Notes under the pieces: model-generated
Told to the model about the DNA's origin: nothing
Database searches by the model: none
What the model saw: only the letters and a program-made list of their open reading frames with translations
DNA from: Oscillospiraceae bacterium
GTDB taxonomy: Bacteria > Bacillota > Clostridia > Oscillospirales > CAG-272
Direction of reading: 5' to 3'
NCBI GenBank assembly: GCA_015064295.1
Contig: SVSM01000002.1
Location: 5,872-69,871 of the forward strand
Length of the DNA stretch: 64,000 bases
Program-made: the position numbers and the translations under genes
In this document: one piece after another, positions 1 through 64,000 of the stretch
Layout of the letters: every line of letters starts with the position of its first letter
Position numbering within the stretch: the stretch's first letter is position 1

Positions 1-3000
1 AAAGCGTCTAAAACCAGTAGCAAAAACATACCCAGCCAAACGCTTTCACCGTCTCCTTCCCCAACCCGATTCATGCCGTCGTTCCAGTCTCCTCCCCCCA
101 TCAGGGGCAGGCCGTGGCGGCCAAAGACGAGGGAGACCTCAATGGCGCGGGCGCAGTGGGAGTAGAGGGATTCCCGATAGCGGCCTTTCACCGCCGTTTC
201 GTAGCGGTCGTGCTCCTTGTCGGACAGAGGCGGAGAGCTGAGGTAGGGGAGCTTGATGTCAAGGATCCCGTCGTCACCGGTTGCCGCAAGGTACTCGGCC
301 ACCGCATAGGGCAGCCAGAGGCGGTCGTCGGTGTAGCGGCTCCGCACGCCACGGGAAACGCCGCGAAGGATATGCCACCAGTGCATCACGTCCCCCTCCT
401 CGTATTGATGACAAGCGGCGCGCAGGATGTGGACCTTGGCCGTTTGCGGTGAGAACCGCAGAAGGGCAAGGCAGTCCTGAAGCTGGTCACGGAAGCCGTA
501 GGCGCCTCCCGACTGATAGAAGCCGGTTCGCCCAAGGTAGCGGCAGACCAAGGCCTGGCGGGGCAGGTAATCGTTTACCATGACGGCCAGATGCCGGTCG
601 GGAAGGGTTACCGTCAGGTTAGGGAGGTGAGCGTTAAGATGGCGTTCGTAGGCATCGGCACAGGCCGTAAAGGCCTCTTTGGTCGCATATCGCTTGCGGA
701 TATGGGCAAGAGTCGCCTCTCCTCCTGTGGGATAGGCACCCAGAAGGAAGGCCGTCATGCCGTCAAAGTCCCGCCGCACCAAAAATCCCACGTCATAGCC
801 GTCGTGTGATACGATGCGGGGAAAGAATTTGGTGGTATCCCCCTCGGTGACCGCCTCCACGGGACGGCTGCGGGCGATGCGTTCCCCCATCACGGGGGTA
901 ATTTGATAGGTGAGGTCATCGGAACGGCCTCCCTCAGGTAGCGAAACGGTGATCACCTTGCAGGGGAGGCGAGGGTCTACGGTAGCGGTCACGGAGTAAG
1001 CCTTCCCATTTACCGTACCGTACCATCGAGCCCCACCGTGACCGAAGACCACGCGAGAGGAGGCGGCACACAGGTCGTAGCATCCCCCTTCGGTTTGGTA
1101 TAGCAGCCGCTCACCGTCAAAGTCCAGGAGATTGTCCCCGCGGAAGGGGGTGATCCGCCGTTCGTGGCAGTTTCCGATCCAGGTGTAGCCAAGGGAATTT
1201 TGCGTGACGAGCGTCCCGAAATATCCGGTGGCGTAAACGTAGGAGAGGGGAGATCGCTCAACACCCTTGACAATCTCAAAGCCCCGTTTTCGGAAGACGC
1301 CCCCAAAGACAGCAGGGTCATCTCCCGCATCGGGAGATTGAGGGAGGGCCTCCGGCGCGGTGATGATGGGGGAGACAGCGGGAGAGGGAAGAATGGCCTC
1401 ACGGAGAAGGGCGTCAGGCGTAAAGTCGGCATCCAGCACGGCCGTAAGGCAAGAGACAGCGGTAAGAAGCTCCCGCTCCTCCATACCGTCAAGGGGATAG
1501 ATCCCCCCGGTGTGGTGGAGCAGATAGCCCACGGCGCAGACCTCTGCCGCTTCGGTAATGGCGGCAAGGGAGGGATTCCGATAGTCACCGCAGCTCTTGT
1601 AGAGGATGACCAGATCCAAGCGAATGCCCGAGAGAGCCAAATACTTGTGAGCCGCCATAAAGTCGGTCAGGTGCCGCAGGGCAGGAGAGCCCTCCTTGGG
1701 AGGCTCGGGAAGAATCAGACACACGATAGGAAGGTCTCCCGAGATCCCGTGGCGCCACAGATCCCCGATGGAAAGGGAGCGTCTCAAGACGCAGGGCCTT
1801 GGGGGCTGATGCAGACAGGTCAGCATCAGCTCGGCGAGCTTGGCAAAGGAGGGCCGTCCCCCGCACCCCGCCAGCTTCTCCACCACCGTCCGAGACAGGC
1901 GGGAGGCGGCGTACTTGGCGGCGTTTTGCTTGCGGGAGGCTTTCAGCTCAAGGCGTGCCGCCTTCAGGGCAGTCAGGGCATCCTCCTGCCCCTTACCGAC
2001 GCTGAGGAGCAGATTTCCTACGTAGCGTCCCTTGGCATGGGATTCCTTTTTGATGGCGCAGAAGGGATTGATGAGGGTGCCGCTTTTGCAGGAGAAGCCA
2101 GCGTCAAGGAGGGCTTCCACGTCGCCGTCTTGGTAGAGCAGTCCCAGAACGTCCCGTCTGGTCTCAAAGACCTCGTGACCGCCGTAGCTTTCAAGGGAGA
2201 CGGCAAGACAGAGGTCAGGCCGTTTTCCATCCTTTTGGCGGCGGGTGTAGAGAATGGCTGACTCATCGTTCAGATAGGTGGCCGTTACGTGAAGATCGGC
2301 GTAGGCAGGGTGTGCATCCCGATCCCTTGCGGTGGTAAGAGAGGGCTCAAAGGTCAAAAGAGGGCAAATGGAGCGGAAGTGCCCCTCCACCTCCAAGGTC
2401 ATCACGAAGGAGCGACAGCGTCCCAAGACGGACAGCGACAGTTCAGCCATCAGCTTGGGGGTATCCTTACGCCAGACCAGACGGTTTCCCGTGACGCCGC
2501 GGGAACGGCTTCCCGACAGCATATCGTACCGAACACCGTCGGCGGCAAAGAGGAAACGGGGACGGTGGGCGCGACCGAAGGTAAAGGGATCGACGGCGAC
2601 GTCCACACCCATGGCCGAAAGCTTCAGAAGGTCGTCCTTGGCCACCGCCGCAAGGCCGTTTTCGGCGATCATGGCGGCGTGTGGATGGGAGGGCGGCGCC
2701 TCCGATTCCCGTAGCCATTTGGACACCTGGCCCCTGGTAAGGGGGTGGGCCTGAGGGGCTCGCAGACGGGCGTTTTGAGGGGAGAGCGGCGCGTGAATGG
2801 GAATCTTTTCCTCAAGCAGCTCGGCCGAGGAGGCGGTGTAGGGATCGGCCATAAAATCCCGAACGAAGATACCGTCAAAGCAGGCGTTGGCACAGGAGAG
2901 CAGGCTCATGCCCATGTGATGGGACATATAGGAGCGAATGACGGCGTGTCCGTTGCCCACCCGGGAGGGGGTAAAATCGATGGCCTCGTAGAAGCCGTAG

Positions 3001-6000
3001 GGGCCGTACATGTCCAGTTTTTTCAGCTGCTCCAGGTTGTCCAGGACCTCACCCGGGCAGATCTTCAGACAAAGAAAGGAGGCGTAGGGTGCGATGACGT
3101 TATCCCGATGAAGCCCACGCTTCAAGCCCAAAGAAGGGGTGCCCACCGCCTTGTACTGATAGTTCATGTCGGCGTCGAAGCGGTAATATCCGCACTCGGA
3201 GCGGCCCCAAACGCCGTGTGTGGCGGCGATCCGTTGCTCACGGACGGCAAAGGAGAGGGCCTCGTAGCTTAACGATCCGAATCGGGTGGGGAGGAGCAGG
3301 GCGGGCATGAGATATTCAAACATGGTTCCCGTCCAGGAGGCAAGCCCGAGGTAGCCCTCCCGCCCGATGAGAATGCGGCCCAGGCGGTTCCAATGGTCCC
3401 GAGGCACCTGTCCCGTAGCAATGGCAAAGTAGGAGGTGGTGCGAGCCTCACTCATAAAGAGGTCGTAGCAGCCCTCACCGGGATGGTCCTCCGCCGTGTT
3501 CAGGCCAATGCGGAAAAGCTTTTTTCTCTCATCGTAAAGGAGGGAAAAATCCGCTCCGTCGATGAGGGACCGCACCTGCTTTTGCAGATCGGCAAACCGC
3601 TGAGTACCGTCGTCAAGACGGGAAAGTCCCCGGGAGAGTGTCACAAGACAGGTCACAAAGTTACCGGAATCGACGGTGGAAACGTAGGGCGCCCCCAGAA
3701 TGGACAGGTCCTCGGTGCTGTACCAGTTGTAGAGATGCCCGTTCCATTTTTGCAGACGGTCCACGGTGGTGAGCGTTTTTTTCAGCCGTCCCAGCAGCTC
3801 GTTCTTAGAGAGGAAGCCAAAGGCCTCGGCCGCCATACAAGAAAGGAGGTATAGGCCGATGTTGGTGGGAGAGGTGCGATGGGCGGTCACCTCGGTGGGG
3901 GAGAGCTGAATATTATCGGGTGGAAGGTCGTTGTCCTCTTGGGACACGTGATCGGCAAAGAAGCGCCATTGATCCCTGGCGTAAGCCTGAATGGTCGCCT
4001 TATCCTCTTTTCGGATCTTGGGTGCAGGAGAGAAGGGCTTGCCGATCCGATAGGCAAGAAAGGGAAAGCAAAGCCATAAAAGCCCTAACCCCCGTCCCGG
4101 CAGATCGGGATAAAACACTACGAGCGCCAGACCGAAGAGGAGGGAAGGAAGCATACGGTAGAGATAGAGGGATAAGCCCTTCATACCCTGCTCCGCCTCG
4201 GAGGCCGTCTTCCATTCCAGCATCCTCTTGCGGGAGAAAAGCATCCGATACCCGGCGCGGAGCACGGCGTCGGCGTTCATGACTGCGCTTTGCAAAAGTG
4301 AGGAAAGGGAATAGAGGAGGTTACCGAGGGCGTGCAGCATCCCCGGCAAAACAAAGGAGAAGAACCGCCGTCCGCTGAAGCGGATCAGACGGATCACGGA
4401 AAGGAGGCAGGGGAGCACAAGATAGGCCAAGGCAAGGTGGAGAGACGGCTCGGCTACCGACTCGGGGGCAAAGAGACAGAGAAGGATGGCGAGAGCCGAT
4501 GAAACCGGCACCAGGGCGCGTCTTACGTTATCGTAGATCTTAAATTTGGAGAGCCGCGAGATGGGATTACGGTAGAGAGCCCCCTGACTGTCCTGCACGT
4601 AGCGTCCCGTGAAGGCTAGGGCCTGGACGTCGCCGCGGATCCATCGATGGGATCGGTCAAGACAGGTAAGCGGGCTTCCCGGCAGATCGTCGGTGAGAGG
4701 GAGATCGGTCAGGGCACCGGCCCGCAGGCGGCTTCCCTCCAGAAGGTCGTGGCTGAGGACGGCGCCGTCGGGGAATTGGCCGTCGATGAGGGCAGAGAAG
4801 GCGTCCACGTCAAAGATGCCCTTTCCGCAGAAGATTCCCTCATCAAAGAGGGTCTGATAGGTCTCGTAGGCAGCGGAGGCATAGATGTCGGTGCCGCCGT
4901 TGCCGGCCGACAGGACGGCAAAGGGGGTCCTCTCGGTAGAGGCAAGGGACGCCTCCATGCGGGGCTGCAGAATGGCGTGACCCTTCACCACGATGCCGTT
5001 TTCAAGGATGGGCCGATTGGCGGGGTGGAGCATGGCTCCCACCATATCCCGTACCGCCCCGCGGTAGAGACGGGTGTCGGAGTCCAGGGTGATGACGTAG
5101 CGAATGGTGTCGGGGATGTCCCCGCCGCAGAAGGAGACGATGGTCGTCTCACCGCCCCGTAGGAAGCGAGTCAGCTCAATGACCGCGCCACGCTTGCGCT
5201 CCCATCCCATGTATTTTCCTTCGGTGGGGGCAAAGCGGCGCCGACGGACGAAGAGGTGAAGGGAACAGCCGTAGGCTTGGTTGAGAGCATCCATGGCCTC
5301 CCGTATCTGAGAAATGGCGGTCTCATCCCCTGCCGTTTCGGCCGTATCAGCCTCCTTCAGGTCGCAAAGAAGGCCGAAATGAGCATGGGGATCCCGATTG
5401 GCAAAGTAGCAGTTTTTCAGCTTTTCCACCAGGGCAAGGTCGTCCTTCCGACCCGTTAAGAGGGCGGTAATGACCGTAAGGGTGGCGGCGTGGGGAGGAA
5501 GCGCATCCAGCTTTTTTCGCGGAATGGGGCGGACCCTTACCAAATAGGAGAACAGCAGATCTCCCACCTGCTTGGCGGCCTCCGACAGAGGGAGAAGCAA
5601 AAAGAGCCAAATGGCCGGAAAGCGGCAAAGGGCCAGCGCCCCTGCGGAAAAAAGCAGAAACAGCATGGCCAATATCGGGAAATAGAATCGTGACGCTGGA
5701 CGCTTTTCCTGACCGAGCAGCTCTCCTGCCGAAAGGATGCCTGCCGCTTCTGCCTCGGTAATGGCAAAGCGCTTGGCGTAGGAGCTGACGCGACGACGAC
5801 AGAGATCGCGGGTCACCTCGTCGCAGCCGGCAAAGTGATCGTTTGCCGATAAGATCCGTTCGGCCTCCGACAGACGGAGGAAGAGAAGGTCGATTTCGAT
5901 GAAATGGAGGTTTTTCAGGTACTCCACCGTGTCGCAAAGGGCCTCGTCGGAACGGACGGGGAGCGCCAGCTCCTTAACGGCCCAGACCGTGGCGTAATCG

Positions 6001-6284
6001 TAAAACAACGAAAGCTCACGGTAGGAATAGCTTCCTCCCATGGCCTCAGCGATGGCGTCGACGTCGGTGAGACGCCGGGGAGACACGGCCCGTCCCACGG
6101 CTTCAAAAAAAGTGGGGAAACGGATCCGCCCGCCTATGGCACGACCGGCCTTGTCGGTGTAACCGAGAAGGAGGGAGAAGAGATCGGAATCGGCATAATA
6201 TTTTTCCAGCTTTGCCACGTTTGCTTTGAGATCGAATTTTCGGTAATCGGTCATACTATCGCCCTTGTGAAAAGATTTTTCCAT
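1..6284 (-). CDS. Giant cyclic beta-1,2-glucan synthase-like protein (N-terminal TM region, GT84 glycosyltransferase, C-terminal GH94 phosphorylase-type domain). The 3' end lies outside the window, and more than 2090 codons are visible.
   Basis: Not in the ORF track because there is no stop codon in the window. None of the listed minus-strand ORFs between 1 and 6284 is in the frame whose codon-start coordinates are 2 mod 3, which fits one uninterrupted frame. My translation from ATG 6284 (alternative ATG 6254, preceded by AAGGG) gives MEKSFHKGDSMTDYRKFDL... It then shows GT84-like motifs: ITLDSDT, SHDLLEG, RSHRWIRGD. Near 380-410 it shows GH94-like EEGDVMHWWH, then DDRLWLPY and GGGDWNDGMN. 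Confidence 0.8.
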   Translation of the reverse strand, partial: MEKSFHKGDSMTDYRKFDLKANVAKLEKYYADSDLFSLLLGYTDKAGRAIGGRIRFPTFFEAVGRAVSPRRLTDVDAIAEAMGGSYSYRELSLFYDYATVWAVKELALPVRSDEALCDTVEYLKNLHFIEIDLLFLRLSEAERILSANDHFAGCDEVTRDLCRRRVSSYAKRFAITEAEAAGILSAGELLGQEKRPASRFYFPILAMLFLLFSAGALALCRFPAIWLFLLLPLSEAAKQVGDLLFSYLVRVRPIPRKKLDALPPHAATLTVITALLTGRKDDLALVEKLKNCYFANRDPHAHFGLLCDLKEADTAETAGDETAISQIREAMDALNQAYGCSLHLFVRRRRFAPTEGKYMGWERKRGAVIELTRFLRGGETTIVSFCGGDIPDTIRYVITLDSDTRLYRGAVRDMVGAMLHPANRPILENGIVVKGHAILQPRMEASLASTERTPFAVLSAGNGGTDIYASAAYETYQTLFDEGIFCGKGIFDVDAFSALIDGQFPDGAVLSHDLLEGSRLRAGALTDLPLTDDLPGSPLTCLDRSHRWIRGDVQALAFTGRYVQDSQGALYRNPISRLSKFKIYDNVRRALVPVSSALAILLCLFAPESVAEPSLHLALAYLVLPCLLSVIRLIRFSGRRFFSFVLPGMLHALGNLLYSLSSLLQSAVMNADAVLRAGYRMLFSRKRMLEWKTASEAEQGMKGLSLYLYRMLPSLLFGLALVVFYPDLPGRGLGLLWLCFPFLAYRIGKPFSPAPKIRKEDKATIQAYARDQWRFFADHVSQEDNDLPPDNIQLSPTEVTAHRTSPTNIGLYLLSCMAAEAFGFLSKNELLGRLKKTLTTVDRLQKWNGHLYNWYSTEDLSILGAPYVSTVDSGNFVTCLVTLSRGLSRLDDGTQRFADLQKQVRSLIDGADFSLLYDERKKLFRIGLNTAEDHPGEGCYDLFMSEARTTSYFAIATGQVPRDHWNRLGRILIGREGYLGLASWTGTMFEYLMPALLLPTRFGSLSYEALSFAVREQRIAATHGVWGRSECGYYRFDADMNYQYKAVGTPSLGLKRGLHRDNVIAPYASFLCLKICPGEVLDNLEQLKKLDMYGPYGFYEAIDFTPSRVGNGHAVIRSYMSHHMGMSLLSCANACFDGIFVRDFMADPYTASSAELLEEKIPIHAPLSPQNARLRAPQAHPLTRGQVSKWLRESEAPPSHPHAAMIAENGLAAVAKDDLLKLSAMGVDVAVDPFTFGRAHRPRFLFAADGVRYDMLSGSRSRGVTGNRLVWRKDTPKLMAELSLSVLGRCRSFVMTLEVEGHFRSICPLLTFEPSLTTARDRDAHPAYADLHVTATYLNDESAILYTRRQKDGKRPDLCLAVSLESYGGHEVFETRRDVLGLLYQDGDVEALLDAGFSCKSGTLINPFCAIKKESHAKGRYVGNLLLSVGKGQEDALTALKAARLELKASRKQNAAKYAASRLSRTVVEKLAGCGGRPSFAKLAELMLTCLHQPPRPCVLRRSLSIGDLWRHGISGDLPIVCLILPEPPKEGSPALRHLTDFMAAHKYLALSGIRLDLVILYKSCGDYRNPSLAAITEAAEVCAVGYLLHHTGGIYPLDGMEERELLTAVSCLTAVLDADFTPDALLREAILPSPAVSPIITAPEALPQSPDAGDDPAVFGGVFRKRGFEIVKGVERSPLSYVYATGYFGTLVTQNSLGYTWIGNCHERRITPFRGDNLLDFDGERLLYQTEGGCYDLCAASSRVVFGHGGARWYGTVNGKAYSVTATVDPRLPCKVITVSLPEGGRSDDLTYQITPVMGERIARSRPVEAVTEGDTTKFFPRIVSHDGYDVGFLVRRDFDGMTAFLLGAYPTGGEATLAHIRKRYATKEAFTACADAYERHLNAHLPNLTVTLPDRHLAVMVNDYLPRQALVCRYLGRTGFYQSGGAYGFRDQLQDCLALLRFSPQTAKVHILRAACHQYEEGDVMHWWHILRGVSRGVRSRYTDDRLWLPYAVAEYLAATGDDGILDIKLPYLSSPPLSDKEHDRYETAVKGRYRESLYSHCARAIEVSLVFGRHGLPLMGGGDWNDGMNRVGEGDGESVWLGMFLLLVLDA

Positions 6285-6338
6285 AGTATCGGCGTTTTTT
6301 CGTTGATTATGTAACGGAAGGCAAAACCGATGGAAAAA

Positions 6339-6365
6339 GCCGCCATCGGACGAACCGATGGCGGC
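6339..6365 (-). terminator. Rho-independent terminator downstream of the Rrf2 gene
   Basis: 11-bp perfect stem GCCGCCATCGG / CCGATGGCGGC with a 5-nt loop. On the minus strand a TTTTT run follows. Confidence 0.6.
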
Positions 6366-6424
6366 GTGAGGAGTTCAAATAAGCAGGATGGAAAAGAGAG
6401 AGTATACCGACGGTATGGGGCTTG

Positions 6425-6829
6425 TTATAGGGAATCCGCCACCGTCACGCTGTCCAGCTTGTCAGCGATGAGCATATTGATCTCGTCGAAAACACGGTTA
6501 AAGTAACAAACGCATCCCCCCTGCTCCCCGTCGTGACGGCAGACGAAATCCTCCGACAGACAGCGGGAGATGACCAGAGGACCCTCCACGATCTCCCAAA
6601 TGGTACGGAGGGTGATGGTATCGGCGGGACGGGACAGCTCGTAGCCACCGTTTGCCCCCTTGTAGGAGGTAACGACACCGCCCCCTACCAGCTTGCCGAG
6701 AATCTTCAAGGTAAAACGCTGGGGGACCTGGGTCAGCTCCGAGACGGTACGGGCATCGGTTACGGCGTTTCGCTTGGCAAGGCATTGCATGATGCGAAAG
6801 GCGTAATCGGTTTCCATGTTGATTTTCAT
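6425..6829 (-). CDS. Rrf2 family transcriptional regulator
   Basis: MKINMETDYAFRIMQCLAK...YKGANGGYELSRPADTITL is a typical Rrf2 winged helix, with C-terminal Cys residues (CRHDGEQGGCVC). I chose the internal ATG at 6829 because AAAGGAAAG lies upstream. The longer ORF N-terminus is not Rrf2-like. Confidence 0.85.
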   Translation of the reverse strand: MKINMETDYAFRIMQCLAKRNAVTDARTVSELTQVPQRFTLKILGKLVGGGVVTSYKGANGGYELSRPADTITLRTIWEIVEGPLVISRCLSEDFVCRHDGEQGGCVCYFNRVFDEINMLIADKLDSVTVADSL

Positions 6830-6947
6830 GTTCTTTCCTTTTTTGGCATATACTGAAGGGCAGCTGCCGATGTATTCTACTATAATGATTATACGCCCGC
6901 GGGGGCGTTTTGTCAAGCCACAATCCAAAGCGAGGAGGACGTCCGCC

Positions 6948-7424
6948 ATGAAAATCGAAACAGTCCGTATAAGCGCACATAACACCCCCGACGAACCGAG
7001 ACGGTGGTCGGTGGCCTTATGCCTTCCCCGCTTTTCCGAGGACGTTCCGGGGTACGAGGCGCTGACGGATTTTTACGAACGACTCGCCGAGGCGGTAACC
7101 GAACGGGCAAAAGCCCTTTCCTGTACCGTTTTCTCCCACGTAAAGCTTGCCTGCGCGGAGGACAGCTTCTATTCGTTGGTGCTCGACTTTCTGTTTTTCC
7201 GCGGCAGGGATATGACAGACTGCCAACGCCTGACCGATACCCGTCGATGGGACGGGATCCTGTTGCCGCCGCCCCGACAGGTCAAGCGGCAAATTCCGCC
7301 AAGGGGCGGCTGGTACTTTGACGGGGAGAATTACGTGCTTTTTGACAACACCTTCACCCCCGAGCAGGGCGTGAGGGCAAGACGGTCCTCGTATGGCATC
7401 TTCCTTCCGGAAACGGTGTTTTAG
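6948..7424 (+). CDS. Hypothetical protein
   Basis: ORF with a GAGGAGG Shine-Dalgarno 6 nt before ATG 6948 (MKIETVRISAHN...). I recognise no family. Confidence 0.5.
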   Translation: MKIETVRISAHNTPDEPRRWSVALCLPRFSEDVPGYEALTDFYERLAEAVTERAKALSCTVFSHVKLACAEDSFYSLVLDFLFFRGRDMTDCQRLTDTRRWDGILLPPPRQVKRQIPPRGGWYFDGENYVLFDNTFTPEQGVRARRSSYGIFLPETVF

Positions 7425-8137
7425 CCGTTTTTCAGCCGAAATCGGTCAAGCCCCAAGGCAACAAGGCAGAGAAGCAGACCGACAGGCGTCAGACGAAAGA
7501 CCGTGTCCCACAGGATCCCCAGAATGGGAAAAAGCGGGAAAATCCCTACGGCGACAGCGGAAAAAGCACCCGCAAGCCGACAGCGCCTTGCATAATACGT
7601 CCATAACGGCGCAACCCAGACAAGGGGCAGCGCCACCGTCCGACAGAGAAGCATCCTCGCAAGCTCCGAAGAAAAGACCGCCCCATAGGAGGCCCAAACG
7701 GCAAGAAGGAGAAACGTGCTCCCCGCCAAGGCGGCAAGCACCCGATGAGAGCGGCGTACCGTTTCCGACTTTGGTAAATAGGAAAGAAGTAAATAGGGAA
7801 GAACGGTTCCGGTAACAAGGGGGAACACGTATCCCCGTAAGACGAAGGGAAATACCGTTCTCAAGGGCAGAACGAAAAGCGCGGAAAGGGTACCAAGGAC
7901 AAGCAGAAGGGCCTGCTTTCCCGTCAGCGATTTGTCGGTACCGGCGGCAAGAAGCCGCGCAAGACAAAGTCCCGCCAGCATCACCGACAGTGTGGTGACG
8001 AGACGTCCTTCCTGAAAGCCGCTTCCCCAAAAGGAGACGGCGGGATAGGTTAGAATCCCCACCGCGGCGGAGGTCAAAAGGATAACGAGAAGGAAAATAT
8101 TTCCGACTCGTGTCAAAATTTTCCGATAAGCCTCCAT
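7421..8137 (-). CDS. Hypothetical polytopic membrane protein
   Basis: Multiple hydrophobic segments. ATG 8137 (MEAYRKILTRVGNIFLLVILL...) is preceded by AAAGGAAAGGAAG. I recognise no family. Confidence 0.55.
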   Translation of the reverse strand: MEAYRKILTRVGNIFLLVILLTSAAVGILTYPAVSFWGSGFQEGRLVTTLSVMLAGLCLARLLAAGTDKSLTGKQALLLVLGTLSALFVLPLRTVFPFVLRGYVFPLVTGTVLPYLLLSYLPKSETVRRSHRVLAALAGSTFLLLAVWASYGAVFSSELARMLLCRTVALPLVWVAPLWTYYARRCRLAGAFSAVAVGIFPLFPILGILWDTVFRLTPVGLLLCLVALGLDRFRLKNG

Positions 8138-8247
8138 ATCGATCTTCCTTTCCTTTATTGATATCCATTTTACCGCATCGTATCCCATCCTGTCAAGAAA
8201 AAAGAAAAAAACGGAAAAAACGCGACGGGGAAACTAAAAATTGTAAC

Positions 8248-8276
8248 ACATAAATCCCACGCTGCCGTTCACAATA
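8248..8276 (+). promoter_or_regulatory. Candidate forespore sigma-F/sigma-G type promoter of spoIVB
   Basis: ACATA, 17 nt, CACAATA. This resembles the GHATR-17/18-CAHWHTA consensus and sits about 60 nt upstream of the spoIVB start. It is a pattern match only. Confidence 0.35.
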
Positions 8277-8338
8277 ACTTCGGTATCCACGACAAAAAAA
8301 CAAAAATACGGATAACGGAAAAGGGAACGGAAAATGGG

Positions 8339-9421
8339 ATGAAAACGACAAGATTGCAAGGAAAACGGTTAGGAAGGCTTGCACAGCGAGCCCTCATCGT
8401 TATGGTTACACTGCTTTTGAGCCTTCCGCTGGTAACGCGGGCGGCGGAGACGGGAGAAGCCATGTCGGAGCCGGGGCATTTTCGATACGAGGGCGTTGCG
8501 CTGTGCCCCGGCGGCTGTGCCTTCGGGGTAAAATTTTCCACCAAGGGCGTCTTGGTGGTGGGGACGTCGGCGGTGAGGCATGAGGATAAGGAAGTCAACC
8601 CTGCCGAGGAAGCGGGGATCAAAGTAAAGGATATTTTGCTGGCCATCAACGGCCATGAGGTCAACGCTGTGAAGGAGGTCGGCGAGGCGGTTTCGGCAAG
8701 CAACGGACAGCCCCTCACGTTGACGGTAGAGCGTGGCGGTAAAACGAAAACACTGACGCTGACACCGGTGAAGACGCAGGAGGGCTACCGAGCCGGCATG
8801 TGGCTCAGAGACAGCACCGCAGGCATCGGTACCGTCACCTACGTTGACCCGCAAACGGGAGAATTCGGCGGCCTGGGGCACGGCATCTGCGACGTCGACA
8901 CCGGTGCGCTGATGCCGATGAAGCGGGGCTCGGCCATGAAGGTGGAGATCGGCGGCGTGGTCAAGGGACAGGTAGGAAAGCCGGGAGAGATCAAGGGCTA
9001 TTTTCGGCCCGAACGGTGCGGAAACGTGCTGTGTAACACCGTGTGCGGCGTCTTCGGTGTGTTCAGCGAGATTCCGCAGGGAATCTCGGAGGCCATTCCC
9101 GTGGCATCGCGCCATGAGCTGAGCGAAGGAAACGCCGAGATCATCTGCACCCTGGGAGAGGACGGCCCCAAGCACTATACGGTGGCCATCTCCAAGATCG
9201 ATCGGAACGGTACCGATAACAAAAACTTTGTCATCACCGTCACCGACACGGCGCTGAAGGAACGCACCGGCGGCATCGTCCAAGGGATGAGCGGCTCTCC
9301 GATCCTTCAAAACGGCAAGCTGGTTGGCGCTGTAACCCACGTGCTGATCAACGATCCGGCGAAGGGGTATGGGATCTTCATCGAAAATATGTTGGATGCG
9401 GCGGAACTGCCGAATCTATGA
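8339..9421 (+). CDS. spoIVB: SpoIVB peptidase (S55 signalling serine protease of sporulation)
   Basis: Signal/TM segment, then a PDZ-like region (GIKVKDILLAINGHEV), then the S55 core (GIGTVTYVDPQTGEFGGLGHGI ... GIVQGMSGSPILQNGKLVGAVTHV). Confidence 0.92.
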   Translation: MKTTRLQGKRLGRLAQRALIVMVTLLLSLPLVTRAAETGEAMSEPGHFRYEGVALCPGGCAFGVKFSTKGVLVVGTSAVRHEDKEVNPAEEAGIKVKDILLAINGHEVNAVKEVGEAVSASNGQPLTLTVERGGKTKTLTLTPVKTQEGYRAGMWLRDSTAGIGTVTYVDPQTGEFGGLGHGICDVDTGALMPMKRGSAMKVEIGGVVKGQVGKPGEIKGYFRPERCGNVLCNTVCGVFGVFSEIPQGISEAIPVASRHELSEGNAEIICTLGEDGPKHYTVAISKIDRNGTDNKNFVITVTDTALKERTGGIVQGMSGSPILQNGKLVGAVTHVLINDPAKGYGIFIENMLDAAELPNL

Positions 9422-9440
9422 GCGGCTTAGTTTAAGAATA

Positions 9441-9489
9441 AAAGGCAATATCACCCCGACACCAAAATGGGGAATATTGCCTTTTTTTA
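9441..9489. terminator. Hairpin terminator between the convergent spoIVB and RT genes
   Basis: AAAGGCAATAT ... ATATTGCCTTT stem with an inner CCCC/GGGG pairing, followed by TTTTTTT on the plus strand. Confidence 0.6.
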
Positions 9490-9494
9490 TTGCA

Positions 9495-10418
9495 TTATTG
9501 ATTATCTTTTAAAATATTTAAGATTTGAACCTTATAATTTAAAAATTCTTTGTTGTCAGGGGTTATCTGTAACACGTAATTGATCTGCCCAAGCAACCGT
9601 GAGAGATAGTTATATGGATTTTCCGGACTCCCCATGTGCGTCAAATGCTCTTGTACACCGAATTTTTTGCAGTAAAAAACTTCTTGACGAATCTGTCTTC
9701 GATAGCTTTTTTCCGTGTTTATTTTTTCATTAACCACGATCCCCGTGACCGTCTTTTTATTTCCTCCGGTGAAGCAACGTGTCTTTCTTCTGTTTAGTAT
9801 AAACCCTAATGATTTTAACTCGCCTTCAACGAATTTTATGACATTGGATTCGTCGAAGCTTCCGGAAAACGACATATCATCACAATAACGGGTATAACGG
9901 ATTTTACGTTCCTCACACCATTCACCGACCGTTTGGTCAAAATCACGCATAATGATATTGGATATTACGGGGGATGTGGGTGCGCCTTGCGGGAGAGATT
10001 CACCCTTGTAGCAAAGTAAGGAAAGCAGCACCCGAATTTGTTCGGAATATTTTTTTGCAGGGAAAACCTTTTCTTTCACAAGAGAATACTTTATACTGTC
10101 AAAAAAATTGTAAATGTCAAGCTTTAAAAGCTTTTCTTTTCCAACGTGACAAATTGCGTTTTTTCTTATACTGCTTGCCGGTTTATATGCTTTGGCATAA
10201 ATGGAAACCGGCTCGTATGCGAGAAGCTTTTCCGAAATGGCACGCTGTATTTTTTTTAACGGTTCGTCCGGGATAGAAAGCACTCGTATGCTTCCGTCGG
10301 ATTTTGGAATGCTTTTATTGTGATAATGGGCGTTTATATTGTTGCTTGTGGCATAAAGTGTTTTTGCTGTAACGCCTAAATCGGTTTCTAATGACTGCAA
10401 TTCCTTGTATACGATCAT
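9495..10418 (-). CDS. Retron-type reverse transcriptase (RNA-directed DNA polymerase), 307 aa
   Basis: Motifs line up closely with classical retron RTs such as Ec86: IPKSDGSIRVLSIP, LDIYNFFDSI, LPQGAPTSPVISNI, YTRYCDDMSFS (YxDD box) and the retron-typical KTVTGIVVN. There is no maturase, endonuclease or fused effector domain. A GGAG Shine-Dalgarno lies 7 nt upstream of ATG 10418. Confidence 0.9.
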   Translation of the reverse strand: MIVYKELQSLETDLGVTAKTLYATSNNINAHYHNKSIPKSDGSIRVLSIPDEPLKKIQRAISEKLLAYEPVSIYAKAYKPASSIRKNAICHVGKEKLLKLDIYNFFDSIKYSLVKEKVFPAKKYSEQIRVLLSLLCYKGESLPQGAPTSPVISNIIMRDFDQTVGEWCEERKIRYTRYCDDMSFSGSFDESNVIKFVEGELKSLGFILNRRKTRCFTGGNKKTVTGIVVNEKINTEKSYRRQIRQEVFYCKKFGVQEHLTHMGSPENPYNYLSRLLGQINYVLQITPDNKEFLNYKVQILNILKDNQ

Positions 10419-10627
10419 AGGTTATCTCCTCAAACAATACAAATTGTATAATGAAAGGCGCAGGAGTAAGGATATGCGACGAAAGTCGCATATAGCGCAC
10501 TTGTGCGCGAATTACTTCAAGCTCTTTCATTTGAGCCTGCGAATACGAAAAGATTAACTGCCGAGAACGACTCGCTCACGGTTCGATAATAAATCGAATA
10601 ACACTATTGTTTTTTTGGAGTATTGTA
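10419..10627 (-). ncRNA. Candidate retron msr/msd non-coding RNA (ends approximate)
   Basis: Lies immediately upstream of the RT on the same strand and downstream of a TTGACA-17-TAGTAT promoter. Terminal complementarity: CTCC...AAACAATA (10620-10605) with TATTGTTT..GGAG (10439-10426). Hairpins at 10582-10598, 10561-10581, 10495-10508 and 10472-10493. An enclosing stem ATGAAAG/CTTTCAT spans 10451-10530. Confidence 0.55.
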
Positions 10628-10633
10628 ATGTAT

Positions 10634-10662
10634 ATACTACACCTTAATTAAAGTTTTGTCAA
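10634..10662 (-). promoter_or_regulatory. Sigma-A type promoter driving the ncRNA-RT transcript
   Basis: On the minus strand: TTGACA (10662-10657), a 17-nt spacer, then TAGTAT (10639-10634). Confidence 0.55.
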
Positions 10663-10803
10663 GTGGCAATGATTCCTCATGCTTTATTTTCCGGAAACGG
10701 CAACACCGACAATCCCGAGGAGAAGCTCATGCATTTACGGGAACAGGGCTTGCATGACTAAAACCGTCGCCTTTGCCTGATAAACATTCCCTCTGATCGC
10801 ATG

Positions 10804-10843
10804 AAAAACAAAACGAACCGGTTCTTTTGAACCGGTTCTTTTC
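10804..10843. terminator. Bidirectional hairpin terminator downstream of abrB
   Basis: GAACCGGTTC TTTT GAACCGGTTC, flanked by an A-run and a T-run. On the minus strand GTTTTGTTTTT follows the stem. Confidence 0.7.
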
Positions 10844-10868
10844 ATATAGTAGCCTTACGGCAGTATCC

Positions 10869-11114
10869 TTACAGTGAAGCGATCTTGGCAATACAGCTAC
10901 GGCAGAGCAGCTTGCCGCCGAAATGCGTGACGTTATCGGCGTCCCCGCAGAAAATACAGGCGGGCTGATATTTTTTCAGAATGATACGGTCGTCGTCGAT
11001 AAAAATTTCGACGGCATCGCCCTTATTGTCGATCTCCATGCTTTTTCGGATTTCAATGGGAAGCACGATGCGTCCCAGCTCGTCCACTTTTCTGACAATT
11101 CCCGTCGATTTCAT
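10869..11114 (-). CDS. abrB: AbrB/SpoVT-family transition-state regulator with a C-terminal 4-Cys motif
   Basis: MKSTGIVRKVDELGRIVLPIEIRKSM...IILKKYQP is a canonical AbrB swapped-hairpin N-domain. The C-terminus carries CIFCG...CRSC. Confidence 0.88.
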   Translation of the reverse strand: MKSTGIVRKVDELGRIVLPIEIRKSMEIDNKGDAVEIFIDDDRIILKKYQPACIFCGDADNVTHFGGKLLCRSCIAKIASL

Positions 11115-11186
11115 TGTAGGTTCTCCATTTCTTAGGGACGTTTTGGTGCGAGAGGGGCTCCCGACGCCAAAGGGGGTATGACTTGT

Positions 11187-11193
11187 TTCGACA
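11187..11193 (-). promoter_or_regulatory. Possible Spo0A box upstream of abrB
   Basis: Plus-strand TTCGACA equals minus-strand TGTCGAA and matches the 0A-box TGNCGAA. It lies about 75 nt upstream of the abrB start. A one-mismatch copy (TACGACA) is at 11269-11275. Confidence 0.3.
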
Positions 11194-11304
11194 ACATATT
11201 ACCATAAATTGTAAGTTCTGTCAACAGTTCTCAAAGGCAAAATCGGATTTTTTACAAATTGTTCACGTTACGACAAACCGAAATCAGAGGAAAGGGAGCG
11301 AGAT

Positions 11305-11886
11305 ATGGCACTCAAGGTATCGGGGATCTTAATGGCGATCTCCTTTTTGTCGGCGGCCCTTGGCGGAAGAATGGAGGCGGTATCGGAGGCAGCCCTTGCG
11401 GGCTGTAGCAAGGCGGTGACGCTGACGCTGTCCCTTTTGGGGCTCATGTGTCTCTGGGGAGGCATTATGGGGGTGGCAAGGGAAAGCGGGCTTCTTGACC
11501 GCTTGGCAAAGCTCCTGTCGCCGCTTTTGCGGCTGGTCTTTCCCGACGCCTACCGAAGCGGGAAGGGGATCCGCGAGATCGCGGCGGCCATCGTGGCCAA
11601 CGTTCTCGGGGTAGGGAACGCCGCCACCCCTCTTGCCGTATCGGCCATGGAGGCCTTGGCCGAGGGACACGAGGGGGAGACGGCCAGTGACGATATGGTG
11701 ACCTTCACCGTCCTCGGCACGGCCTTTCCCGCCTTCGTTCCCACCACGGTCATTGCCCTTCGGGCGGCGGCGGGGAGCCGGAACCCCTTTGATGTCTTGC
11801 CCGCCGTTTGGATCTGCTCGGTCAGCTTGTCGGTCTTTGCCGTTCTGTTGGCAAGGGGGCTGCGGCGAGTAGGAAAGCGCTCATGA
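11305..11886 (+). CDS. spmA: Spore maturation protein A (nucleoside-recognition domain membrane protein)
   Basis: A family-typical stretch, NVLGVGNAATPLAVSAMEAL, and the overall SpmA-like layout. It is translationally coupled to spmB. Confidence 0.8.
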   Translation: MALKVSGILMAISFLSAALGGRMEAVSEAALAGCSKAVTLTLSLLGLMCLWGGIMGVARESGLLDRLAKLLSPLLRLVFPDAYRSGKGIREIAAAIVANVLGVGNAATPLAVSAMEALAEGHEGETASDDMVTFTVLGTAFPAFVPTTVIALRAAAGSRNPFDVLPAVWICSVSLSVFAVLLARGLRRVGKRS

Positions 11887-12404
11887 CGGCCTTTTCCTAT
11901 ACCGTCATTCCCTTGATCCTGACGGTCATGGGGCTGGCCTGTGCCTTCTCGAAAAAGGACCTGCCGGGCGCGTTTTTAAAAGGTGCAAAGGAAGGGCTGA
12001 CCTCCGGCGTGGGCTTACTGCCCACCCTTGTGATCCTGATGACGGCCGTCTCGATGTTCAGCGCCGGCGGAGCGCCCGAGCTGCTATCCGAATGGCTCTC
12101 CCCCGTCATGACGAAGATCGGGATTCCACCGGAGCTGACGCCTCTTTTGATCGTCCGTCCCCTGTCAGGAAGCGGCTCTACCGCCCTGTTAAATGAGCTT
12201 TACGAGGCCCATGGTCCCGATAGCTTTGTAGCCAAATGCGCCTCGGTGCTGACGGCCTCCTCCGATACGCTGATCTACGTAACGGCCGTCTATCTGTCGG
12301 CCGCGGGGGTGAAAAAGTCCCGTCACACCGTGCCCGCCGCCATTCTTGTCATGTTGCTCGGTATCGTACTGTCCTGCTTTTTGGTGCAGGCGCTGGGAAT
12401 ATAA
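11883..12404 (+). CDS. spmB: Spore maturation protein B
   Basis: ATG 11883 overlaps the spmA stop (ATGA). The sequence ...IVRPLSGSGSTALLNELY... is SpmB-like. Confidence 0.8.
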   Translation: MTAFSYTVIPLILTVMGLACAFSKKDLPGAFLKGAKEGLTSGVGLLPTLVILMTAVSMFSAGGAPELLSEWLSPVMTKIGIPPELTPLLIVRPLSGSGSTALLNELYEAHGPDSFVAKCASVLTASSDTLIYVTAVYLSAAGVKKSRHTVPAAILVMLLGIVLSCFLVQALGI

Positions 12405-12446
12405 AAACCCTGCGAAGGGCGTAAGCGCTTCGCAGGGCGTTTCTCT

Positions 12447-13256
12447 TTATTTTTTTACGTGAACGTCCAGCTGAGGATAAGGAATATCAATGCCGTTTTG
12501 ATCGAAGAGCACCTTGATCTGCTCGGTAAGATCAAACTTCACGTCCCAGTAGTTCTCGGCCTTGCACCAGACGCGGACGGTGAACTGCAGAGAGGAATCG
12601 GTCAGCGCCGTCATACGGACGAAGGGGGCGGGAGCTGTCAGGACCGATTGGTGAGCGGAAAGGGTCTTTAAGATCAAGGCCTTTGCCTGCTCGGCATCGG
12701 TGCCGTAATCGGCGGTAAAGACTAAATCCACCCGGCGGTTTTCCTCACGGGAGTAGTTGGTGATGATGGCGTTGGTCAGGGTGGAATTGGGGATGGTCAC
12801 GTGGCGGTTATCGGGGGTGATGAGGGTGGTGTAGAAGATACCGAGATCCGAAACCGTGCCGCCCACGCCGTCAGTCTCCACGTAGTCTCCCAGCTTCAGA
12901 GGCTTAAAGATCAGCAGCATGATACCGGCCGCCAGATTGGACAGGGATCCCTGAAGGGCAAGGGCAATGGCGGCACCGGCCGAGCCGACCACCGCAATGA
13001 CCGAAGCCATGGGAACGCCGAGTATCGCAACGAGGATCACGATGAGCATAACGTGAAGGGCGACCTTGGTGATGCTCATGAAGAACTGTCTGGCGGTGGG
13101 ATCCAGGGGGTGCTTGTCGCTTCCCTTGGGGAAGTGCTTGAGAGCAAATTTGATCAAAGCGCGGCCGATGATGAGGACCAGCAGCGCGCCGATCAGCTTT
13201 AAGGCAATATCAAAGCAAACGTCGGACACGGTGTCCCATAAGGTTTTCCAATCCAT
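12447..13256 (-). CDS. Small-conductance mechanosensitive channel (MscS family)
   Basis: Three TM segments followed by the MscS beta domain (KPLKLGDYVETDGVGGTVSDLGIFYTTLITPDNRHVTIPNS). Start chosen at MDWKTLWD (ATG 13256). Confidence 0.88.
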   Translation of the reverse strand: MDWKTLWDTVSDVCFDIALKLIGALLVLIIGRALIKFALKHFPKGSDKHPLDPTARQFFMSITKVALHVMLIVILVAILGVPMASVIAVVGSAGAAIALALQGSLSNLAAGIMLLIFKPLKLGDYVETDGVGGTVSDLGIFYTTLITPDNRHVTIPNSTLTNAIITNYSREENRRVDLVFTADYGTDAEQAKALILKTLSAHQSVLTAPAPFVRMTALTDSSLQFTVRVWCKAENYWDVKFDLTEQIKVLFDQNGIDIPYPQLDVHVKK

Positions 13257-13317
13257 ACAAACGTTACCTACTTTCGAATGGCAAAAATCGGGAAAAGAAT
13301 GACTTTCGGCCCTGGGG

Positions 13318-13692
13318 TTATGTAAGGGCTTTGAGGATACAGTCTGCCGTGGCGCGGTTGTTGGCCATCGGCACATCGTAGACCTGAGCGATACGGAGGA
13401 GGGCCTTGACGTCGGGGTCGTGAGGCATGGCAGTCAAGGGATCGGAGAAGAAGATGATGACATCGATCTCCCCTACGGCGACCCGAGCGCCGATCTGCTG
13501 ATCGCCTCCCAGAGGGCCGCTTAAATAGGCCTTCACAGGAAGACCGGTGGCCTCGCTGATCTTGCTCGCCGTAGTGCCGGTTCCGCAGAGAAAATGATGG
13601 GAGAGGATCTCCTTATTTTTCTCACACCACGCGATCATGGCGGGCTTCATATTATCGTGAGCGATGAGTGCAATACGCTTGGCGGCGGTCAT
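13318..13692 (-). CDS. mgsA: Methylglyoxal synthase
   Basis: RIALIAHDNMKP...LCGTGTT...SGPLGGDQQIG...DPLTAMPHDPDVKALLR. Confidence 0.92.
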   Translation of the reverse strand: MTAAKRIALIAHDNMKPAMIAWCEKNKEILSHHFLCGTGTTASKISEATGLPVKAYLSGPLGGDQQIGARVAVGEIDVIIFFSDPLTAMPHDPDVKALLRIAQVYDVPMANNRATADCILKALT

Positions 13693-13695
13693 GAC

Positions 13696-15153
13696 TTACT
13701 CCTTTTCGGGGTCGTTGGACTTGGTCAGCTTGTGAAGCATCAGCTGCTTCACGTCCCAGAGCTTGGGAGAGAGGTCAACGTAGTAGTTGTGAGGATTCTC
13801 AAAGCGCTTGACCTCGTCCCACTGCAGCTCCAGCTGCTCGGCGCAGTAGCGGCGGATCTCGGCGGTAGAAGGGGACTCGTAGACGCAGACGCCGTCACGG
13901 AAGATGGGCTTCAGCAGCTCAACGGCCTCAAAATCGGTGAGCGTCTTGGCCTTCCAGGTATAAATGGGATCAAAGATGGTAAGAGGCTTGGAGGTGTCCA
14001 CCGTTTCGTCGTGAACGGTGATATAATCGGCGATTGCCTTGCCGGTTTCCTTCTCGATCAGGCGGTAGACCTTCTTGAAGTGAGGGGTGGTGACCTTTTC
14101 GGGGTTTTCGCTGATCTTGATCTTAGGCAGGATGTTGCCCTCCTTGTCCTCCACGGCGCAGAGCTTGTAGACGCCGCCGAAGACGGGGGTGCTCTTGGAG
14201 GTGATCAGCCGCTCGCCCACGCCGAAGGCATCGATCTTGGCGCCCTGCTTTAAGAGGTCGCGGATGATGTACTCATCCAGCGCGTTGGAGGCCACGATCT
14301 TACAGTCGGGAAGTCCGGCATCGTCCAGCATCTTTCTGGCCTTGCGGGAGAGATAGGTAAGGTCGCCCGAATCGATACGGATGGCGCACTTGGTGATGCC
14401 GTTGGCCTTGAAGGCGCGGATGGCGTTGGGCACGCCGGAGGTCAGGACGTTGTAGGTGTCCACCAGCAGGGTGCTGGCGGTGGGATAGAGCTTGCAATAG
14501 GTATCAAAGGCTTCGTATTCCGAATCGAACATGAGGACCCAGGAGTGAGCCATGGTGCCGGTGGCGGGAACGCCGTGGCGCTCCTCGGCGATGGCGCAGG
14601 CGGTGCCGGCGCATCCGGCGATGTAGGCGGCTCTTGCGCCCAGAATGGCACCGGAGGGGCCTTGTGCGCGGCGGGAGCCGAACTCGCTGATAGCCCGTCC
14701 CTCGGCGGCGCGTACGATACGGCTGGCCTTGGTGGCGATCATGGATTGATGGTTGAGAGTCAGGAGCACAAAGGTCTCGATAAACTGGGCCTCGATGGCG
14801 GGTGCCCGCACCGTCATGATCGGCTCACCCGGGAAGACCGGAGTACCCTCGGGCACGGCGTAGATGTCTCCCGTGAAGCGGAAGGTGCGGAGATAGTCAA
14901 GAAAACGCTCGTCAAAGCAACCCTTGGAGCGGAGGTAGGCGATATCGTCCTCGGTGAAGGTCAGATCCTTGATATACTCAATGACCTGCTCAAGACCGCA
15001 GGCGATGGCAAAGCCGCCGCCGTCGGGATTTTGGCGGTAGAACACGTCAAAATAGGAGATCTTGTCCTGAAAGCCGGTTAAAAAGTAACCGTTTCCCATC
15101 GTCAGCTCGTAGAAATCAAAGAGCATGGTGTAATTTTCGCGCAAGTATTTCAT
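13696..15153 (-). CDS. pncB: Nicotinate phosphoribosyltransferase
   Basis: MLFDFYELTMGNGYF...EFGSRRAQG...GTMAHSWV. Start at ATG 15153 with GGAGG 7 nt upstream. Confidence 0.9.
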   Translation of the reverse strand: MKYLRENYTMLFDFYELTMGNGYFLTGFQDKISYFDVFYRQNPDGGGFAIACGLEQVIEYIKDLTFTEDDIAYLRSKGCFDERFLDYLRTFRFTGDIYAVPEGTPVFPGEPIMTVRAPAIEAQFIETFVLLTLNHQSMIATKASRIVRAAEGRAISEFGSRRAQGPSGAILGARAAYIAGCAGTACAIAEERHGVPATGTMAHSWVLMFDSEYEAFDTYCKLYPTASTLLVDTYNVLTSGVPNAIRAFKANGITKCAIRIDSGDLTYLSRKARKMLDDAGLPDCKIVASNALDEYIIRDLLKQGAKIDAFGVGERLITSKSTPVFGGVYKLCAVEDKEGNILPKIKISENPEKVTTPHFKKVYRLIEKETGKAIADYITVHDETVDTSKPLTIFDPIYTWKAKTLTDFEAVELLKPIFRDGVCVYESPSTAEIRRYCAEQLELQWDEVKRFENPHNYYVDLSPKLWDVKQLMLHKLTKSNDPEKE

Positions 15154-15174
15154 GGTAAACCTCCAAGGCAATGG

Positions 15175-15786
15175 TCAGCGTTTGATTTGAATGTATTCGC
15201 GGATGCGAAGCGGGACACCGCAGGCATCGGCGATGGCTTGACAGTCGGCCAGCTCGGTATCGGGGATGGTCCCCCGCACCACCGAGAAGACGACGGAGGG
15301 GGCGATCTCCTTGACACGTTTCGCAAAGGTTAAGAGAGCCGAGAAGGCCTCGGTTCCGTAGCGGGAACGGCAAACGGCCTGATAACCGTCGGGCGTGGCG
15401 GCGTTTAAGCTGATCGAGATGACGTCAAGCAAGCCGGCAAAATCGGGCGCGGTATTCCGTCCGGCGATGAGATCGGCCTGCCCGTTGGTGTTGAGACGGA
15501 TGGGAAGGGAGGGGAAGCGGGCCTTCAGCTCACGGCAGACGAAGAGCATATCGTCCAGCCGCTCGGTGGGCTCGCCGTAGCCGCAAAAGACCACCGCCTC
15601 GTAGGCAAGAGGATCCTTGGCTAAAATATCGTCAAGAATCTCCTCCCGTGTCGGCTCCCGCTCAAGCCAAAGGTTGTCGGCATAGAAGCCGTCCGCTTGA
15701 GTACGGACACAAAAGCCGCAGCGGTTGGGACATCGGTTGGTGATATTTACGTACAGAGACGTTCCGTAGGAATAAGCAATGGTCAT
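15175..15786 (-). CDS. TatD-associated radical SAM protein
   Basis: CPNRCGFC radical-SAM cluster motif. The start overlaps the tatD stop (ATGA), which is the usual TatD/radical-SAM pairing. Confidence 0.8.
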   Translation of the reverse strand: MTIAYSYGTSLYVNITNRCPNRCGFCVRTQADGFYADNLWLEREPTREEILDDILAKDPLAYEAVVFCGYGEPTERLDDMLFVCRELKARFPSLPIRLNTNGQADLIAGRNTAPDFAGLLDVISISLNAATPDGYQAVCRSRYGTEAFSALLTFAKRVKEIAPSVVFSVVRGTIPDTELADCQAIADACGVPLRIREYIQIKR

Positions 15787-16577
15787 GGCGTTACGGTAAG
15801 ACCGGTCTTGGGAAAGAGCCGGGCGGTGTTGGTCAGGGTTTGTTTCGCCAATGCCTCGGGAGAAACGCCCCGAAGCTCGGCGGCCTTTTCCAAGGTCAGG
15901 CGGAGATAGCTCGAATCGTTTCGTTGACCGCGATAGGGGTGAGGCGTCAGATAGGGGCAATCGGTTTCAATGAGAATGCGGTCATCGGGAATCGTGGGGA
16001 CGATAGCGGCAAGACGGGAGGCATTCTTGAAGGTGATCACCCCCGAAAAGGAGATATACCAGCCCCGCCTCACAAGCTCGGCCGCCGTTTCGGCGCTGCC
16101 GCTGAAGCTGTGGAAGACACCGCGAGCGTTGGGATGCTGAAGCACGACGTCAAGGCAATCGCCGTGGGCGTCGCGGTCGTGGATGATGACGGGGAGGGAC
16201 AGCTCCTCGGCCAACGTCAGCTGACGGTGGAACCATTCCTTTTGAAAGTCCTTCCGTTCCTCGTGCCAGTGATAGTCGAGGCCGATTTCGCCAATGGCCA
16301 CCGTCTTGGGGTGGGCGGCCATGGTGCGGATCTCCTCAAAGGCCACATCAGGATCGTCAAGCTCGTAGAGGTCGGAGGGATGAAGCCCCACGGCGGCGAA
16401 GACCGTATCAAAGGTCTCCGCGATGGCCAGGGATTCCCGGCAGTTCCGCGGTTCGGTACCCACGTTGATGAGATAGCCCACGTCTCCCGACAGGATCTCG
16501 GCGATGCGGGCGTTTCGTTCCGTCTCATCCCCGAAGGCACGGTCGTTGTAGTGAGCATGGGAATCAAAGAGGATCAT
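15783..16577 (-). CDS. tatD: TatD family metal-dependent hydrolase/DNase
   Basis: MILFDSHAHYND...IGEIGLDYHW...IIHDRDAHGD...ETDCPYLTP. Confidence 0.9.
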   Translation of the reverse strand: MILFDSHAHYNDRAFGDETERNARIAEILSGDVGYLINVGTEPRNCRESLAIAETFDTVFAAVGLHPSDLYELDDPDVAFEEIRTMAAHPKTVAIGEIGLDYHWHEERKDFQKEWFHRQLTLAEELSLPVIIHDRDAHGDCLDVVLQHPNARGVFHSFSGSAETAAELVRRGWYISFSGVITFKNASRLAAIVPTIPDDRILIETDCPYLTPHPYRGQRNDSSYLRLTLEKAAELRGVSPEALAKQTLTNTARLFPKTGLTVTP

Positions 16578-18487
16578 CTTACGCGCTGGCCGAGGGGGGT
16601 ATCGTCGTCGAGGAAGACGACCTTGATCTTGTCGCCCTCACCGGAGGCCAGGATCATACCGTTGCTTTCGACGCCGCAGAGAACGGCGGGCTTCAGGTTC
16701 GCGACCACGATGAGCTTTTTGCCAATCAGATCCTCGGGCTTATAGCATTTGGCAATGCCGGAGGCCACCTGACGCTTCTCATAGCCAAGGTCAAGCTGCA
16801 GCTTCAGCAGCTTCTTGGCCTTGGGAATGGGCTCGCAGGCGATGACCTGAGCCGTGCGGAGCTCAACGCCCATGAAGTGGTCGATGGCGATCTCACTCTC
16901 GCAGTCCTCGGGCTTGGGTACGGCGGGCTCCTTGGGAGCGTTCATGGCTGCCAGCTTTTCCAGCGTCTCCTTCTCGTCAAGACGGGAGAAGAGCACCTTG
17001 GCTTCACCGATGGGCCGGCCGCTGACAAGCCCGCCGAAGGCGTAATCGTCACAGGCCGTACCGATCTGGGCAAGGATAGCCCCGGAGGTTCCGGGCATGA
17101 AGGGCTCCACCATGACGGCGCCCACGCGAATGGTTTCGAGCAGGTTGTAGAGCACGGTACCCAGACGGACGGTGTCGCCGTTCTTGGCCAGCGTCCAGGG
17201 GGTGGTCTCATCAATATACTTGTTGGCACGGCGGAAGAGGCCGAAGACCGTCTCCACGGCGTCAGCAATGCGGTAGGCGTCCATCTGGGCCACCATGTCG
17301 TCGTATGCCTTCTTGACACAGACCTTCAGGTCAGCGTCCACCTCGTTCTCGGCGTCGGGGGCGGGAACGATGCCGCCGAAGTACTTGGTGGTCATGGCCA
17401 GGGTGCGGTTAACAAGGTTACCGAGGTTGTTGGCCAGATCCATGTTGTAACGGGCGATGATGTTGTCGAAGGTAATGCTGCCGTCGTTGAGATAGGGCAT
17501 CTCGGCCAGCACGTACTCGCGGACGGCGTCGACGCCGATCACGTCGGCCAGGTCGTCGGCGTAGATAGAGTTGCCCTTACTCTTACTCATCTTGTCGGCG
17601 CCGATGTTCAGCCAGGGATGGCCGAAGACCTTCTTGGGCAGCGGCAGATCGAGAGCCATGAGAATGATGGGCCAGTAGATGGTGTGGAAGCGCATGATGT
17701 CCTTGCCGATGATATGAACGTCGGCAGGCCAGTTCTTCTTGAAGAGATCGGTTGCGGGCTCCTCGGGATTGTAGCCGAGGGCGGTGATATAGTTGGAGAG
17801 GGCGTCGATCCAGACGTAGATCACGTGCTTGTCGTCGAAGGTGACGGGAACGCCCCACTTGAAGGAGCTGCGGGAGACGCAGAGATCCTGAAGACCGGGC
17901 TTGAGGAAGTTGTTGACCATCTCCTTCTTGCGGGCCTCGGGCTCAATGAACTCGGGATGATCATCAATATACTGCATCAGACGGTCCTGATAGGCGCTCA
18001 TACGGAAGAAGTAGGACTCCTCCTTCATGCGCTTGACCTCACGGCCGCAGTCGGGGCACTTGCCGTCCACCGTCTGGGTGTCGGTCAGAAACGCCTCGCA
18101 GGGCTCGCAGTACCAGCCCTCGTATTCGCTCTTGTAGATGTCGCCCTTGTCGTAGAGCTTCTTGAAAATAGCCTGAACGGCTCTCTCGTGATAGTCGTCG
18201 GTGGTGCGGATGAACTTGTCGTAGGAGGTGTCCATCAGATCCCAGATCCGCTTGATCTCGCCGGCAACGCCGTCCACGTATTCCTTGGGCGTAATGCCTG
18301 CCTCGGCGGCGCAGTTTTCAATCTTCTGGCCGTGCTCGTCGGTACCGGTGAGGAAGTAAACGTCGTAGCCCTGCTTTCTCTTGTAGCGGGCAATGGCGTC
18401 GGTCATGATGATCTCGTAGGTGTTGCCGATGTGAGGCTTACGGGAGCTGTAAGCAATGGCCGTGGTAATGTAAAATCTTTCTTTCAT
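16574..18487 (-). CDS. metG: Methionine--tRNA ligase with a C-terminal tRNA-binding domain
   Basis: AYSSRKPHIGNTYE (HIGH-type motif), KMSKSKGN (KMSKS), and zinc knuckles CEPC/CPDC. Confidence 0.95.
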   Translation of the reverse strand: MKERFYITTAIAYSSRKPHIGNTYEIIMTDAIARYKRKQGYDVYFLTGTDEHGQKIENCAAEAGITPKEYVDGVAGEIKRIWDLMDTSYDKFIRTTDDYHERAVQAIFKKLYDKGDIYKSEYEGWYCEPCEAFLTDTQTVDGKCPDCGREVKRMKEESYFFRMSAYQDRLMQYIDDHPEFIEPEARKKEMVNNFLKPGLQDLCVSRSSFKWGVPVTFDDKHVIYVWIDALSNYITALGYNPEEPATDLFKKNWPADVHIIGKDIMRFHTIYWPIILMALDLPLPKKVFGHPWLNIGADKMSKSKGNSIYADDLADVIGVDAVREYVLAEMPYLNDGSITFDNIIARYNMDLANNLGNLVNRTLAMTTKYFGGIVPAPDAENEVDADLKVCVKKAYDDMVAQMDAYRIADAVETVFGLFRRANKYIDETTPWTLAKNGDTVRLGTVLYNLLETIRVGAVMVEPFMPGTSGAILAQIGTACDDYAFGGLVSGRPIGEAKVLFSRLDEKETLEKLAAMNAPKEPAVPKPEDCESEIAIDHFMGVELRTAQVIACEPIPKAKKLLKLQLDLGYEKRQVASGIAKCYKPEDLIGKKLIVVANLKPAVLCGVESNGMILASGEGDKIKVVFLDDDTPLGQRVR

Positions 18488-18675
18488 AGTTATACCTCCT
18501 ATTGGGCCAAAGGGCTCCGCCCTTTAAAACCCGCTTAAAAACTTCTTGAAAGAAGTTTTTAAGAATTTCAAGAACTTTAATCAGCGGAAATCTTTGATTT
18601 CCGCGGGGATTTCATGGTGATGAGTCATTCTTAGACTCTTGAATTGGTAAAAATCGTTGCATGATATAAATGCAT

Positions 18676-18780
18676 ACGATTCTCTTGGGAAAAACGAAGT
18701 TTTTCCCGTCCAAAAGTTTTTGGGGTCAAGGGGAATTTTTTCAAAAATTCCCTTGTGGGGCGCGGGGCAACGCCCCGCTA
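18676..18780 (-). repeat. Three-hairpin dispersed repeat, copy A. It overlaps the 3' end of the HAD hydrolase gene.
   Basis: Hairpins GCGGGGC/GCCCCGC (18762-18778), GGGAATTTTT/AAAAATTCCC (18731-18752) and GGGAAAAAC/GTTTTTCCC (18687-18707). It shares a 20-nt identical core, AAATTCCCCTTGACCCCAAA, with copy B at 31191-31296. Confidence 0.7.
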
Positions 18781-19559
18781 TCCGTTTCCTTCTCAATCAC
18801 CTCGATCATGGCGGCGACAGCGCCCTCGTCATGATCGCAAAGGACGCGGTCGCATAGCGCCTTGACGGCATCGATGGCATTGGACGGGCAGAAGGCCACG
18901 TCGGCGCTTTTCAGCATATCGATATCGTTTTCAAAGTCACCGATGCAGCAGACGATAAGATCGTCAAGCCCCCGCGCGGCGTAGTATTCTCGTAGGATAG
19001 CGATCATATTGCCCTTGGTAACGGTTTTGTCTACCGCCTCCACAATGGAATGCCAGGAGCGAAAGACGTTATACCGGTCGCCGTAGGCAGCCCTCATATA
19101 ATCGCGGCAGGCAAGGACCTGATCGTGGGAAGGAGAGTGAAAGCGCATCTTCCGCCAGCGATCGCCCCGCACCTCGTCGGGGGTAAGATCCTGCTGCATA
19201 ACGCCGTCGTCGGCGTAGCAGACGAAATCCATGTCGGGGAAGCGGGCGAGAATATCCTTGGCTGCACGGCGGGCAAAGACCCCGTCAAAGAAAAACTCTT
19301 TTAGAACGGTGTCGTTCAGGGGATCGTAGAGCACGGCGCCGTTGCTCATAACGACGGGCGCGTTGGCTACGTAGCGAAAATCGGGGTAGAGCTCCGCCAA
19401 AACCGAGGGCAAACGCCCGGTGGAAAAGGTGAAATGGCCGCCGAGGGCTTTGAAGCGCTCGATCGCCTCCAAATTCCGCGGGACGATCCGGCCGTTCTTT
19501 CCGGCAAAGGTGCCGTCAAAATCGCTTAGGATCAGGATATGCTCGAAGGGCTTATGCAA
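18741..19559 (-). CDS. HAD-superfamily (Cof-type) phosphatase
   Basis: LILSDFDGTF (motif I), STGR, GDFENDIDML (motif IV). Confidence 0.8.
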   Translation of the reverse strand: MHKPFEHILILSDFDGTFAGKNGRIVPRNLEAIERFKALGGHFTFSTGRLPSVLAELYPDFRYVANAPVVMSNGAVLYDPLNDTVLKEFFFDGVFARRAAKDILARFPDMDFVCYADDGVMQQDLTPDEVRGDRWRKMRFHSPSHDQVLACRDYMRAAYGDRYNVFRSWHSIVEAVDKTVTKGNMIAILREYYAARGLDDLIVCCIGDFENDIDMLKSADVAFCPSNAIDAVKALCDRVLCDHDEGAVAAMIEVIEKETDSGALPRAPQGNF

Positions 19560-20472
19560 AGGTCAAACCTCCCAAGAGGCGAAGCGCCTCGGTAAAGAAA
19601 TCGGGCAAGGGCGCATCAAAGCGCATGACCTCACCCGTTTTGGGGTGAACGAAGGAAATGGTCTTGGCGTGAAGGCACTGGCCGCGGAGGAGCTCCTCGT
19701 GAGAGGTCTCAAACCTGCTCCGCCCCCCTCCGTAGACGGTGTCGCCGAGAAGGGGATGGCCGAGGGAGGCCATGTGAACGCGAATCTGATGGGTACGACC
19801 GGTTTCCAGCTGGAGGGCCACGTGATCGGCGCCGTTCAGCTGCTCCAAAACACGGTAATTGGTGGCTGCTTCGCGGCCGCCGGCCACTACGGCCATTTTT
19901 TTGCGGTCGTTGGGGTGGCGGGCGATGGGCTTGTCGATGCGACCTTGCTCCTCACGGAGGTGGCCGTTCACGATGGCACGGTACTGTCTCTCAAAACGAT
20001 GGGAAGCGATCTGCTCGGCCAGGGAAAGATGGGCCTCGTCGGTCTTGGCGACCACAAGAAGGCCGCTGGTATCCTTGTCGATGCGGTGAACGATGCCGGG
20101 ACGGATGACGCCGTTGATCCCAGACAGACTGTCGCCGCAGTGATAGAGGAGGGCGTTGACCAGGGTTCCCGAGGGATTTCCCGCCGCAGGATGGACGACC
20201 ATGCCCTTTTCCTTGTTGACCACGAGGAGAGAATCGTCCTCGTAGACGATGTTCAGGGGAATATCCTCCGGCTCGGCCCGATCGGGGACAGGCTCGGGAA
20301 GCACCGTCTCCACCTCGTCGCCTTCACGGAGACGGTAGTTTTTGGGGACGACGCGGCCGCAGACGGTGACGTTTCCGTTTTCTGCCAATTTGGCAGCGGC
20401 GGAACGGGTGAGTCCCTCCCGTTCCGCCACAAAGACGTCCAGTCGTTTGCCGACGTCGCTTACGTCGATCAT
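19552..20472 (-). CDS. rluD: RluD-like 23S rRNA pseudouridine synthase (S4 domain plus RluA family)
   Basis: HRIDKDTSGLLVVAK, GRTHQIRVH. ATG 20472 overlaps the lspA stop. The ORF-track N-extension (RRRRRR) is unlikely to be real. Confidence 0.85.
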   Translation of the reverse strand: MIDVSDVGKRLDVFVAEREGLTRSAAAKLAENGNVTVCGRVVPKNYRLREGDEVETVLPEPVPDRAEPEDIPLNIVYEDDSLLVVNKEKGMVVHPAAGNPSGTLVNALLYHCGDSLSGINGVIRPGIVHRIDKDTSGLLVVAKTDEAHLSLAEQIASHRFERQYRAIVNGHLREEQGRIDKPIARHPNDRKKMAVVAGGREAATNYRVLEQLNGADHVALQLETGRTHQIRVHMASLGHPLLGDTVYGGGRSRFETSHEELLRGQCLHAKTISFVHPKTGEVMRFDAPLPDFFTEALRLLGGLTFA

Positions 20473-21032
20473 GAGTTGCCGCCGTCGGCGTCGCCTTCGG
20501 CGGGGGAAGGGGCGGGAGCCGTGACATTTGACGGCACCGCATCGGCCTTTTTCTTGGGAGAAGAGTCCTCCCAAAGGAAGCTTCGGTCAATGAACAGCAG
20601 ATCCAAGACGGCAAGGAAGGCGCCCACCGTAACGAAGCAATCGGCTACGTTAAAAACGGCAAAATCCACGAACAGAAATTCGAAGAAATCCACCACGTAT
20701 CCGTTAAGGATACGGTCGATCTGATTGCCGATGCCGCCGCCGGCGACCATGGCAAGAGACAGGCCAAGAAGGGGCGGAACGGTCTTGCGGCACTTGATGA
20801 GATAAGTGAGGATCCCAAGGATAGCCGCCGTCGACAGGATGATGAAGAACCACCGCTGACCCTTCAGCATACCGAAGGCGGCGCCGGTGTTCTCCACATA
20901 ACGGAGTCCCAGGATTCCGTCCAGCAGGACGGTGGACGAGATGGGCATCAGATCCCTGACCGCCAGATACTTGGTCCACTGATCCAGAGCAACGGAGCCG
21001 ACGACAATGACAGCCCAAAGAATTAACTGCAT
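20469..21032 (-). CDS. lspA: Lipoprotein signal peptidase II
   Basis: LDQWTKYL...VENTGAAFG...GGGIGNQIDR...FNVAD. Confidence 0.9.
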   Translation of the reverse strand: MQLILWAVIVVGSVALDQWTKYLAVRDLMPISSTVLLDGILGLRYVENTGAAFGMLKGQRWFFIILSTAAILGILTYLIKCRKTVPPLLGLSLAMVAGGGIGNQIDRILNGYVVDFFEFLFVDFAVFNVADCFVTVGAFLAVLDLLFIDRSFLWEDSSPKKKADAVPSNVTAPAPSPAEGDADGGNS

Positions 21033-21066
21033 GGATGGTACCTTTCCGAAAAAGCGAAATAGGAGA

Positions 21067-23838
21067 TCAGAGTCCGAGAACGGTCATGCAACGCCGGCAA
21101 AGGAAGCCGCTGCCGTCGTCGTGGCCATCTTCGGCGAACTTCCAGCAACGGACGCACTTGCAGCCGTCGGCGGGAGCCACCTCGATCTTGTCGGTGTCGC
21201 CGAGGGTGACGGTGACGCCCGAGACGATGAAGACGGTCTCCAGCTCGTCTCCGAAGCCGGTGAGAAGGTCAAACTTCTCCTTGTCGGAAACGGTCAGAGC
21301 GATCTTGGCGTCAAGGGACTTACCGATCTGCTTGGCGGCTCTTGCCTCCTCCAGGGCCTTCATGACGTCATCACGAAGGGCAAAGAGGCGGTTCCAACGG
21401 GCCTCAACCTCCGGGAAGCGGAGGTCATCACGGTAGGCAGGCATATCGTTGAGCATGACGTGGCGGGTATCGTCGGAATCGAGGTGGGACATGGCAAGCC
21501 ACGCCTCGTCGGCGGTGAAGGCCAAAATGGGAGCCAGCAGGCGCACCAGGGAGGAGAGCATGACGTACATGGTGGTCTGAGCGGCGCGGCGGCCTCTGCT
21601 GTCCTTGGCCTCGGTGTAAACCCGGTCCTTGGTGATGTCCACGTAGAGCTTGGAAAGCTCCACGGTGCAGAAATTGCTCAGCTCGTGGCAGACCACGTGG
21701 AACTCATAGTCGTTGTAGGCATCGCGGACGGTCTTGACCAGCTCGTTCAGACGGGAGAGAGCCCACTTGTCGATCTCGGGGAGCTCGGCAAAGGGAACCA
21801 TGTCGGTATTGGGATCAAAGTCGTCCTCGGCGGTGCCGAGGTTGGCCATGAGGATACGGACGGTGTTGCGGATCTTGCGATAGACCTCCGAGAGCTGCCT
21901 AAAGATCTCGGTGGAGCAGCGCACGTCGGCGTGATAATCGGAGGAAGCGGCCCACAGGCGGACGATGTCGGCGCCGAAATCCTTAATGAGATCGGCAGGA
22001 TCGACGCCGTTGCCGAGGCTCTTGTGCATGGCACGTCCCTGACCGTCCACCACCCAGCCGTGGGTGAGGACCTGACGGAAGGGAGCACCCTGATCGAGAG
22101 CACCCACCGAGGTAAGCAGGGAGGACTGGAACCAACCGCGGTACTGGTCGGCACCCTCCAGATAGACGTCAGCCGGCCACAGGTCGGGAGTATCCTTCAT
22201 GAGGGAAGCAAAGTGGGTGGAGCCGGAGTCGAACCAGCAGTCGAGGGTGTCGGTCTCCTTGTCGAAGGTCTTACCGCCACAGTGGGGGCAGGTGAAGCCG
22301 TCGGGCACCAGATCCATGGCGTCCCGCTCAAACCAGACGTTGGAGCCGTGCTCGTCAAACAGGGCAGAGATCTTTTCAATAGAAGCAGGGGTAGAAACGG
22401 GCTTACCGCAGTCCTTGCAGTAGAAGACGGGAATGGGCAGGCCCCAGCGACGCTGACGGGAGATACACCAGTCGGCGCGCTCGCGGATCATGCTGACCAT
22501 GCGATCCTCGCCCCAGGCGGGATACCATTTTACGTTTTCGATGGCCTTGATGGCCTGTTCCTTGAAGGATTCCACCGAGCAGAACCACTGAGGGGTAGCA
22601 CGGAAGATGATGGGCTTCTTGCAGCGGTCGTGATGCGGATAGGAGTGCACAATCTCCTCGGAAGCAAAGAGGGCACCCGAGGCCTTCATGTCCTCAAGGA
22701 TCACGGGGTTAGACGCCTCGGTCTTCATACCGGCGTATTTGCTGGCGTAATCGGTGTGGCGGCCGTAGTCGTCCACCGGCACCACCAGATCCATGCCGTA
22801 GCGCATGCAGGTCTGATAGTCGTCGGCACCGAAGCCGGGAGCGGTGTGAACGCAACCGGTACCGGAGTCCATGGTCACGTATTCGGCGTAGACCAGGCGG
22901 GAGGTCTTATCGAGGAAGGGATGCTGAGCCAGCATATTCTCAAAGAAGGCGCCGGGGTAGGTGGCAAGAACCTCGTAGCTCTCAAAGCCGCCCATCTTCA
23001 TGGTCTTTTCCATCAGGGCCTCGGCCATGATGTAGGTCTCGCCGTTGTCGGCCTTGACCAGCACGTAGGTATCGCGGGGATGGAGACAGATGGCCATGTT
23101 ACCCGGGAGCGTCCAGATGGTGGTGGTCCAGATGACGAAGTAGGTCTTGCTGAGATCAAACCCACCCAGCTTGCCGAGATCGTCCTTCATCTTGAACTTC
23201 ACGTAAACGGAGGTGCAGGGATCGTCCTTGTATTCGATGTCGGCCTCGGCCACGGCGGTGGCACAGAAGGGACACCAGGTGACGGGCTTCAGACCCTTGT
23301 AGATAAAGCCCTTATCGAACATACGGCCGAAGATCTTAACCTCCTGAGCCTCAAAGTGACGGTCCATGGTGCGATAGGGATGCTCCCAATCGCCAAGAAC
23401 GCCGAGACGCTTGAAGCCTTCCATCTGCTTCTGAATGAAGTCCTCGGCAAACTCCTCGCAAGCGCGGCGGAATTCGGGCACCGACATATCTCTGTTAAGC
23501 TTTTTCTTGGAGTTTTCGATGGCGCGCTCAATGGGCAGGCCGTGGTTATCCCAGCCGGGCACGTAGGGGGTATAGTAGCCCATCATGGCGTGGCTGCGGA
23601 TGATAAAGTCCTTCAGCACCTTGTTCAGAGCGTGGCCCATGTGGATGTAGCCGTTACTGAAGGGAGGGCCGTCGTGCAGGATAAAGGAGGGCTTGCCGGC
23701 ATTTCTCTTTTTGATTTCGTTATAGAGGTCCAGGGCCGTCCAACGGTCGTACATGGCGGGCTCGCGCTGAGGAAGGGCGGCACGCATCGGGAATTCGGTC
23801 TCGGGCAGATTCAGAGTCTTGGTATAGTCCTGTGTCAT
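21067..23838 (-). CDS. ileS: Isoleucine--tRNA ligase
   Basis: 923 aa. PPFSNGYIHMGHA (HIGH region), KSLGNG (KMSKS-type), an editing domain, and a C-terminal zinc finger (CVRCWK...CRRC). Confidence 0.96.
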   Translation of the reverse strand: MTQDYTKTLNLPETEFPMRAALPQREPAMYDRWTALDLYNEIKKRNAGKPSFILHDGPPFSNGYIHMGHALNKVLKDFIIRSHAMMGYYTPYVPGWDNHGLPIERAIENSKKKLNRDMSVPEFRRACEEFAEDFIQKQMEGFKRLGVLGDWEHPYRTMDRHFEAQEVKIFGRMFDKGFIYKGLKPVTWCPFCATAVAEADIEYKDDPCTSVYVKFKMKDDLGKLGGFDLSKTYFVIWTTTIWTLPGNMAICLHPRDTYVLVKADNGETYIMAEALMEKTMKMGGFESYEVLATYPGAFFENMLAQHPFLDKTSRLVYAEYVTMDSGTGCVHTAPGFGADDYQTCMRYGMDLVVPVDDYGRHTDYASKYAGMKTEASNPVILEDMKASGALFASEEIVHSYPHHDRCKKPIIFRATPQWFCSVESFKEQAIKAIENVKWYPAWGEDRMVSMIRERADWCISRQRRWGLPIPVFYCKDCGKPVSTPASIEKISALFDEHGSNVWFERDAMDLVPDGFTCPHCGGKTFDKETDTLDCWFDSGSTHFASLMKDTPDLWPADVYLEGADQYRGWFQSSLLTSVGALDQGAPFRQVLTHGWVVDGQGRAMHKSLGNGVDPADLIKDFGADIVRLWAASSDYHADVRCSTEIFRQLSEVYRKIRNTVRILMANLGTAEDDFDPNTDMVPFAELPEIDKWALSRLNELVKTVRDAYNDYEFHVVCHELSNFCTVELSKLYVDITKDRVYTEAKDSRGRRAAQTTMYVMLSSLVRLLAPILAFTADEAWLAMSHLDSDDTRHVMLNDMPAYRDDLRFPEVEARWNRLFALRDDVMKALEEARAAKQIGKSLDAKIALTVSDKEKFDLLTGFGDELETVFIVSGVTVTLGDTDKIEVAPADGCKCVRCWKFAEDGHDDGSGFLCRRCMTVLGL

Positions 23839-23872
23839 AAGTGTTGCCTTTCTTGAGAAGGGTTAATTCGAA

Positions 23873-23992
23873 ACGGTTCATTCCATGAAAACGGAAAATT
23901 CAAAAAAACGGAAAATTCAAAGAAACGGAAAATTCAAAGAAACGGAAAATTCAAAGAAACGGGAAATTGAAAGAAACGGTTAATTCGGTTTT
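23873..23992. repeat. 17-bp tandem repeat array filling the divIVA-ileS intergenic spacer
   Basis: Plus-strand unit ACGGAAAATTCAAAGAA. Units start at 23891, 23908, 23925, 23942 and 23959. Units 2-4 are identical, unit 1 differs by 1 nt and unit 5 by 2 nt. Degenerate copies flank them at 23873-23890 and 23976-23992. The last of these overlaps the divIVA stop. Confidence 0.9.
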
Positions 23993-24927
23993 TTACCGTC
24001 GTAGACCATTTCAAATTCGTCGGTGGAGGACATATCGGAGCGGTCGTTTTCGGCGGACACGTTTTTCAGCATGCGGAGAAACTCGGCATCGTCGTCACCC
24101 ATATCGTTTGCCGTCTCGTTGATGCGCTTGATGGAATCGAGGATCGAACCGCCCTCGGCGACCTCCTTGCGCTCCACGGGGAACTCGTCGGCCTCATCGC
24201 TCCACACCTCGTCGCTGTCGCGGGCGGCGGTAAAGGTTTCGGCGTCGGGGGAGACACTGAAGAGATCGTCGATGGCATCAGGGATCGGAACCTCGGCAGA
24301 GGTGGCGGGGGCAACGGCCTCGTCCTCCTCAACGGCAGACTCGGTCTCCTCCTCGTCCTGGAAGAAGGGATCCTCGGAGCCGGAGATAACGGCCTTTTTG
24401 CCGGCAAGATCGCGGCGGATCCGATCCAGGACCTCCTTGGAAAGCTCCTCGGCCTCCATTTCATCGTAGGGCTTGATCTCAACGTCGGGCGCGATCGCTT
24501 CGATCTGCTCAATGTGAGAGCGATAGCCCTCAAAGAGAGCCGCCTTAAAGGAGGCGATCTCCTGCTTGGCCTGACGGAGACGCTCGTTTTCCACCTTCAC
24601 GTTGGCCTTCAGCTCGGCGATGATGCGGTCGCAGCCGGTTTTGGCGGAACGCATGATGACGTCGGCACGCTCGTTGGCCTCGGCGATGATGCGGGTGCTG
24701 GCCTTCTGGGCGTTCATGAGGGTAGCGCGGATGGCCTCCTCCTCAGTCTTGATGGCGTCCAGCTGGGCTTCGGTCAGACGGAGCTTCTTTTCCAGCTCGT
24801 CGTTGAGGCGATAGAGCTCGGTGTACTTCTCAAGGATAAAAGCGATATGCTCGTCGACCTCAACGGTACTGTAGCCGCGGAGGGACTTGGAAAATTCTCT
24901 GTTTTTCAGTTCGTGCGGAGCGATCAT
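23980..24927 (-). CDS. divIVA: DivIVA domain-containing cell-division protein with a long acidic C-terminal tail
   Basis: The N-terminus IAPHELKNREFSKSLRGYSTVEVDEHI is a canonical DivIVA lipid-binding domain. A coiled coil follows. Confidence 0.88.
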   Translation of the reverse strand: MIAPHELKNREFSKSLRGYSTVEVDEHIAFILEKYTELYRLNDELEKKLRLTEAQLDAIKTEEEAIRATLMNAQKASTRIIAEANERADVIMRSAKTGCDRIIAELKANVKVENERLRQAKQEIASFKAALFEGYRSHIEQIEAIAPDVEIKPYDEMEAEELSKEVLDRIRRDLAGKKAVISGSEDPFFQDEEETESAVEEDEAVAPATSAEVPIPDAIDDLFSVSPDAETFTAARDSDEVWSDEADEFPVERKEVAEGGSILDSIKRINETANDMGDDDAEFLRMLKNVSAENDRSDMSSTDEFEMVYDGKKPN

Positions 24928-25008
24928 GGCGAAAAGCCTCCTGTTATTCTCCCGACGGAAAAGAGCGCAGGCAGAGACGGTCGGGGTACGGTCTGCCCTC
25001 TTGAGGGA

Positions 25009-25287
25009 TCAAAGCAATGCGTGAAGGATGTACTGCGCGACGGTAAGCAGCAAAACGGCGCCCAAAAAGGAAAAGTCAATGGGCCCCTCCGCCCCGATGT
25101 TCAGACGGTAGAGGATCTTGCGGACGAAGGCCACCAGCGGCTCGGTCACGGCGTACAGGACGCGGATGAGCCCGTTATCCTCCCCCGGCATGATCCAGGA
25201 AAGAATGGCCCGGGCCAGCATGGCGTATTGAAGCAGATTGATCAGATGATAGGCCACGAAGGTGGTAAAAAAGGCCAAGCTCGTCAA
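25009..25287 (-). CDS. yggT: YggT family membrane protein
   Basis: MLARAILSWIMP...LTEPLV.. is the YggT signature. I favour the TTG start at 25287 because AAAGGAGGGG lies 9 nt upstream. The track ORF extends to 25311. Confidence 0.75.
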   Translation of the reverse strand: MTSLAFFTTFVAYHLINLLQYAMLARAILSWIMPGEDNGLIRVLYAVTEPLVAFVRKILYRLNIGAEGPIDFSFLGAVLLLTVAQYILHALL

Positions 25288-25447
25288 TCGTCCACCCCTC
25301 CTTTCGGGCAATTGGCAGAAAAAGCGAAGGAAAGCAAAAACAAAAACAAACGGCTCTGCGATCGATTCACAGTCCGTTTAGGGCAGAGCAAAAAATCAGC
25401 AAGACCGCATTGCCCCCCTGCGGGAGGCAATGCGGTTATGGCATAGA

Positions 25448-25915
25448 TCAATACAGATCGGTGTCGTCCTGTTTGCGCGCTTCCTGAAGCTGCTCGCCCG
25501 ACACGTCCACGTTCTTGGGAACGATGACGAAGGTGTTGTTGGCAACTCTCTGGATGTAGCCGTCGATGGAATAGGCAACACCGCTGAGGAAGTCGATAAG
25601 ACGTCTGGCGGACTCCTTGTTGGTGACCTCCAGATTCAACACGACGGTGCGGTTGTTGAGCAGATGATCGGCGATCTTCTGCGCGGTAGCGCTATCATAT
25701 TTTTCGGGCTTAACGACCTTCATTTCAAGGGCGCCGCCGACGACACCCATGGAAGACTGTCTCGACTGAACGGGCTGAGCGTAGCTTGCCGTCTGCTGAG
25801 CGGGCTGCTGAACGGCGGGCTCGTCCTCAAAATCGTAGTAGCCCTCGTCGTCGTCGTAATAATCGTCCTCCTCGGGAGGGTTGACCATACCCTTAACCTT
25901 GTCCCAAATTCCCAT
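25448..25915 (-). CDS. sepF: Cell division protein SepF
   Basis: The C-terminal SepF domain reads VVKPEKYDSATAQKIADHLLNNRTVVLNLE...RRLIDFLSGVAYSIDG. ATG 25915 has GGAGG upstream. Confidence 0.9.
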   Translation of the reverse strand: MGIWDKVKGMVNPPEEDDYYDDDEGYYDFEDEPAVQQPAQQTASYAQPVQSRQSSMGVVGGALEMKVVKPEKYDSATAQKIADHLLNNRTVVLNLEVTNKESARRLIDFLSGVAYSIDGYIQRVANNTFVIVPKNVDVSGEQLQEARKQDDTDLY

Positions 25916-26094
25916 GTTGTGTACCTCCATACTATGTAAAACTCATTTTTTTTGCGGATCTGCGGTGTGGGCAAACCAACCCACCCTATTAAATATCATT
26001 ATAACACATTTTTTCGCGTAAAGCAACGGTTTTTTCAAAAACCTTGCCGAATATTTTCACTTTTTTTTGTGCAATTCGGCAAAGAACCGTCACG

Positions 26095-26814
26095 TTAGCC
26101 CTTCGCGGGATACTGTCTTGCGCCGAACACAGCGGTTCCGGGGCGCACGAGAGTGGAGCCGTAGGCAGCGGCAAGGGCGTAATTGTCGGACATCCCCATG
26201 CTCAGGATCGGGTCATCACCGAAGCGTCCCTCGGCGGACAGGGCGTCAAAGAGGGCCTTGGTCCTGGCAAAGAAGGGACGGTAATCGTCAATGTTGGGAC
26301 AGTGAGGGCCAATGACCATCAAGCCCCGCACGCGGATGCCGGGCAGGGAGGATACGGCGGTAAGAAAGTCGCGGACCTCTCCCTCGGGAATTCCGCCCTT
26401 GGCCTCCTCCTCACCGATGTTGACCTCGCAGAGGGTATCGGTGATCAGGCCCTTGGCCACCGAGCGGCGGGAGATCTCCTCCGCCAGCCTGAGGCTGTCA
26501 AGGGAATGGATGAGGGCCACCCGCCCCACCAGATACTTGACCTTGTTGGGCTGCAGGGTACCGATGAAGTGCAGCGAGGCACGGGATAGGTCCAGCTCGT
26601 CGTACTTGGCGAGCAGCTCCTGCACCCGGTTTTCTCCGATGGCGTTAAGACCGCATTCCCGGATGGCGAAATTGATCCATTCCACGGGGACGGTCTTGGT
26701 AGCGGCCATGAGGGTAACGTCGGTTCCCTCCAGCGCCTTGCGTATGGAATTCAGATTGTCACGGATCGAGGCCTTGATTTCCTCGGTCAGCTTATCCGAC
26801 GATCTTTCCGTCAT
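26095..26814 (-). CDS. yggS: YggS family pyridoxal-phosphate homeostasis protein
   Basis: LMAATKTVP...IGENRVQEL...HFIGTLQPNKVKYL...SMGMSDNY. Confidence 0.9.
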   Translation of the reverse strand: MTERSSDKLTEEIKASIRDNLNSIRKALEGTDVTLMAATKTVPVEWINFAIRECGLNAIGENRVQELLAKYDELDLSRASLHFIGTLQPNKVKYLVGRVALIHSLDSLRLAEEISRRSVAKGLITDTLCEVNIGEEEAKGGIPEGEVRDFLTAVSSLPGIRVRGLMVIGPHCPNIDDYRPFFARTKALFDALSAEGRFGDDPILSMGMSDNYALAAAYGSTLVRPGTAVFGARQYPAKG

Positions 26815-28054
26815 AGAGTTCCTTTCCCTTTGTGATCACGAAGTCGTTTTTGGCCAGCCACTCACCGCGATTGGGAGACGATTCGTCCCGTTCCTTCACG
26901 ATGATATAGCCGTCGTATTCGTAAAGAGGCTCAATGCGGCGGAAGGCGACCTGGGAGCCCCGCAGGATGTAGACGCCGGCCTTGCCGTTAACGATGCGGA
27001 CGGCCGAGGCGGGGATGCGATAGCCGGTGTAGGCCTTTTGCACCACCTGGACCGATTGGTGACGGAGATAATTGAAATTCTCCGGCAGAATATTGGTACG
27101 GAAGATCAGAACGGCGGTATCGGAGTCCACGTCGGCCAGGATACGGTAGAGATACATACTCAACGTGATACCGTCGTTATAGGGGAAGGTCACGTTGTGG
27201 TTCTTACCGGTCTCAAAGTTGTGAAGCAGGTCAGCGTCGACGACGCAGGCAGCGTACCAGGTATAGTCGGTGACCAGCTTGCCTACGGGATAGCCCTGTG
27301 TCGGGTTGTTAAAGCTTTCGGCGCTCCGATCCACGAGACGGAGGTAATCGAGGTAATCCAGGTCCTCAATATTGGCAGAGGAGAAGATATTCTCGTAACC
27401 GTCGACCACCGAATAGAAGAAGCCGCCCATGGGGCTGGTGACAGTACCCTCTGCCGTAAAGCCGGTATCGTTCAGGATGTCCAGCTCGCTCTTGAGGGTA
27501 TGGATGCGGTCGTTATAATTTGCCACGGCACGGGTGATAATGCGGCGGCGGTTCATCTGGATCAGGAGGGAATCGGCGATGCCGTCGGCACCCGAAACGT
27601 CGCAGCCGTCCATCTGCTCCAGGATGTCGTAGAAATGCTTACGGATGAGGTTGTCGGTGGAGGTGGTATCGGTGCGCTTCTCGGCGTCGCTCATATTGCT
27701 TTGCTCAAGGATACGGATCTTGCGGTCCAGCTCAATGATCCGTCGGCGGACGTCCTCCGAGCCGGTAGCGGCGGGATAGACCTCAGCGACGGTGGTATGG
27801 ATGGCCACCTTTTCGCCGTCACGGTGGAGATAGCTGGTATCGCCGTTTACCGGGGAAAAGAGGACCGTTTCGTTCCGCATGATCGTCACGCTCACGTTGA
27901 TGGTAGATTCCTGAGTCACAAGAGTAGCGGGCATGGTCTCGATCTCGGGCTGAAAGCCTCCCGACATATGATAGAGGATATAGGCGATCAGAATGATGGA
28001 AAGCACCGCCGACAGGACGTATTTCATCACGCTTTTCAAATATTGCAGATCCAT
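26792..28054 (-). CDS. HlyD/membrane-fusion-like protein with an N-terminal anchor
   Basis: Single N-terminal TM segment, a coiled-coil middle region and a beta-barrel-like C-terminus. This is a weak family call made by eye. Confidence 0.5.
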   Translation of the reverse strand: MDLQYLKSVMKYVLSAVLSIILIAYILYHMSGGFQPEIETMPATLVTQESTINVSVTIMRNETVLFSPVNGDTSYLHRDGEKVAIHTTVAEVYPAATGSEDVRRRIIELDRKIRILEQSNMSDAEKRTDTTSTDNLIRKHFYDILEQMDGCDVSGADGIADSLLIQMNRRRIITRAVANYNDRIHTLKSELDILNDTGFTAEGTVTSPMGGFFYSVVDGYENIFSSANIEDLDYLDYLRLVDRSAESFNNPTQGYPVGKLVTDYTWYAACVVDADLLHNFETGKNHNVTFPYNDGITLSMYLYRILADVDSDTAVLIFRTNILPENFNYLRHQSVQVVQKAYTGYRIPASAVRIVNGKAGVYILRGSQVAFRRIEPLYEYDGYIIVKERDESSPNRGEWLAKNDFVITKGKELYDGKIVG

Positions 28055-28096
28055 CGGAAGACTCCTTTCCTTTACATTACTTATCAGTATATCACA

Positions 28097-29029
28097 TTAC
28101 GGCGCAATCTTTAAGTGCTTTTTTGCAATGTTTACAATATCTTCAAAAATTTTCTCCCGATCCCCCTCGTCGAGGAAGAACCAGAGGGTATCGGGGTTGC
28201 GGCGAAACCAGGTCAGCTGCCGCTTGGCGTAGTGGCGGGTGTTCTTTTTGAGCAGCTCCACGGCCTCCTCGCGGGAAATAAGACCGTCAAGCCAAAGATA
28301 GAGCTCCTTATAGCCGATGGCCTGTCCAGCGGTGGAGCCTCGGTCGAGAGCGAGGGCCTTTGCCTCCTCCGCCAGCCCACCGGCCAGCATGAGGTCGACG
28401 CGGCGGTCGATGCGGGCGTATAGTGTTCCGCGGTCTTGGTAGTCAAGGCCGATGATCAGGGTGTCGTAGGGACTCTCGCTCCGTTTTGAAAGGCGATCCC
28501 ATTCGGTCTTGGTCTTGCCGGTGCCGCGGTAGATCTCAAGGGCGCGGATGACGCGCTTGATGTTATTTTTGTGCATGGTGGCCGCCGCCTCGGGATCCAC
28601 CGAAAGAAGCTCCTCCCAGAGCTTGTCGGGATCCTCCCTTTGCAGCTCCTCCCGAAGGCCTTCGGGAATGGTGGGGGAAAAATCGCCCACCGTCAGCACA
28701 GCGTCGAGATAGAGCCCCGTACCGCCGCAGAAGATCGGCGTCTTACCCCGCGACAGGACGTCACGAATGGCCGCCTCGGCCAGCCGCTTGTAGTCGGCGC
28801 AGGAGAAGGCCTCGTCGGGGGAGACGATATCGATGAGGTGATGAGGGACGCCCCGCCGTTCCTCCATGGAGGGCTTGGCTGTGCCGATGTCCATGCCGCG
28901 GTAGATCTGCATGGAATCGCAGGAGAGGATCTCTCCGTCCAGGGCCTCTGCCAGGCGCAGGGAGAGCTCGGTCTTGCCGGAGGCCGTGGGGCCAACGACG
29001 GCAATGAGCTTTGGTTTTATGTTGGTCAT
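28097..29029 (-). CDS. miaA: tRNA dimethylallyltransferase
   Basis: LIAVVGPTASGKTELSL (P-loop), DSMQIYRGMDIGTAKP. Start at ATG 29029. The ORF-track N-extension is not MiaA-like. Confidence 0.92.
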   Translation of the reverse strand: MTNIKPKLIAVVGPTASGKTELSLRLAEALDGEILSCDSMQIYRGMDIGTAKPSMEERRGVPHHLIDIVSPDEAFSCADYKRLAEAAIRDVLSRGKTPIFCGGTGLYLDAVLTVGDFSPTIPEGLREELQREDPDKLWEELLSVDPEAAATMHKNNIKRVIRALEIYRGTGKTKTEWDRLSKRSESPYDTLIIGLDYQDRGTLYARIDRRVDLMLAGGLAEEAKALALDRGSTAGQAIGYKELYLWLDGLISREEAVELLKKNTRHYAKRQLTWFRRNPDTLWFFLDEGDREKIFEDIVNIAKKHLKIAP

Positions 29030-29120
29030 AACGTATCCTTTGTCCGAAGGTTTTGATGATGCCGAACGGGGTAGGGTGGATACCCGTGGCAGAAGGGTGA
29101 ATCCCATCACTGCCTGCGGA

Positions 29121-30170
29121 TCATTGAATGAGCATGGCATCTCCAAAGGAGAAGAAACGGTACCCCTTTTCGATGGCCTCCTCGTAGGTGCGGAGCATGG
29201 TCTCACGGTCGGTCAAGGCCGAGACCAACATCAAAAGGGTGCTCTCGGGGAGGTGGAAATTGGTGATCAGGGCGTCGGTGATCTTAAAGCGATAGCCGGG
29301 ATAGATGAAAATTTGCGTATCGTCGGTGACGGGGTGGAGGATGCCGTTTTCGTCAGCGGCGCTCTCCAGCACGCGGCAGGAGGTGGTGCCCACGGCAATG
29401 AGGCGGCCGGTACGGTTGTTCACGATGTCGGCGGTTTCCTTCGAAACCGAGATAAACTCGGAATGCATCTCGTGATCCGCAATCTTATCCTCCTTCACGG
29501 GACGGAAGGTACCGAGACCAACGTGAAGCATGACGGGGGCGATCCTAACGCCCTTGGCGCGGATCCTGTCAAGAAGCTCCTCGGTAAAGTGGAGGCCGGC
29601 GGTCGGCGCGGCGGCCGAGCCCTCCTCCCGGGCGTAGACCGTCTGATAGCGGCTCTTGTCCTTCAGCTTCTCGGTGATGTAGGGGGGCAGAGGCATATGG
29701 CCCACGCGGTCGAGAATAGAAAAGAGGTTGTCCCCCTCGTAGGTGAATTTCAGTAAGCGATTGCCGCCCTCCACCGTTTCGAGAACCTCCGCACGCAACA
29801 GCCCGTCCCCGAATACAATGACAGTACCGGGCTTGCAGCGGCGGCCGGGACGGACGAGGGTTTCCCACACGTCCAGACCGCGGGAGCGGAGAAGCACCAC
29901 CTCAATGTCGATGCCGGTGGATTCCTTAATGCCGTAGAGACGGGCGGGAATGACCTTGCTGTCGTTGACCACCAGCACGTCGCCCTCGTTCAGATAGTCG
30001 AGGATGTCGCGGAAGACGCGGTGCTCGGTCTTACCGCTGTCCTTGTGGAGCACCAGGAGCTTGGAGGAATCCCGCGGCTCGGCAGGGGTCTGAGCGATCT
30101 GGGATTCGGGGAGGTGATAGAAAAAATCCTTCGTGGAGAGGGAGGTTTCGGTTAAGGTATTTTTGATCAT
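29121..30170 (-). CDS. queA: S-adenosylmethionine:tRNA ribosyltransferase-isomerase
   Basis: FFYHLPESQIAQTPAEPRDSSKLLVL...GTTSCRVLES...FFSFGDAMLI. Confidence 0.93.
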   Translation of the reverse strand: MIKNTLTETSLSTKDFFYHLPESQIAQTPAEPRDSSKLLVLHKDSGKTEHRVFRDILDYLNEGDVLVVNDSKVIPARLYGIKESTGIDIEVVLLRSRGLDVWETLVRPGRRCKPGTVIVFGDGLLRAEVLETVEGGNRLLKFTYEGDNLFSILDRVGHMPLPPYITEKLKDKSRYQTVYAREEGSAAAPTAGLHFTEELLDRIRAKGVRIAPVMLHVGLGTFRPVKEDKIADHEMHSEFISVSKETADIVNNRTGRLIAVGTTSCRVLESAADENGILHPVTDDTQIFIYPGYRFKITDALITNFHLPESTLLMLVSALTDRETMLRTYEEAIEKGYRFFSFGDAMLIQ

Positions 30171-30291
30171 CGTGTTTCATCTTTCGTATGGATCTTATCT
30201 TATCCATTATAATACATTCCGAAGGGGATTTCAACCGTTTTTCGGAACTTTGCAAGAAATATCGCTCAACAGAGAGCGAAAGGGAGGACAT

Positions 30292-31173
30292 ATGAAGCCG
30301 ATTCTATTTCAAGGGGTAGCCACCGCCCTGGTAACGCCGTTTTCGGACGGACGGGTGGATTACGCGGCGCTGAAGCGCCTGACGGCCTATCAGATCGATC
30401 GGGGAGCCGACGCCCTGGTGGTCTGCGGCACAACGGGGGAAGCCCCGACGCTGACGGCCATCGAAAAGCTCCGTTGCATTGCGACGGTGGCCGAGACGGC
30501 CAATCAACGCGTACCGGTCATCGCGGGAACGACGACCAACGATACCGGATATTCGGTGAAGCTGTCACGTCTTGCGGCACGGGAGGGCATCGACGGGATT
30601 TTAGCGGTAGCCCCCTACTACAACCGCCCCATGAGTGAGGGGCTGACGAGCCATTTCCTGTCGATCGCCGAGGGAGCAGAGAAGCCCCTGATCGTCTACA
30701 ATATCCCCTCCCGCACGGGCTGTGAGGTAAAAAACGACACCTACGATGCCCTCGCCGACCATCCCTTGATCGTGGGCATCAAGGAGGCGTCGGGAAGCAT
30801 CTCCCGTGCCTCGGAGCTGGCCGCCCGCTATGAGGGCAGGCTGGCGGTTTACAGCGGTAACGACGATCAGACCCTTCCCACCTTGGCGGTGGGCGGCAAG
30901 GGTGTTATTTCGGTGGTATCGAACCTGTTCCCCTACGAGATGCATCTGCTTTGCCGTCTGTGGGAGGAAGGGAAGACCGCCGAGTGCCTTGCCCTTCACC
31001 GCGAGCTACTGCCGCTGATGAAGGCCGTCTTTGTCGAGACCAATCCCATCCCCGTCAAGGCGGCCATGGAAGCCCTCGGCTTCTGCTCTGCCGAGGTGCG
31101 CCTGCCCCTGACGGCGGCGAAACCCGAAACCCTTGCCAAGCTGACCGAGGCCATGGCGGGACTGCTGGGATAG
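30292..31173 (+). CDS. dapA: 4-hydroxy-tetrahydrodipicolinate synthase
   Basis: GVATALVTPF...VCGTTGEAPTL...YNIPSRTG...IVGIKEASG. ATG 30292 follows GGGAGGA. Confidence 0.93.
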   Translation: MKPILFQGVATALVTPFSDGRVDYAALKRLTAYQIDRGADALVVCGTTGEAPTLTAIEKLRCIATVAETANQRVPVIAGTTTNDTGYSVKLSRLAAREGIDGILAVAPYYNRPMSEGLTSHFLSIAEGAEKPLIVYNIPSRTGCEVKNDTYDALADHPLIVGIKEASGSISRASELAARYEGRLAVYSGNDDQTLPTLAVGGKGVISVVSNLFPYEMHLLCRLWEEGKTAECLALHRELLPLMKAVFVETNPIPVKAAMEALGFCSAEVRLPLTAAKPETLAKLTEAMAGLLG

Positions 31174-31190
31174 GAGGACGCCGAGGAAAT

Positions 31191-31296
31191 AGGCGGGGCT
31201 CTGCCCCGCACCCTGCAGGGGAATTTCTTTCGAGAAATTCCCCTTGACCCCAAAGAACTTGGATGGCGAAAAACTGCGTTTTTCGCGGGAGGAATC
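31191..31296 (+). repeat. Three-hairpin dispersed repeat, copy B (between dapA and the DMT transporter gene)
   Basis: Hairpins GCGGGGC/GCCCCGC (31193-31209), GGGGAATTTCT/AGAAATTCCCC (31218-31243) and GCGAAAAAC/GTTTTTCGC (31266-31286). It aligns with the reverse complement of 18676-18780 at about 75-80 percent identity, judged by eye. Confidence 0.7.
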
Positions 31297-31391
31297 AAAA
31301 AATGAACCTCGTCGATCTTTTTCGACGGGGTTGCTTTTTTTGGCAAAATATGATACACTTGTGGGGAATTTGAAAAAGGCAAGGAATCCCA

Positions 31392-32306
31392 ATGAAAAAG
31401 AACAACGTAAAGGGCTGTCTGATCCTGGGCTTGACGGCGCTGATCTGGGGCGCGGCCTTTATTGCCCAAAGCGTGGGCATGGACTATATCGGGCCGCTGA
31501 CCTTCACCTTCTGCCGATCACTTCTCGGCATGGCCGTACTCTTTCCCGTCACGCTGCTTGTGGGCAAGAAGCCCATGGGCAAGGCCCTCGGCTACGGTGA
31601 CAAGAGGCTCCTGACGGCTGGGGCACTGTCGGGCGTCTTTCTCTGCGCTGCCACCGTCTGTCAACAGATCGGTATTCAGTACACCACGGCGGGCAAGGCG
31701 GCCTTCATTACGGCACTGTATATCGTATTTACTCCTGTCGTCGGTATGCTGCTCGGCAAACAGGCAGGGCTTCCCGTGTGGGCAGGGGTTCTGCTCGGCG
31801 GCGTGGGGATGTATCTCCTCTGCATGACAGGCGAGAGCGGCATGGGCAAGGGCGACCTCATCGTCTTCTTCTGCTCCATCCTCTTTACGGGACAGATCTT
31901 GGTGATCGATCACTTTTCCTCCTCGGTGGATTGCGTCAGAATGTCCTGCATCCAATTTGCCGTCTGTACCGTGCTGTCGGGAATCGCCATGCTGATCTTC
32001 GAGACGCCTGACATGGACGCCATTCTCGACTGCGCCCTCCCGATCCTTTATGCGGGCGTCATGTCCTCGGGCGTGGCCTATACCCTGCAGATCATCGGGC
32101 AGAAATACGCCGACGTGACCCCTGCCACCCTGACCATGAGCCTCGAATCGGTCTTTGCTGCCATTGCAGGTTGGATCCTGCTCCACGAGGGGATGAACGG
32201 CTCCGAGATCGTGGGATGCGTCCTGATTTTTGTTGCCATCGTGGTGGCACAGGTACCGATGAAACGCAAAAAAACCTGCCCAAAAGGGGCCAAAAAGGGC
32301 AGATAA
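31392..32306 (+). CDS. DMT-superfamily (EamA-like) transporter
   Basis: Ten predicted TM segments forming two EamA-like halves (LIWGAAFIAQSVG...). Confidence 0.85.
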   Translation: MKKNNVKGCLILGLTALIWGAAFIAQSVGMDYIGPLTFTFCRSLLGMAVLFPVTLLVGKKPMGKALGYGDKRLLTAGALSGVFLCAATVCQQIGIQYTTAGKAAFITALYIVFTPVVGMLLGKQAGLPVWAGVLLGGVGMYLLCMTGESGMGKGDLIVFFCSILFTGQILVIDHFSSSVDCVRMSCIQFAVCTVLSGIAMLIFETPDMDAILDCALPILYAGVMSSGVAYTLQIIGQKYADVTPATLTMSLESVFAAIAGWILLHEGMNGSEIVGCVLIFVAIVVAQVPMKRKKTCPKGAKKGR

Positions 32307-32320
32307 CCTGCCCGAAACAG

Positions 32321-32364
32321 CCCAAAAAAGTCCCCAAAGCGACCGCTTTGGGGACTTTTTTGGG
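32321..32364 (+). terminator. Long perfect hairpin downstream of the DMT gene
   Basis: 20-bp perfect stem CCCAAAAAAGTCCCCAAAGC / GCTTTGGGGACTTTTTTGGG with the loop GACC. Confidence 0.6.
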
Positions 32365-32382
32365 TAAAAATGGGTTTGCCGA

Positions 32383-32411
32383 TTGACAACCCTGCGTTTT
32401 TATACTATAAT
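32383..32411 (+). promoter_or_regulatory. Consensus sigma-A promoter of proS
   Basis: TTGACA (32383-32388), a 17-nt spacer, TATAAT (32406-32411). Confidence 0.7.
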
Positions 32412-32490
32412 GAAATGTAAGACATAAGTAGGCCCCCTTTCCGGCTGAGGGGTGCGAAAAAATCGGAAAGGCCGGAGAAACGGAACCGTT

Positions 32491-33933
32491 ATGGCACAGG
32501 ATAAGAAACTCGTCGAAGCGATCACCTCCATGGACACCGACTTTGCCCAGTGGTACACCGACGTCGTCAAAAAAGCAGACCTCATCGACTATTCCAGCGT
32601 AAAGGGCTGCATGATCTACCGCCCCTATGGCTACGCCATTTGGGAAAACATTCAGAAGATCCTCGATACCCGCTTCAAGGAGACGGGTCATGAGAACGTC
32701 TATATGCCCATGTTCATCCCCGAAACTCTGCTCAATAAGGAGAAGGATCACGTGGAGGGCTTTGCCCCCGAGGTGGCTTGGGTCACCTACGGCGGCAGCG
32801 AAAAGCTCACCGAAAAGCTCTGCGTCCGTCCCACCTCCGAGACGTTGTTCTGCGAGCATTACGCCAACGTCATCAAGTCCTGGCGTGACCTGCCCAAGCT
32901 CTATAACCAGTGGTGCTCGGTGGTGAGATGGGAGAAGAACACCCGTCCCTTCCTCCGTACCCGTGAGTTCCTGTGGCAGGAGGGTCACACCATGCACGCC
33001 ACCGCCGAGGAGGCCAAGGAAGAGACCATTCGTATGCTGAATATCTACGCCGACTTCTGCGAGCAGGATCTTGCCATGCCGGTGATCAAGGGCCCCAAGA
33101 CCGAGAGCGACAAGTTCGCCGGCGCCGAGGCCACCTACGCCATCGAGGCCCTGATGCACGACGGTAAGGCTCTGCAGGCCGGTACCTCCCACTACTTTGG
33201 GGACGGCTTTGCCCGCGCCTTCGATATTCAGTACACCGACAAGAACAATCAGCTTCAGTACCCCCATCAGACCTCGTGGGGTGTGACCACCCGTCTCATC
33301 GGCGCCATCATCATGACGCACGGTGACGATAACGGTCTGGTGCTGCCGCCTGCCGTGGCTCCCATTCAGGTGGTCATCGTGCCGGTTGCCCAGCACAAGG
33401 AGGGGGTTCTCGAAAAGGCCGCCGAGCTCCGCGACCGTCTTGTGGCCGCCGGCTTCCGCGTGAAGCTGGACGATTCCGACAACACCGCCGGCTGGAAGTA
33501 CGCCGAGTACGAGATGAAGGGCGTTCCCGTTCGTCTTGAGATCGGCCCCCGCGACATCGAGGGCAATCAGTGCGTGCTGGTGGCCCGTCACGACAGAAGC
33601 AAGGACTTCGTGTCCCTTGACACGCTGGAGCAGGCCGTTGCCGACAAGCTGGAATCGGTCCGCGCCGGACTCTTTGCCAAGGCCTGTGAGAACCGCGAAA
33701 AGAAGACCACCGAGTGTGAGACTGTCGACGAGATCAAGGAGACGTTGGCGACTAAGGGCGACGGCTTCATTCGCGCCAAGTGGTGCGGAAGCGAGGAGTG
33801 CGAGGATAAGGTCAAGGAGCTGACGGGTGTCGGTTCCCGCTGCATCCCCTTCCAGCAGGATCGCCGTACCGGTGTCTGCGTTTGCTGCGGCAAGCCCGCC
33901 GATACCACGGTGCTTTGGGCAAAGGCCTATTAA
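32491..33933 (+). CDS. proS: Proline--tRNA ligase (archaeal/eukaryote-like type with a C-terminal zinc domain)
   Basis: [35 protein letters not shown]... The class II motifs and the C-terminus [10 protein letters not shown]...CCGKPA match. Start at MAQDKKL. Confidence 0.93.
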
Positions 33934-33984
33934 GATGGCAAAGGGGTTTCCCCTGTTTGTGCGATCATATCAGCCTTCTAAGAG

Positions 33985-34014
33985 GAGCTGCCGCAACTGC
34001 GGCAGCTCTTTTCT
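33985..34014 (+). terminator. Rho-independent terminator of proS
   Basis: GAGCTGCCGC AACT GCGGCAGCTC followed by TTTTCT. Confidence 0.7.
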
Positions 34015-34060
34015 GTCAACGGGATGCGGGGACCTTTTCATAAAAATATCGATCATTGGC

Positions 34061-34089
34061 TTGAAATGTTCATAGAACCGTGCTACAAT
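34061..34089 (+). promoter_or_regulatory. Sigma-A promoter (extended -10) of the SPFH operon
   Basis: TTGAAA, a 17-nt spacer, then TGcTACAAT. Confidence 0.6.
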
Positions 34090-34151
34090 GATAATAACGG
34101 ATCCTGTCAGCCATGTGGATGGAATCCTGAACTTGGAAGGGAGATCTCATT

Positions 34152-35453
34152 ATGGGACTTATCAAAGCGGGCCTCGGAGCCCTCGGCGGCACTCTCGCCG
34201 ATCAATGGAAGGAATTCTTCTACTGCGACGCCATGAACGGAGACGTGCTGGTAACTCGCGGCAAAAAGCAGGTCAGCGGACGCTCCTCCAATACCAAGGG
34301 ACACGACAACGTGATCAGTAGCGGCTCGGGTATTGCGGTAGCCGACGGACAGTGCATGATCATCGTCGAGCAGGGCAAGGTGGTGGAGGTCTGCGCCGAG
34401 CCGGGGCAGTTTACCTACGACGCCTCTACCGAGCCCAGCATCTTTGCCGGCAAATTGGGCGAGAGCATCCTCGCCACCTTCAAGACCATCGGCAAGCGCT
34501 TTACCTACGGCGGCGACACCGGCAAGGATCAGCGGGTCTACTACTTCAATACCAAGGAGATCCTGGATAACAAGTTCGGTACGCCGAACCCCATCCCCTT
34601 CCGCGTGGTGGACAGCAAGATCGGCCTTGACGTGGACGTGTCGGTGCGTTGCTCCGGCCTCTATTCCTACGTGATTGCCGACCCCCTGTTGTTCTATACG
34701 AACGTTTGCGGCAACGTGGAGCGGGAATATACCCGTTCCGAGATCGACAGTCAGCTCAAGACCGAGTTTATCAGCGCCCTGGCCCCTGCCTTTGCCCGTC
34801 TGTCGGAGCTGGAGCTCCGCCCCAATCAGATCGCGACCCATAACGCCGCCATTGAGCAGGCTATGAACGAGCAGCTCACCAAGAAGTGGGGCGAGCTCCG
34901 CGGCCTGAAGGTCAAGTCGGTGGCCATGAATCCCGTCACCCTCCCCGAGGAGGATGCCGAGATGATCAAGAAGGCCCAGCAGGCGGCTATGCTCCGTGAT
35001 CCTACCATGGCGGCGGCTACTCTTGTGGGAGCGCAGGCCGATGCCATGAAGGCGGCGGCGGAAAACGACGGCGGTGCCATGACCGGCTTTATGGGCATGG
35101 GTATGGCCATGAACGCCGGCGGCGTCAACGCTCAGAACCTTTTCACCATGGGCCAGCAGCAGGCCAAGGAAGCTCCTGCTCCCGCCCAATCGGGATGGAA
35201 ATGCGCCTGCGGTCACGTGGCCGAGGGTAAGTTCTGCACCGAATGCGGCGCCAAGAAGCCCGAGGAGGGCTGGGTCTGCACCTGCGGCTCGGTGAACCGC
35301 GGTAAGTTCTGCCCCGAGTGTGGCGCCAAGAAGCCGGCAGGAGCCCCTCTCTACCGCTGCGACAAGTGCGGCTTTGAGCCCGCCGATCCCAAGAACCCGC
35401 CGAAGTTCTGCCCCGAGTGCGGCGACCGCTTTGACGAGAGTGACGTACAGTAA
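34152..35453 (+). CDS. SPFH/band-7 (virion-core-like, YdjI-type) protein with three C-terminal zinc-ribbon repeats
   Basis: The N-terminus MGLIKAGLGALGGTLADQWKEFFYCD and the body resemble the YdjI-like SPFH family. The C-terminus repeats the pattern CxCG-x(n)-KFCxECG three times. Confidence 0.75.
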   Translation: MGLIKAGLGALGGTLADQWKEFFYCDAMNGDVLVTRGKKQVSGRSSNTKGHDNVISSGSGIAVADGQCMIIVEQGKVVEVCAEPGQFTYDASTEPSIFAGKLGESILATFKTIGKRFTYGGDTGKDQRVYYFNTKEILDNKFGTPNPIPFRVVDSKIGLDVDVSVRCSGLYSYVIADPLLFYTNVCGNVEREYTRSEIDSQLKTEFISALAPAFARLSELELRPNQIATHNAAIEQAMNEQLTKKWGELRGLKVKSVAMNPVTLPEEDAEMIKKAQQAAMLRDPTMAAATLVGAQADAMKAAAENDGGAMTGFMGMGMAMNAGGVNAQNLFTMGQQQAKEAPAPAQSGWKCACGHVAEGKFCTECGAKKPEEGWVCTCGSVNRGKFCPECGAKKPAGAPLYRCDKCGFEPADPKNPPKFCPECGDRFDESDVQ

Positions 35454-35492
35454 GAAGCATCGGGGAGGGTCTTATGCCCTCCCCCGTCTTGT

Positions 35493-36590
35493 ATGAGTGC
35501 CATGAGTCAAGAATTACTGGAATATGAGTGCCCCTGTTGCGGGGGCAAGATCGAATTTAACAGCACCATCCAAAAGCCCCAATGTCCTTATTGCGACACC
35601 GTCTTTGAGCCGGACGCCCTGAAGGGCTACGACGAGGCGTTAAAGCGGGAAGCATCGGACGATATGCATTGGGACGCTGCCTCCCACCGTCAGTGGAGCG
35701 AGGAGGACGGCGTCGCTGTCTATACCTGCAAATCCTGCGCCGGTCAGATCGTTTGCGACGATACCACGGCGGCCACCGCCTGCCCCTATTGCGGCAATCC
35801 CGTGGTCATGGTGGGAAAGCTGGCCGGCGATCTGAAGCCCGATCTCATGATCCCCTTCCGTCTGGATAAAAATGCGGCAAAGGAAGGTCTGAGGCGGCAT
35901 CTGAAGGGGAAGCGCCTGCTCCCCAAACGCTTTCGGGACGAGAATCGGATCGATGAGATCAAGGGTGTCTACGTTCCCTTTTGGCTGTTTGATGCCGATG
36001 CCGACGCCAGCGTGCGCTACCGCGCCACCCGCGTGCGGAGCTGGAGCGATTCCCGCTATCATTATACCGAAACCAGTCATTACGCCCTCTTGCGAGAGGG
36101 AACGGTGGGCTTTGAGCGCGTGCCGGCAGACGGATCCTCGAAAATGGAGAACGATCTGATGGAGTCCATTGAGCCTTACGACTTTGGTGAAGCAGTGGAT
36201 TTCCAGACCGCCTATCTTTCCGGTTTTCTGGCCGATCGCTACGACATCTCCTCCGAGGCCTGCTCCCAAGAGGTCAATCAGCGGATCAAGCAGACCGCCG
36301 AGCAGCTTTTGGCCGGCACCACCGTTGGCTACGCCACCGTCATACCTCAGCACAGTGCCGTGCAGTGCCGGGCGGGGAAGGTCCGCTATGCGCTCCTTCC
36401 CGTTTGGCTGCTCAATACCAGCTGGAAGGGGAAAACCTATTCCTTTGCCATGAACGGACAAACGGGAAAATTCGTGGGCAATCTTCCCGTGGATCGAAAG
36501 GCCTATTGGGGGTGGCTTGGCTGCCTGGCGGTGGGGATCACGGCGTTGGCCTTCCTGCTTTTATGGTGCATGGCTACGTTAGGAGGGTGA
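35493..36590 (+). CDS. Zinc-ribbon (TFIIB-type, YdjG-like) protein with a C-terminal membrane anchor
   Basis: CPCCGG...CPYC and CKSC...CPYCGNP zinc ribbons, with a C-terminal TM segment (WLGCLAVGITALAFLLLW). Confidence 0.65.
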   Translation: MSAMSQELLEYECPCCGGKIEFNSTIQKPQCPYCDTVFEPDALKGYDEALKREASDDMHWDAASHRQWSEEDGVAVYTCKSCAGQIVCDDTTAATACPYCGNPVVMVGKLAGDLKPDLMIPFRLDKNAAKEGLRRHLKGKRLLPKRFRDENRIDEIKGVYVPFWLFDADADASVRYRATRVRSWSDSRYHYTETSHYALLREGTVGFERVPADGSSKMENDLMESIEPYDFGEAVDFQTAYLSGFLADRYDISSEACSQEVNQRIKQTAEQLLAGTTVGYATVIPQHSAVQCRAGKVRYALLPVWLLNTSWKGKTYSFAMNGQTGKFVGNLPVDRKAYWGWLGCLAVGITALAFLLLWCMATLGG

Positions 36591-36595
36591 TCGAT

Positions 36596-37393
36596 ATGAA
36601 GCTTCGATATTGTGTTGTCATATTGGTATTGCTTTTCCTTTTTCCCACGGCAGCTTCGGCTCAGCGAACGCTCCCCCTTGTGGTGGATAATGCCGATCTT
36701 CTCTCGGATACCGCCGAGGGCGAGCTGATCCGTCGTCTGGAGCAGATCACCGCAGAACGGCAGTGTGAAGTCGCCGTGGTGACGGTGAGGTCTCTCGGGA
36801 GCAAGACGGCCCAGGCCTTTGCCGACGATTATTACGACCGGAACGGGTATGGCTATGGAGCCAACGACGACGGCGTCCTTCTGTTGATCGCCGTAACGGA
36901 ACGGAAATGGGCCATTACGACCCACGGTTCTGCCCGTAAAGCGTTGGGACGCGGAGCACTGGACGGTCTTGAGGACCGTGTGACGCCGTTTCTTACTGAC
37001 GGAGAGTATGCAGAGGCCTTCAAAACCTTTGCATGGGGGTGCGAATTCTATCTTCGCTATGAGGCGGATCCCTCTTCGGTGGATCGGGACAGCATTTGGC
37101 TGGCGTATGTAGACGACGAGGTGAGCCCAGGTATGCTGCTGCTGATCGCGGCGGCGATCGGCGTGGTGAGCTCCCTTTTGATCGTCAACGGTATGAAGGC
37201 CAAGCTTACCTCGGTGCGGAGCCGTGACGACGCCAACGGCTACGTTCGGGCCGGCAGCTTTGACGTGACGAAGAGCCGTGATATTTTTCTGTATCACACC
37301 GTTTCTCGCACCCGCCGGGACACTAATGGCTCCTCGGGCGGGCATCGAAGCTCCTCGGGACGTTCCCACGGCGGACGAAGCGGAGGCTTTTGA
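36596..37393 (+). CDS. TPM-domain (YgcG-like) secreted/membrane protein with a Gly/Ser/Arg tail
   Basis: Signal peptide MKLRYCVVILVLLFLFPTAASA. TPM-like core VVDNADLLS...EVAVVTVRSL...DDGVLLLIAVTERKWAI. Then a TM segment and a GGHRSSSGRSHGGRSGGF tail. ATG 36596 follows AGGAGGG. Confidence 0.7.
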   Translation: MKLRYCVVILVLLFLFPTAASAQRTLPLVVDNADLLSDTAEGELIRRLEQITAERQCEVAVVTVRSLGSKTAQAFADDYYDRNGYGYGANDDGVLLLIAVTERKWAITTHGSARKALGRGALDGLEDRVTPFLTDGEYAEAFKTFAWGCEFYLRYEADPSSVDRDSIWLAYVDDEVSPGMLLLIAAAIGVVSSLLIVNGMKAKLTSVRSRDDANGYVRAGSFDVTKSRDIFLYHTVSRTRRDTNGSSGGHRSSSGRSHGGRSGGF

Positions 37394-37432
37394 AAACAGG
37401 GATGTCTTCCGGTGTAAGACATCCCTGTTTTT
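37394..37432 (+). terminator. Rho-independent terminator of the SPFH operon
   Basis: 15-bp stem AAACAGGGATGTCTT / AAGACATCCCTGTTT followed by TT. Confidence 0.75.
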
Positions 37433-37496
37433 GCTGTCGGAGTTTTCTCCAACACGGTCGTTTGGTTACGTCATGGTTTTTGTCCATTATCCCACA

Positions 37497-37526
37497 TTGA
37501 CACGGTGTGCTATCCTATGGTACAAT
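37497..37526 (+). promoter_or_regulatory. Sigma-A promoter (extended -10) of the DUF1538 operon
   Basis: TTGACA, an 18-nt spacer, then TGgTACAAT. Confidence 0.6.
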
Positions 37527-37554
37527 ATAAGAAAGGAACAGTGGAGGTGCCGTT

Positions 37555-39081
37555 TTGCTGAAAGTACTCTCGGTCAAGATCAAGGAAGCCCTGATTTCGG
37601 TGCTTCCCGTTACCGCCATCGTCTTTTTCCTGAATCTCACGCCTCTGGTGAATTTTTCAGGAAAGGAAATGGGCGTTTTCCTGATCTCGTCGGTCTTTCT
37701 GATCCTCGGGATCGGGCTTTTTAATCTGGGTGCCGATATGGCCATGACGCCGATGGGGGAGTACATCGGCGCGGGACTTGCCAAGTCCAAAAAGATCTGG
37801 CTTCTGTTGGCCGTCGGCTTTGCCATGGGCCTTCTTATCACGGTGGCAGAGCCGGATCTGTCGGTATTGGCCTCCCAGGTCAAGGACGTCATGAACGGTA
37901 CCCTGCTGATCGTCTCGGTCGGCATCGGGGTTGGCATCTTTCTTCTGCTTTCTGTTTTGAAGATCCTGTTCCGAAAGCCCCTTTCCTCCCTTTTGATCTT
38001 TTTCTATATGCTGCTCTTTGCCATCACCTCCTTGGTGGTGCTGAACGGTAACGAGTTTTTCCTTCCCCTTGCCTTCGATTCGGGCGGTGTGACCACCGGC
38101 CCCATTACCGTTCCCTTCATTATGGCCCTGGGCGTTGGTATCGCCCTGACGCTGGGCGGTAAGAACGTCAGTGAAAACAGCTTCGGCCTCATTGCCATGT
38201 GCTCCATCGGGCCGATCCTTGCCGTGATGATCTTGGGCGTTTTTGTGCGAGGCGATATTGCCTATCAGGTGCCCGATTATCACATTGATAACAACCTCGG
38301 CTCGGCGCTCGGTAAGCTGATCCTTTCCACCGCCGAGGAGGTGCTGATCGCTATCGGCTTGATCATGGCCTTCTTTTTCCTCCTTCAGGTCTTTTGCCTG
38401 AAGCTGCCGAAAAAGAAGCTGGGGCAGATCCTGGTGGGAATCACCTATACCGTTCTCGGTCTTGTGATCTTCCTCACGTCGGTTGCCGTGGGCTTTATGC
38501 CCATCGGATATAAGCTGGGCACCGAGCTGGCGAGTAATCATCCCGCCCTGATCGTGATCTTCGGCTTTGTCATCGGCATGGTGGTGGTGCTGGCTGAGCC
38601 GGCCGTCCACGTGCTGAACAAGCAGGTGGAGGAGATCACGAACGGTACTGTCAGCAAGCGTTCCATGATGATCGCTCTGTCAGTGGGTGTGGGCATCTCC
38701 ATCGCACTGTCTCTTCTGCGGATCGTGCTGGATTTCAGTATCCTTTACTACGTGATTCCCGGTTACTTTATCTCCCTCGGCCTCTCCTTCTTCGTGCCGG
38801 GGCTCTATTCCGCCATTGCCTTTGACTCGGGTGGCGTGGCCAGCGGTCCCTTGACCTCCAGCTTTATCCTGCCCTTTGCGGTGGGTGTTTGCTGTGTTTT
38901 GCAGGGAGAGGATAAGGTCATGGCCGACGCCTTCGGCGTGGTGGCCATGGTAGCCATGACGCCGCTGATCACCATTCAGCTCCTGGGCTTCCGTGCCGTT
39001 ATGAGCCGCAGGGTCAGAGAAAAGATCGCGATGCACCGTATCATGAAGGCCGATGATGAACAGATCATTCGGTTTCTATAA
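37555..39081 (+). CDS. DUF1538-family polytopic membrane protein (two homologous halves)
   Basis: TTG start with GGAGG 7 nt upstream. Two internally repeated halves each carry FDSGGVTTGPITVPFI / FDSGGVASGPLTSSFI. This matches my memory of the DUF1538 family. Confidence 0.7.
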   Translation: MLKVLSVKIKEALISVLPVTAIVFFLNLTPLVNFSGKEMGVFLISSVFLILGIGLFNLGADMAMTPMGEYIGAGLAKSKKIWLLLAVGFAMGLLITVAEPDLSVLASQVKDVMNGTLLIVSVGIGVGIFLLLSVLKILFRKPLSSLLIFFYMLLFAITSLVVLNGNEFFLPLAFDSGGVTTGPITVPFIMALGVGIALTLGGKNVSENSFGLIAMCSIGPILAVMILGVFVRGDIAYQVPDYHIDNNLGSALGKLILSTAEEVLIAIGLIMAFFFLLQVFCLKLPKKKLGQILVGITYTVLGLVIFLTSVAVGFMPIGYKLGTELASNHPALIVIFGFVIGMVVVLAEPAVHVLNKQVEEITNGTVSKRSMMIALSVGVGISIALSLLRIVLDFSILYYVIPGYFISLGLSFFVPGLYSAIAFDSGGVASGPLTSSFILPFAVGVCCVLQGEDKVMADAFGVVAMVAMTPLITIQLLGFRAVMSRRVREKIAMHRIMKADDEQIIRFL

Positions 39082-39093
39082 GGAGGTGTGGGT

Positions 39094-39501
39094 ATGAATT
39101 TGCGAAAAGAAAAAAAGCAGGCTGAGGCCCGCGTCGGAAGACGGGGCGGCCAAAATCGCCCGCTGACACCTCCCAAGCTGAAGCTGCTGGTTACGGTTGT
39201 TAACCGACAAAAGGTGGAGCTTTACCTCGGCCTTTTGCAGGGATTTGACGTGAATATGCAGCTCTCCATGGCGGCCCAGGGAACCGCCAATACCGAAATG
39301 ATGGAGATGCTGGGCCTGACCGACCGGGACAAGGCGGTGATCTTCAGCATTATCCGTGAGGATCGCGCTGACGAGGCGCTTCGGTATTTAGACGAGAAAT
39401 TCCATACCATCAAGAACGGCAAGGGTCTGGCCTTCACCGTACCCATGACGGGCGTCATCGGCGTGGCCATCTATCAGTTCTTGAGTAACTACGAAGGATA
39501 A
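39094..39501 (+). CDS. PII-like signal-transduction protein (divergent, with a basic N-terminal extension)
   Basis: KLLVTVVNRQK...AQGTANTE...KAVIFSII has a PII-like beta-alpha-beta pattern. ATG 39094 lies 7 nt after AGGAGG. Confidence 0.55.
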   Translation: MNLRKEKKQAEARVGRRGGQNRPLTPPKLKLLVTVVNRQKVELYLGLLQGFDVNMQLSMAAQGTANTEMMEMLGLTDRDKAVIFSIIREDRADEALRYLDEKFHTIKNGKGLAFTVPMTGVIGVAIYQFLSNYEG

Positions 39502-39514
39502 CGGAGGAACGACC

Positions 39515-39841
39515 ATGAGTGCATATCCGTATGAGGTGATCTTCTGCATCGTGAATGCAGGCTACAGCGAAGCGGCCATGGATGCCGCCAAGAAATGCGG
39601 CGCCAAGGGCGGAACCGTCATCCACGCAAGAGGTACCGCCAATGCCGAGGCCGAAAAGGTGTTCGGCATCACCGTGGAGCCCGATAAGGAGATCGTCATG
39701 ATCCTGGTTCCCGATGGGCTGACGGACCAGATCCTCCACGGACTCTACCGCGAGGTGGGCTTGGAAACGGCCGGCCAGGGCATTGCCTTTGCCCTTCCCG
39801 TGGATAAGATCGTGGGTTTACAAATTGACCAGGCCAAGTAA
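39515..39841 (+). CDS. PII family protein
   Basis: EVIFCIVNAGYSEAAMDAAKKCGAKGGTVIHARGTA...KEIVMILV is PII/GlnB-like. Confidence 0.65.
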   Translation: MSAYPYEVIFCIVNAGYSEAAMDAAKKCGAKGGTVIHARGTANAEAEKVFGITVEPDKEIVMILVPDGLTDQILHGLYREVGLETAGQGIAFALPVDKIVGLQIDQAK

Positions 39842-39852
39842 AAAAGATAAAA

Positions 39853-39884
39853 ACACGCCGAAGCAATGCTTCGGCGTGTTTTTA
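39853..39884. terminator. Bidirectional terminator between the convergent operons
   Basis: ACACGCCGAAGC / GCTTCGGCGTGT stem flanked by A-runs and T-runs. Confidence 0.7.
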
Positions 39885-40205
39885 TTCGGTTTTCTTTGGG
39901 AGCTGTCGGATGGCCTCCGTCAGAAGAAGCAGCGCGATTCCTCCCCCGAACAGGAGAAGAAAGGGCAGGACGAAGCGGTCGAAATAGGCTTCTCTCGTGA
40001 CGTCTAGGATAAGAGGAACGTCGGGCTCATAGCGGTTTTCCTCGTTTTCGGTTTCCTCGTCCAGGCGGTCCTTGATGATGTTGCTGTCCCCCTCAATGAC
40101 CAAGGTCTCGCCGATGGGGTCCTCCTCGGGAAGCCAGTCGGCCGAAACGGGAAGGGTGAGCAGGCAGAGCAGGGAAAGAAGCAGGAGCAGATAGCGGTTA
40201 CACAC
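39882..40205 (-). CDS. Small secreted/anchored acidic protein, function unknown
   Basis: GTG start at 40205, 9 nt after AAGGAGG. Signal peptide ...LLLLSLLCLLTLPVSA. C-terminal TM segment. Confidence 0.5.
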   Translation of the reverse strand: MCNRYLLLLLSLLCLLTLPVSADWLPEEDPIGETLVIEGDSNIIKDRLDEETENEENRYEPDVPLILDVTREAYFDRFVLPFLLLFGGGIALLLLTEAIRQLPKKTE

Positions 40206-41286
40206 GGTCGGCCACCTCCTTACCGGCAGGGGCACGGCGGCCAGTGAGGGAAAAAAGCAGGTCGGCTCCTGCCGTGATCAGCAGGACGACGCCGCAGATC
40301 AGCGGGAAGATCCCGTTCCTTGGGGGAAAGAATTTCAGTGCCACGTAGCCGAGATAGGCCGCGCCCGCCGCAAGGGAGACCGAAAAGCCGGGATGGCAGG
40401 GCATACAGCGGAACAGCAGGGAGAGCAGGGGTGCCGATGCCATGGCGATCAATACGATGCCGGCAAGGGACAAGAGCTTACCGTCGTCGCAGAAGAGCAG
40501 GCATGCCGTACCGCCGCCCAAGGAAAAGGCCAGGGTAACGGCATTCCCCAAAAGATCCGTCACAACGCCGCCGAGCCCTCGGCCAAGCGTGATGGCCAAG
40601 GCGATCAGCAGCATGGTCCTTCGGTTTACATCCCATGGGAGGTCAAGGGAGGAAACGGCATAGGAGAGAGCCCCCGCGGCGATGGCCAGAAGCGGGACGA
40701 AAAGGGGAGAAAAGGGCGTTTTCGGCGCTCTTTTCAGGCGGTTTTCTTTCGCCTCGGGAAGGTCACAGCACTTATCGGTGGGACAGGCGAGGATCATGAA
40801 AAGGATGATCGAGAGATAGCCGTAGAAGGTCGCGTAACGGCCAAGGGCGGTCCCGAGAGCGGCACCCGCCGAAAGGAAGCCCATGCCCGACGCCCGAAAG
40901 GCCGACTTGGCCTGTACCGTCGAGGTGGAAAAAGCATGATAGACGGCGCTGCCCACGGCGGCCAGAACTACCTTCAGAGTGATGCCCAGCTCCACCGGCC
41001 ACAGGAAACCAAGGGTAAAGAGCAGAACGCCCAGGCGCACGCCGCTGTGGCGGGACCGTACGGCGCGGTCGGCCAGCAGGGACACGAGTCCTCGCATACC
41101 GACGGCAACGGTATTGAACAGAATGACCAGCAGGATCAGTCGATGGTCGCTGACGTGGCGGCTGACCTTGCCGAAGAGCATGGCAGCACAGGCGCAGGCC
41201 TCGGTGACGTTCATGATGGCATAACGCGTCACGATGGACGCGCTTGTCAGTTGGTTTTCGTAGCCCTTCACGGCGGTTCCTCCCAT
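40198..41286 (-). CDS. Polytopic membrane protein, function unknown
   Basis: About 10 hydrophobic segments. An alternative GTG start at 41271 lies 7 nt after GGGAGG. No family recognised. Confidence 0.55.
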   Translation of the reverse strand: MGGTAVKGYENQLTSASIVTRYAIMNVTEACACAAMLFGKVSRHVSDHRLILLVILFNTVAVGMRGLVSLLADRAVRSRHSGVRLGVLLFTLGFLWPVELGITLKVVLAAVGSAVYHAFSTSTVQAKSAFRASGMGFLSAGAALGTALGRYATFYGYLSIILFMILACPTDKCCDLPEAKENRLKRAPKTPFSPLFVPLLAIAAGALSYAVSSLDLPWDVNRRTMLLIALAITLGRGLGGVVTDLLGNAVTLAFSLGGGTACLLFCDDGKLLSLAGIVLIAMASAPLLSLLFRCMPCHPGFSVSLAAGAAYLGYVALKFFPPRNGIFPLICGVVLLITAGADLLFSLTGRRAPAGKEVADRV

Positions 41287-41404
41287 ACGAGTGAGATGAC
41301 AGTAGTATTATAACAGATTTTGGAAGGAGATGCAAGGGGGCGGAGGAGGCGGAAGCGGAAGTTTTTTCGGCGGCATAACGAAATTGTTACTTTTTTTCCA
41401 TTCC

Positions 41405-41433
41405 TTGACAAGCCCGTCCAATAAGAGTATAAT
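41405..41433 (+). promoter_or_regulatory. Consensus sigma-A promoter
   Basis: TTGACA (41405-41410), a 17-nt spacer, TATAAT (41428-41433). Confidence 0.7.
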
Positions 41434-41470
41434 GATAAAATAGAATACGATTGCGATTACGGAGTCTGTT

Positions 41471-42166
41471 ATGAAAAAGATCATTGCTATTTTCCTGCTT
41501 ATTGTATGCGGCGTCGGCCTTCTCTCCGCCTGCGGCGGTCGGGACGCTTACGTGCCCTCCGGCTTTCAGCGAGTCTCCCACGACAACGCCGATTACTATT
41601 TCTACGTACCGAACGGCTGGATTCCCGACCTTGCTACCGGCGTCACCGCCGCCTACGTGTCGGCTAAGGATCGCTCCTCGGTCAGCTTCATGGCCTTCGA
41701 GGTGGACGATACTCTGATCCAGGCCACCGTGGGTTCCTCGCAGAACGGCGAATCGGCCCCCGACAGCCAATCGGCCCCCGACAGCGAGGCGCTCACCTCC
41801 GATACCGACGAGCCGATGACCGACGAGCCCGCCACCGATGGCACGACCGCGGCCGATACCCTTCCGGAGGGGCTTCCCGAGATCACCACCGTGGAGGAAT
41901 ACTGGGCCTATTACGAGGGCCAGTTCAAGGCCACCTTCTCCGATCTCGCATATTCCGTCAACGGTGAGAATATGATGCTGGCGGGGATGAAGGCCAAGAA
42001 ATACGTCTATACCGCTACCGTTACGGGTCAGACCTACGAGTTTATGCAGGTGGTCGCCCTTAAGGCCGGTACCGTCTATATCTTCACCTATACCTCTACC
42101 GAGGACGTGTTTGACTCCCATCTGGAGGAGGTCAACGCCATCATCGGGTATATTTCGCTGAAATGA
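41471..42166 (+). CDS. Lipoprotein, function unknown
   Basis: Lipobox: MKKIIAIFLLIVCGVGLLSAC-GG. Confidence 0.7.
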   Translation: MKKIIAIFLLIVCGVGLLSACGGRDAYVPSGFQRVSHDNADYYFYVPNGWIPDLATGVTAAYVSAKDRSSVSFMAFEVDDTLIQATVGSSQNGESAPDSQSAPDSEALTSDTDEPMTDEPATDGTTAADTLPEGLPEITTVEEYWAYYEGQFKATFSDLAYSVNGENMMLAGMKAKKYVYTATVTGQTYEFMQVVALKAGTVYIFTYTSTEDVFDSHLEEVNAIIGYISLK

Positions 42167-43329
42167 CCGATTCCATCTATTTTGACAACAGTGCTACCAC
42201 GCCGGTTTCGGAGCGGGCCGCCCGCAAGGCTCTTGAGGCCATGACCCAGACCTGGGGAAATCCCTCCTCGGTTCACGGCAAGGGTGTGGAGGCCGAGCGT
42301 ATGGTGGCGGAGGCCAGAGCCCGCGTCATTCGCGCCTTGGGGATAAAGAATCCCCGCAGTGGCTCCCTGTTCTTTACGGGTAGCGGTACCGAGGCCGATA
42401 ATATGGCCGTTACCGGCGTTTTGCAGGCCAAGACCTTTCGCGGGACGCCGCGGGTGATCACCACCGACAGCGAGCATCCCGCCGTGCTGAACCCCCTCCG
42501 CGAGGCCGAGCTTCGGGGTGTGGAGGTCATCCGTCTTCGTACCCGGGGCGGCGTCATCGATTTCGACGAGCTGTCCCAAGCCCTGACGCCGGGTACCGTG
42601 CTGGTTTCCCTGATGCTGGTCAACAACGAGACGGGGGCTGTCTACGACGTAAAGCGTGCCTTTGCGCTGGCAAAGGAACGGTGCCCCGACGTGGTGACAC
42701 ATTGTGACGCCATTCAGGGCTTTACCAAGCTGGACTGCGATCCCAAGAAGCTGAACGCCGACCTGATTTCGGTCAGCGGCCATAAGATCGGTGCCCCAAA
42801 GGGCATCGGCGCTCTCTTTTGCGACGGTACCCTTTTGACCAAGAAAAGGATCGTCCCCATCGTCTTTGGCGGGGGACAGGAGAACGGCTACCGCTCCGGT
42901 ACCGAGAACGTACCCGGTATCGTTGCCTTCGGTGAGGCGGCCCTGGAGCGTACCGAGAGCAGGGAAGAGGACTACGCTTGCGTGTCCGCCCTTCGCAGAA
43001 CGCTGCTTGAGGGGCTTCCCCACGGTGTGACCGTGAATACCCCTCGGGGTGATTATCTGCCTCATATCGTCAGCATCACCGTGCCCGGGATCAAGAGTGA
43101 GGTCCTGGTGCGGGCCTTATCGGCAGAGGGGATCTACCTGTCGGCCGGCTCGGCCTGCTCCTCCAAAAAGCTGAAGACCAGTGCGGCTCTTACCGCCTTC
43201 GGGCTTGCTCCCGAGGATGCCGACTCGACCGTCCGCGTCAGCCTCTCTCACCGCAATACGGCGGAGGAGACGGCAATCTTCTGCCGGGCTCTTGCCTCGG
43301 CGATGACGCGGTTGGCAAGAAAGCGCTGA
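42163..43329 (+). CDS. Cysteine desulfurase (NifS/IscS class V aminotransferase)
   Basis: YFDNSATTP...GNPSSVH...SGHKIGAPKGIGALF...SAGSACSS. Confidence 0.9.
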   Translation: MTDSIYFDNSATTPVSERAARKALEAMTQTWGNPSSVHGKGVEAERMVAEARARVIRALGIKNPRSGSLFFTGSGTEADNMAVTGVLQAKTFRGTPRVITTDSEHPAVLNPLREAELRGVEVIRLRTRGGVIDFDELSQALTPGTVLVSLMLVNNETGAVYDVKRAFALAKERCPDVVTHCDAIQGFTKLDCDPKKLNADLISVSGHKIGAPKGIGALFCDGTLLTKKRIVPIVFGGGQENGYRSGTENVPGIVAFGEAALERTESREEDYACVSALRRTLLEGLPHGVTVNTPRGDYLPHIVSITVPGIKSEVLVRALSAEGIYLSAGSACSSKKLKTSAALTAFGLAPEDADSTVRVSLSHRNTAEETAIFCRALASAMTRLARKR

Positions 43330-43378
43330 CCTTTTTGTAACGCTGCCCCATCCATTTCCAAAACGGAGATAACAGGAT

Positions 43379-44725
43379 ATGTACGACTTTCACGGAAAAA
43401 CCGTAGCGGTCATTGGCCTCGGCATCTCGAACACCCCCCTTATCGGGTGGCTTCTTGACCGAGGCGCTCTTGTCACCGCCCGGGATAAAAAAGCATTCGA
43501 CGCCCTCCCCGACGCCGTCCGTGCCTACGAGGCGAGGGGTGTTCGCTTCCTTTGCGGCGAGGGCTATCTTGACGATCTCACCGAAGAGGTGATCTTCAAG
43601 GCCCCCGGCCTGCGCTACGACCTGCCTCCCATTGCCGAGGCGGTCAAAAACGGAGCTTGGCTTACCTCCGAGATGGAGCTTTTCTTTGCCCTTTGTCCCT
43701 GTAAGATCGTAGGCGTGACCGGCTCTGACGGAAAGACCACCTCCACCACTCTGATCTACAAGTGCCTTGCCTCGGCTTACGGTGAGGATAAGGTCTTTGT
43801 GGGAGGAAATATCGGTAAGCCCCTCCTGCCCGAGCTTGATAAGATGGATGAGAGCTGCTTTGCCGTGGTGGAGCTTTCCAGCTTCCAGCTTCATACCATG
43901 AAGCACTCCCCCGACATTGCCCTCATCACCAACCTCTCCCCCAATCACCTGGATTACCACAAGGGGATGGCGGAATACGTAGAGGCCAAGACCAATATCT
44001 ACCGCCACATGAAGCCCGGCTCGGTGGTGGTCCTGAACGGCCAAAACGAGGTGACCAAGAGCCTTGGCGGTGACGCGCCCGAAGGGGTCACCGTCCGCCG
44101 TTTTCTTGCGGGTGAGGCGGTGGTCGAGGAGGGTTATATCGTCTGCCATGGACGCAAGATCTTAAAGACGGACGATATTCTGATTCCGGGTCATCACAAC
44201 ATTGAAAATTACTGCGGTGTGATCTGTGCTCTTGACGGACTCGTTCCCGACGAGATCATCCGCGAGGTCGCCCGCACCTTCGGCGGGGTGGAGCACCGCA
44301 TTGAGCTGGTGCGCGTCAAGGACGGTGTGCGGTATTATAACAGCTCCATCGACAGCAGTCCCACCCGTACCACCGCAGCGCTGAATGCCTTTGAGGAAAA
44401 GGTCATCGTGATCTGCGGCGGCTACGACAAGCACATTCCCTTCGAACCTCTTGCTAAGCCCCTTTGTGAGAAGGCTAAGACGGTGGTGCTGACCGGTGCT
44501 ACGGCAGGAAAGATCAAGGAGGCGCTTGTAACCTCCCCCTGTTACCGCGAGGGCTACCCCAAGATCTTGGAGGAGAGCGATTTTCACTCTGCCGTTCTTG
44601 CCGCTTCCCGTGAGGCTAAGGAGGGGGACACTGTCCTTCTGTCCCCTGCCTGTGCCAGCTTTGATGCGTTCCCCAACTTTGAAGTCAGGGGCAATACCTT
44701 TAAGGAGATCGTAAATGAGCTCTGA
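43379..44725 (+). CDS. murD: UDP-N-acetylmuramoylalanine--D-glutamate ligase
   Basis: VIGLGISN...GVTGSDGKTTSTTLI...NIENYCGVI...ASFDAFPNFEVRG. Confidence 0.93.
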   Translation: MYDFHGKTVAVIGLGISNTPLIGWLLDRGALVTARDKKAFDALPDAVRAYEARGVRFLCGEGYLDDLTEEVIFKAPGLRYDLPPIAEAVKNGAWLTSEMELFFALCPCKIVGVTGSDGKTTSTTLIYKCLASAYGEDKVFVGGNIGKPLLPELDKMDESCFAVVELSSFQLHTMKHSPDIALITNLSPNHLDYHKGMAEYVEAKTNIYRHMKPGSVVVLNGQNEVTKSLGGDAPEGVTVRRFLAGEAVVEEGYIVCHGRKILKTDDILIPGHHNIENYCGVICALDGLVPDEIIREVARTFGGVEHRIELVRVKDGVRYYNSSIDSSPTRTTAALNAFEEKVIVICGGYDKHIPFEPLAKPLCEKAKTVVLTGATAGKIKEALVTSPCYREGYPKILEESDFHSAVLAASREAKEGDTVLLSPACASFDAFPNFEVRGNTFKEIVNEL

Positions 44726-45611
44726 CAAAACCGAACAGATCCGCTATCTGGCGAACACCCTGCGGGAGAGGGAACCTATGGCTCACAAGGGGACCTACGG
44801 AACGCTGACGGTGGTGGCGGGCTCTCGCTTCTACCGGGGCGCCGCCTCCCTTGCCGTTACGGCGGCCCTCCGCTGTGGCGTGGGGCTCGTACGCCTGGCC
44901 TCCTGCGAGGAGGTCATCGCGGCTACCGCCGCCCAAACGGCGGAGGCGGTCTTTCTGCCCCTTCTTGCCACCGAACAGGGCGGGATCGACGGCGAGGATT
45001 TCCTCCGTCATCTCCCCAAGCTGGCCGACTCTCGTGCCATTCTGGCGGGCTGCGGGATGACCGATTCGGCCGATACCGGCGCCATCCTTCGCGGTCTTCT
45101 CTATCATGCCGAATGTCCTCTCATTTTGGACGCCGACGGACTGAACGTGCTGAAGGCCTGTCCCTCGTTGCTCCGTGAGGCCAAGCTTACGCCCGTCATA
45201 ACCCCGCACGTGGGGGAAATGGCGCGGTTGACGGGGAAATCGGTTTCCGATATTCTCGCCGACCGTCGTAAGACGGCTTTGGACTTTTCCCGTGAGTACA
45301 ACTGCGTCACGGTTCTGAAGGATGCCGTGACCGCCGTGGCCTCCCCCGAGGGAGAGATCTTCGTCTGCGACGCCCCCAATAGCGGCCTTGCCAAAGGGGG
45401 AAGCGGCGACGTGCTGGCGGGGATCACCGCCTCCCTTGTCTGCCAAGGATACGACGGCTTTACGGCGGCGAGCTGCGCCGTGACGCTTCACAGTCTGGCT
45501 GCCTCCTATGCGGCCGAGGCTTTTACCGAGGAGGCTATGCTTCCTTCCGATCTTATTACCATGCTTCCCCGTGTCTTTGACGGGGTACGAAAGGAACGAA
45601 TTTCACGATGA
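44715..45611 (+). CDS. nnrD: ADP-dependent NAD(P)H-hydrate dehydratase
   Basis: HKGTYGTLTVVAGSRFYRGAASLA...TPHVGEMARL...GGSGDVLAGI. Confidence 0.88.
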   Translation: MSSDKTEQIRYLANTLREREPMAHKGTYGTLTVVAGSRFYRGAASLAVTAALRCGVGLVRLASCEEVIAATAAQTAEAVFLPLLATEQGGIDGEDFLRHLPKLADSRAILAGCGMTDSADTGAILRGLLYHAECPLILDADGLNVLKACPSLLREAKLTPVITPHVGEMARLTGKSVSDILADRRKTALDFSREYNCVTVLKDAVTAVASPEGEIFVCDAPNSGLAKGGSGDVLAGITASLVCQGYDGFTAASCAVTLHSLAASYAAEAFTEEAMLPSDLITMLPRVFDGVRKERISR

Positions 45612-46132
45612 AACTGCTGATTGCCTCCGATATTCACGGCTCTGCCTACTACTGCCGTAAGCTTCTTGCCGTCTATGAGAGCGTCAAGCCCGACCGTATG
45701 CTGTTGCTTGGGGATCTTCTCTACCACGGTCCCCGCAACGACCTCCCTCGCGGCTATGCTCCCAAGGAGGTCATCGCCATGCTGAATCCTCTGGCGGACA
45801 AGCTTCTCTGCGTGCGGGGTAACTGCGACACCGAGGTGGACCAGATGGTACTGGATTTTCCTGTTTTGGCCGACTATGCCGTGATCTATGACGGCGAGAG
45901 GGAGCTGTTTGCTACCCACGGCCACCATGTGACCCCCGAAAATCCCCCCCGCCTTGCCGAGGACTCGGTGCTTCTGGGTGGTCATACCCACGTGGCGGAG
46001 GAACGGGACTGCGGTCATTTCCGTTACGTCAACCCCGGCTCGGTCTCGATCCCCAAGGGCGGCACCGACCGCGGGTGTCTTGTCTATGAGAACGGGTGCT
46101 TTACCCGTATCTCCCTTGAGGATGAATCATGA
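45608..46132 (+). CDS. YfcE-type metallophosphoesterase
   Basis: LIASDIHGS...LGDLLYHGPRN...VRGNCD...THGH...GHTH. Confidence 0.85.
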   Translation: MKLLIASDIHGSAYYCRKLLAVYESVKPDRMLLLGDLLYHGPRNDLPRGYAPKEVIAMLNPLADKLLCVRGNCDTEVDQMVLDFPVLADYAVIYDGERELFATHGHHVTPENPPRLAEDSVLLGGHTHVAEERDCGHFRYVNPGSVSIPKGGTDRGCLVYENGCFTRISLEDES

Positions 46133-46974
46133 AATTGAAAAAGAAAAAATACTCTCGCAAACGAGAATTGATCGAGCAGATCAAGCGGGACAAGGTCTGC
46201 TTTGCGGTATACGCCATTTTGCGGCTGCTGGTCATCCTGTCTCTCGTGATCGCCCTTTTCCGCGGTAACTATGAAAACGCCGCCCTCTGCGTGGGAACGC
46301 TGCTCCTGCTTTTAGCTCCCGCTTTTGTGGAAAGACGGTTCAAAATCGAGCTTCCCACTGCCCTTGAAGTGGTGGTGATGTGCTTCATTTTTGCTCACGC
46401 CATTTTGGGGGAGATTGCCTGCTTCTACGTGCGGGTGCCCGGCTGGGACACCATGCTTCACACCTTGAATGGCTTCATTTGCGCGGGTGTCGGCCTGTCG
46501 CTGATCGACCTGCTGAACCGCAATCAGCGATTCAAGTTTGAGCTGTCCCCCGTCTACGTGGTGATCGTGGCCTTTTGCTTCTCCATGACGGTGGGGGTGC
46601 TTTGGGAGTTCTTTGAGTTCGGCTCTGATATGCTCCTCCACTCCGATATGCAGAAGGATACCGTGGTGAATCGAATCACCTCGGTGATGCTGGATCCAAC
46701 CAACAGCAACAAGACCGTTACGGTGGACGGCATTACCGACGTGACGGTGAATGGGGAGGCACTGGGGCTCGGTGGCTATCTTGACATCGGGCTGATCGAT
46801 ACGATGAAGGATCTGATGGTCAACTTTATCGGTGCCGTGGTCTTCTCGGTGGGCGGCTTTTTCTACCTGAAATACCGAGGAAAAAAGAGCCGTATCATTC
46901 AGGGATTCGTTCCGACTGTGACGGATCCCGACGAAACAAATCCCAAGGAGGACGCCCATCATGACGCTATTTGA
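46129..46974 (+). CDS. Membrane protein, function unknown
   Basis: Six or so TM segments. No confident family call. Confidence 0.55.
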   Translation: MKLKKKKYSRKRELIEQIKRDKVCFAVYAILRLLVILSLVIALFRGNYENAALCVGTLLLLLAPAFVERRFKIELPTALEVVVMCFIFAHAILGEIACFYVRVPGWDTMLHTLNGFICAGVGLSLIDLLNRNQRFKFELSPVYVVIVAFCFSMTVGVLWEFFEFGSDMLLHSDMQKDTVVNRITSVMLDPTNSNKTVTVDGITDVTVNGEALGLGGYLDIGLIDTMKDLMVNFIGAVVFSVGGFFYLKYRGKKSRIIQGFVPTVTDPDETNPKEDAHHDAI

Positions 46975-47476
46975 CCTGATCAAGACCCGTCGCAGTACCC
47001 GCGCCTTTGAAGATCGTCCCATTGAACCCGCGATCCTGACCGAGATCGCCGAATCGGCCCTCTATGCTCCCTCGGCCATGAACCGTCAGGCCTGGCACTT
47101 TACCGTGCTGACCAAGCGGGAGGAGATGGATGCCCTGGCTACCTTGGTGAAGGAGGCCCTCGATCTTGATGACGGCTACTGCTTTTACCGTCCCGCCGCC
47201 TTTATCATCACCTCAAACGCACGGGAGAATCCCATGGGGGTGGACGACTGCGCTTGTGCTTTACAGAACATCTTTCTGACCGCCCATGCCCACGGTGTTG
47301 GCTCGGTCTGGATCAACCAGCTCCGTCACGTCTGCGACGACCCGAAGGTCCGCGCCCTGCTGACGGCATACGGCGTTCCCGCCGATCATGCCGTCTACGG
47401 CTGTGCGGCTCTGGGATATCCTGCCAAGCCGCCAAGAGAGAAAACGATCACGGATGGCCTTTTGACCTTCCGTTGA
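46961..47476 (+). CDS. Nitroreductase family protein
   Basis: IKTRRSTRAFEDRPI...APSAMNRQAWHFTV. Confidence 0.88.
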   Translation: MTLFDLIKTRRSTRAFEDRPIEPAILTEIAESALYAPSAMNRQAWHFTVLTKREEMDALATLVKEALDLDDGYCFYRPAAFIITSNARENPMGVDDCACALQNIFLTAHAHGVGSVWINQLRHVCDDPKVRALLTAYGVPADHAVYGCAALGYPAKPPREKTITDGLLTFR

Positions 47477-47492
47477 GCCACGGAACGAACGC

Positions 47493-47525
47493 AAAAAACC
47501 TGCCGATTCATCGGCAGGTTTTTTA
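47493..47525. terminator. Bidirectional terminator between the nitroreductase and serpin genes
   Basis: CCTGCCGA TTCA TCGGCAGG flanked by AAAAAA and TTTTTT. Confidence 0.75.
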
Positions 47526-47531
47526 TGCTTT

Positions 47532-48776
47532 TTACAGATTGCTCACCAGCCCAAGGAACAGAGGGAATCCCGTTTCGCAGTCCACGACGGCGTAGAGGAA
47601 GGGACGGTCGAGGGTGACGAAGAAGCGCTCTGTGAAGGAGCCGGTGCATTTGTTCATTTCACCCCAGGTGATGGCGGCAGCTTTGGTGCCGTTGCGGTTG
47701 ACCTCAATATACGTTTTCTGATCGATGGCCGAGCAGTAGAAGGCGCCGTCTGTGGGATTGCTGTCGATCTCCGAGAAATCGGCGGCATCGGTAAACATTT
47801 CTCCCATGCCGAGGGCCGTGAGGGGATCCTTCAGCTTCCGATCGCCCTCGTAGGTGAATTCGGGGAATTTGACCGTGACCGAGCCGCACCGATTCTGCCA
47901 CATGGTACGCCACGCCTCGCCGTTCAGGCTGTCAAGGAGGGTGTTGACGTTGCTGCCCCCGTCGGGAAGCAGACCCACGAAGGCGTAGCGGTTGCCCTTG
48001 TATTGCTTGGCAAAGCCGGTAAAGCCATCACCGGTCAGGTAGCCGCTTTCCTCGGAGCAGAGCATCTCCACAGGACTTTCGGTGCCGTCGGCGTTATGGA
48101 AGGTCCAGTCGCGGATGTCTTCCTTTTCGTAGGGCTCCTCCCACTTGGCGTCGAACAGGAGGGCGTTGACCAGATACATCACCGCCTCGCGGGGGATCTC
48201 CTCCAAAAATTCCTCGATGAGTCCGTCGGTCTTTTCCTTGCCCCAGTTGTTGATGTCTTCAAGGGTGGTGTCGTCAAAGGGGGCGGCGTACTGCTCGGCG
48301 TCGTACCAATCGGCTACGTTTTGTAAGAAGGAGGGCTTCACGGTGATGAGATCCTCGTTGTTGATATACCACGCCGAATTGGCGGTGGTTACTTTGCAAT
48401 CCTTGGTGGAATAGAGGCCTTGGCCAAAGGCGTAAAGACCGCGGTTCAGCTCCTCCACCGACAGGCCGAGTATCTCCTCGATCTGCTCTCTGGTGGTACC
48501 CGCCGCACCGTTAGCCACAAGGCCGAGGCAGAGGAGGGCGGAATAGGGAGAGAAGAGGTCGTTTGCCTGATCCTCGGTGACGGTCTCGCGGAAAAGCTTG
48601 AGAGAAAAATCAAGGGTGGCGGCAAGATAGGCGTCGGTGACCTCACCGGAATCGGTGGCAGTGCGGGTGTAGCCTGCCGAAAGCTCGGTGGCCCGGATCT
48701 TCATGGCGCAGGAGGTGGTGAAGATGGCGGTGGTGGCGAGGAGCAGGCAGAGAAGGGAGGTAAGATAACGCTTCAT
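47532..48776 (-). CDS. Serpin-family protease inhibitor, predicted lipoprotein
   Basis: Serpin hallmarks: FSPYSALLCLGLVANGAAGTTREQI, NALLFDAKWEEPY and the C-terminal DRPFLYAVVDCETGFPLFLG. Start at MKRYLTSLLCLLLATTAIFTTSC (lipobox), with AAAGGAG upstream. Confidence 0.88.
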   Translation of the reverse strand: MKRYLTSLLCLLLATTAIFTTSCAMKIRATELSAGYTRTATDSGEVTDAYLAATLDFSLKLFRETVTEDQANDLFSPYSALLCLGLVANGAAGTTREQIEEILGLSVEELNRGLYAFGQGLYSTKDCKVTTANSAWYINNEDLITVKPSFLQNVADWYDAEQYAAPFDDTTLEDINNWGKEKTDGLIEEFLEEIPREAVMYLVNALLFDAKWEEPYEKEDIRDWTFHNADGTESPVEMLCSEESGYLTGDGFTGFAKQYKGNRYAFVGLLPDGGSNVNTLLDSLNGEAWRTMWQNRCGSVTVKFPEFTYEGDRKLKDPLTALGMGEMFTDAADFSEIDSNPTDGAFYCSAIDQKTYIEVNRNGTKAAAITWGEMNKCTGSFTERFFVTLDRPFLYAVVDCETGFPLFLGLVSNL

Positions 48777-48941
48777 GGGGAAATCTCCTTTTTTAATCCG
48801 ACGGTACGAATTGGGGATTGTTTGATAGGTAAAGGGCGTTACCGCTTCGTGTGACCGAGAAGGTGAAGGTACCGAGGGGGACATTCCCTTCGCTGACGGT
48901 GACGTCTCCCGTCTTACCGTCGGTGAGCTGTGAGGTGAAGA

Positions 48942-49028
48942 CAGTCCCTTTCCGTATTTATCGGAGGTGGCGGTAATGGCGGCCTCGTCTCGCGCAAAAT
49001 AGAGGTTCAGGATGTCTTGGTCTTCCAT
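48942..49028 (-). pseudogene. 5' stub of an ECF-type sigma-70 family gene, open in frame into the serpin ORF
   Basis: MEDQDILNLYFARDEAAITATSDKYGKGL resembles the conserved N-terminus of a widespread Firmicutes ECF-like sigma family. The similarity stops after about 29 codons. GAAGGGAG and a TATGAT -10-like hexamer remain upstream. Confidence 0.45.
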
Positions 49029-49296
49029 GACGGACTCCCTTCGGAGGTATTGTCCTTCATATCATAGTGTGGGAAGAAACTGCAAAATCTTGCGGGGTAG
49101 GAAAAAATTTATCAAAAGCTTGTCCGAGCTTCCGCCGTGCTCCTTTCTTGGGCTTCCCTTCGCTTGCGGCACCATGAGGGGCGGCCCGGTAGAGTCTTTT
49201 GAGGGAATTGCCCCCTTCTGGAAAGGGGGCAATTCTTTTCTGATCCCGTGCGTCGGTGACGGTCGTTTTCGCGGATCGTGCAAGCCGAATCCTTCG

Positions 49297-49707
49297 TTAT
49301 CCCATCCGTTTCAGCATGGCTTTCCGTTTCGCGGCTCCCGATTTCTCCCCGGGAAGTCCCGCGACGCCGCCGACGGCCGAAGCGGCAATCACGGCAAGGC
49401 AAAGCAAAAGCGCCGAAAGAAAGGAAAAATCTCCCGCCATAAACGCCGCGCCCAGCGCCAGCACCGCCGTGTAGAGAGCGCCTGCCGTGATACCGGTGAC
49501 AAGCCCGCGTTCCCTTTGAAACCGCGCGGCGGCAAAGCCGGTGGCAAAGCCGGCCAGGATCCGGATCCCGTGGGCCATAAGGGACGCCACCGTATCGGGA
49601 TCGGGCGTTTTCAGGGCGATCAGGTTGCCCACAAGGAGCAGCACCAGCGTGATCAGCAGCCCCACGCCGAGGCCCTTTACGGCAGAAAGAAATAAGCTCT
49701 TATTCAT
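49297..49707 (-). CDS. Small integral membrane protein (TIGR04086/YrzE-like)
   Basis: Four TM segments. It lies downstream of yajC. The family call is from memory. Confidence 0.5.
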   Translation of the reverse strand: MNKSLFLSAVKGLGVGLLITLVLLLVGNLIALKTPDPDTVASLMAHGIRILAGFATGFAAARFQRERGLVTGITAGALYTAVLALGAAFMAGDFSFLSALLLCLAVIAASAVGGVAGLPGEKSGAAKRKAMLKRMG

Positions 49708-49793
49708 GAAAGATCCTCCGTTCGGGCGAACGGAAGATCCCCCGTCCGCATCCTGTTTTGGTACAAGGATATTCGTCCGGGGGATCGATTATG

Positions 49794-50123
49794 TCAGGAT
49801 TTGCCTTCTTCTTCCTCTGCCTTCATGACCTCGCGGACGGCGGAACGGAGAATGGTGAGCTTGGTGCGGTCGTTGCCGGTCTCGATCATCAGCTTGTCGT
49901 CCTTGATGATGAGAACCGAACCGATGATGCCGCCGATGGTGACGATCTCATCCCCGACTGCGATGCTGTTCCGCATTTCGGCGGTCTGCTTTTCCTGTTT
50001 TTTCTGGGGACGCATAATGAGAAAATAGAAGATCAGTACCATGGCGATCAGCGGGATAAAGGTGCCTAACAAGCTACCTCCGCTGGGAGCACTGCCATTG
50101 GCCGTTCCGGTCAAAAATAACAT
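49794..50123 (-). CDS. yajC: Preprotein translocase subunit YajC
   Basis: LIAMVLIFYFLIMRPQKKQEKQ...GDEIVTIGGIIGSV. Confidence 0.9.
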   Translation of the reverse strand: MLFLTGTANGSAPSGGSLLGTFIPLIAMVLIFYFLIMRPQKKQEKQTAEMRNSIAVGDEIVTIGGIIGSVLIIKDDKLMIETGNDRTKLTILRSAVREVMKAEEEEGKS

Positions 50124-50204
50124 AATGGGTAAACCTCCGTGAATTTCATTCTACAGGAGTATTATACCGCATCCTGCCAAATCTTGCAAGTCCTTTTGTA
50201 AAGT

Positions 50205-50732
50205 TTATCCTTCGTTCATAAATCGGAAGGACAGGGTATGCCCGTTTAGCTCGGTGGTCAGTCGGTCGGGGGTGGACAGCCCCTTTTGCAGATAGACGGT
50301 CACCGTGCCGCCCTCCACGGTATAGATGGCGTAGCTATACTTGGTGCCTGCTTCGGTGGTCACCCCCGCTCCGGTGTAGTCGCTGCCCGACAGCGAGAAC
50401 ATCCGGGCGGCCAGCAGGATCCCTTGCTCGGCGGCATAGCCGCCGTCGGCAAGCTCCCGGCTTACGTCGCCGAAGGAAAGAACGGCCTTGCCGTCCCGCA
50501 GCTCAAACACCGCGCCGGCCAGCGGCGCGGGCGTTACGATCTGTAAGAGAACGTCTCCCGCCTTCTGTACCGACACCAGCACCTCGTAGTCCTCTCCGTC
50601 ATAGCTTAACACGCCGTGAGCATCGTAGGGGTAGGTCTGATGACTTAAATAATTGATCCGGTCGGTGGTCCCGCAGGCCGCCAGCAGGAGCAGCGTGAGG
50701 GCCAGTCCGACACACAAAAGCGCTTTACGCAA
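50205..50732 (-). CDS. Lipoprotein, function unknown
   Basis: TTG start 7 nt after GGAGGTG. Lipobox LLLAAC-G. Confidence 0.65.
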   Translation of the reverse strand: MRKALLCVGLALTLLLLAACGTTDRINYLSHQTYPYDAHGVLSYDGEDYEVLVSVQKAGDVLLQIVTPAPLAGAVFELRDGKAVLSFGDVSRELADGGYAAEQGILLAARMFSLSGSDYTGAGVTTEAGTKYSYAIYTVEGGTVTVYLQKGLSTPDRLTTELNGHTLSFRFMNEG

Positions 50733-50782
50733 AAAATCACCTCCGCGATGATTCTATGCGGAGGTGAGAGACGATATGATTG

Positions 50783-51343
50783 TCAAAACCGCACCCTTGT
50801 GACGACGGTCTTGCGGTTGTAAAGATGAAGAAGGCGAAGCATCTTTTCGGTGGCTTCAAAGAAGAGCAGGGTTTTGCTCTTGGGATCGTCCTCGTCGGGA
50901 ATGACGGCGTAATAGACGTCGGGGGAGCTCATGGAGGAGACGGCCTCGATGACGCGGTGGTAGCTTCTGCGGTCGCAGGCGTCCTTGTAGGCATCCCGAT
51001 AGGGGGCGATCGCCTCGAAGGTCGCAATTTTTTCGGTTAAGATCTCCTTGCGGGCGTGCTTGCCGTAGACCTCTGCCACCGAAAATTCTCCCGTGGCAAT
51101 GCGGTAATCGTATTCGATTCGGAAAAAACGGTTATAGGTTTTGCGGACGACCATGAGAAGAAACATGGGGCACAGGGGGACGAACCAGATGACGGCGGCC
51201 GGTCCCATGACGAAAAGCATGAGAAGCAGCAAGAGGATCGGCCCGACGATATAGAGAGTAATGGCGATGGCGCGGTTTCTTCCGTAGTGCCCCTCGTACT
51301 GCTTTTCTACCGAATATTCGGCAAAGTGGACGGAATCGTTCAT
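50783..51343 (-). CDS. Membrane protein, function unknown
   Basis: A two-TM hairpin followed by a soluble domain. No confident family call. Confidence 0.55.
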   Translation of the reverse strand: MNDSVHFAEYSVEKQYEGHYGRNRAIAITLYIVGPILLLLLMLFVMGPAAVIWFVPLCPMFLLMVVRKTYNRFFRIEYDYRIATGEFSVAEVYGKHARKEILTEKIATFEAIAPYRDAYKDACDRRSYHRVIEAVSSMSSPDVYYAVIPDEDDPKSKTLLFFEATEKMLRLLHLYNRKTVVTRVRF

Positions 51344-51494
51344 GGTGATCTCCCGTGGAGGTGAAGTTGGTGATGTTCCATTATAACATTCCCCATCTTT
51401 TCTGTCAAGTTGTGGAAAAACGGTATTGATTTTTTCGTCAAAATCCGTTATGATATATAGAGAGAATCAATACGCGATCGCGGAGGTATATCAC

Positions 51495-51764
51495 ATGAAA
51501 GCAGTCATTTCGGTTACGGGACGGGACAGCATGGGGATCATCGCCAAGGTGAGCTGTGCTTGCGCCGAGTACGCAGCCAACATCATCGATATTTCCCAGA
51601 CGGTGTTAAGCGAGTATTTTGCCATGATCATGATCGTGGATATTACCAAGCTGACCATCCCCTTCGGTGACTTCGTGGATCTTCTGGCCGAGCTTGGCAA
51701 GAAGCAGAATCTTGAGATCCATACCATGCACGAGGATATTTTTAACTCGATGCACAGCATCTGA
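51495..51764 (+). CDS. ACT domain protein (UPF0237 family)
   Basis: [20 protein letters not shown]...[16 protein letters not shown] upstream. It pairs with the following UPF0210 gene, as is typical. Confidence 0.85.
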
Positions 51765-51781
51765 CGGAGAGGGCATCACAT

Positions 51782-53140
51782 ATGATCGATATGAAACATA
51801 TCCTCGAAACGATCAATATGATCCGCGAGGAAAATTTGGATATTCGCACCGTCACCATGGGCATCTCCCTCTTTGACTGTGTGTCCGACGACGAGGACAA
51901 GCTCTGCACCAAGGTGTATGATAAGATCATGAGCCGTGCGGAAAAGCTGGTGCCCACCGCCTGCGATATTGAAAAGCAGTACGGGATCCCGATTATCAAT
52001 AAGCGCATTTCGGTCACCCCTATCTCCATGATCGGCGGAAGCTGCTCCGAGACGGGCTACCTGAAGCTGGCCAAGACCCTCGACCGCGCGGCGGCCGATC
52101 TGGGCATCAACTTCATCGGCGGCTTCGGCGCGATGGTGCAAAAGGGCATGACCGTGGGGGCAGACCGTCTGATGAACGTCATTCCCCAGGCCTTGGCCGA
52201 GACAGAGCGCGTCTGTTCTTCCGTCAACGTGGCCTCTACCAAGGCGGGCATCAACATGGACGCCGTGGCACGATGCGGTAAGATCATCAAGGAGGCGGCC
52301 CACCTGACCGCCGACCGCGACGCCATTGGCTGCGCCAAGTTCGTGGTCTTTGCCAACGCTCCCGAGGATAACCCCTTCATGGCCGGTGCCTTCCACGGTA
52401 TCGGTGAGCCCGAAACCGTGATCAACGTAGGCGTTTCCGGCCCCGGCGTGGTGGCCAGTGCCATTCAGCGTGCCGGTGATTGCTCCTTCTCGGAGCTGGC
52501 CGATCTCATTAAGAAGACGGCCTTTAAGATCACCCGCATGGGCCAGCTGGTGGCCTGCGAGGCCTCCCAGCGTCTCGGCGTTCCCTTCGGCATCGTGGAT
52601 CTGTCGCTGGCTCCCACCCCTGCTATCGGGGACTCGGTGGCCCACATCCTGGAGGGCATGGGTCTTGAGTCGGTGGGTGCTCCCGGCACCACGGCGGCGC
52701 TGGCGCTCTTAAACGACGCAGTCAAAAAGGGCGGCGTCATGGCGTCCAGCTTTGTGGGCGGTCTGTCGGGCGCCTTCATTCCGGTGTCGGAGGATGCCGG
52801 TATGATCGACGCCGTGGCAAGAGGAGCCCTTTCCCTTGAAAAGCTGGAGGCGATGACGGCCGTCTGCTCGGTAGGTCTTGACATGATCGCCGTGCCGGGT
52901 GACACCTCGGCCGATACCATCTGCGGCATCATCGCCGACGAGATCTCCATCGGCGTGGCCAATACCAAGACCACCGCCGTCCGCATCATTCCCGTGGAGG
53001 GCAAGACGGTGGGTGACACCGTCAGCTTCGGCGGCCTGCTGGGATACGCCCCCATTATTAAGGTCAACGAGTATTCCCCCGCCAAATTTATTGCCCGCGG
53101 CGGACGGATCCCTGCACCGATCCATAGCTTGAAAAACTGA
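51782..53140 (+). CDS. UPF0210/DUF711 (PFL-like) family protein
   Basis: [24 protein letters not shown]...[13 protein letters not shown]...[10 protein letters not shown]. Confidence 0.85.
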
Positions 53141-53156
53141 AACAAACGATCAAAAA

Positions 53157-53188
53157 ACCGTGTCGGCTTTTGCCGACACGGTTTTTTT
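53157..53188 (+). terminator. Rho-independent terminator
   Basis: ACCGTGTCGGC TTTT GCCGACACGGT followed by TTTTTT. Confidence 0.75.
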
Positions 53189-53286
53189 GCGGTAAAACTT
53201 TACAGGAGGCCTTTTCGCATAACGGAGCCCTTCCGCCGTCAATACTGAAGGAAAGGAAATTCCCCCCACACGAAAGGAACCGCCTC

Positions 53287-53577
53287 ATGTACTACAATAA
53301 GGTTGAACTTTGCGGCGTCAACACCGCGAAACTGAAAACGCTGAACGATGAGGAAAAACGCGCGCTTCTTCTCCGCGTGAAGGAAGGCGATGCCGATGCG
53401 CGGCGGGAGCTGATCGACGGCAATCTGCGGCTGGTGCTCAGCATCGTCCAGCGCTTTGCCAACCGACGGGAGAACATGGACGATCTCTTTCAGGTAGGGT
53501 GTATCGGCTTGATCAAAGCCGTTGACAACTTTAATACCGATCTGAACGTCAAATTTTCCACCTATGCCGTGCCGATG
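53287..53577 (+). pseudogene. sigG: N-terminal 97 codons of a SigG/SigF-type sporulation sigma factor (regions 1.2-2.x only); the gene is truncated or split
   Basis: NKVELCGVNTAKLKTLNDEEKRALL...GNLRLVLSIVQRF.NRRENMDDLFQVGCIGLIKAVDNF...VKFSTYAVPM matches B. subtilis SigG almost motif for motif. The expected IIGEIRRYLRDN and regions 3-4 are absent. Instead the frame runs into the antisense strand of the next gene and stops at 53748. Confidence 0.65.
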
Positions 53578-53644
53578 AACGTGCTAAGGGGAAATCAGGC
53601 CGCACCGATGGATGGGAAAAGCCGGCAGCTCGCGGTTGCCGTCT

Positions 53645-54670
53645 TCAGAGGAGTGCTTCCAAAGCCGCCAGATCCTCCTCGGTGGTGGCCCAGCCGGTGG
53701 CAAAGCGCACCACGGTGCGGTGCTCGTCAAGGCGCTCCCAGAAGCTGAAGGATACCTTCTCGCGGAGCTGCTCCATGACCTCGTTTTCGAGAATAACGAA
53801 GATCTGATTGGTGGGGGAGTCGATATGGAAGGCGTAGCCCTTTTCACGGAAGATCGCCTTCAGCTTTTCCGCCATGTCGATGGCGTGGCGGGAGATGGAA
53901 AAGTACAGACCGTCGGTAAAGAGGACGTCAAACTGAATGCCCAGGAGCCGTCCCTTGGCCAGCAGTGCTCCGTGACGCTTGACGGTGGAAAGGAAGCGCT
54001 TGGGCGTATTGCCTCGGGGGAAGACCACCGCCTCACCGCAGAGGGCGCCTACCTTAGTGCCGCCGATGTAGAAAACGTCGCAGAGGGCGGCAATGTCGGG
54101 GAGGGTCAGGTCGGTGTCATAGCTCATGAGACCGTAGCCCAGACGGGCGCCGTCAAGAAACAGGGGCATCCCGTAGCGGCGGCAGACCGATGCAATGGCA
54201 GTCAGCTCCTCCTTGCGGTAGAGCGTTCCGTATTCGGTGGGATGGGATAGATAGACCATGGCGGGAAGGACCATGTGCTCGCGGTTTTCGTCGGCGAAGT
54301 AGACGGCAAGGTAGGCCGCAAGCTCCTCGGCGTCGAGCTTTCCCTCGTGATGAGGGAGCGTCAGCACCTTGTGCCCCGTATACTCAATGGCGCCTGCCTC
54401 GTGACCTGCGATATGTCCCGTATCGGCGGCGATGACACCGTCTCCCTCGGATAGCATGGCGGCGATGACGATCTGGTTGGTCTGGGTTCCTCCCACGAGA
54501 AAGCGAACGTCGGCCTCGGGGGCCTGACAGGCCGCCTTGATCTTGCTCGCGGCACTTTCGCAGTAGGGATCGCTCCCATAGCCCGAAAGCTTTTCGTAGT
54601 TGGTTTCAGCAAGGCGGCGCAGAATGGCTTCGTGCGCCCCCTCCAAATAGTCGCTGGCAAAGGAAATCAT
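53645..54670 (-). CDS. Low-specificity threonine aldolase / beta-eliminating lyase family PLP enzyme
   Basis: FASDYLEGAHEAIL...GGTQTNQ...YIGGTKVGAL...RFATGWATTEEDL. Confidence 0.8.
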   Translation of the reverse strand: MISFASDYLEGAHEAILRRLAETNYEKLSGYGSDPYCESAASKIKAACQAPEADVRFLVGGTQTNQIVIAAMLSEGDGVIAADTGHIAGHEAGAIEYTGHKVLTLPHHEGKLDAEELAAYLAVYFADENREHMVLPAMVYLSHPTEYGTLYRKEELTAIASVCRRYGMPLFLDGARLGYGLMSYDTDLTLPDIAALCDVFYIGGTKVGALCGEAVVFPRGNTPKRFLSTVKRHGALLAKGRLLGIQFDVLFTDGLYFSISRHAIDMAEKLKAIFREKGYAFHIDSPTNQIFVILENEVMEQLREKVSFSFWERLDEHRTVVRFATGWATTEEDLAALEALL

Positions 54671-55818
54671 GATGTTGCCTCCGAAGAAAGAGATTTGTAA
54701 TAGGCAACCGCCAGGTCGACCACCATGCCATAGCTCTTGGAGCCGGCGGCCTGTCCCTGGGACTGCAAATAAGAGTTGTTGATGGCGCCGCTGACGTCGG
54801 CAGCCACGTTGTTCTCGTATTTCTTGAAGAATTCGTTGTAAGCGATCATTTCGTAGCGAACAGTGGCATCGGTTTCCTTGAGCAGAGCCGTATAACGGTC
54901 CTTATCCGCTCGATAGAGGGCCGAGATGACGTACTCGTACACTCCCATATATCCCGAATAGCGGATATAGGGATCGTCGCTTTCCAAACACACCAAAAAG
55001 GCAACGAAGTTGGCCTCGTCCTCCCGGGCGATGCCTCGCTGATGGGCCAGCTCGTGGGCGGCGGTATAGGGAAGGGTGTAGTCGGGGAAGTTGACGTTGA
55101 GGTTGGATTCCCCGGTAAAGTAGGTATAGACGCCGGCGATGTGGGTATAGGTCATGGGTTCGCTCAATACGATCTGCTTCACGGTGGAACGGAAGGCGGG
55201 AAGGAACTCGTAGACCTCGGCGGCCTTCTGATAGGCATCCTGGAGCTTGCGGTTCATTTCCTTGACGGTATAGGGCATGAGAGAGGAGCCGCCGTATCGG
55301 AAATCCACCGAGGGGAGGATCTCCCTAAGCTCGGCAAGGAGGGCCCGCGCCGTCACGTCCAGCTCCTCCGCCGACACCTTTTGGCGGTCAAGCCCCAGCT
55401 TTTTGTCGAGCGACGAGCCGCGGTAGCCCGCCGAAAAGCCCAGAACGAAGGAGGAAAAGAAAAACGACAGCACGGCCAGCATCGTCATGGTCAGCGTCAC
55501 CATTTGCCGCAAGGTGCCCTTTGACACCTTGACGATCCAAACGATGGCCAGAATGACGATCAGCGGGAGCATCATGAGGACCGTCTCGGCCAGGGAAAAG
55601 GGGAACCACCCCGTCAGCTTTGCTAAACATCCCCGCACAAAAGCACCGGGATAACGGTTATAGAAATCGGAAAAGGCGGGGCTCAGGCAGAAGGCGATCT
55701 GCAGTACCCCCGCCACGGCGGCGATCACAAAAAGGATCCGCACCGGGATCGAGCAGCAGCTTATGACCTTTCGAAAAAAGGCTTTGGTATTTTGAAAGAA
55801 GGATTTCAGTTTCTCCAT
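54667..55818 (-). CDS. DUF3810-family membrane protein (putative zinc metallopeptidase fold)
   Basis: N-terminal TM segments and AAHELAHQRGIAREDEANFVAFL (HExxH). Confidence 0.75.
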   Translation of the reverse strand: MEKLKSFFQNTKAFFRKVISCCSIPVRILFVIAAVAGVLQIAFCLSPAFSDFYNRYPGAFVRGCLAKLTGWFPFSLAETVLMMLPLIVILAIVWIVKVSKGTLRQMVTLTMTMLAVLSFFFSSFVLGFSAGYRGSSLDKKLGLDRQKVSAEELDVTARALLAELREILPSVDFRYGGSSLMPYTVKEMNRKLQDAYQKAAEVYEFLPAFRSTVKQIVLSEPMTYTHIAGVYTYFTGESNLNVNFPDYTLPYTAAHELAHQRGIAREDEANFVAFLVCLESDDPYIRYSGYMGVYEYVISALYRADKDRYTALLKETDATVRYEMIAYNEFFKKYENNVAADVSGAINNSYLQSQGQAAGSKSYGMVVDLAVAYYKSLSSEATS

Positions 55819-55827
55819 AACGGTTCC

Positions 55828-56742
55828 TTAGGATAATGTGGAGGGATCGCCTCCCGCCAAGGCGGCGAGGGCGGCAAGATCGGGATGAAGGGGGGCCTGC
55901 ACCGTGACGTCCTCTCCGTCCGAGGGGCGGGGAAAGGTCAGCGACAGGGCGTGAAGGGCCTGCCGTTTGATGTGAGGGGATCCCGCAGGATCTCCGTAGA
56001 GGGTATCGCCGCAGATCGGGTATCCCTCCGAGGCAAGATGAACACGGATCTGATGGGTGCGTCCCGTCTCAGGGGCCACTAAAAGCAGCGAAAGGCCCTT
56101 TTGGGAGGCAAGGGGCCGATAGAGGGTTTTGGCGTACTGTCCCTCGTCGGGGGGGCAGACGGTCCGTTCCATCAGGCTTTCGGTGCGGCGGCGGATGTGT
56201 TTTTCCACGGCGCCTTCCTCGGCCACGGTTCCCGTGACTACGGCAAGATAGCGCTTGGCGATCCGCCCCTCGCTCATGGCACGGGAAAGAAGGTAAGCGG
56301 CACCGCGGTTTTTGGCAACCAAGACCACACCGCTTGTATCCCGATCCAGACGGTTAACGGCCCGAAAAACGAAGGGGATCCCCTTTTGCCCAAAATGGTA
56401 GGCAAGACCGTTTGCCAGCGTGTCCTCCTGATGGTCGTGGGAGGGGTGGGTCGGCATCCCTGCCGCCTTGTTGACGGCGATCACGTCGTCATCCTCGTAG
56501 AGAACCTCCACCGGAAGGGGGCGGGGAAGGATCGATTCACTGTTCTCGGCGTCGGCACGGTGGAGCGCCAGGACGTCTCCCTCCGACAAAACGGCCCGCA
56601 CCGTCACGTGTCGGCCGTTGAGCAGGATCCCGTTTTCCTTTTGCTTCAGGGAGGTCAGCTCGGCACGGGAAAGGGCAAGCGTGCGGCGTAGATAGTCAAG
56701 GAGCTTTTTTCCGTGATGCTCTTTGTCAATCGTGTAAAGCAA
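55828..56742 (-). CDS. RluA-family pseudouridine synthase
   Basis: NRLDRDTSGVVLVAK, GRTHQIRVH. I favour the TTG start at 56742 (7 nt after GAGGAGGGG). The track ORF starts at 56766. Confidence 0.85.
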   Translation of the reverse strand: MLYTIDKEHHGKKLLDYLRRTLALSRAELTSLKQKENGILLNGRHVTVRAVLSEGDVLALHRADAENSESILPRPLPVEVLYEDDDVIAVNKAAGMPTHPSHDHQEDTLANGLAYHFGQKGIPFVFRAVNRLDRDTSGVVLVAKNRGAAYLLSRAMSEGRIAKRYLAVVTGTVAEEGAVEKHIRRRTESLMERTVCPPDEGQYAKTLYRPLASQKGLSLLLVAPETGRTHQIRVHLASEGYPICGDTLYGDPAGSPHIKRQALHALSLTFPRPSDGEDVTVQAPLHPDLAALAALAGGDPSTLS

Positions 56743-56927
56743 GTCTTCCCCTCCTCGAAATTGCATGACGGCGGTATCTTCCGCATATACATATTATAAA
56801 AGAAAATCCCTTGTCTTACAAGCCCTAATTGCAAAGAAACCATGAATTTTTAAGGAAAGGCCGAGAAAGGCATAGGACTTTCGGTTTCGGGCATGATAAG
56901 ATCAAATCAAATAAGGAGGATTTGTGT

Positions 56928-58232
56928 GTGAACAATACGGCACGAAAACTGGCGGCAGGACTGGCGGCGGTCCTGCTTTGCGCGGCAATGGGAGGAGCGG
57001 CTGCATCCGCGGCAGAGGAGGCGACGGTGTCGCCGGCTCTTGCGATCCTGTCCCGGGATCTGTCCATGGTAAAATCGGGGGTAGGGCGAGAGGTGATCGC
57101 CTTTGAGGCGTCGGATTTTGAAGAGGCCCTCGGCGTTTCGGAGCTGAACAGCGTGGTGATCCGTACTCTTCCCATGGCGTCGGACGGCAAGCTGATGCTT
57201 GGTTCTCTTGAGGTCATGAGGAATCAGACCATCTCCCGTGCCAATTTGTCGGCCCTTCGCTTTGTTCCCACGGGAACGGGACGGGACGCCGCCTTCGTAT
57301 TCGAGGCGGGTGGTGAGGCGAGCTATTCCGTGACCTGCACCCTCCGTATTTTGGAGAAGAGCAATTACGCGCCCACCTCGGCGGGGGTAGACGAAGATCG
57401 CTTTACCCTTCGGACCTTTAAGAATATCGCCGTCTACGGTACCCTCCCTGCCTCCGATCCCGAGGGGGACGGCCTGACCTTTGAGGTGGTTTCCTATCCG
57501 AAGAAGGGGCTTCTGGCTCTGACCGACCGGGACGACGGACAGTTCGTCTATACCCCCGTTAAAAACTATGCGGGGAAGGATTCCTTCACCTACACCGTCA
57601 CCGACGAGTACGGCAACCGATCCGACGAGATGACGGTAACCATCAGGATCTCCTCCTCGGAACACGGTACCGTGTTTGAGGACATGATCGGCCATTGGGG
57701 GCATTACAGCGCCATTCGCCTGTCGGACCTGGGGATCATGACGGGCAAGGTGGAGGGAGAAAAGAATCTCTTCGGCCCCGATGAGCCGGTCAGCCGCGCG
57801 GCCTTCCTTGCCATGACCATGAAGGCAGCAGGGATCCGGGTCACGCAGGACGAGGAGGACGTGGTGACCGTGTTCCACGACGACCGTGAGATCCCCCAGG
57901 CCTACCGTGCCTACGTGGCGGCCGCCTATGAGAAGGGGTATATCCGGGGCTTTGAGGAGAACGGTCTTCCCGTATTCGATCCCAACGGAAACGTCACCAG
58001 AGCTGAGGCCTGTGTGATGATCGGAAACATTCTTTCTGCTAAGGCTCCGGTGGTGAAGCCCGTCTTTGCAGACGATTCCGACATCCCCGCCTGGGCGGTG
58101 GACAGCATCTACGCCCTGACCTCCCTGGGCATCCTCAGCGGTACCGGTAACGGCTACGTTTCCCCCCACGAGGAGATCGATCGGGCTCAGGTCGCAGAGC
58201 TTTTGGCGGCGGTTGCGGACCTGAAAGAATAA
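56928..58232 (+). CDS. Cell-surface protein: signal peptide, Ig/cadherin-like repeat, three SLH domains
   Basis: GTG start 6 nt after AAGGAGG. Signal peptide ...AAMGGAAASAAEEA. The stretch DGQFVYTPVKNYAGKDSFTYTVTDEYGN is Ig-like. Three SLH-like repeats follow (FEDMIGHWGHYS..., FHDDREIP..., FADDSDIPAWA...). Confidence 0.8.
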   Translation: MNNTARKLAAGLAAVLLCAAMGGAAASAAEEATVSPALAILSRDLSMVKSGVGREVIAFEASDFEEALGVSELNSVVIRTLPMASDGKLMLGSLEVMRNQTISRANLSALRFVPTGTGRDAAFVFEAGGEASYSVTCTLRILEKSNYAPTSAGVDEDRFTLRTFKNIAVYGTLPASDPEGDGLTFEVVSYPKKGLLALTDRDDGQFVYTPVKNYAGKDSFTYTVTDEYGNRSDEMTVTIRISSSEHGTVFEDMIGHWGHYSAIRLSDLGIMTGKVEGEKNLFGPDEPVSRAAFLAMTMKAAGIRVTQDEEDVVTVFHDDREIPQAYRAYVAAAYEKGYIRGFEENGLPVFDPNGNVTRAEACVMIGNILSAKAPVVKPVFADDSDIPAWAVDSIYALTSLGILSGTGNGYVSPHEEIDRAQVAELLAAVADLKE

Positions 58233-58271
58233 ATAACAAAAAGCGTTTCCGCATAGCGGAAACGCTTTTTG

Positions 58272-59834
58272 TTATTTTGAGGTTTTATGATCCAGACGGA
58301 TCACGATCAGGATGATCAGGAGAAAGATGGTGACCAGCGTCAGGATGATGATAAAGGTTCGCAGGATCTCCCCGATCGTCAGGGTGTTTCCGCCCGACGG
58401 TGCAGGGGTAGACGTGGGCGTGCTTTCGGGGGTGTCGGATTGCGATGAGGTGAGAGGGGCGTCGGGTATCAGCACCGCTCCGGGTGTGTCAGACTCGGTG
58501 GTGACGGAGGTGCCGTCGGCCGCGGAGGGTGTGGTCACCGTGCTTTCCTCGGTGTCGGGGGAAAGCGTCTCGCCGTCAGTATCCTTCTCGGTGACGGTCT
58601 CGTCGGCGGAGGATTCAGCGGTGGTTTCGGTGGTGGAATCGACGGGCTTTTCGGTGGTGAGCGGCTCAGTCTCCGGGGGCTTTTTCGTGGTGCTGGGCGT
58701 CGTGGGATCGGGCTTCGCCGTGGTCGTCTCGGCAGTGGTGGTTTCGGCAGACGTAGTCGTGGTTTCCTCCGTGGTGGTTACGGCGGGCTTGGTGGGGATC
58801 GGAGGCATGGAGTCACCCTTGGGGGGTGAGACGGTCAGTAAACGATCGTAAAAATTCTTGTGCTCCTCACCGAGCTGATCGGCAAACCAGCCGCGGTTTG
58901 CCTGCTCTGATGAGGCCTTGGCGGAAGCTTCACAGGCCGACGCAGGAACATAAGCGTTGGTGGCCAGGGAGGGAAACTCAAAGGTTTTCAGTCCCGTCCG
59001 CGAGATGTCTCCGTTGGGGACGTGATTCTCCGAGAAGCGCTTGCCGTTTCGGCTGTTGACCACCGTTTGAGAGCCTACGAGGAAATAACTGCGCAGAATG
59101 CTCTTGCCGTCGTCCCAGGTAGCATCCACGGCGTACCAGCGGCCGTCGTCCATGAGAACGTAGTTCCACATATGGTTTTCTTGCCCCGACGAGGTAATGC
59201 CGGTGCCCGAAACCAGGACGCAGCCGATGCCGTTTCGGTCGCAAAGCAGCTTGAACGCCTCGGCGTAGCCCTCGCAGACCGACCGTCCGTCCACCAGCGC
59301 GCCGTAGGCGTTGTAGGCATACGAGCCCTTCTTATCGTAGACGGTGGAGGCGCAGACGAAATCGTGAATGGAAAGGACCTTCTCGTAGAGGGTATCTCCC
59401 GTTGGAGTAAAGGACTCGATGGCGTCCTTGACGCGCTGAGTCATGCCCTTGGGGTCGGTAAACTCGTCGCGGCTGACCAGATAGTTGGTCAACGACGTGA
59501 TCTTCCATCGGTACAGGTTGCCGTCCGGATGATCGCCGCTCATCGCTACCGAAACGTAGGAGGCACGGACGTCGATCCACATGGACTCCAGGGGGTGGTC
59601 CATCAAAAAGGCATCGTACGCCGTTTGAGAGATCGAGCGGATGGCGGCCTGGGCCTCGGCCGATTCTTCGTCGGTGGGCTGATCGGTCTTACTGGTATAT
59701 TCGATCGGGGAGCGGAGAGGAATCTCCAGGGTGAGCTCCTCCCTTGCCTCCACCGAAAGCCCGGTGGGCAGAAGAAGGATAAGCGAGATCAAGAGGGATA
59801 GCACAGCCGCTATCCGATGCCGTTGGTTCTTCAA
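58272..59834 (-). CDS. Transglutaminase-like cysteine protease domain protein with a Thr/Glu/Pro-rich stalk and a C-terminal TM anchor
   Basis: GRSVCEGYAEAFKLLCDRNGI...NHMWNYV...WYAVDATWDD gives the Cys-His-Asp core. A low-complexity T/E/P-rich region follows, then a C-terminal TM segment. Confidence 0.82.
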   Translation of the reverse strand: MKNQRHRIAAVLSLLISLILLLPTGLSVEAREELTLEIPLRSPIEYTSKTDQPTDEESAEAQAAIRSISQTAYDAFLMDHPLESMWIDVRASYVSVAMSGDHPDGNLYRWKITSLTNYLVSRDEFTDPKGMTQRVKDAIESFTPTGDTLYEKVLSIHDFVCASTVYDKKGSYAYNAYGALVDGRSVCEGYAEAFKLLCDRNGIGCVLVSGTGITSSGQENHMWNYVLMDDGRWYAVDATWDDGKSILRSYFLVGSQTVVNSRNGKRFSENHVPNGDISRTGLKTFEFPSLATNAYVPASACEASAKASSEQANRGWFADQLGEEHKNFYDRLLTVSPPKGDSMPPIPTKPAVTTTEETTTTSAETTTAETTTAKPDPTTPSTTKKPPETEPLTTEKPVDSTTETTAESSADETVTEKDTDGETLSPDTEESTVTTPSAADGTSVTTESDTPGAVLIPDAPLTSSQSDTPESTPTSTPAPSGGNTLTIGEILRTFIIILTLVTIFLLIILIVIRLDHKTSK

Positions 59835-59950
59835 AACATATCAAATCCTTTTTTTATATATCAATATTATGATACACCATGATATGAGGGAAGTCAAGAT
59901 AAAAATGTTGGTGGAGCAGAGAAAAAACTTGAAAAAAGAGAGATCCTCTC

Positions 59951-60008
59951 TTGACAAACGCTTCCCATGGGGGTATAATAAGAAAACAACAATTGAACAA
60001 TCGTTCAA
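59951..60008 (+). promoter_or_regulatory. Consensus sigma-A promoter plus candidate ArsR/SmtB operator of the metal-resistance operon
   Basis: TTGACA (59951-59956), a 17-nt spacer, TATAAT (59974-59979). Then the inverted repeat TTGAAC-AATC-GTTCAA (59993-60008). Confidence 0.65.
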
Positions 60009-60031
60009 ATGACAAAGGAGAGAAGAACGCG

Positions 60032-60391
60032 ATGAACAAAAACCGTACGCCCTCCTGCGACTATCTCCACGTCCATCAGGAGCTTGTGGAGCAGGTGAAC
60101 GCCAATATGCCAGACGAGGATCGGCTCATGGTGCTGGCAGAGCTCTACCGCGTTTTTGGTGACAGGACCAGGATCCGGATCCTGTACGCGCTGTTTGAAA
60201 GCGAAATGTGTGTTTGCGATATTGCCCAGGTCCTGGGCATGACCATATCCGCCATCTCCCACCAGCTGCGGGTGCTGAAGCAGGCTCGCCTCGTCAAATA
60301 CCGCCGCGAGGGCAAGACCGTGTTCTACGCCCTCTCCGACGATCACGTTCGCTCCATCATCAACCAAGGGCTGGAGCACGTGGAAGAATAA
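60032..60391 (+). CDS. ArsR/SmtB-family metalloregulator (CadC-like)
   Basis: FGDRTRIRILYALFESEMCVCDIAQVLGMTISAISHQLRVLKQARLV has the CVC metal site followed by an HTH. Confidence 0.9.
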   Translation: MNKNRTPSCDYLHVHQELVEQVNANMPDEDRLMVLAELYRVFGDRTRIRILYALFESEMCVCDIAQVLGMTISAISHQLRVLKQARLVKYRREGKTVFYALSDDHVRSIINQGLEHVEE

Positions 60392-60412
60392 CCCCGAAAG
60401 GACTTACATACC

Positions 60413-60631
60413 GTGAAAAAAACATACCGTCTCATCGATCTGGACTGTGCCAACTGCGCTGCCAAAATGGAGGCCGCGATCCGGAAGATCGAGGGCGTTA
60501 CCGACGCCTCGGTCTCCTATATGACGCAAAAGCTGACGCTGGAGGCTCCCGACGAGATCTTCGATCGGGTGCTGAAGCAGGCGCAAAAGGCCATTCGTAA
60601 GGTGGAGCCCGATTGCGAAATTGAGGTGTGA
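60413..60631 (+). CDS. Heavy-metal-associated (HMA) domain protein
   Basis: GTG start. LDCANCAAKMEAAIRKIEGV has a CxxC HMA fold. Confidence 0.8.
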   Translation: MKKTYRLIDLDCANCAAKMEAAIRKIEGVTDASVSYMTQKLTLEAPDEIFDRVLKQAQKAIRKVEPDCEIEV

Positions 60632-60637
60632 GCATCG

Positions 60638-62512
60638 ATGACGAAAAAGCAAAAAAGACTCCTTCGCCGCATTCTCGTGACGGCCATTCTGTTTCTTGCG
60701 GCGGTGACGGGTGGGCTTTGGACGACGTTTGTGGGAATCGGGGCTCTATGGCAACGCCCTTGGTTCCGTTTGGCCGTCTTTCTTGTGCCATACCTTGCGG
60801 TGGGATTTCCTGTCTTAAAAAAAGCCGTGTCGGGGATCCTTCGCGGCCAGATCTTTGATGAGAATTTCCTTATGGCCCTGGCCACGGCGGGGGCGCTGAT
60901 CATTGGGGAATACCCCGAGGCGGTCTTCGTGCTTCTGTTCTACGAGATCGGTGAGCTGTTTGAGAGCATCGCCGTGGGACGCAGCCGAAGATCCATCGCC
61001 GCCTTGATGGATCTTCATCCCGATGCCGCCACCGTGGAGCGGGAGGGAGCCCTTGTAACCGTCTCTCCCGAGGAGGTGGCGGTGGGAGAGGTGATCGTGA
61101 TCCGCCCCGGAGAGAAAATTCCCCTGGACGGTACCGTCCTGGAGGGAAGCTCGTCCGTCAATACCGCCGCTCTCACCGGTGAGGCCGTACCCCGCGACGT
61201 GGAGGCCGGCGATGGCGTCCTCAGCGGATGCATCAACGGTGCCGGCCGCCTTCGCGTGAGGATAATCAAGCCCTACGGAGAATCGACCGCCGTGAAGATC
61301 CTTCGCTTGGTGGAGGAAGCGGCGGCAAGAAAAGCCAAAACGGAAGGCTTTATCACCCGCTTTGCCGCCTATTATACCCCCGCCGTGGTGATGGGGGCGC
61401 TACTCATCGCCGTTTTGCCGCCGCTGTTTATCGGAGGCTGGCGGGATTGGATCTACCGTGCGCTGAATTTCCTTGTGATCTCTTGCCCCTGCGCCCTGGT
61501 GATCTCGGTGCCGCTGACCTTTTTCGCCGGCATCGGCTCTGCCTCGAAAAACGGCATTTTGGTCAAGGGCTCTCATTTTTTGGAGCAGCTTGCTTCCTGC
61601 CGCGTCCTTGCCTTGGATAAAACCGGAACCTTGACCGAAGGCAGCTTTCACGTCACCGAGGTGTGCCCGTTGCAGGGAAGCCGGGAAGAGCTTCTGGCTT
61701 TGGCCGCTCTTGCCGAGAGCGATTCCACCCATCCCATCGCCAAGTCGCTCCGTACCGCTTGCGGTGAGAGCCTCGACCGCAGTCGTATGGGTGGGATCCG
61801 GGAGCTTTCGGGCCGAGGCGTTGAGGCCGTCATCGACGGAACAACGGTCCTCGTGGGCAATGCCCGTATGATGGCGGAGCAGTCGATTTCCGTTGCTGCT
61901 CCCGCCGCAAGCGGCACCACCGTCTACGTGGCAAGGGAAGGGGAGCTTCTCGGATATATCCGTATTTCCGATACCTTGAAGCCGGAGGCCGCCGAGGCCC
62001 TCTCCGCCCTTCGCAGAATGGGGGTAAGGCGACAGGTGATGCTAACCGGCGATACCGAAGCGGCGGCGAAGGAGGTGGCGGAGGCCCTGCAGCTTGACGA
62101 ATATCGCGCCGCCCTCCTTCCCGACGGCAAGGTGAGGGCCGTGGAGCGATTGCTCTCGGAAAAGAGAAGGGGTGATACCTTGGCCTTCGTGGGGGACGGC
62201 ATCAACGATGCTCCGGTGCTTGCCCTGGCTGACGTGGGGGTGGCTATGGGGGCTCTCGGCTCCGATGCCGCCATTGAGGCCGCCGACGTGGTCATCATGG
62301 ACGACGATTTGCGGCGCATGGTGAAGGCCGTTTCCGTTGCCCGTAAGACGAGAGGCATCGTCAGACAAAACATCGTCTTTTCCCTTGCGGTCAAGTTCGC
62401 CGTTCTGTTATTCAGTGCTCTGGGACTGGTCTCCCTGTGGGAGGCGGTCTTTGCCGACGTGGGCGTGATGGTTCTGGCGGTTTTGAACGCTATGCGGGCC
62501 ATGAAAAATTAA
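60638..62512 (+). CDS. Heavy-metal (Cd/Zn/Co-type) translocating P1B-type ATPase
   Basis: SCPCAL (CPC), DKTGTLT, TGDT, VGDGINDAP. Confidence 0.93.
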   Translation: MTKKQKRLLRRILVTAILFLAAVTGGLWTTFVGIGALWQRPWFRLAVFLVPYLAVGFPVLKKAVSGILRGQIFDENFLMALATAGALIIGEYPEAVFVLLFYEIGELFESIAVGRSRRSIAALMDLHPDAATVEREGALVTVSPEEVAVGEVIVIRPGEKIPLDGTVLEGSSSVNTAALTGEAVPRDVEAGDGVLSGCINGAGRLRVRIIKPYGESTAVKILRLVEEAAARKAKTEGFITRFAAYYTPAVVMGALLIAVLPPLFIGGWRDWIYRALNFLVISCPCALVISVPLTFFAGIGSASKNGILVKGSHFLEQLASCRVLALDKTGTLTEGSFHVTEVCPLQGSREELLALAALAESDSTHPIAKSLRTACGESLDRSRMGGIRELSGRGVEAVIDGTTVLVGNARMMAEQSISVAAPAASGTTVYVAREGELLGYIRISDTLKPEAAEALSALRRMGVRRQVMLTGDTEAAAKEVAEALQLDEYRAALLPDGKVRAVERLLSEKRRGDTLAFVGDGINDAPVLALADVGVAMGALGSDAAIEAADVVIMDDDLRRMVKAVSVARKTRGIVRQNIVFSLAVKFAVLLFSALGLVSLWEAVFADVGVMVLAVLNAMRAMKN

Positions 62513-62515
62513 AAA

Positions 62516-62552
62516 ACGACTCTTGCATACAGCAAGAGTCGTTTTTTTTTTT
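62516..62552. terminator. Bidirectional terminator between the ATPase gene and glnS
   Basis: ACGACTCTTGC ATACA GCAAGAGTCGT flanked by AAAAAA and an 11-T run. Confidence 0.8.
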
Positions 62553-62566
62553 GCAGAAGGGCCGCT

Positions 62567-64000
62567 TTATGCCTGGGGCTTATAGCTGTCCTTCAGGGTT
62601 ACGGTACGGATGAAGGTGCCGGGGTTCTTTCCGTCGGGGGTAAAGTAGCCGGTACGGACGAACTGGAAGCGGTCGCCGGCCTTGGCGTCGGCAAGACATT
62701 TTTCCAGCTTGGCGTTTTTCAGGACCTTCTTGGACTCGGGATTCAGATAGTCGGTGTACTCCTTGTCCTTGGGCAGCTTGGAGGGATCCTCCAGCGTCAG
62801 GAGCTTGTCGTACAGGACCACCTCGGCGTCGTAGGCGTTATCGGTCGACAGCCAGTGGATGGTGCCCTTGATCTTGCGGCCGTCCACGGGATTGCCGTTT
62901 CCGGTCTCCAGATCGGCGGTGACGTGGATCTCCTTCACCGAGCCGTCCTCGTTCTTCACGATCTCACCGCACTTGATGATATAGGCGCCCATGAGACGCA
63001 CCTCGCCCTCGGGCTTCAGACGGAAGAACTTGGGCGGGGGAACCTCGGCAAAGTCCTCGGCGTCGATATATAGCTCGCGGGAGAAGGTAACGGTGCGGGT
63101 TCCCATTTCGGGATGCTGGGGGTGGTTGGGGAGCTCGAAGGTCTCTACCTTATCCTCGGGATAGTTGTCGACGATGACCTTGATGGGGTCAAGGACGGCC
63201 ACGCGGCGGGTGGCGGTCTCGTTCAGCTCGTCGCGGATGCAGGCCTCAAGCAAACGAATGTCCACCAGGCTGTCGGATTTTGCCACGCCGATGCGGGAGC
63301 AGAAATCCACGATGGAGGCGCCGGTATAGCCCCGGCGGCGCATACCGCAGAGGGTAGGCATACGGGGATCGTCCCAGCCGTCCACCATGCCGCTCTCCAC
63401 AAGACCGCGAAGGAATCGCTTGGACAGCACGGTATAGGTGATGTTCAGTCGGGCAAATTCGATCTGACGGGGCTTATGGGGGACGCTGACGTGCTCGATC
63501 ACCCAGTTATAGAGGGGACGGTGGATCTCAAATTCCAGCGAGCAGAGGGAATGGGTAATACCCTCCAGGGCGTCCTGAATGGGATGGGCAAAATCGTAGG
63601 TGGGGTAGATGCACCACTTGTCGCCGTAGCGGTGGTGAGGCATATGCTTGATGCGGTAGAGCACGGGGTCCCGCATCCAGAAGTTACCGGATGCCAGGTC
63701 GATCTTGGCGCGGAGGGTGTAGCGGCCGTTCTCAAATTCGCCGTTCTTCATGCGCTCGAAGAGCTCCAGGCTCTCCTCAATAGGGCGGTCACGCCAGGGA
63801 GAGCGGGCGGGATGAGTCAGATCCCCGCGGTATTCCTCCATCTGCTCGGCGGTCAGCTCACAGACGTAGGCAAGCCCCTTCTTGATCAGCTCTACGGCGA
63901 ACTCGTAATCCTTATCGAAATAGTCGGAGCCGTAGAAGAAGCGGTCCTCCCAGTCGAAGCCCAGCCAATGGATGTCCTCCTTGATGGCGTCGACGTATTC
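62567..64000 (-). CDS. glnS: Glutamine--tRNA ligase, 5' end outside the window
   Basis: YPTYDFAHPIQDALEGITHSLCSLEF... The frame stays open upstream of the track's first Met to the window edge (...EYVDAIKEDIHWLGFDWE...). Confidence 0.92.
   Translation of the reverse strand, partial: EYVDAIKEDIHWLGFDWEDRFFYGSDYFDKDYEFAVELIKKGLAYVCELTAEQMEEYRGDLTHPARSPWRDRPIEESLELFERMKNGEFENGRYTLRAKIDLASGNFWMRDPVLYRIKHMPHHRYGDKWCIYPTYDFAHPIQDALEGITHSLCSLEFEIHRPLYNWVIEHVSVPHKPRQIEFARLNITYTVLSKRFLRGLVESGMVDGWDDPRMPTLCGMRRRGYTGASIVDFCSRIGVAKSDSLVDIRLLEACIRDELNETATRRVAVLDPIKVIVDNYPEDKVETFELPNHPQHPEMGTRTVTFSRELYIDAEDFAEVPPPKFFRLKPEGEVRLMGAYIIKCGEIVKNEDGSVKEIHVTADLETGNGNPVDGRKIKGTIHWLSTDNAYDAEVVLYDKLLTLEDPSKLPKDKEYTDYLNPESKKVLKNAKLEKCLADAKAGDRFQFVRTGYFTPDGKNPGTFIRTVTLKDSYKPQA

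What the first reader, a model, noticed from the sequence alone, without database searches (positions are those of the whole stretch)
9441..10843. Orphan retron cassette: RT plus structured ncRNA, with no cis effector, between spoIVB and abrB
Seen in the sequence: an AT-rich block of about 1.2 kb interrupts otherwise G+C-rich core DNA. Sampled lines give about 23-40 percent G+C inside versus about 68 percent next door. Its only convincing ORF is a 307-aa RT. The RT motifs track classical retron RTs closely: IPKSDGSIRVL, LPQGAPTSPVISN, YTRYCDDMSFS, KTVTGIVVN. Upstream on the same strand lie about 450 nt without a credible ORF but with a promoter and nested hairpins. Both flanks are core genes with their own terminators (9441-9489 and 10804-10843). 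I see no integrase, transposase or flanking direct repeats. Established knowledge: characterised retron defence systems are tripartite (RT, msr/msd RNA, and an effector that is fused or adjacent). Published classifications group them by that effector. Inference: there are three possibilities. The element may depend on an effector encoded elsewhere. It may be a minimal RT-plus-ncRNA system acting through its cDNA product, conceptually like the RT-plus-ncRNA DRT systems. Or it may be a decaying remnant. The intact ORF, Shine-Dalgarno and promoter argue against simple decay.
Basis: partly seen in the sequence, partly recalled or inferred. Interest (0 to 1): 0.85.

Follow-up and report, generated by a model that had tools for sequence, protein, structure and literature searches.

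The report
Stand-alone Ec107-type retron cassette
This is a complete, recently acquired copy of a known kind of bacterial retron (the E. coli Ec107 family): a reverse transcriptase and its template RNA with no partner toxin gene, so it is a new example of a known puzzle, not a new kind of system.

Summary
A cassette of about 1.25 kb and 38% G+C (window ~9434-10690, minus strand) sits between spoIVB and abrB in ~56% G+C DNA. It holds a sigma-70-like promoter, a ~190-nt structured ncRNA, a 307-aa RT and a terminator.

It belongs to the Ec107 (Retron-Eco5) family. PADLOC's RT_Ec107-like model matches full length (E 4e-126). The RT has YCDD, NAxxH and VTG. The ncRNA has the retron a1/a2 stem and an invariant AG priming site. 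A five-helix structure is supported by covariation in 38 homologues (94% of cells paired; 27 of 33 pairs compensatory). The model built from it also finds E. coli Ec107's own ncRNA.

No neighbour gene is conserved across 81 loci. The RT is under strong purifying selection (dN/dS ~0.06). A sister species has unrelated DNA in the same slot. Between two strains the cassette is 99.6% identical while its flanks are ~96%.

However, stand-alone Ec107-branch retrons were described in 1992 and 2020, so this is a new member of a known kind. What such retrons do remains unknown.

The parts
9434..9491 (.). Hairpin terminator shared by the convergent RT and spoIVB (arms 9434-9456 and 9469-9491, T-run on both sides). 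This is the 3' edge of the cassette.
   Evidence: Inverted repeat I2: 23-nt arms, 83% complementary. This stretch is still 78% identical to L001, and identity drops to 36% immediately beyond it.
9495..10418 (-). Retron reverse transcriptase, 307 aa. It has a YCDD catalytic box, region X NAICH (residues 87-91) and region Y VTG (residues 224-226). There is no fused effector domain.
   Evidence: ORF. RVT_1, 2.3e-20. PADLOC RT_Ec107-like, 3.7e-126 over residues 1-300. 42% identical to the E. coli Ec107 RT. dN/dS about 0.06. Motif positions.
10426..10431 (-). Shine-Dalgarno sequence GAGGAG, 7 nt before the ATG. Its GGAG can pair with CUCC (10620-10617) as an outer extension of the a1/a2 stem.
   Evidence: Sequence. 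The MFE fold pairs CUCC with GGAG. A regulatory role is inference.
10432..10439 (-). a2 arm (UAUUGUUU) of the retron ncRNA.
   Evidence: Helix 1 of the consensus structure. Six of its 7 modelled pairs show compensatory changes.
10440..10553 (-). Predicted msd, the template for about 110-115 nt of msDNA. It contains the basal stem (10518-10512 / 10469-10463), inner hairpins at 10508-10495 and 10493-10472, and a side hairpin at 10537-10520.
   Evidence: Helices 4 and 5 are covariation-supported. The complementary DNA folds at -22.7 kcal/mol, z = -4.6. The 5' limit at 10553 is inferred from the geometry of E. coli Ec107 (plus my recollection of the Ec107 msDNA length) and has not been measured.
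10561..10599 (-). msr hairpins. Hairpin 1 (10599-10582) is variable in sequence. Hairpin 2 (10581-10561) has the family-conserved apex GCGAGUCG (10575-10568) and is the likely RT recognition element.
   Evidence: Helices 2 and 3. The apex bases are invariant or nearly so in 38 sequences and are identical in E. coli Ec107. The recognition role is inferred from work on Ec86 and Ec73 summarised in PMC6868368.
10604..10604 (-). Predicted priming (branching) guanosine, immediately 3' of a1 in the context AAUA-G-U.
   Evidence: A16 and G17 are invariant in alignment A2. The position is equivalent to the G of CAAUAGC in E. coli Ec107. The conserved AG(C) priming context is described in PMC6868368. 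The 2'-5' branch itself has not been tested.
10605..10612 (-). a1 arm (AAACAAUA).
10427..10620 (-). Full match of the retron ncRNA (msr-msd) to covariance model R1. It is the only match in the 64-kb window.
   Evidence: 106.3 bits, E 1.2e-21, model positions 1-180 of 180.
10634..10662 (-). Sigma-70-like promoter TTGACA-17-TAGTAT. The transcript is predicted to start at about 10627.
   Evidence: Promoter scan, 10 of 12 matches. Many homologues have a TATAAT-like box at the same distance 5' of a1.
10663..10698 (.). 5' edge of the acquired cassette.
   Evidence: Three independent estimates agree. Homology to L001 starts at about 10680. Homology to the retron-less abrB relative L091 ends at 10698. 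The zone of low strain divergence ends at 10677-10705.
10699..10868 (.). Native abrB 3' region with its terminator (10811-10842).
   Evidence: 82% identical to L091, which has no retron. Homology with sister species L177 resumes at 10810. Terminator-like hairpin.
8339..9421 (+). spoIVB, the flanking core gene, convergent with the RT.
   Evidence: Peptidase_S55, 4.3e-79, plus PDZ.
10869..11114 (-). AbrB-type regulator (SpoVT-AbrB domain plus a C-terminal CxxC...CxxC), the flanking core gene.
   Evidence: PF04014, 1.5e-10. Synteny abrB-spmA-spmB-MscS is conserved in L177.

Best explanation
Window ~9434-10690 (minus strand) is a complete stand-alone retron of the Ec107 / Retron-Eco5 family (RT clade 2 of Mestre et al.). 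It was acquired horizontally and recently by an uncultured Oscillospiraceae bacterium.

How it works:
1. A sigma-70-type promoter (10662-10634) drives one transcript carrying msr-msd and the RT ORF. The promoter and gene order are shown. Co-transcription is inferred.
2. The ncRNA folds with its ends paired (a1 10612-10605 with a2 10439-10432). This places G10604 at the base of the stem. The fold is shown by covariation.
3. The RT recognises the msr hairpin that carries the conserved GCGAGUCG apex. It primes DNA synthesis from the 2'-OH of G10604 and copies about 110 nt of msd. Host RNase H removes the template, leaving a branched msDNA bound to the RT. This step is inferred by homology to E. 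coli Ec107, whose ncRNA matches the same model.
4. No dedicated effector gene belongs to the unit. This is shown for cis, both in this window and across 81 loci.

The 1.2-kb cassette moves alone between distant hosts (Gammaproteobacteria, Clostridia, Bacilli, Erysipelotrichia). It is nevertheless kept under strong purifying selection, and in most hosts its G+C has drifted to match the genome. I therefore infer that the RT-msDNA complex is itself the working product. It would act either alone or with factors that every host or phage supplies (for example RNase H, recombination or repair nucleases, or ssDNA-binding proteins), and not with a specific unlinked toxin. The physiological output is not known; phage sensing or decoying and a starvation-linked role are candidates.
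For: Identity:
- PADLOC RT_Ec107-like 3.7e-126, ahead of RT_III-A at 1.5e-102.
- 42% identity over 292 aa to the RT of the E. coli pyrE-RT-slmA locus.
- YCDD, as in Ec107 (PMC6868368). The NAxxH and VTG residues are invariant in the family.
- All of the closest solved structures are retron RTs.

ncRNA:
- Five-helix consensus in 38 homologues: 94% of cells paired against 34-45% when partners are slid, 27 of 33 pairs with changes on both sides, and 0 of 500 shuffles reaching the observed values.
- Model R1 finds a full-length match just upstream of the RT in nearly all 80 loci, including ones not used to build it, and in E. coli Ec107 itself (56.7 bits).

No cis effector:
- The largest neighbour cluster covers 8 of 81 loci at inconsistent positions.
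- 37 of 81 downstream genes are convergent.
- Same-strand downstream genes are unrelated housekeeping genes.
- The 64-kb window has no known retron effector.

Functional constraint:
- dN/dS 0.055-0.08, with dS above 1.
- RT G+C tracks flank G+C across 80 loci, r = 0.92, range 0.19-0.69.

Recent acquisition here:
- G+C deficit of -0.19, the largest in the family.
- The cassette is 99.6% identical between two strains whose flanks are 95.8% and 96.8% identical.
- Sister species L177 has an unrelated 0.94-kb filler in the same spoIVB-abrB slot.

Literature:
- Ec107 makes msDNA and sits in intergenic DNA with no mobile-element features (PMC6868368).
- Stand-alone cassettes in clade 2 are described (PMC7736814).
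- Clade 2 retrons are among the best RT-DNA producers (10.1101/2024.01.25.577267).
Against: No product was observed. msDNA synthesis, the branch point and the msDNA length are inferred by homology only. The priming context here is AGU, not the commoner AGC.

Only 64 kb of the genome is visible, so an unlinked effector cannot be excluded.

In three close relatives (L001, L172, L173) a Phd-Doc toxin-antitoxin pair lies directly upstream on the same strand. A loose functional link with a toxin is therefore conceivable in part of the subclade.

Mestre et al. consider secondary loss of a PRTase effector plausible for this branch.

No phenotype has been reported for any member of the family. Millman et al. 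left Ec107 out of their defence tests (10.1101/2020.06.21.156273).
Confidence: 0.8

Rival explanations
1. The retron is one half of a split system. A dedicated toxin or effector encoded elsewhere in the genome is held in check by the RT-msDNA complex, as in tripartite retrons, but the genes are unlinked.
For: All functionally dissected retrons use an effector (PMC7736814, PMC12548924). Only 64 kb of this genome can be inspected. Phd-Doc lies next to the retron in L001, L172 and L173.
Against: The cassette transfers alone as a 1.2-kb unit into very different hosts and stays under selection. An unlinked specific partner would not travel with it. Phd-Doc is absent in L175, L176 and the window, and it occurs without the retron in L179. 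Mestre et al. report that most genomes with orphan retrons lack homologues of the known retron-associated proteins (PMC7736814). PADLOC finds no retron effector in the window.
Confidence: 0.25
2. The cassette is a selfish or neutral passenger. It makes msDNA but gives its host nothing, and it persists only through horizontal spread into permissive intergenic slots.
For: It was recently acquired here. It sits in a variable slot that holds other cargo in relatives. No phenotype is known for the family. In E. coli the Ec107 locus is present in only 382 of 5426 complete genomes.
Against: There is no transposase, integrase or terminal repeat that could provide self-mobility. In most hosts the RT's G+C matches the genome (r = 0.92), which implies long vertical residence. 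Over that residence the RT kept dN/dS at about 0.06 and the ncRNA kept compensatory pairing. A neutral, non-mobile element would decay.
Confidence: 0.12
3. It is a decaying remnant of a type III-A retron (with a PRTase effector) that has lost its effector and is no longer functional.
For: RT_III-A models are the second-best PADLOC hits. Mestre et al. place the Ec107 branch next to PRTase-linked RTs and suggest loss of the associated protein (PMC7736814).
Against: The ORF is intact and full length, with all family-invariant residues. dN/dS is about 0.06. The promoter, Shine-Dalgarno sequence and all five ncRNA helices are intact. No PRTase-like fragment lies in the interval or in the homologues. 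Loss of an effector may well be the evolutionary origin of the branch, but the present unit is not decaying.
Confidence: 0.03
4. It is not a retron at all but another RT-plus-ncRNA defence system (DRT2- or DRT9-like), a group II intron RT or an Abi RT.
For: Like the DRT systems, it is a compact RT-plus-ncRNA locus with no effector.
Against: NCBIfam Drt2 scores 67 bits against a cutoff of 390, Drt3a 51 against 200, and group II intron RT 66 against 300. Every top PADLOC and PDB hit is a retron RT. The ncRNA has the retron a1/a2 stem and priming-G topology and is homologous to that of Ec107. Rfam finds no intron or other known RNA family.
Confidence: 0.01

Closest known systems
Retron-Eco5 (Ec107) of E. 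coli; RT clade 2 'stand-alone' branch of Mestre et al. 2020; PADLOC model RT_Ec107-like
   Same: The RT is about 307-319 aa with YCDD, NAxxH and VTG, and is 42% identical. The ncRNA is homologous, with the same CAAUAG a1 end, GCGAGUCGC hairpin apex and GUAUUG a2. Both are cassettes of about 1.2-1.3 kb in intergenic DNA between convergent or adjacent core genes, close to a terminator palindrome. Neither has an integrase, flanking repeats or an effector (PMC6868368).
   Different: The host phylum differs: Bacillota (Oscillospiraceae) here, whereas Mestre et al. describe clade 2 as mostly Gammaproteobacteria. The site differs: spoIVB-abrB here, pyrE-slmA in E. coli. The priming context is AGU here and AGC in Ec107. 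The msd sequence is unrelated in detail. In some close relatives the cassette is part of a small island with Phd-Doc, bracketed by repeats of the spoIVB 3' end.
Type III-A retrons (RT + PRTase-like effector +/- winged-helix protein)
   Same: These are the nearest effector-bearing RT relatives (PADLOC RT_III-A 1.5e-102). They lie in the same RT clade according to PMC7736814.
   Different: The defining PRTase-like neighbour is absent here and in all 81 loci examined. The only PRTase nearby is a housekeeping nicotinate PRTase about 3.3 kb away, separated from the retron by five core genes.
Tripartite toxin-antitoxin retrons such as Eco1 (Ec86) and Sen2 (St85)
   Same: The reverse-transcription chemistry is expected to be the same: a1/a2, a priming G, and an msDNA bound to the RT. 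Their RTs are recognisably homologous (Ec86 RT 1e-23; retron_St85_RT 219 bits).
   Different: In those systems the RT-msDNA holds an adjacent or fused toxin in check. There is no such gene here. The retron_St85_RT score falls below its cutoff of 235.
DRT2 / DRT9-type defence RTs (RT + ncRNA, no separate effector). Comparison from my own knowledge of the 2024-2025 literature.
   Same: Conceptually similar: a two-part RT-plus-ncRNA module whose cDNA product would itself be the active agent.
   Different: They belong to a different RT lineage (Drt2 67 bits against a cutoff of 390) and have a different RNA architecture. There is no evidence here for rolling-circle or homopolymer synthesis. The resemblance is functional speculation only.
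Clade 11 stand-alone retrons (Actinobacteria) of Mestre et al. 2020
   Same: This is the other described group of (msr-msd)-RT cassettes with no associated protein (PMC7736814).
   Different: It is a different RT clade and ncRNA type. I did not compare it directly.

Membership tests
Retron (general) | RT with retron-specific region X (NAxxH between motifs 2 and 3) | tested here: met
   NAICH at residues 87-91. N87, A88 and H91 are invariant in 19 family members. The criterion comes from PMC6868368.
Retron (general) | Region Y beginning at a conserved VTG in motif 7 | tested here: met
   KTVTGIVVN at residues 222-230. V224, T225 and G226 are invariant.
Retron (general) | Catalytic YxDD box intact | tested here: met
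   YCDD at residues 178-181, invariant in the family.
Retron (general) | ncRNA next to the RT on the same strand, with its 5' and 3' ends paired (a1/a2 inverted repeat) | tested here: met
   a1 at 10612-10605 and a2 at 10439-10432. Helix 1 is 93.6% paired and 6 of its 7 pairs are compensatory.
Retron (general) | Conserved priming guanosine at the 3' end of a1, in an AG(C) context | tested here: met
   A16 and G17 are invariant in 38 sequences. In the window this is G10604, in the context AGU. Its function as a branch point has not been tested.
Retron (general) | Structured msd (stem-loop) between msr and a2 | tested here: met
   Helices 4 and 5 are 95.5% and 97.9% paired, and 11 of their 12 pairs are compensatory. 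The DNA fold has z = -4.6.
Retron (general) | Production of msDNA with a 2'-5' RNA-DNA branch | not testable with these tools
   This needs nucleic-acid extraction from a host that carries the locus.
Ec107 / Retron-Eco5 family (clade 2 stand-alone branch) | RT scores best against the Ec107-like profile over its full length | tested here: met
   RT_Ec107-like 418.6 bits, residues 1-300 matched to profile positions 7-305 of 307. The next best is RT_III-A at 341.2 bits.
Ec107 / Retron-Eco5 family (clade 2 stand-alone branch) | ncRNA homologous to that of Ec107 | tested here: met
   Model R1, built from the window's relatives, matches the E. coli Ec107 ncRNA full length (56.7 bits, E 1.2e-12) and the Budvicia, Leminorella and Pseudocitrobacter loci.
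Ec107 / Retron-Eco5 family (clade 2 stand-alone branch) | No conserved associated protein | tested here: met
Ec107 / Retron-Eco5 family (clade 2 stand-alone branch) | Placement inside the Ec107 branch of a retron RT phylogeny | not tested
   No reference tree or set of type III-A sequences was available. Placement rests on HMM score ranking only.
Type III-A retron | Adjacent PRTase-like effector (with or without a winged-helix protein) | tested here: not met
   None is present in the interval, in the window, or next to any of the 81 homologues.
DRT2 / DRT3 / DRT4 defence RTs | RT reaches the NCBIfam family cutoff | tested here: not met
   Drt2 67.2 against 390, Drt3a 51.3 against 200, Drt4 22.2 against 450.
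Group II intron RT/maturase | RT reaches the TIGR04416 cutoff and intron RNA domains are present | tested here: not met
   66 bits against a cutoff of 300. Rfam finds no intron family at E <= 10.

The most novel reading that the evidence does not exclude
Stand-alone Ec107-type retrons, including this one, could be a self-sufficient two-component system. In that case the RT-msDNA complex would be the effector itself, for example a decoy or sensor acting on conserved phage or host nucleic-acid enzymes, with no protein toxin at all. They would be widespread in gut Clostridia and spread as 1.2-kb cassettes or mini-islands that target the 3' ends of core genes such as spoIVB.
Probability: 0.25. Interest if true: 0.65.

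Novelty: new member of a known kind. Interest (0 to 1): 0.33.

Why it matters
The function of effector-less retrons is a recognised open question, raised by Mestre et al. in 2020 and still open for Ec107 decades after its discovery. This locus does not answer it.

It does add useful facts:
- The Ec107 family is abundant and diverse in gut Clostridia and related Bacillota, not only in Gammaproteobacteria.
- Its RT and ncRNA are under strong selection in the absence of any linked gene.
- The bare 1.2-kb cassette is the unit that moves.

Together these points argue that the two-part module is functional on its own or with universal host factors.

The covariance-supported ncRNA model and the exact cassette limits give a clean construct for msDNA and phenotype tests. 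They would also serve retron-based editing tools in Firmicutes. For someone scanning genomes, the practical lesson is that 'retron without effector' is an expected call for RTs that match RT_Ec107-like.

Tried and rejected
- **Rfam scan of 9000-11400 at E <= 10.** It gave only chance hits on the terminator hairpin. No curated retron RNA family matched, so I built a model myself.
- **ORFs of about 90 aa ending at the RT start in about 10 homologues, as candidate accessory proteins.** Rejected. Their sequences are R/S/C/H-rich translations of the ncRNA, their shared peptides mirror the a2 and msr motifs, and the R1 matches cover them. The 610-aa 'fusion' in L033 is likewise an ORF that runs through the ncRNA.
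- **Similarity between the window and L001 inside the spoIVB 3' end, as proof of co-transfer.** Not accepted on its own, because distant SpoIVB genes show the same protein-level conservation (L104, 78% aa). Later calls did show displaced spoIVB-end repeats in relatives, but none in the window.
- **Empty site via exact AbrB look-up.** All long enough contigs carry the retron, and four contigs simply end inside the ncRNA. L091 gives only the abrB-side boundary.
- **Empty site via SpoIVB in metagenome contigs.** No relative above 65% identity was found, and none had an RT. The useful sister locus L177 came from the protein search. It shows alternative occupancy of the slot, not a clean empty site.
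- **Plasmids.** No DNA match.
- **Phages and viral contigs.** Only RTs at 41% identity or less, and no ncRNA match. Phage carriage of this subclade is not supported.
- **Phd-Doc as the missing effector.** Rejected as a constant partner (see the rival explanations).
- **Nicotinate PRTase 3.3 kb away as an analogue of pyrE or the type III PRTase.** Rejected. It is a housekeeping gene in conserved synteny and is separated from the retron by five core genes.
- **Primary Ec107 papers (PMC176584, PMC178209).** The Ec107 msDNA length and branch position are therefore from memory and are used only for a rough estimate of the msd limit.
Full report
**1. What is in the sequence**

The only long ORF in the AT-rich block is 9495..10418 on the minus strand, 307 aa. 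In 200-nt windows the G+C is 0.345-0.43 inside the block and 0.55-0.665 in the flanks.

The flanking genes are SpoIVB (8339-9421, plus strand; Peptidase_S55 4e-79 with a PDZ domain) and an 81-aa AbrB/SpoVT-type protein (10869-11114, minus strand).

On the RT strand there is a TTGACA-17-TAGTAT promoter at 10662->10634. About 210 nt then precede the ATG, and this stretch folds well below shuffled controls (-58.2 kcal/mol, z = -3.9). Hairpins with T-runs lie at 9434-9491 and 10811-10842.

A repeat search with no distance limit finds no direct repeats flanking the block beyond chance 9-10-mers. The ten nearest genes include no integrase or transposase.

**2. The RT is an Ec107-type retron RT**

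- Pfam gives only RVT_1.
- PADLOC's best model is RT_Ec107-like: E 3.7e-126, 418.6 bits, residues 1-300 on profile positions 7-305 of 307. RT_III-A follows at 341 bits.
- NCBIfam ranks retron models first. It puts Drt2, Drt3a, Drt4 and group II intron RT far below their cutoffs.
- All of the closest solved structures are retron RTs: Ec83, Ec86, Ec78, Kva2, Ec67 and Eco8.
- The protein has the retron-specific NAxxH (NAICH, residues 87-91) and VTG (residues 224-226). It also has the unusual YCDD box, which the Simon et al. review singles out for RT-Eco5 (Ec107) (PMC6868368).

I located the classical Ec107 locus in E. coli. It reads pyrE - RT - slmA and is present in 382 of 5426 complete genomes. 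The two RTs are 42% identical over 292 residues.

**3. The upstream RNA is a retron msr-msd, shown by covariation**

A scan of representative genomes returned 80 loci encoding relatives of the RT. They come from Oscillospiraceae, Lachnospiraceae, Erysipelotrichaceae, Bacilli and a few Enterobacteriaceae. Their upstream regions share this order of elements:

- a -10 box
- GAACAAUAG, which is a1 followed by an invariant AG
- a variable hairpin
- a hairpin with the conserved apex GCGAGUCGC
- a structured middle part
- GUAUUGUUCC (a2), just 5' of the Shine-Dalgarno sequence

RNAalifold recovers the a1/a2 stem, the conserved-apex hairpin and an msd basal stem. With two further hairpins added, the five-helix structure tested as follows:

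- 94.0% of cells form standard pairs, against 34-45% when partners are slid by 1-3 columns.
- 27 of 33 pairs show changes on both sides.
- None of 500 shuffles reaches the observed values.

A covariance model built from this alignment (R1) gives one hit in the window, at 10427-10620 on the minus strand (106 bits). It finds a full-length hit just upstream of the RT in almost every locus. That includes loci that were not in the seed, such as Budvicia, Leminorella and Pseudocitrobacter. It also finds E. coli Ec107's own ncRNA, at 56.7 bits, E 1e-12, with the same CAAUAG, GCGAGUCGC and GUAUUG elements.

In the window the parts are as follows:

| Part | Window coordinates (minus strand) |
|---|---|
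| a1 | 10612-10605 |
| Predicted priming G | 10604 |
| msr hairpin 1 | 10599-10582 |
| msr hairpin 2 | 10581-10561 |
| msd stems | 10540-10457 |
| a2 | 10439-10432 |
| Shine-Dalgarno | 10431-10426 |

By analogy with the geometry of Ec107, the msDNA should be about 110-115 nt, templated by roughly 10553-10440. That DNA folds with z = -4.6. The length and the branch point are inferences.

**4. There is no cis effector, here or in the family**

I clustered all ORFs of 80 aa or more within 4 kb of the RT in 81 loci. The largest family occurs in only 8 loci, at inconsistent distances and orientations.

The downstream gene is convergent in 37 of 81 loci. It is on the same strand and within 130 nt in 27. 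Twenty of those 27 were annotated. They are unrelated housekeeping genes: M13 and U32 peptidases, RimM, TrmO, a PLP enzyme, Mur ligase, ZIP and MatE transporters, and PfkB. Defence-like genes occur only sporadically.

Apparent 90-aa ORFs that abut the RT start are translations of the ncRNA.

In the 64-kb window PADLOC finds no retron effector. Its only hits are housekeeping look-alikes: an IscS-type desulfurase, the TatD next to metG, and a Csa3-like regulator.

This matches Mestre et al. 2020. They describe 'stand-alone (msr-msd)-RT cassettes' and 'orphan retrons' in the Ec107 branch of clade 2 and leave their function open (PMC7736814). A 2026 survey reports an 'Ec107_like' covariance model among the models most frequently detected in metagenome-derived genomes.

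**5. The unit is functional, not decaying**

Against five close relatives (79-86% aa identity) dN/dS is 0.055-0.08, with synonymous sites saturated.

Across 80 loci the RT's G+C runs from 0.19 to 0.69 and tracks the flanks (r = 0.92). The difference is at most 0.08 in 73 loci. This implies long residence in most hosts with function retained.

**6. How the window's copy got there**

The window has the largest G+C deficit in the family, -0.19. Three independent comparisons place the cassette limits at about 9434 and 10680-10698:

- Homology to the 83%-identical relative L001 spans just this interval.
- L091, a relative that shares abrB but has no retron, is homologous only up to 10698.
- In a second strain of the same species (L084) the flanks are 95.8% and 96.8% identical, but the cassette is 99.6% identical (5 differences in 1257 nt).

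A sister species, L177, has SpoIVB at 83% identity and flanks at 74-78% nucleotide identity. It keeps the synteny spoIVB ... abrB-spmA-spmB-MscS. Its interval, however, holds an unrelated 0.94-kb segment with a 73-aa lipoprotein-like ORF, no RT and no R1 match.

The retron is therefore a recent, lineage-specific occupant of a variable intergenic slot. This resembles Ec107, which replaces a 34-bp palindrome between pyrE and ttk/slmA (PMC6868368).

No plasmid matches the cassette. Viral contigs hold only RTs at 41% identity or less, with no ncRNA match.

**7. Mechanism**

Shown:
- the promoter-ncRNA-RT-terminator architecture
- the conserved retron RNA topology with an invariant AG
- an intact catalytic RT
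- the absence of a linked effector
- purifying selection
- recent horizontal arrival as a bare cassette

Inferred by homology to an experimentally validated retron:
- the RT binds the msr hairpin
- it primes from the 2'-OH of G10604
- it copies the msd into an msDNA of about 110 nt that stays bound to the RT

Inferred by argument: the cassette moves alone between phyla and is retained under selection. Its working partner, if it has one, must therefore be something every host or phage supplies, not a specific unlinked toxin.

The biological output is unknown. The literature offers only starvation-induced expression for Ec107 (PMC6868368) and high RT-DNA yield for clade 2. I rate the identity and msDNA part at about 0.8-0.9 and the 'no dedicated effector' part at about 0.5.

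**8. Verdict**

Its premise, that characterised retrons are always tripartite, is not. The element belongs to the Ec107/Retron-Eco5 family, whose effector-less state has been described since 1992 and was discussed explicitly in 2020. It is a new member of a known kind.

It has modest added value:
- the family's breadth in gut Bacillota
- clean cassette limits
- a tested ncRNA model
- population evidence for recent transfer

Interest is about 0.33.

Noticed in passing
L001:8866-8987 and 11000-11121; L179:4964-5108 and 6679-6822; L172:6011-6120: In close relatives the slot downstream of spoIVB behaves as an island hot spot. In L001 the unit [Phd-Doc-ncRNA-RT] is bracketed by a 122-nt direct repeat (94%) of the spoIVB 3' end. 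In L179 the unit [130-aa ORF, HTH, Doc, Phd], which has no retron, is bracketed by a 145-nt repeat (87%). In L172 a 110-nt fragment of the spoIVB 3' end follows the retron even though the next gene is a radical-SAM enzyme. This suggests mini-islands that integrate at the spoIVB 3' end, yet no recombinase is visible.
   Followed up: partly
L001, L172, L173 (about 270 nt upstream of the retron ncRNA); L179:5941-6554: A Phd/YefM-Doc(Fic) toxin-antitoxin pair lies directly upstream of the retron on the same strand in three close relatives. It is 84-86% identical at the nucleotide level to a copy in L179 that has no retron. It is absent in L175, L176 and the window. The two look like independent modules, but a functional link has not been excluded.
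   Followed up: partly
window 10483-10601 (ends of contigs L083, L085, L086, L089): Four independent metagenome contigs of the same species (97% identical) all end inside the retron ncRNA, at window positions 10557, 10483, 10601 and 10572. The cause could be strain variation, the hairpins, or a coverage anomaly from msDNA-derived reads. It remains unexplained.
   Followed up: no
L005:9561-9995: This homologue has a split, much longer ncRNA. The a1-AG and the GCGAGUCGC hairpin lie at about 9568-9640, while the msd stem and a2 lie at 9820-9995. That implies about 250 nt of extra RNA, possibly a much longer msd.
   Followed up: no
L070:9274-9494 (RT start at 9941): The ncRNA match lies about 450 nt upstream of the RT start, not directly beside it, with a 94-aa opposite-strand ORF in between.
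   Followed up: no
window 3-6284 (minus strand): A very large ORF of more than 2094 aa runs off the start of the window. It carries GH94 catalytic and supersandwich domains and a glucoamylase-like domain, so it looks like a cyclic beta-1,2-glucan or cellobionic-type glycosyl hydrolase or phosphorylase.
   Followed up: no
window 10869-11114 (minus strand): The AbrB-type regulator has the canonical N-terminal SpoVT-AbrB domain, but its C-terminus is a CxxC...CxxC zinc-ribbon-like tail (ACIFCGD...LLCRSCIAK) in place of the Bacillus AbrB C-domain. The identical protein occurs on 17 contigs.
   Followed up: no
L177:5683-5904: In the sister species the spoIVB-abrB slot encodes a 73-aa acidic, low-complexity protein with a lipoprotein signal (MKKLFSILLAVALISATAMLASC...) within AT-rich DNA (G+C 0.44 against 0.53 in the flanks). 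This is another piece of accessory cargo in the same slot.
   Followed up: no
window 10426-10431 with 10617-10620: The RT's Shine-Dalgarno GGAG can pair with CUCC just 5' of a1, extending the a1/a2 stem. Folding of the ncRNA could therefore occlude RT translation, which would be a possible autoregulatory feature. L001 also has CUCC at the equivalent place.
   Followed up: no

Follow-up and report, generated by a model that had tools for sequence, protein, structure and literature searches.

A gene labelled just 'RNA-directed DNA polymerase' lies on the minus strand of the 64-kb stretch of DNA analyzed here (the window), and the sequence directly 5' of it is rich in palindromes. Do the gene and the palindromes together form a retron, and if so, is it complete and of which kind? 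Retrons are small bacterial elements in which a reverse transcriptase (RT) uses a stretch of the element's own folded RNA as the template for numerous copies of single-stranded DNA; most retron types are tripartite, with an effector or accessory protein besides the noncoding RNA (ncRNA) and the RT. The sequence gives us strong grounds for regarding the minus-strand element of ~1.2 kb (10670 to 9437) as very probably a complete and self-contained Ec107-like (RT clade 2) retron. This reading annotates an ncRNA gene that had been unannotated and gives the generically labelled gene its place in an element. On the minus strand the cassette has the order promoter, msr-msd RNA of ~200 nt (about 10627-10426), RT gene (10418-9495), and hairpin (9491-9437). 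Its features, and the gene 5' of it, are as follows.

11114-10869, minus strand: gene for an 81-amino acid protein of the AbrB/SpoVT/MazE fold, 5' of the retron
10662-10634, minus strand: sigma-70/sigma-A type promoter, TTGACA-17-TAGTAT, by direct reading and a scan
10617-10620, minus strand: outer 5' helix segment CUCC, with GGAG at 10429-10426 as its partner in the minimum free energy (MFE) and centroid folds
10605-10612, minus strand: 5' arm of the terminal inverted repeat, DNA AAACAATA, RNA AAACAAUA, by fold, relatives, and covariation
10604, minus strand: predicted branching (priming) guanosine, directly 3' of the 5' arm, in an invariant A-G
10582-10598, minus strand: msr hairpin 1, TTCGAT/ATCGAA (RNA UUCGAU/AUCGAA), by fold and covariation
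10561-10581, minus strand: msr hairpin 2, CCGTGAGCG-AGT-CGTTCTCGG, with apex GCGAGUCGC, by fold and covariation
10539-10547, minus strand: conserved single-stranded motif CGUAUUCGC, conserved in alignments A3, A4, and A7
10440-10556, minus strand: predicted msd template region, mapped from Ec107 via alignment A7, its upper boundary being approximate and predicted
10450-10531, minus strand: msd stem system M1-M4, by fold and alignments
10530-10524 with 10457-10451, minus strand: core ATGAAAG/CTTTCAT of msd helix M1 (AAUGAAAG/CUUUCAUU), by fold
10516-10512 with 10469-10465, minus strand: msd helix M2, AGTAA/TTACT (AGUAA/UUACU), by fold
10508-10495, minus strand: msd hairpin M3, GCGCA/TGCGC (GCGCA/UGCGC), by fold
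10493-10472, minus strand: msd hairpin M4, 9 bp, DNA ATATGCGAC/GTCGCATAT, RNA AUAUGCGAC-UUUC-GUCGCAUAU, by fold
10432-10439, minus strand: 3' arm of the terminal inverted repeat, DNA TATTGTTT, RNA UAUUGUUU, by fold, RNAalifold, and covariation
10426-10429, minus strand: GGAG, the 3' segment of the outer helix and also the RT Shine-Dalgarno sequence, 7 nt before the ATG at 10418
9495-10418, minus strand: Ec107-like retron RT, 307 amino acids, by RVT_1 domain, retron RT profiles, and motifs
9437-9491, minus strand: hairpin resembling a terminator, located where the RT and spoIVB genes converge

The promoter, which the first-pass annotation had read by eye, was recovered by the promoter scan with 10 of 12 consensus matches (-35 box TTGACA, 10662-10657; -10 box TAGTAT, 10639-10634), and transcription is expected to start at ~10627. 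A -35/-10 pair occupies the equivalent position in the relatives L001, L002, L085, L088, L015, L007, and L033. Nucleotide homology among related cassettes starts at 10664-10674, just 5' of the -35 box; its other limit, in L088, is precisely the RT stop codon (9495). The abrB-like gene has its own promoter, TTGACA-17-TAATAT (TG-extended), within the region 10869-11224 (minus strand), and a terminator of its own, a perfect 10-bp palindrome at 10815-10838 (minus strand). The retron is therefore an independent unit, having its own promoter, a neighbor with a separate promoter and terminator, and homology limits that run from 10664-10674 to the RT stop codon. The abrB/MazE-like gene was considered as a possible part of the retron and rejected, as it has its own promoter and terminator and is absent from the other loci. 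A 54-amino acid ORF at 10727-10891 overlaps the abrB-like terminator and is probably spurious and not a gene.

At the other end, the hairpin at 9437-9491 looks like a bidirectional terminator serving the convergent RT (minus strand) and spoIVB (plus strand) genes. It is long and A/U-flanked (AAAAAAGGCAAUA...UAUUGCCUUUU), is absent among the terminator-like sites given by a terminator scan, and gave a weak Rfam match to a simple stem (27.7 bits vs a gathering score of 56.8). At E <= 1, the Rfam scan returned no retron or other ncRNA family, its sole match being a terminator-like stem. The convergent arrangement with spoIVB is kept in four lineages (the window, L001, L085, and L090), although their RT identity is only 65-85%. 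The rest of the 64-kb window has housekeeping functions, as judged from Pfam families (best 25 of 62). Ec107 has reportedly taken the place of a 34-bp intergenic palindrome (PMC6868368); by analogy, insertion at intergenic palindromes could be a habit common to Ec107 and the window retron.

The RT matched the PADLOC model RT_Ec107-like best, over its full length (E 3.7e-126, 418.6 bits), followed by RT_III-A (E 1.5e-102, 341.2 bits) and then by other retron RT types, with the retron RT models of PADLOC ranging from E 1e-50 to 1e-126. It has the motifs NAICH (87-91; region X, NAxxH), YCDD (178-181; catalytic), and VTG (224-226; region Y), and all three, in the form NAxxH, YCDD, and VTG, are present without exception in 33 aligned homologues. 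YCDD, standing in place of YADD, has been described by Simon et al. as the variant catalytic box of RT-Eco5/Ec107 (PMC6868368). Every top match in a PDB sequence search with the window RT was a retron RT, none of them from the Ec107 or III-A group. The Ec107 RT itself is 43% identical to the window RT (E 7e-80) and scores 233 bits against it, and 210-320 bits against RTs without a linked phosphoribosyltransferase (PRTase)-like gene, as compared with 156-217 bits against PRTase-linked RTs (<=202 for all but one). By these profile and pairwise scores, the window RT appears nearer to Ec107-type than to type III-A RTs.

The upstream RNA is predicted to be strongly structured. The first-pass annotation had proposed that 10419-10640 (minus strand) be folded; its MFE structure has an energy of -60.3 kcal/mol, as compared with a mean of -43.3 +/- 4.1 kcal/mol for shuffled sequences (z = -4.16), with 1 of 200 shuffles equally stable. 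The pairing between 10620-10605 and 10439-10426 that had been drawn from the letters is present in this fold, as are the two msr hairpins (10582-10598 and 10561-10581) and, at the places given for them, the enclosing msd stem, its AGTAA/TTACT extension, and the inner hairpins. The 9-bp hairpin at 10472-10493 is likewise where it had been put, but the GAAA loop ascribed to it is a plus-strand reading, the loop on the RNA strand being UUUC. The labels a1 and a2 had been assigned in reverse: in conventional usage a2 denotes the 5' arm and a1 the 3' arm. The terminal stem of the window retron is short, consisting of 8 bp and 4 bp across an internal loop, and in a gapless 12-nt stem search short-stem loci including the window did no better than shuffled sequence. 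Support for this stem comes from homology and covariation, not from its own length.

The relatives gathered were 4 genome loci, 80 metagenome loci, and 6 loci found through exact-protein look-up. The 250 nt 5' of the RT gene are conserved among close relatives, with compensatory changes visible; primary-sequence similarity wanes once RT identity drops to 50-57%, but the RNA architecture is plainly retained. A covariance model of the msr half only (R1) was searched over 603 kb, comprising the window and the loci. It matched the 64-kb window once, at 10527-10625 (minus strand; 93.6 bits), and had matches at E < 1e-3 in 22 loci. All full-length R1 matches are on the RT strand, ~200-560 nt 5' of the RT match.

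Covariation was evaluated in a full-length MAFFT alignment of 27 loci including Ec107 (A7), with the terminal stem, hairpin 2, and msd helices M1 and M2 as the test set. In the tested helices 87.5% of cells are paired, as compared with 35-54% after a shift of the 3' partners by 1-3 columns, and cells with double changes number 180 vs 57 +/- 6 in shuffles (0 of 500 shuffles as high). Eleven of the 12 terminal-stem pairs covary across the 27 loci, with 86.4% of cells paired, a percentage that is somewhat inflated because the 3'-arm coordinates in A7 were set partly by complementarity, along with homology to an invariant G-U. Compensatory versions of this stem include AAACAAUA/UAUUGUUU, GGAACGUAA/UUACGUUCC, GAGGCA/UGCCUC, and AAACCCCUUACAGUA/UACUGUAAGGGGUUU. 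Hairpin 1 covaries at 6 of 6 pairs (77.7% of cells paired; covariance-model alignment A5) and hairpin 2 at 6 of 9 (95.5-95.8% paired; A7 and A5). Among the msd helices, M1 is 73.6% paired (A7), M2 is 93% paired and covarying (A7), and M3 is 88.4% paired and covaries at 5 of its 6 pairs. M4 is found in only about half of the loci; in L002 it carries the compensatory change GCGAC/GUCGC to GCGGC/GCCGC. RNAalifold recovered the terminal stem and hairpin 2 de novo from an alignment that predates A7 and has wider flanks. A strict search for the helix, with the base before the G as its anchor, fails in L003, L005, L006, L010, L017, and L018, which have two mismatches beside the G. The first-pass annotation had named covariation in the upstream regions of homologous RTs as the telling check, and the terminal stem, both msr hairpins, and three msd helices do covary. 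Its alternative register for the 5' arm, with ACAATAC (10626-10620), fared less well, being kept in the closest relatives only, and covariation favors the register that ends at G10604.

Several positions of this RNA are conserved. Where the 5' arm ends on its inner side stands an A-G, whose G is the residue at 10604 that had been pointed out as directly following that arm; this A-G is invariant in 27 of 27 loci including Ec107, and its position and conservation suggest that G10604 primes msDNA synthesis. The GCGAGUCGC apex of hairpin 2 is family-wide and invariant, occurring in Ec107 as well, and hairpin 2 is likely to be an RT recognition element. By analogy to Ec107, the single-stranded motif CGUAUUCGC may mark the approximate stop site of msDNA synthesis. 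The G-U at 10440-10439, where the 3' arm starts, is invariant in A7, and G10440 would be the first templated base, again by analogy to Ec107. The outermost parts are less widely shared: the segment CUCC is kept in the closest relatives, with other outer extensions in more distant loci, and the overlap between helix and Shine-Dalgarno sequence is specific to the closest relatives.

Comparison with Ec107 bears on the kind of retron. Ec107 (Retron-Eco5), a retron of Escherichia coli reportedly going back to Herzer 1992, is the founding member of the 'Ec107-like' stand-alone cassettes of RT clade 2, and its msDNA has 107 nt by the naming convention for retrons. We located Ec107 through two msd pieces taken from supplement primers (PMC8563936) and found it in 366 E. 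coli genomes; the copy between pyrE and slmA (L091) was used as the reference. R1 recognized the Ec107 ncRNA with 22.1 bits (E 0.0011). The 5' part of this RNA reads GCCAGCAGUGGCAAUA|G, followed by a hairpin CCGGC...GCCGG and a hairpin GGUCGGCGAGUCGCUGACU, and its 3' part is the msd, ending G|UAUUGCCGCUGUUGGC. Both elements are cassettes of ~1.2-1.3 kb that consist of msr-msd and RT only, without an accessory gene, between housekeeping genes (pyrE/slmA for Ec107 vs abrB-like/spoIVB for the window), and besides being 43% identical, their RTs have the same unusual YCDD box. The two ncRNAs have in common CAAUA|G at the branch site, a pair of msr hairpins, the GCGAGUCGC apex, an msd stem that branches, and a G-U opening the 3' arm. 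They differ in the terminal stem, which has 16 bp in Ec107 vs 8 + 4 bp in the window retron, and in the msd, the sequences of which are unrelated outside the framework helices. The hosts differ as well, E. coli in one case and a Clostridia-class gut bacterium in the other (the RT cluster is named Ruminococcaceae bacterium). msDNA has been demonstrated for Ec107 and is predicted for the window element, whose upstream RNA is homologous to the Ec107 msr-msd and of the Ec107 structural type. The layout of arm, msr hairpins, msd stem, arm, and RT that had been taken for that of a retron is the plan of Ec107, and it precedes an RT whose best model is that of the Ec107-like group.

Unlike in Ec107, the 3' arm of the window retron overlaps the RT Shine-Dalgarno sequence. 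This overlap had been noticed in the first-pass annotation and holds, since GGAG (10429-10426) is both Shine-Dalgarno sequence and outer helix, so that folding could occlude the ribosome-binding site. The structured RNA might then be a cis-regulatory 5' leader of the RT mRNA, in which CUCC/GGAG pairing throttles translation, and not a template for msDNA. We think this very unlikely, because in L015, L033, L007, L006, and L090 the Shine-Dalgarno sequence is well 3' of the 3' arm and the RNA architecture is nevertheless kept, and because the RNA is homologous to the msr-msd of Ec107, a studied msDNA producer. Occlusion of the Shine-Dalgarno sequence could be a layer added to a retron instead of an alternative to one, and its location within the 3' outer helix could tie RT translation to RNA folding in this subclade.

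One of these loci, L090, shows a peculiarity in the same region. A segment ACGGAGAUUA that follows its 3' arm is duplicated (5090-5165), with the copies ~55 nt apart, and the RT start codon follows the second ACGGAGAUUA copy, although the deposited 360-amino acid gene call begins inside the ncRNA. The deposited RT start is likely mis-annotated, and it is likely that this small duplication separates the Shine-Dalgarno sequence from the retron stem.

We searched the surroundings of the window retron for an effector. PADLOC detected no defense or effector model in the ORFs neighboring the RT, and among the matches listed for the 59 window ORFs there were, besides the RT, only SspA and DndA. Pfam identified one class-V aminotransferase (Aminotran_5) among the same 59 ORFs, and the SspA and DndA matches probably fall on this protein, a housekeeping cysteine desulfurase. 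At the 22 Ec107-like loci, no Pfam family recurs among the 121 neighboring ORFs (maximum 4). Matches to the phage-integrase family account for 4 of these 121 ORFs, and because of such neighbors some Ec107-like copies may sit on integrative elements; the window copy is in a housekeeping region.

Three lineages have an antitoxin-toxin pair directly 5' of the ncRNA (L001, 4067-4725; L085, 4111-4727; L090, 3809-4344), consisting of a small antitoxin gene (Phd/YefM-type in L085) and a gene for a 125-amino acid Fic/Doc toxin. The same three lineages also keep spoIVB 3' of the retron, and L090 has an extra gene for an SRA-domain protein between Doc and the retron. As a candidate effector, Phd/Doc (Fic) was rejected, since tblastn found nothing in the window and the other loci lack it too; the pair probably reflects local synteny at a hotspot for defense or toxin-antitoxin genes rather than a retron partnership.

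A partner gene does occur farther away in the RT family. Clustering of ORFs from all loci revealed a PRTase-like protein of ~290 amino acids 5' of the RT in 20 loci, 11 of which have a protein of ~105 amino acids between the PRTase-like gene and the RT. All 20 have distant RTs (~31-42% identity to Ec107). The same organization is found in type III-A retrons, a sister RT lineage in which the RT is accompanied by a PRTase-like effector and a winged-helix protein (Mestre 2020). Some type III-A loci resemble the Ec107-like ones in their RNA; L039, for example, gives a weak R1 match with the GCGAGUCGC hairpin. Matches of this sort (18-21 bits, with the same hairpin) occur in L039, L053, L056, and other PRTase-linked or distant loci, and L039, L053, L056, and similar loci also have terminal stems of 12-16 bp ending A|G, which suggests that some ncRNAs of distant loci, including that of the PRTase-linked (type III-A) L039, share a design with the Ec107-like RNAs. 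The PRTase-like gene and its small partner set the two groups apart: the arrangement was found in 0 of 22 Ec107-like loci, and the pair is absent from the 64-kb window. The sole phosphoribosyltransferase among the best 25 of 62 Pfam families in the window is a nicotinate PRTase, which we take to be a housekeeping enzyme.

The absence of the pair could mean that the window retron is in decay, a nonfunctional remnant of a type III-A retron whose PRTase effector was lost. Sister RTs (33-43% identity) do have the PRTase-like gene upstream, in the 20 loci described, and Mestre et al. have suggested that an associated protein was lost in the Ec107 branch (PMC7736814). Decay, however, is hard to reconcile with the state of the element. 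The RT ORF is unbroken, and none of the catalytic or retron-specific motifs is missing; identity to L085 and L001 is higher for protein (83-85%) than for nucleotides (79-80%); the RNA helices are upheld by compensatory changes across the 27 loci; and the effector-less form is abundant, with 192 candidates in the SPIRE survey (10.64898/2026.05.14.725207). These observations therefore argue for selection on the two-part cassette, and we give the relic little credence.

An effector-less Ec107-like retron has good company. Stand-alone (msr-msd)-RT cassettes were described in the Ec107 branch, RT clade 2, by Mestre et al. 2020, who considered both trans effectors and another function possible for this branch (PMC7736814). 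In the SPIRE survey, clade2_Ec107like is the second most abundant retron group, lacks a recurrent accessory module, and is assigned to Bacillota in 178 of its 192 candidates, 91% of the group being host-associated; Ec107_like is named first among the msr/msd covariance models most often detected (10.64898/2026.05.14.725207). The window retron is like this group in lineage, Bacillota host, gut source, lack of an accessory module, and ncRNA of Ec107_like type, and it looks like an ordinary member of an already described effector-less, mostly Bacillota lineage.

Other kinds of RT-containing element, namely a group II intron fragment, a diversity-generating retroelement, or a DRT-type defense RT with an ncRNA, are highly improbable. 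Pfam, it is true, detects just the generic RVT_1 domain in the RT, and NCBIfam gives weak matches to Drt2, Drt3a, and group II RT models. Those matches are far under their cutoffs (67 vs 390, 66 vs 300), whereas retron models (PADLOC and NCBIfam) score 180-420 bits; the NCBIfam retron models are far above the Drt and group II models, yet below their own strict cutoffs, with retron_St85_RT reaching 218.8, under its cutoff of 235. In addition, the Rfam scan gave no sign of RNA from a group II intron, no pair of template and variable repeats was detected within 7 kb, and a protein of 307 amino acids has no room for a maturase or endonuclease domain. That the palindromes arose by chance in AT-rich intergenic DNA, as the short terminal stem and its showing in the gapless search might suggest, is scarcely credible given the z of the fold, covariance-model matches only 5' of RTs and on the RT strand, and covariation above that of every shuffle and every slid register.

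For the Ec107-like retron that we favor, a mechanism may be proposed from homology to Ec107 and general retron biochemistry. A single transcript would start near 10627, and its ends would pair, AAACAAUA with UAUUGUUU and CUCC with GGAG, the terminal stem bringing G10604 close to the msd template at its 3' end. The RT would bind the msr hairpins, probably through the invariant GCGAGUCGC apex of hairpin 2, and prime DNA synthesis at the 2'-OH of G10604. The msd would be copied from G10440 toward the msr, with a stop near CGUAUUCGC, at ~10545-10556, and host RNase H would remove the template. The predicted product is a branched RNA-DNA molecule, with the msDNA, the complement of the msd, being ~105-117 nt long and folded into a branched stem as expected by analogy to Ec107.

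In the cell this product may serve in phage defense via a factor encoded elsewhere, or in some altogether different role. It is possible, though we hold it only tentatively, that the Ec107-like retrons of Bacillota are long-resident effector-less elements of the chromosome that make msDNA without a toxin in cis and act through a trans effector or in a nondefense role tied to stationary phase or sporulation. The lack of an accessory gene in 22 loci, the conserved position convergent with spoIVB, and the starvation-induced expression reported for Ec107 (PMC6868368) are all consistent with this reading.

The window retron leaves the current picture of retron biology unchanged. Its value is practical: with coordinates given for the promoter, the priming G, the msd, and the terminator, all as predicted here, the element is directly clonable, and compact two-part retrons are a useful chassis for in vivo production of single-stranded DNA and for genome editing. 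Coming from gut Clostridia, with a clean housekeeping context and a covarying RNA model, it is also a reasonable test case for the function of effector-less retrons.

Elsewhere in the window, a minus-strand ORF of at least 2094 amino acids (3-6284) runs off the start of the sequence. Its product, in which GH94 catalytic, GH94 supersandwich, and glucoamylase-like domains are recognized, presumably resembles a giant enzyme of the cyclic beta-1,2-glucan synthase or phosphorylase type. The many plus-strand ORFs within 3-6284 are probably spurious.
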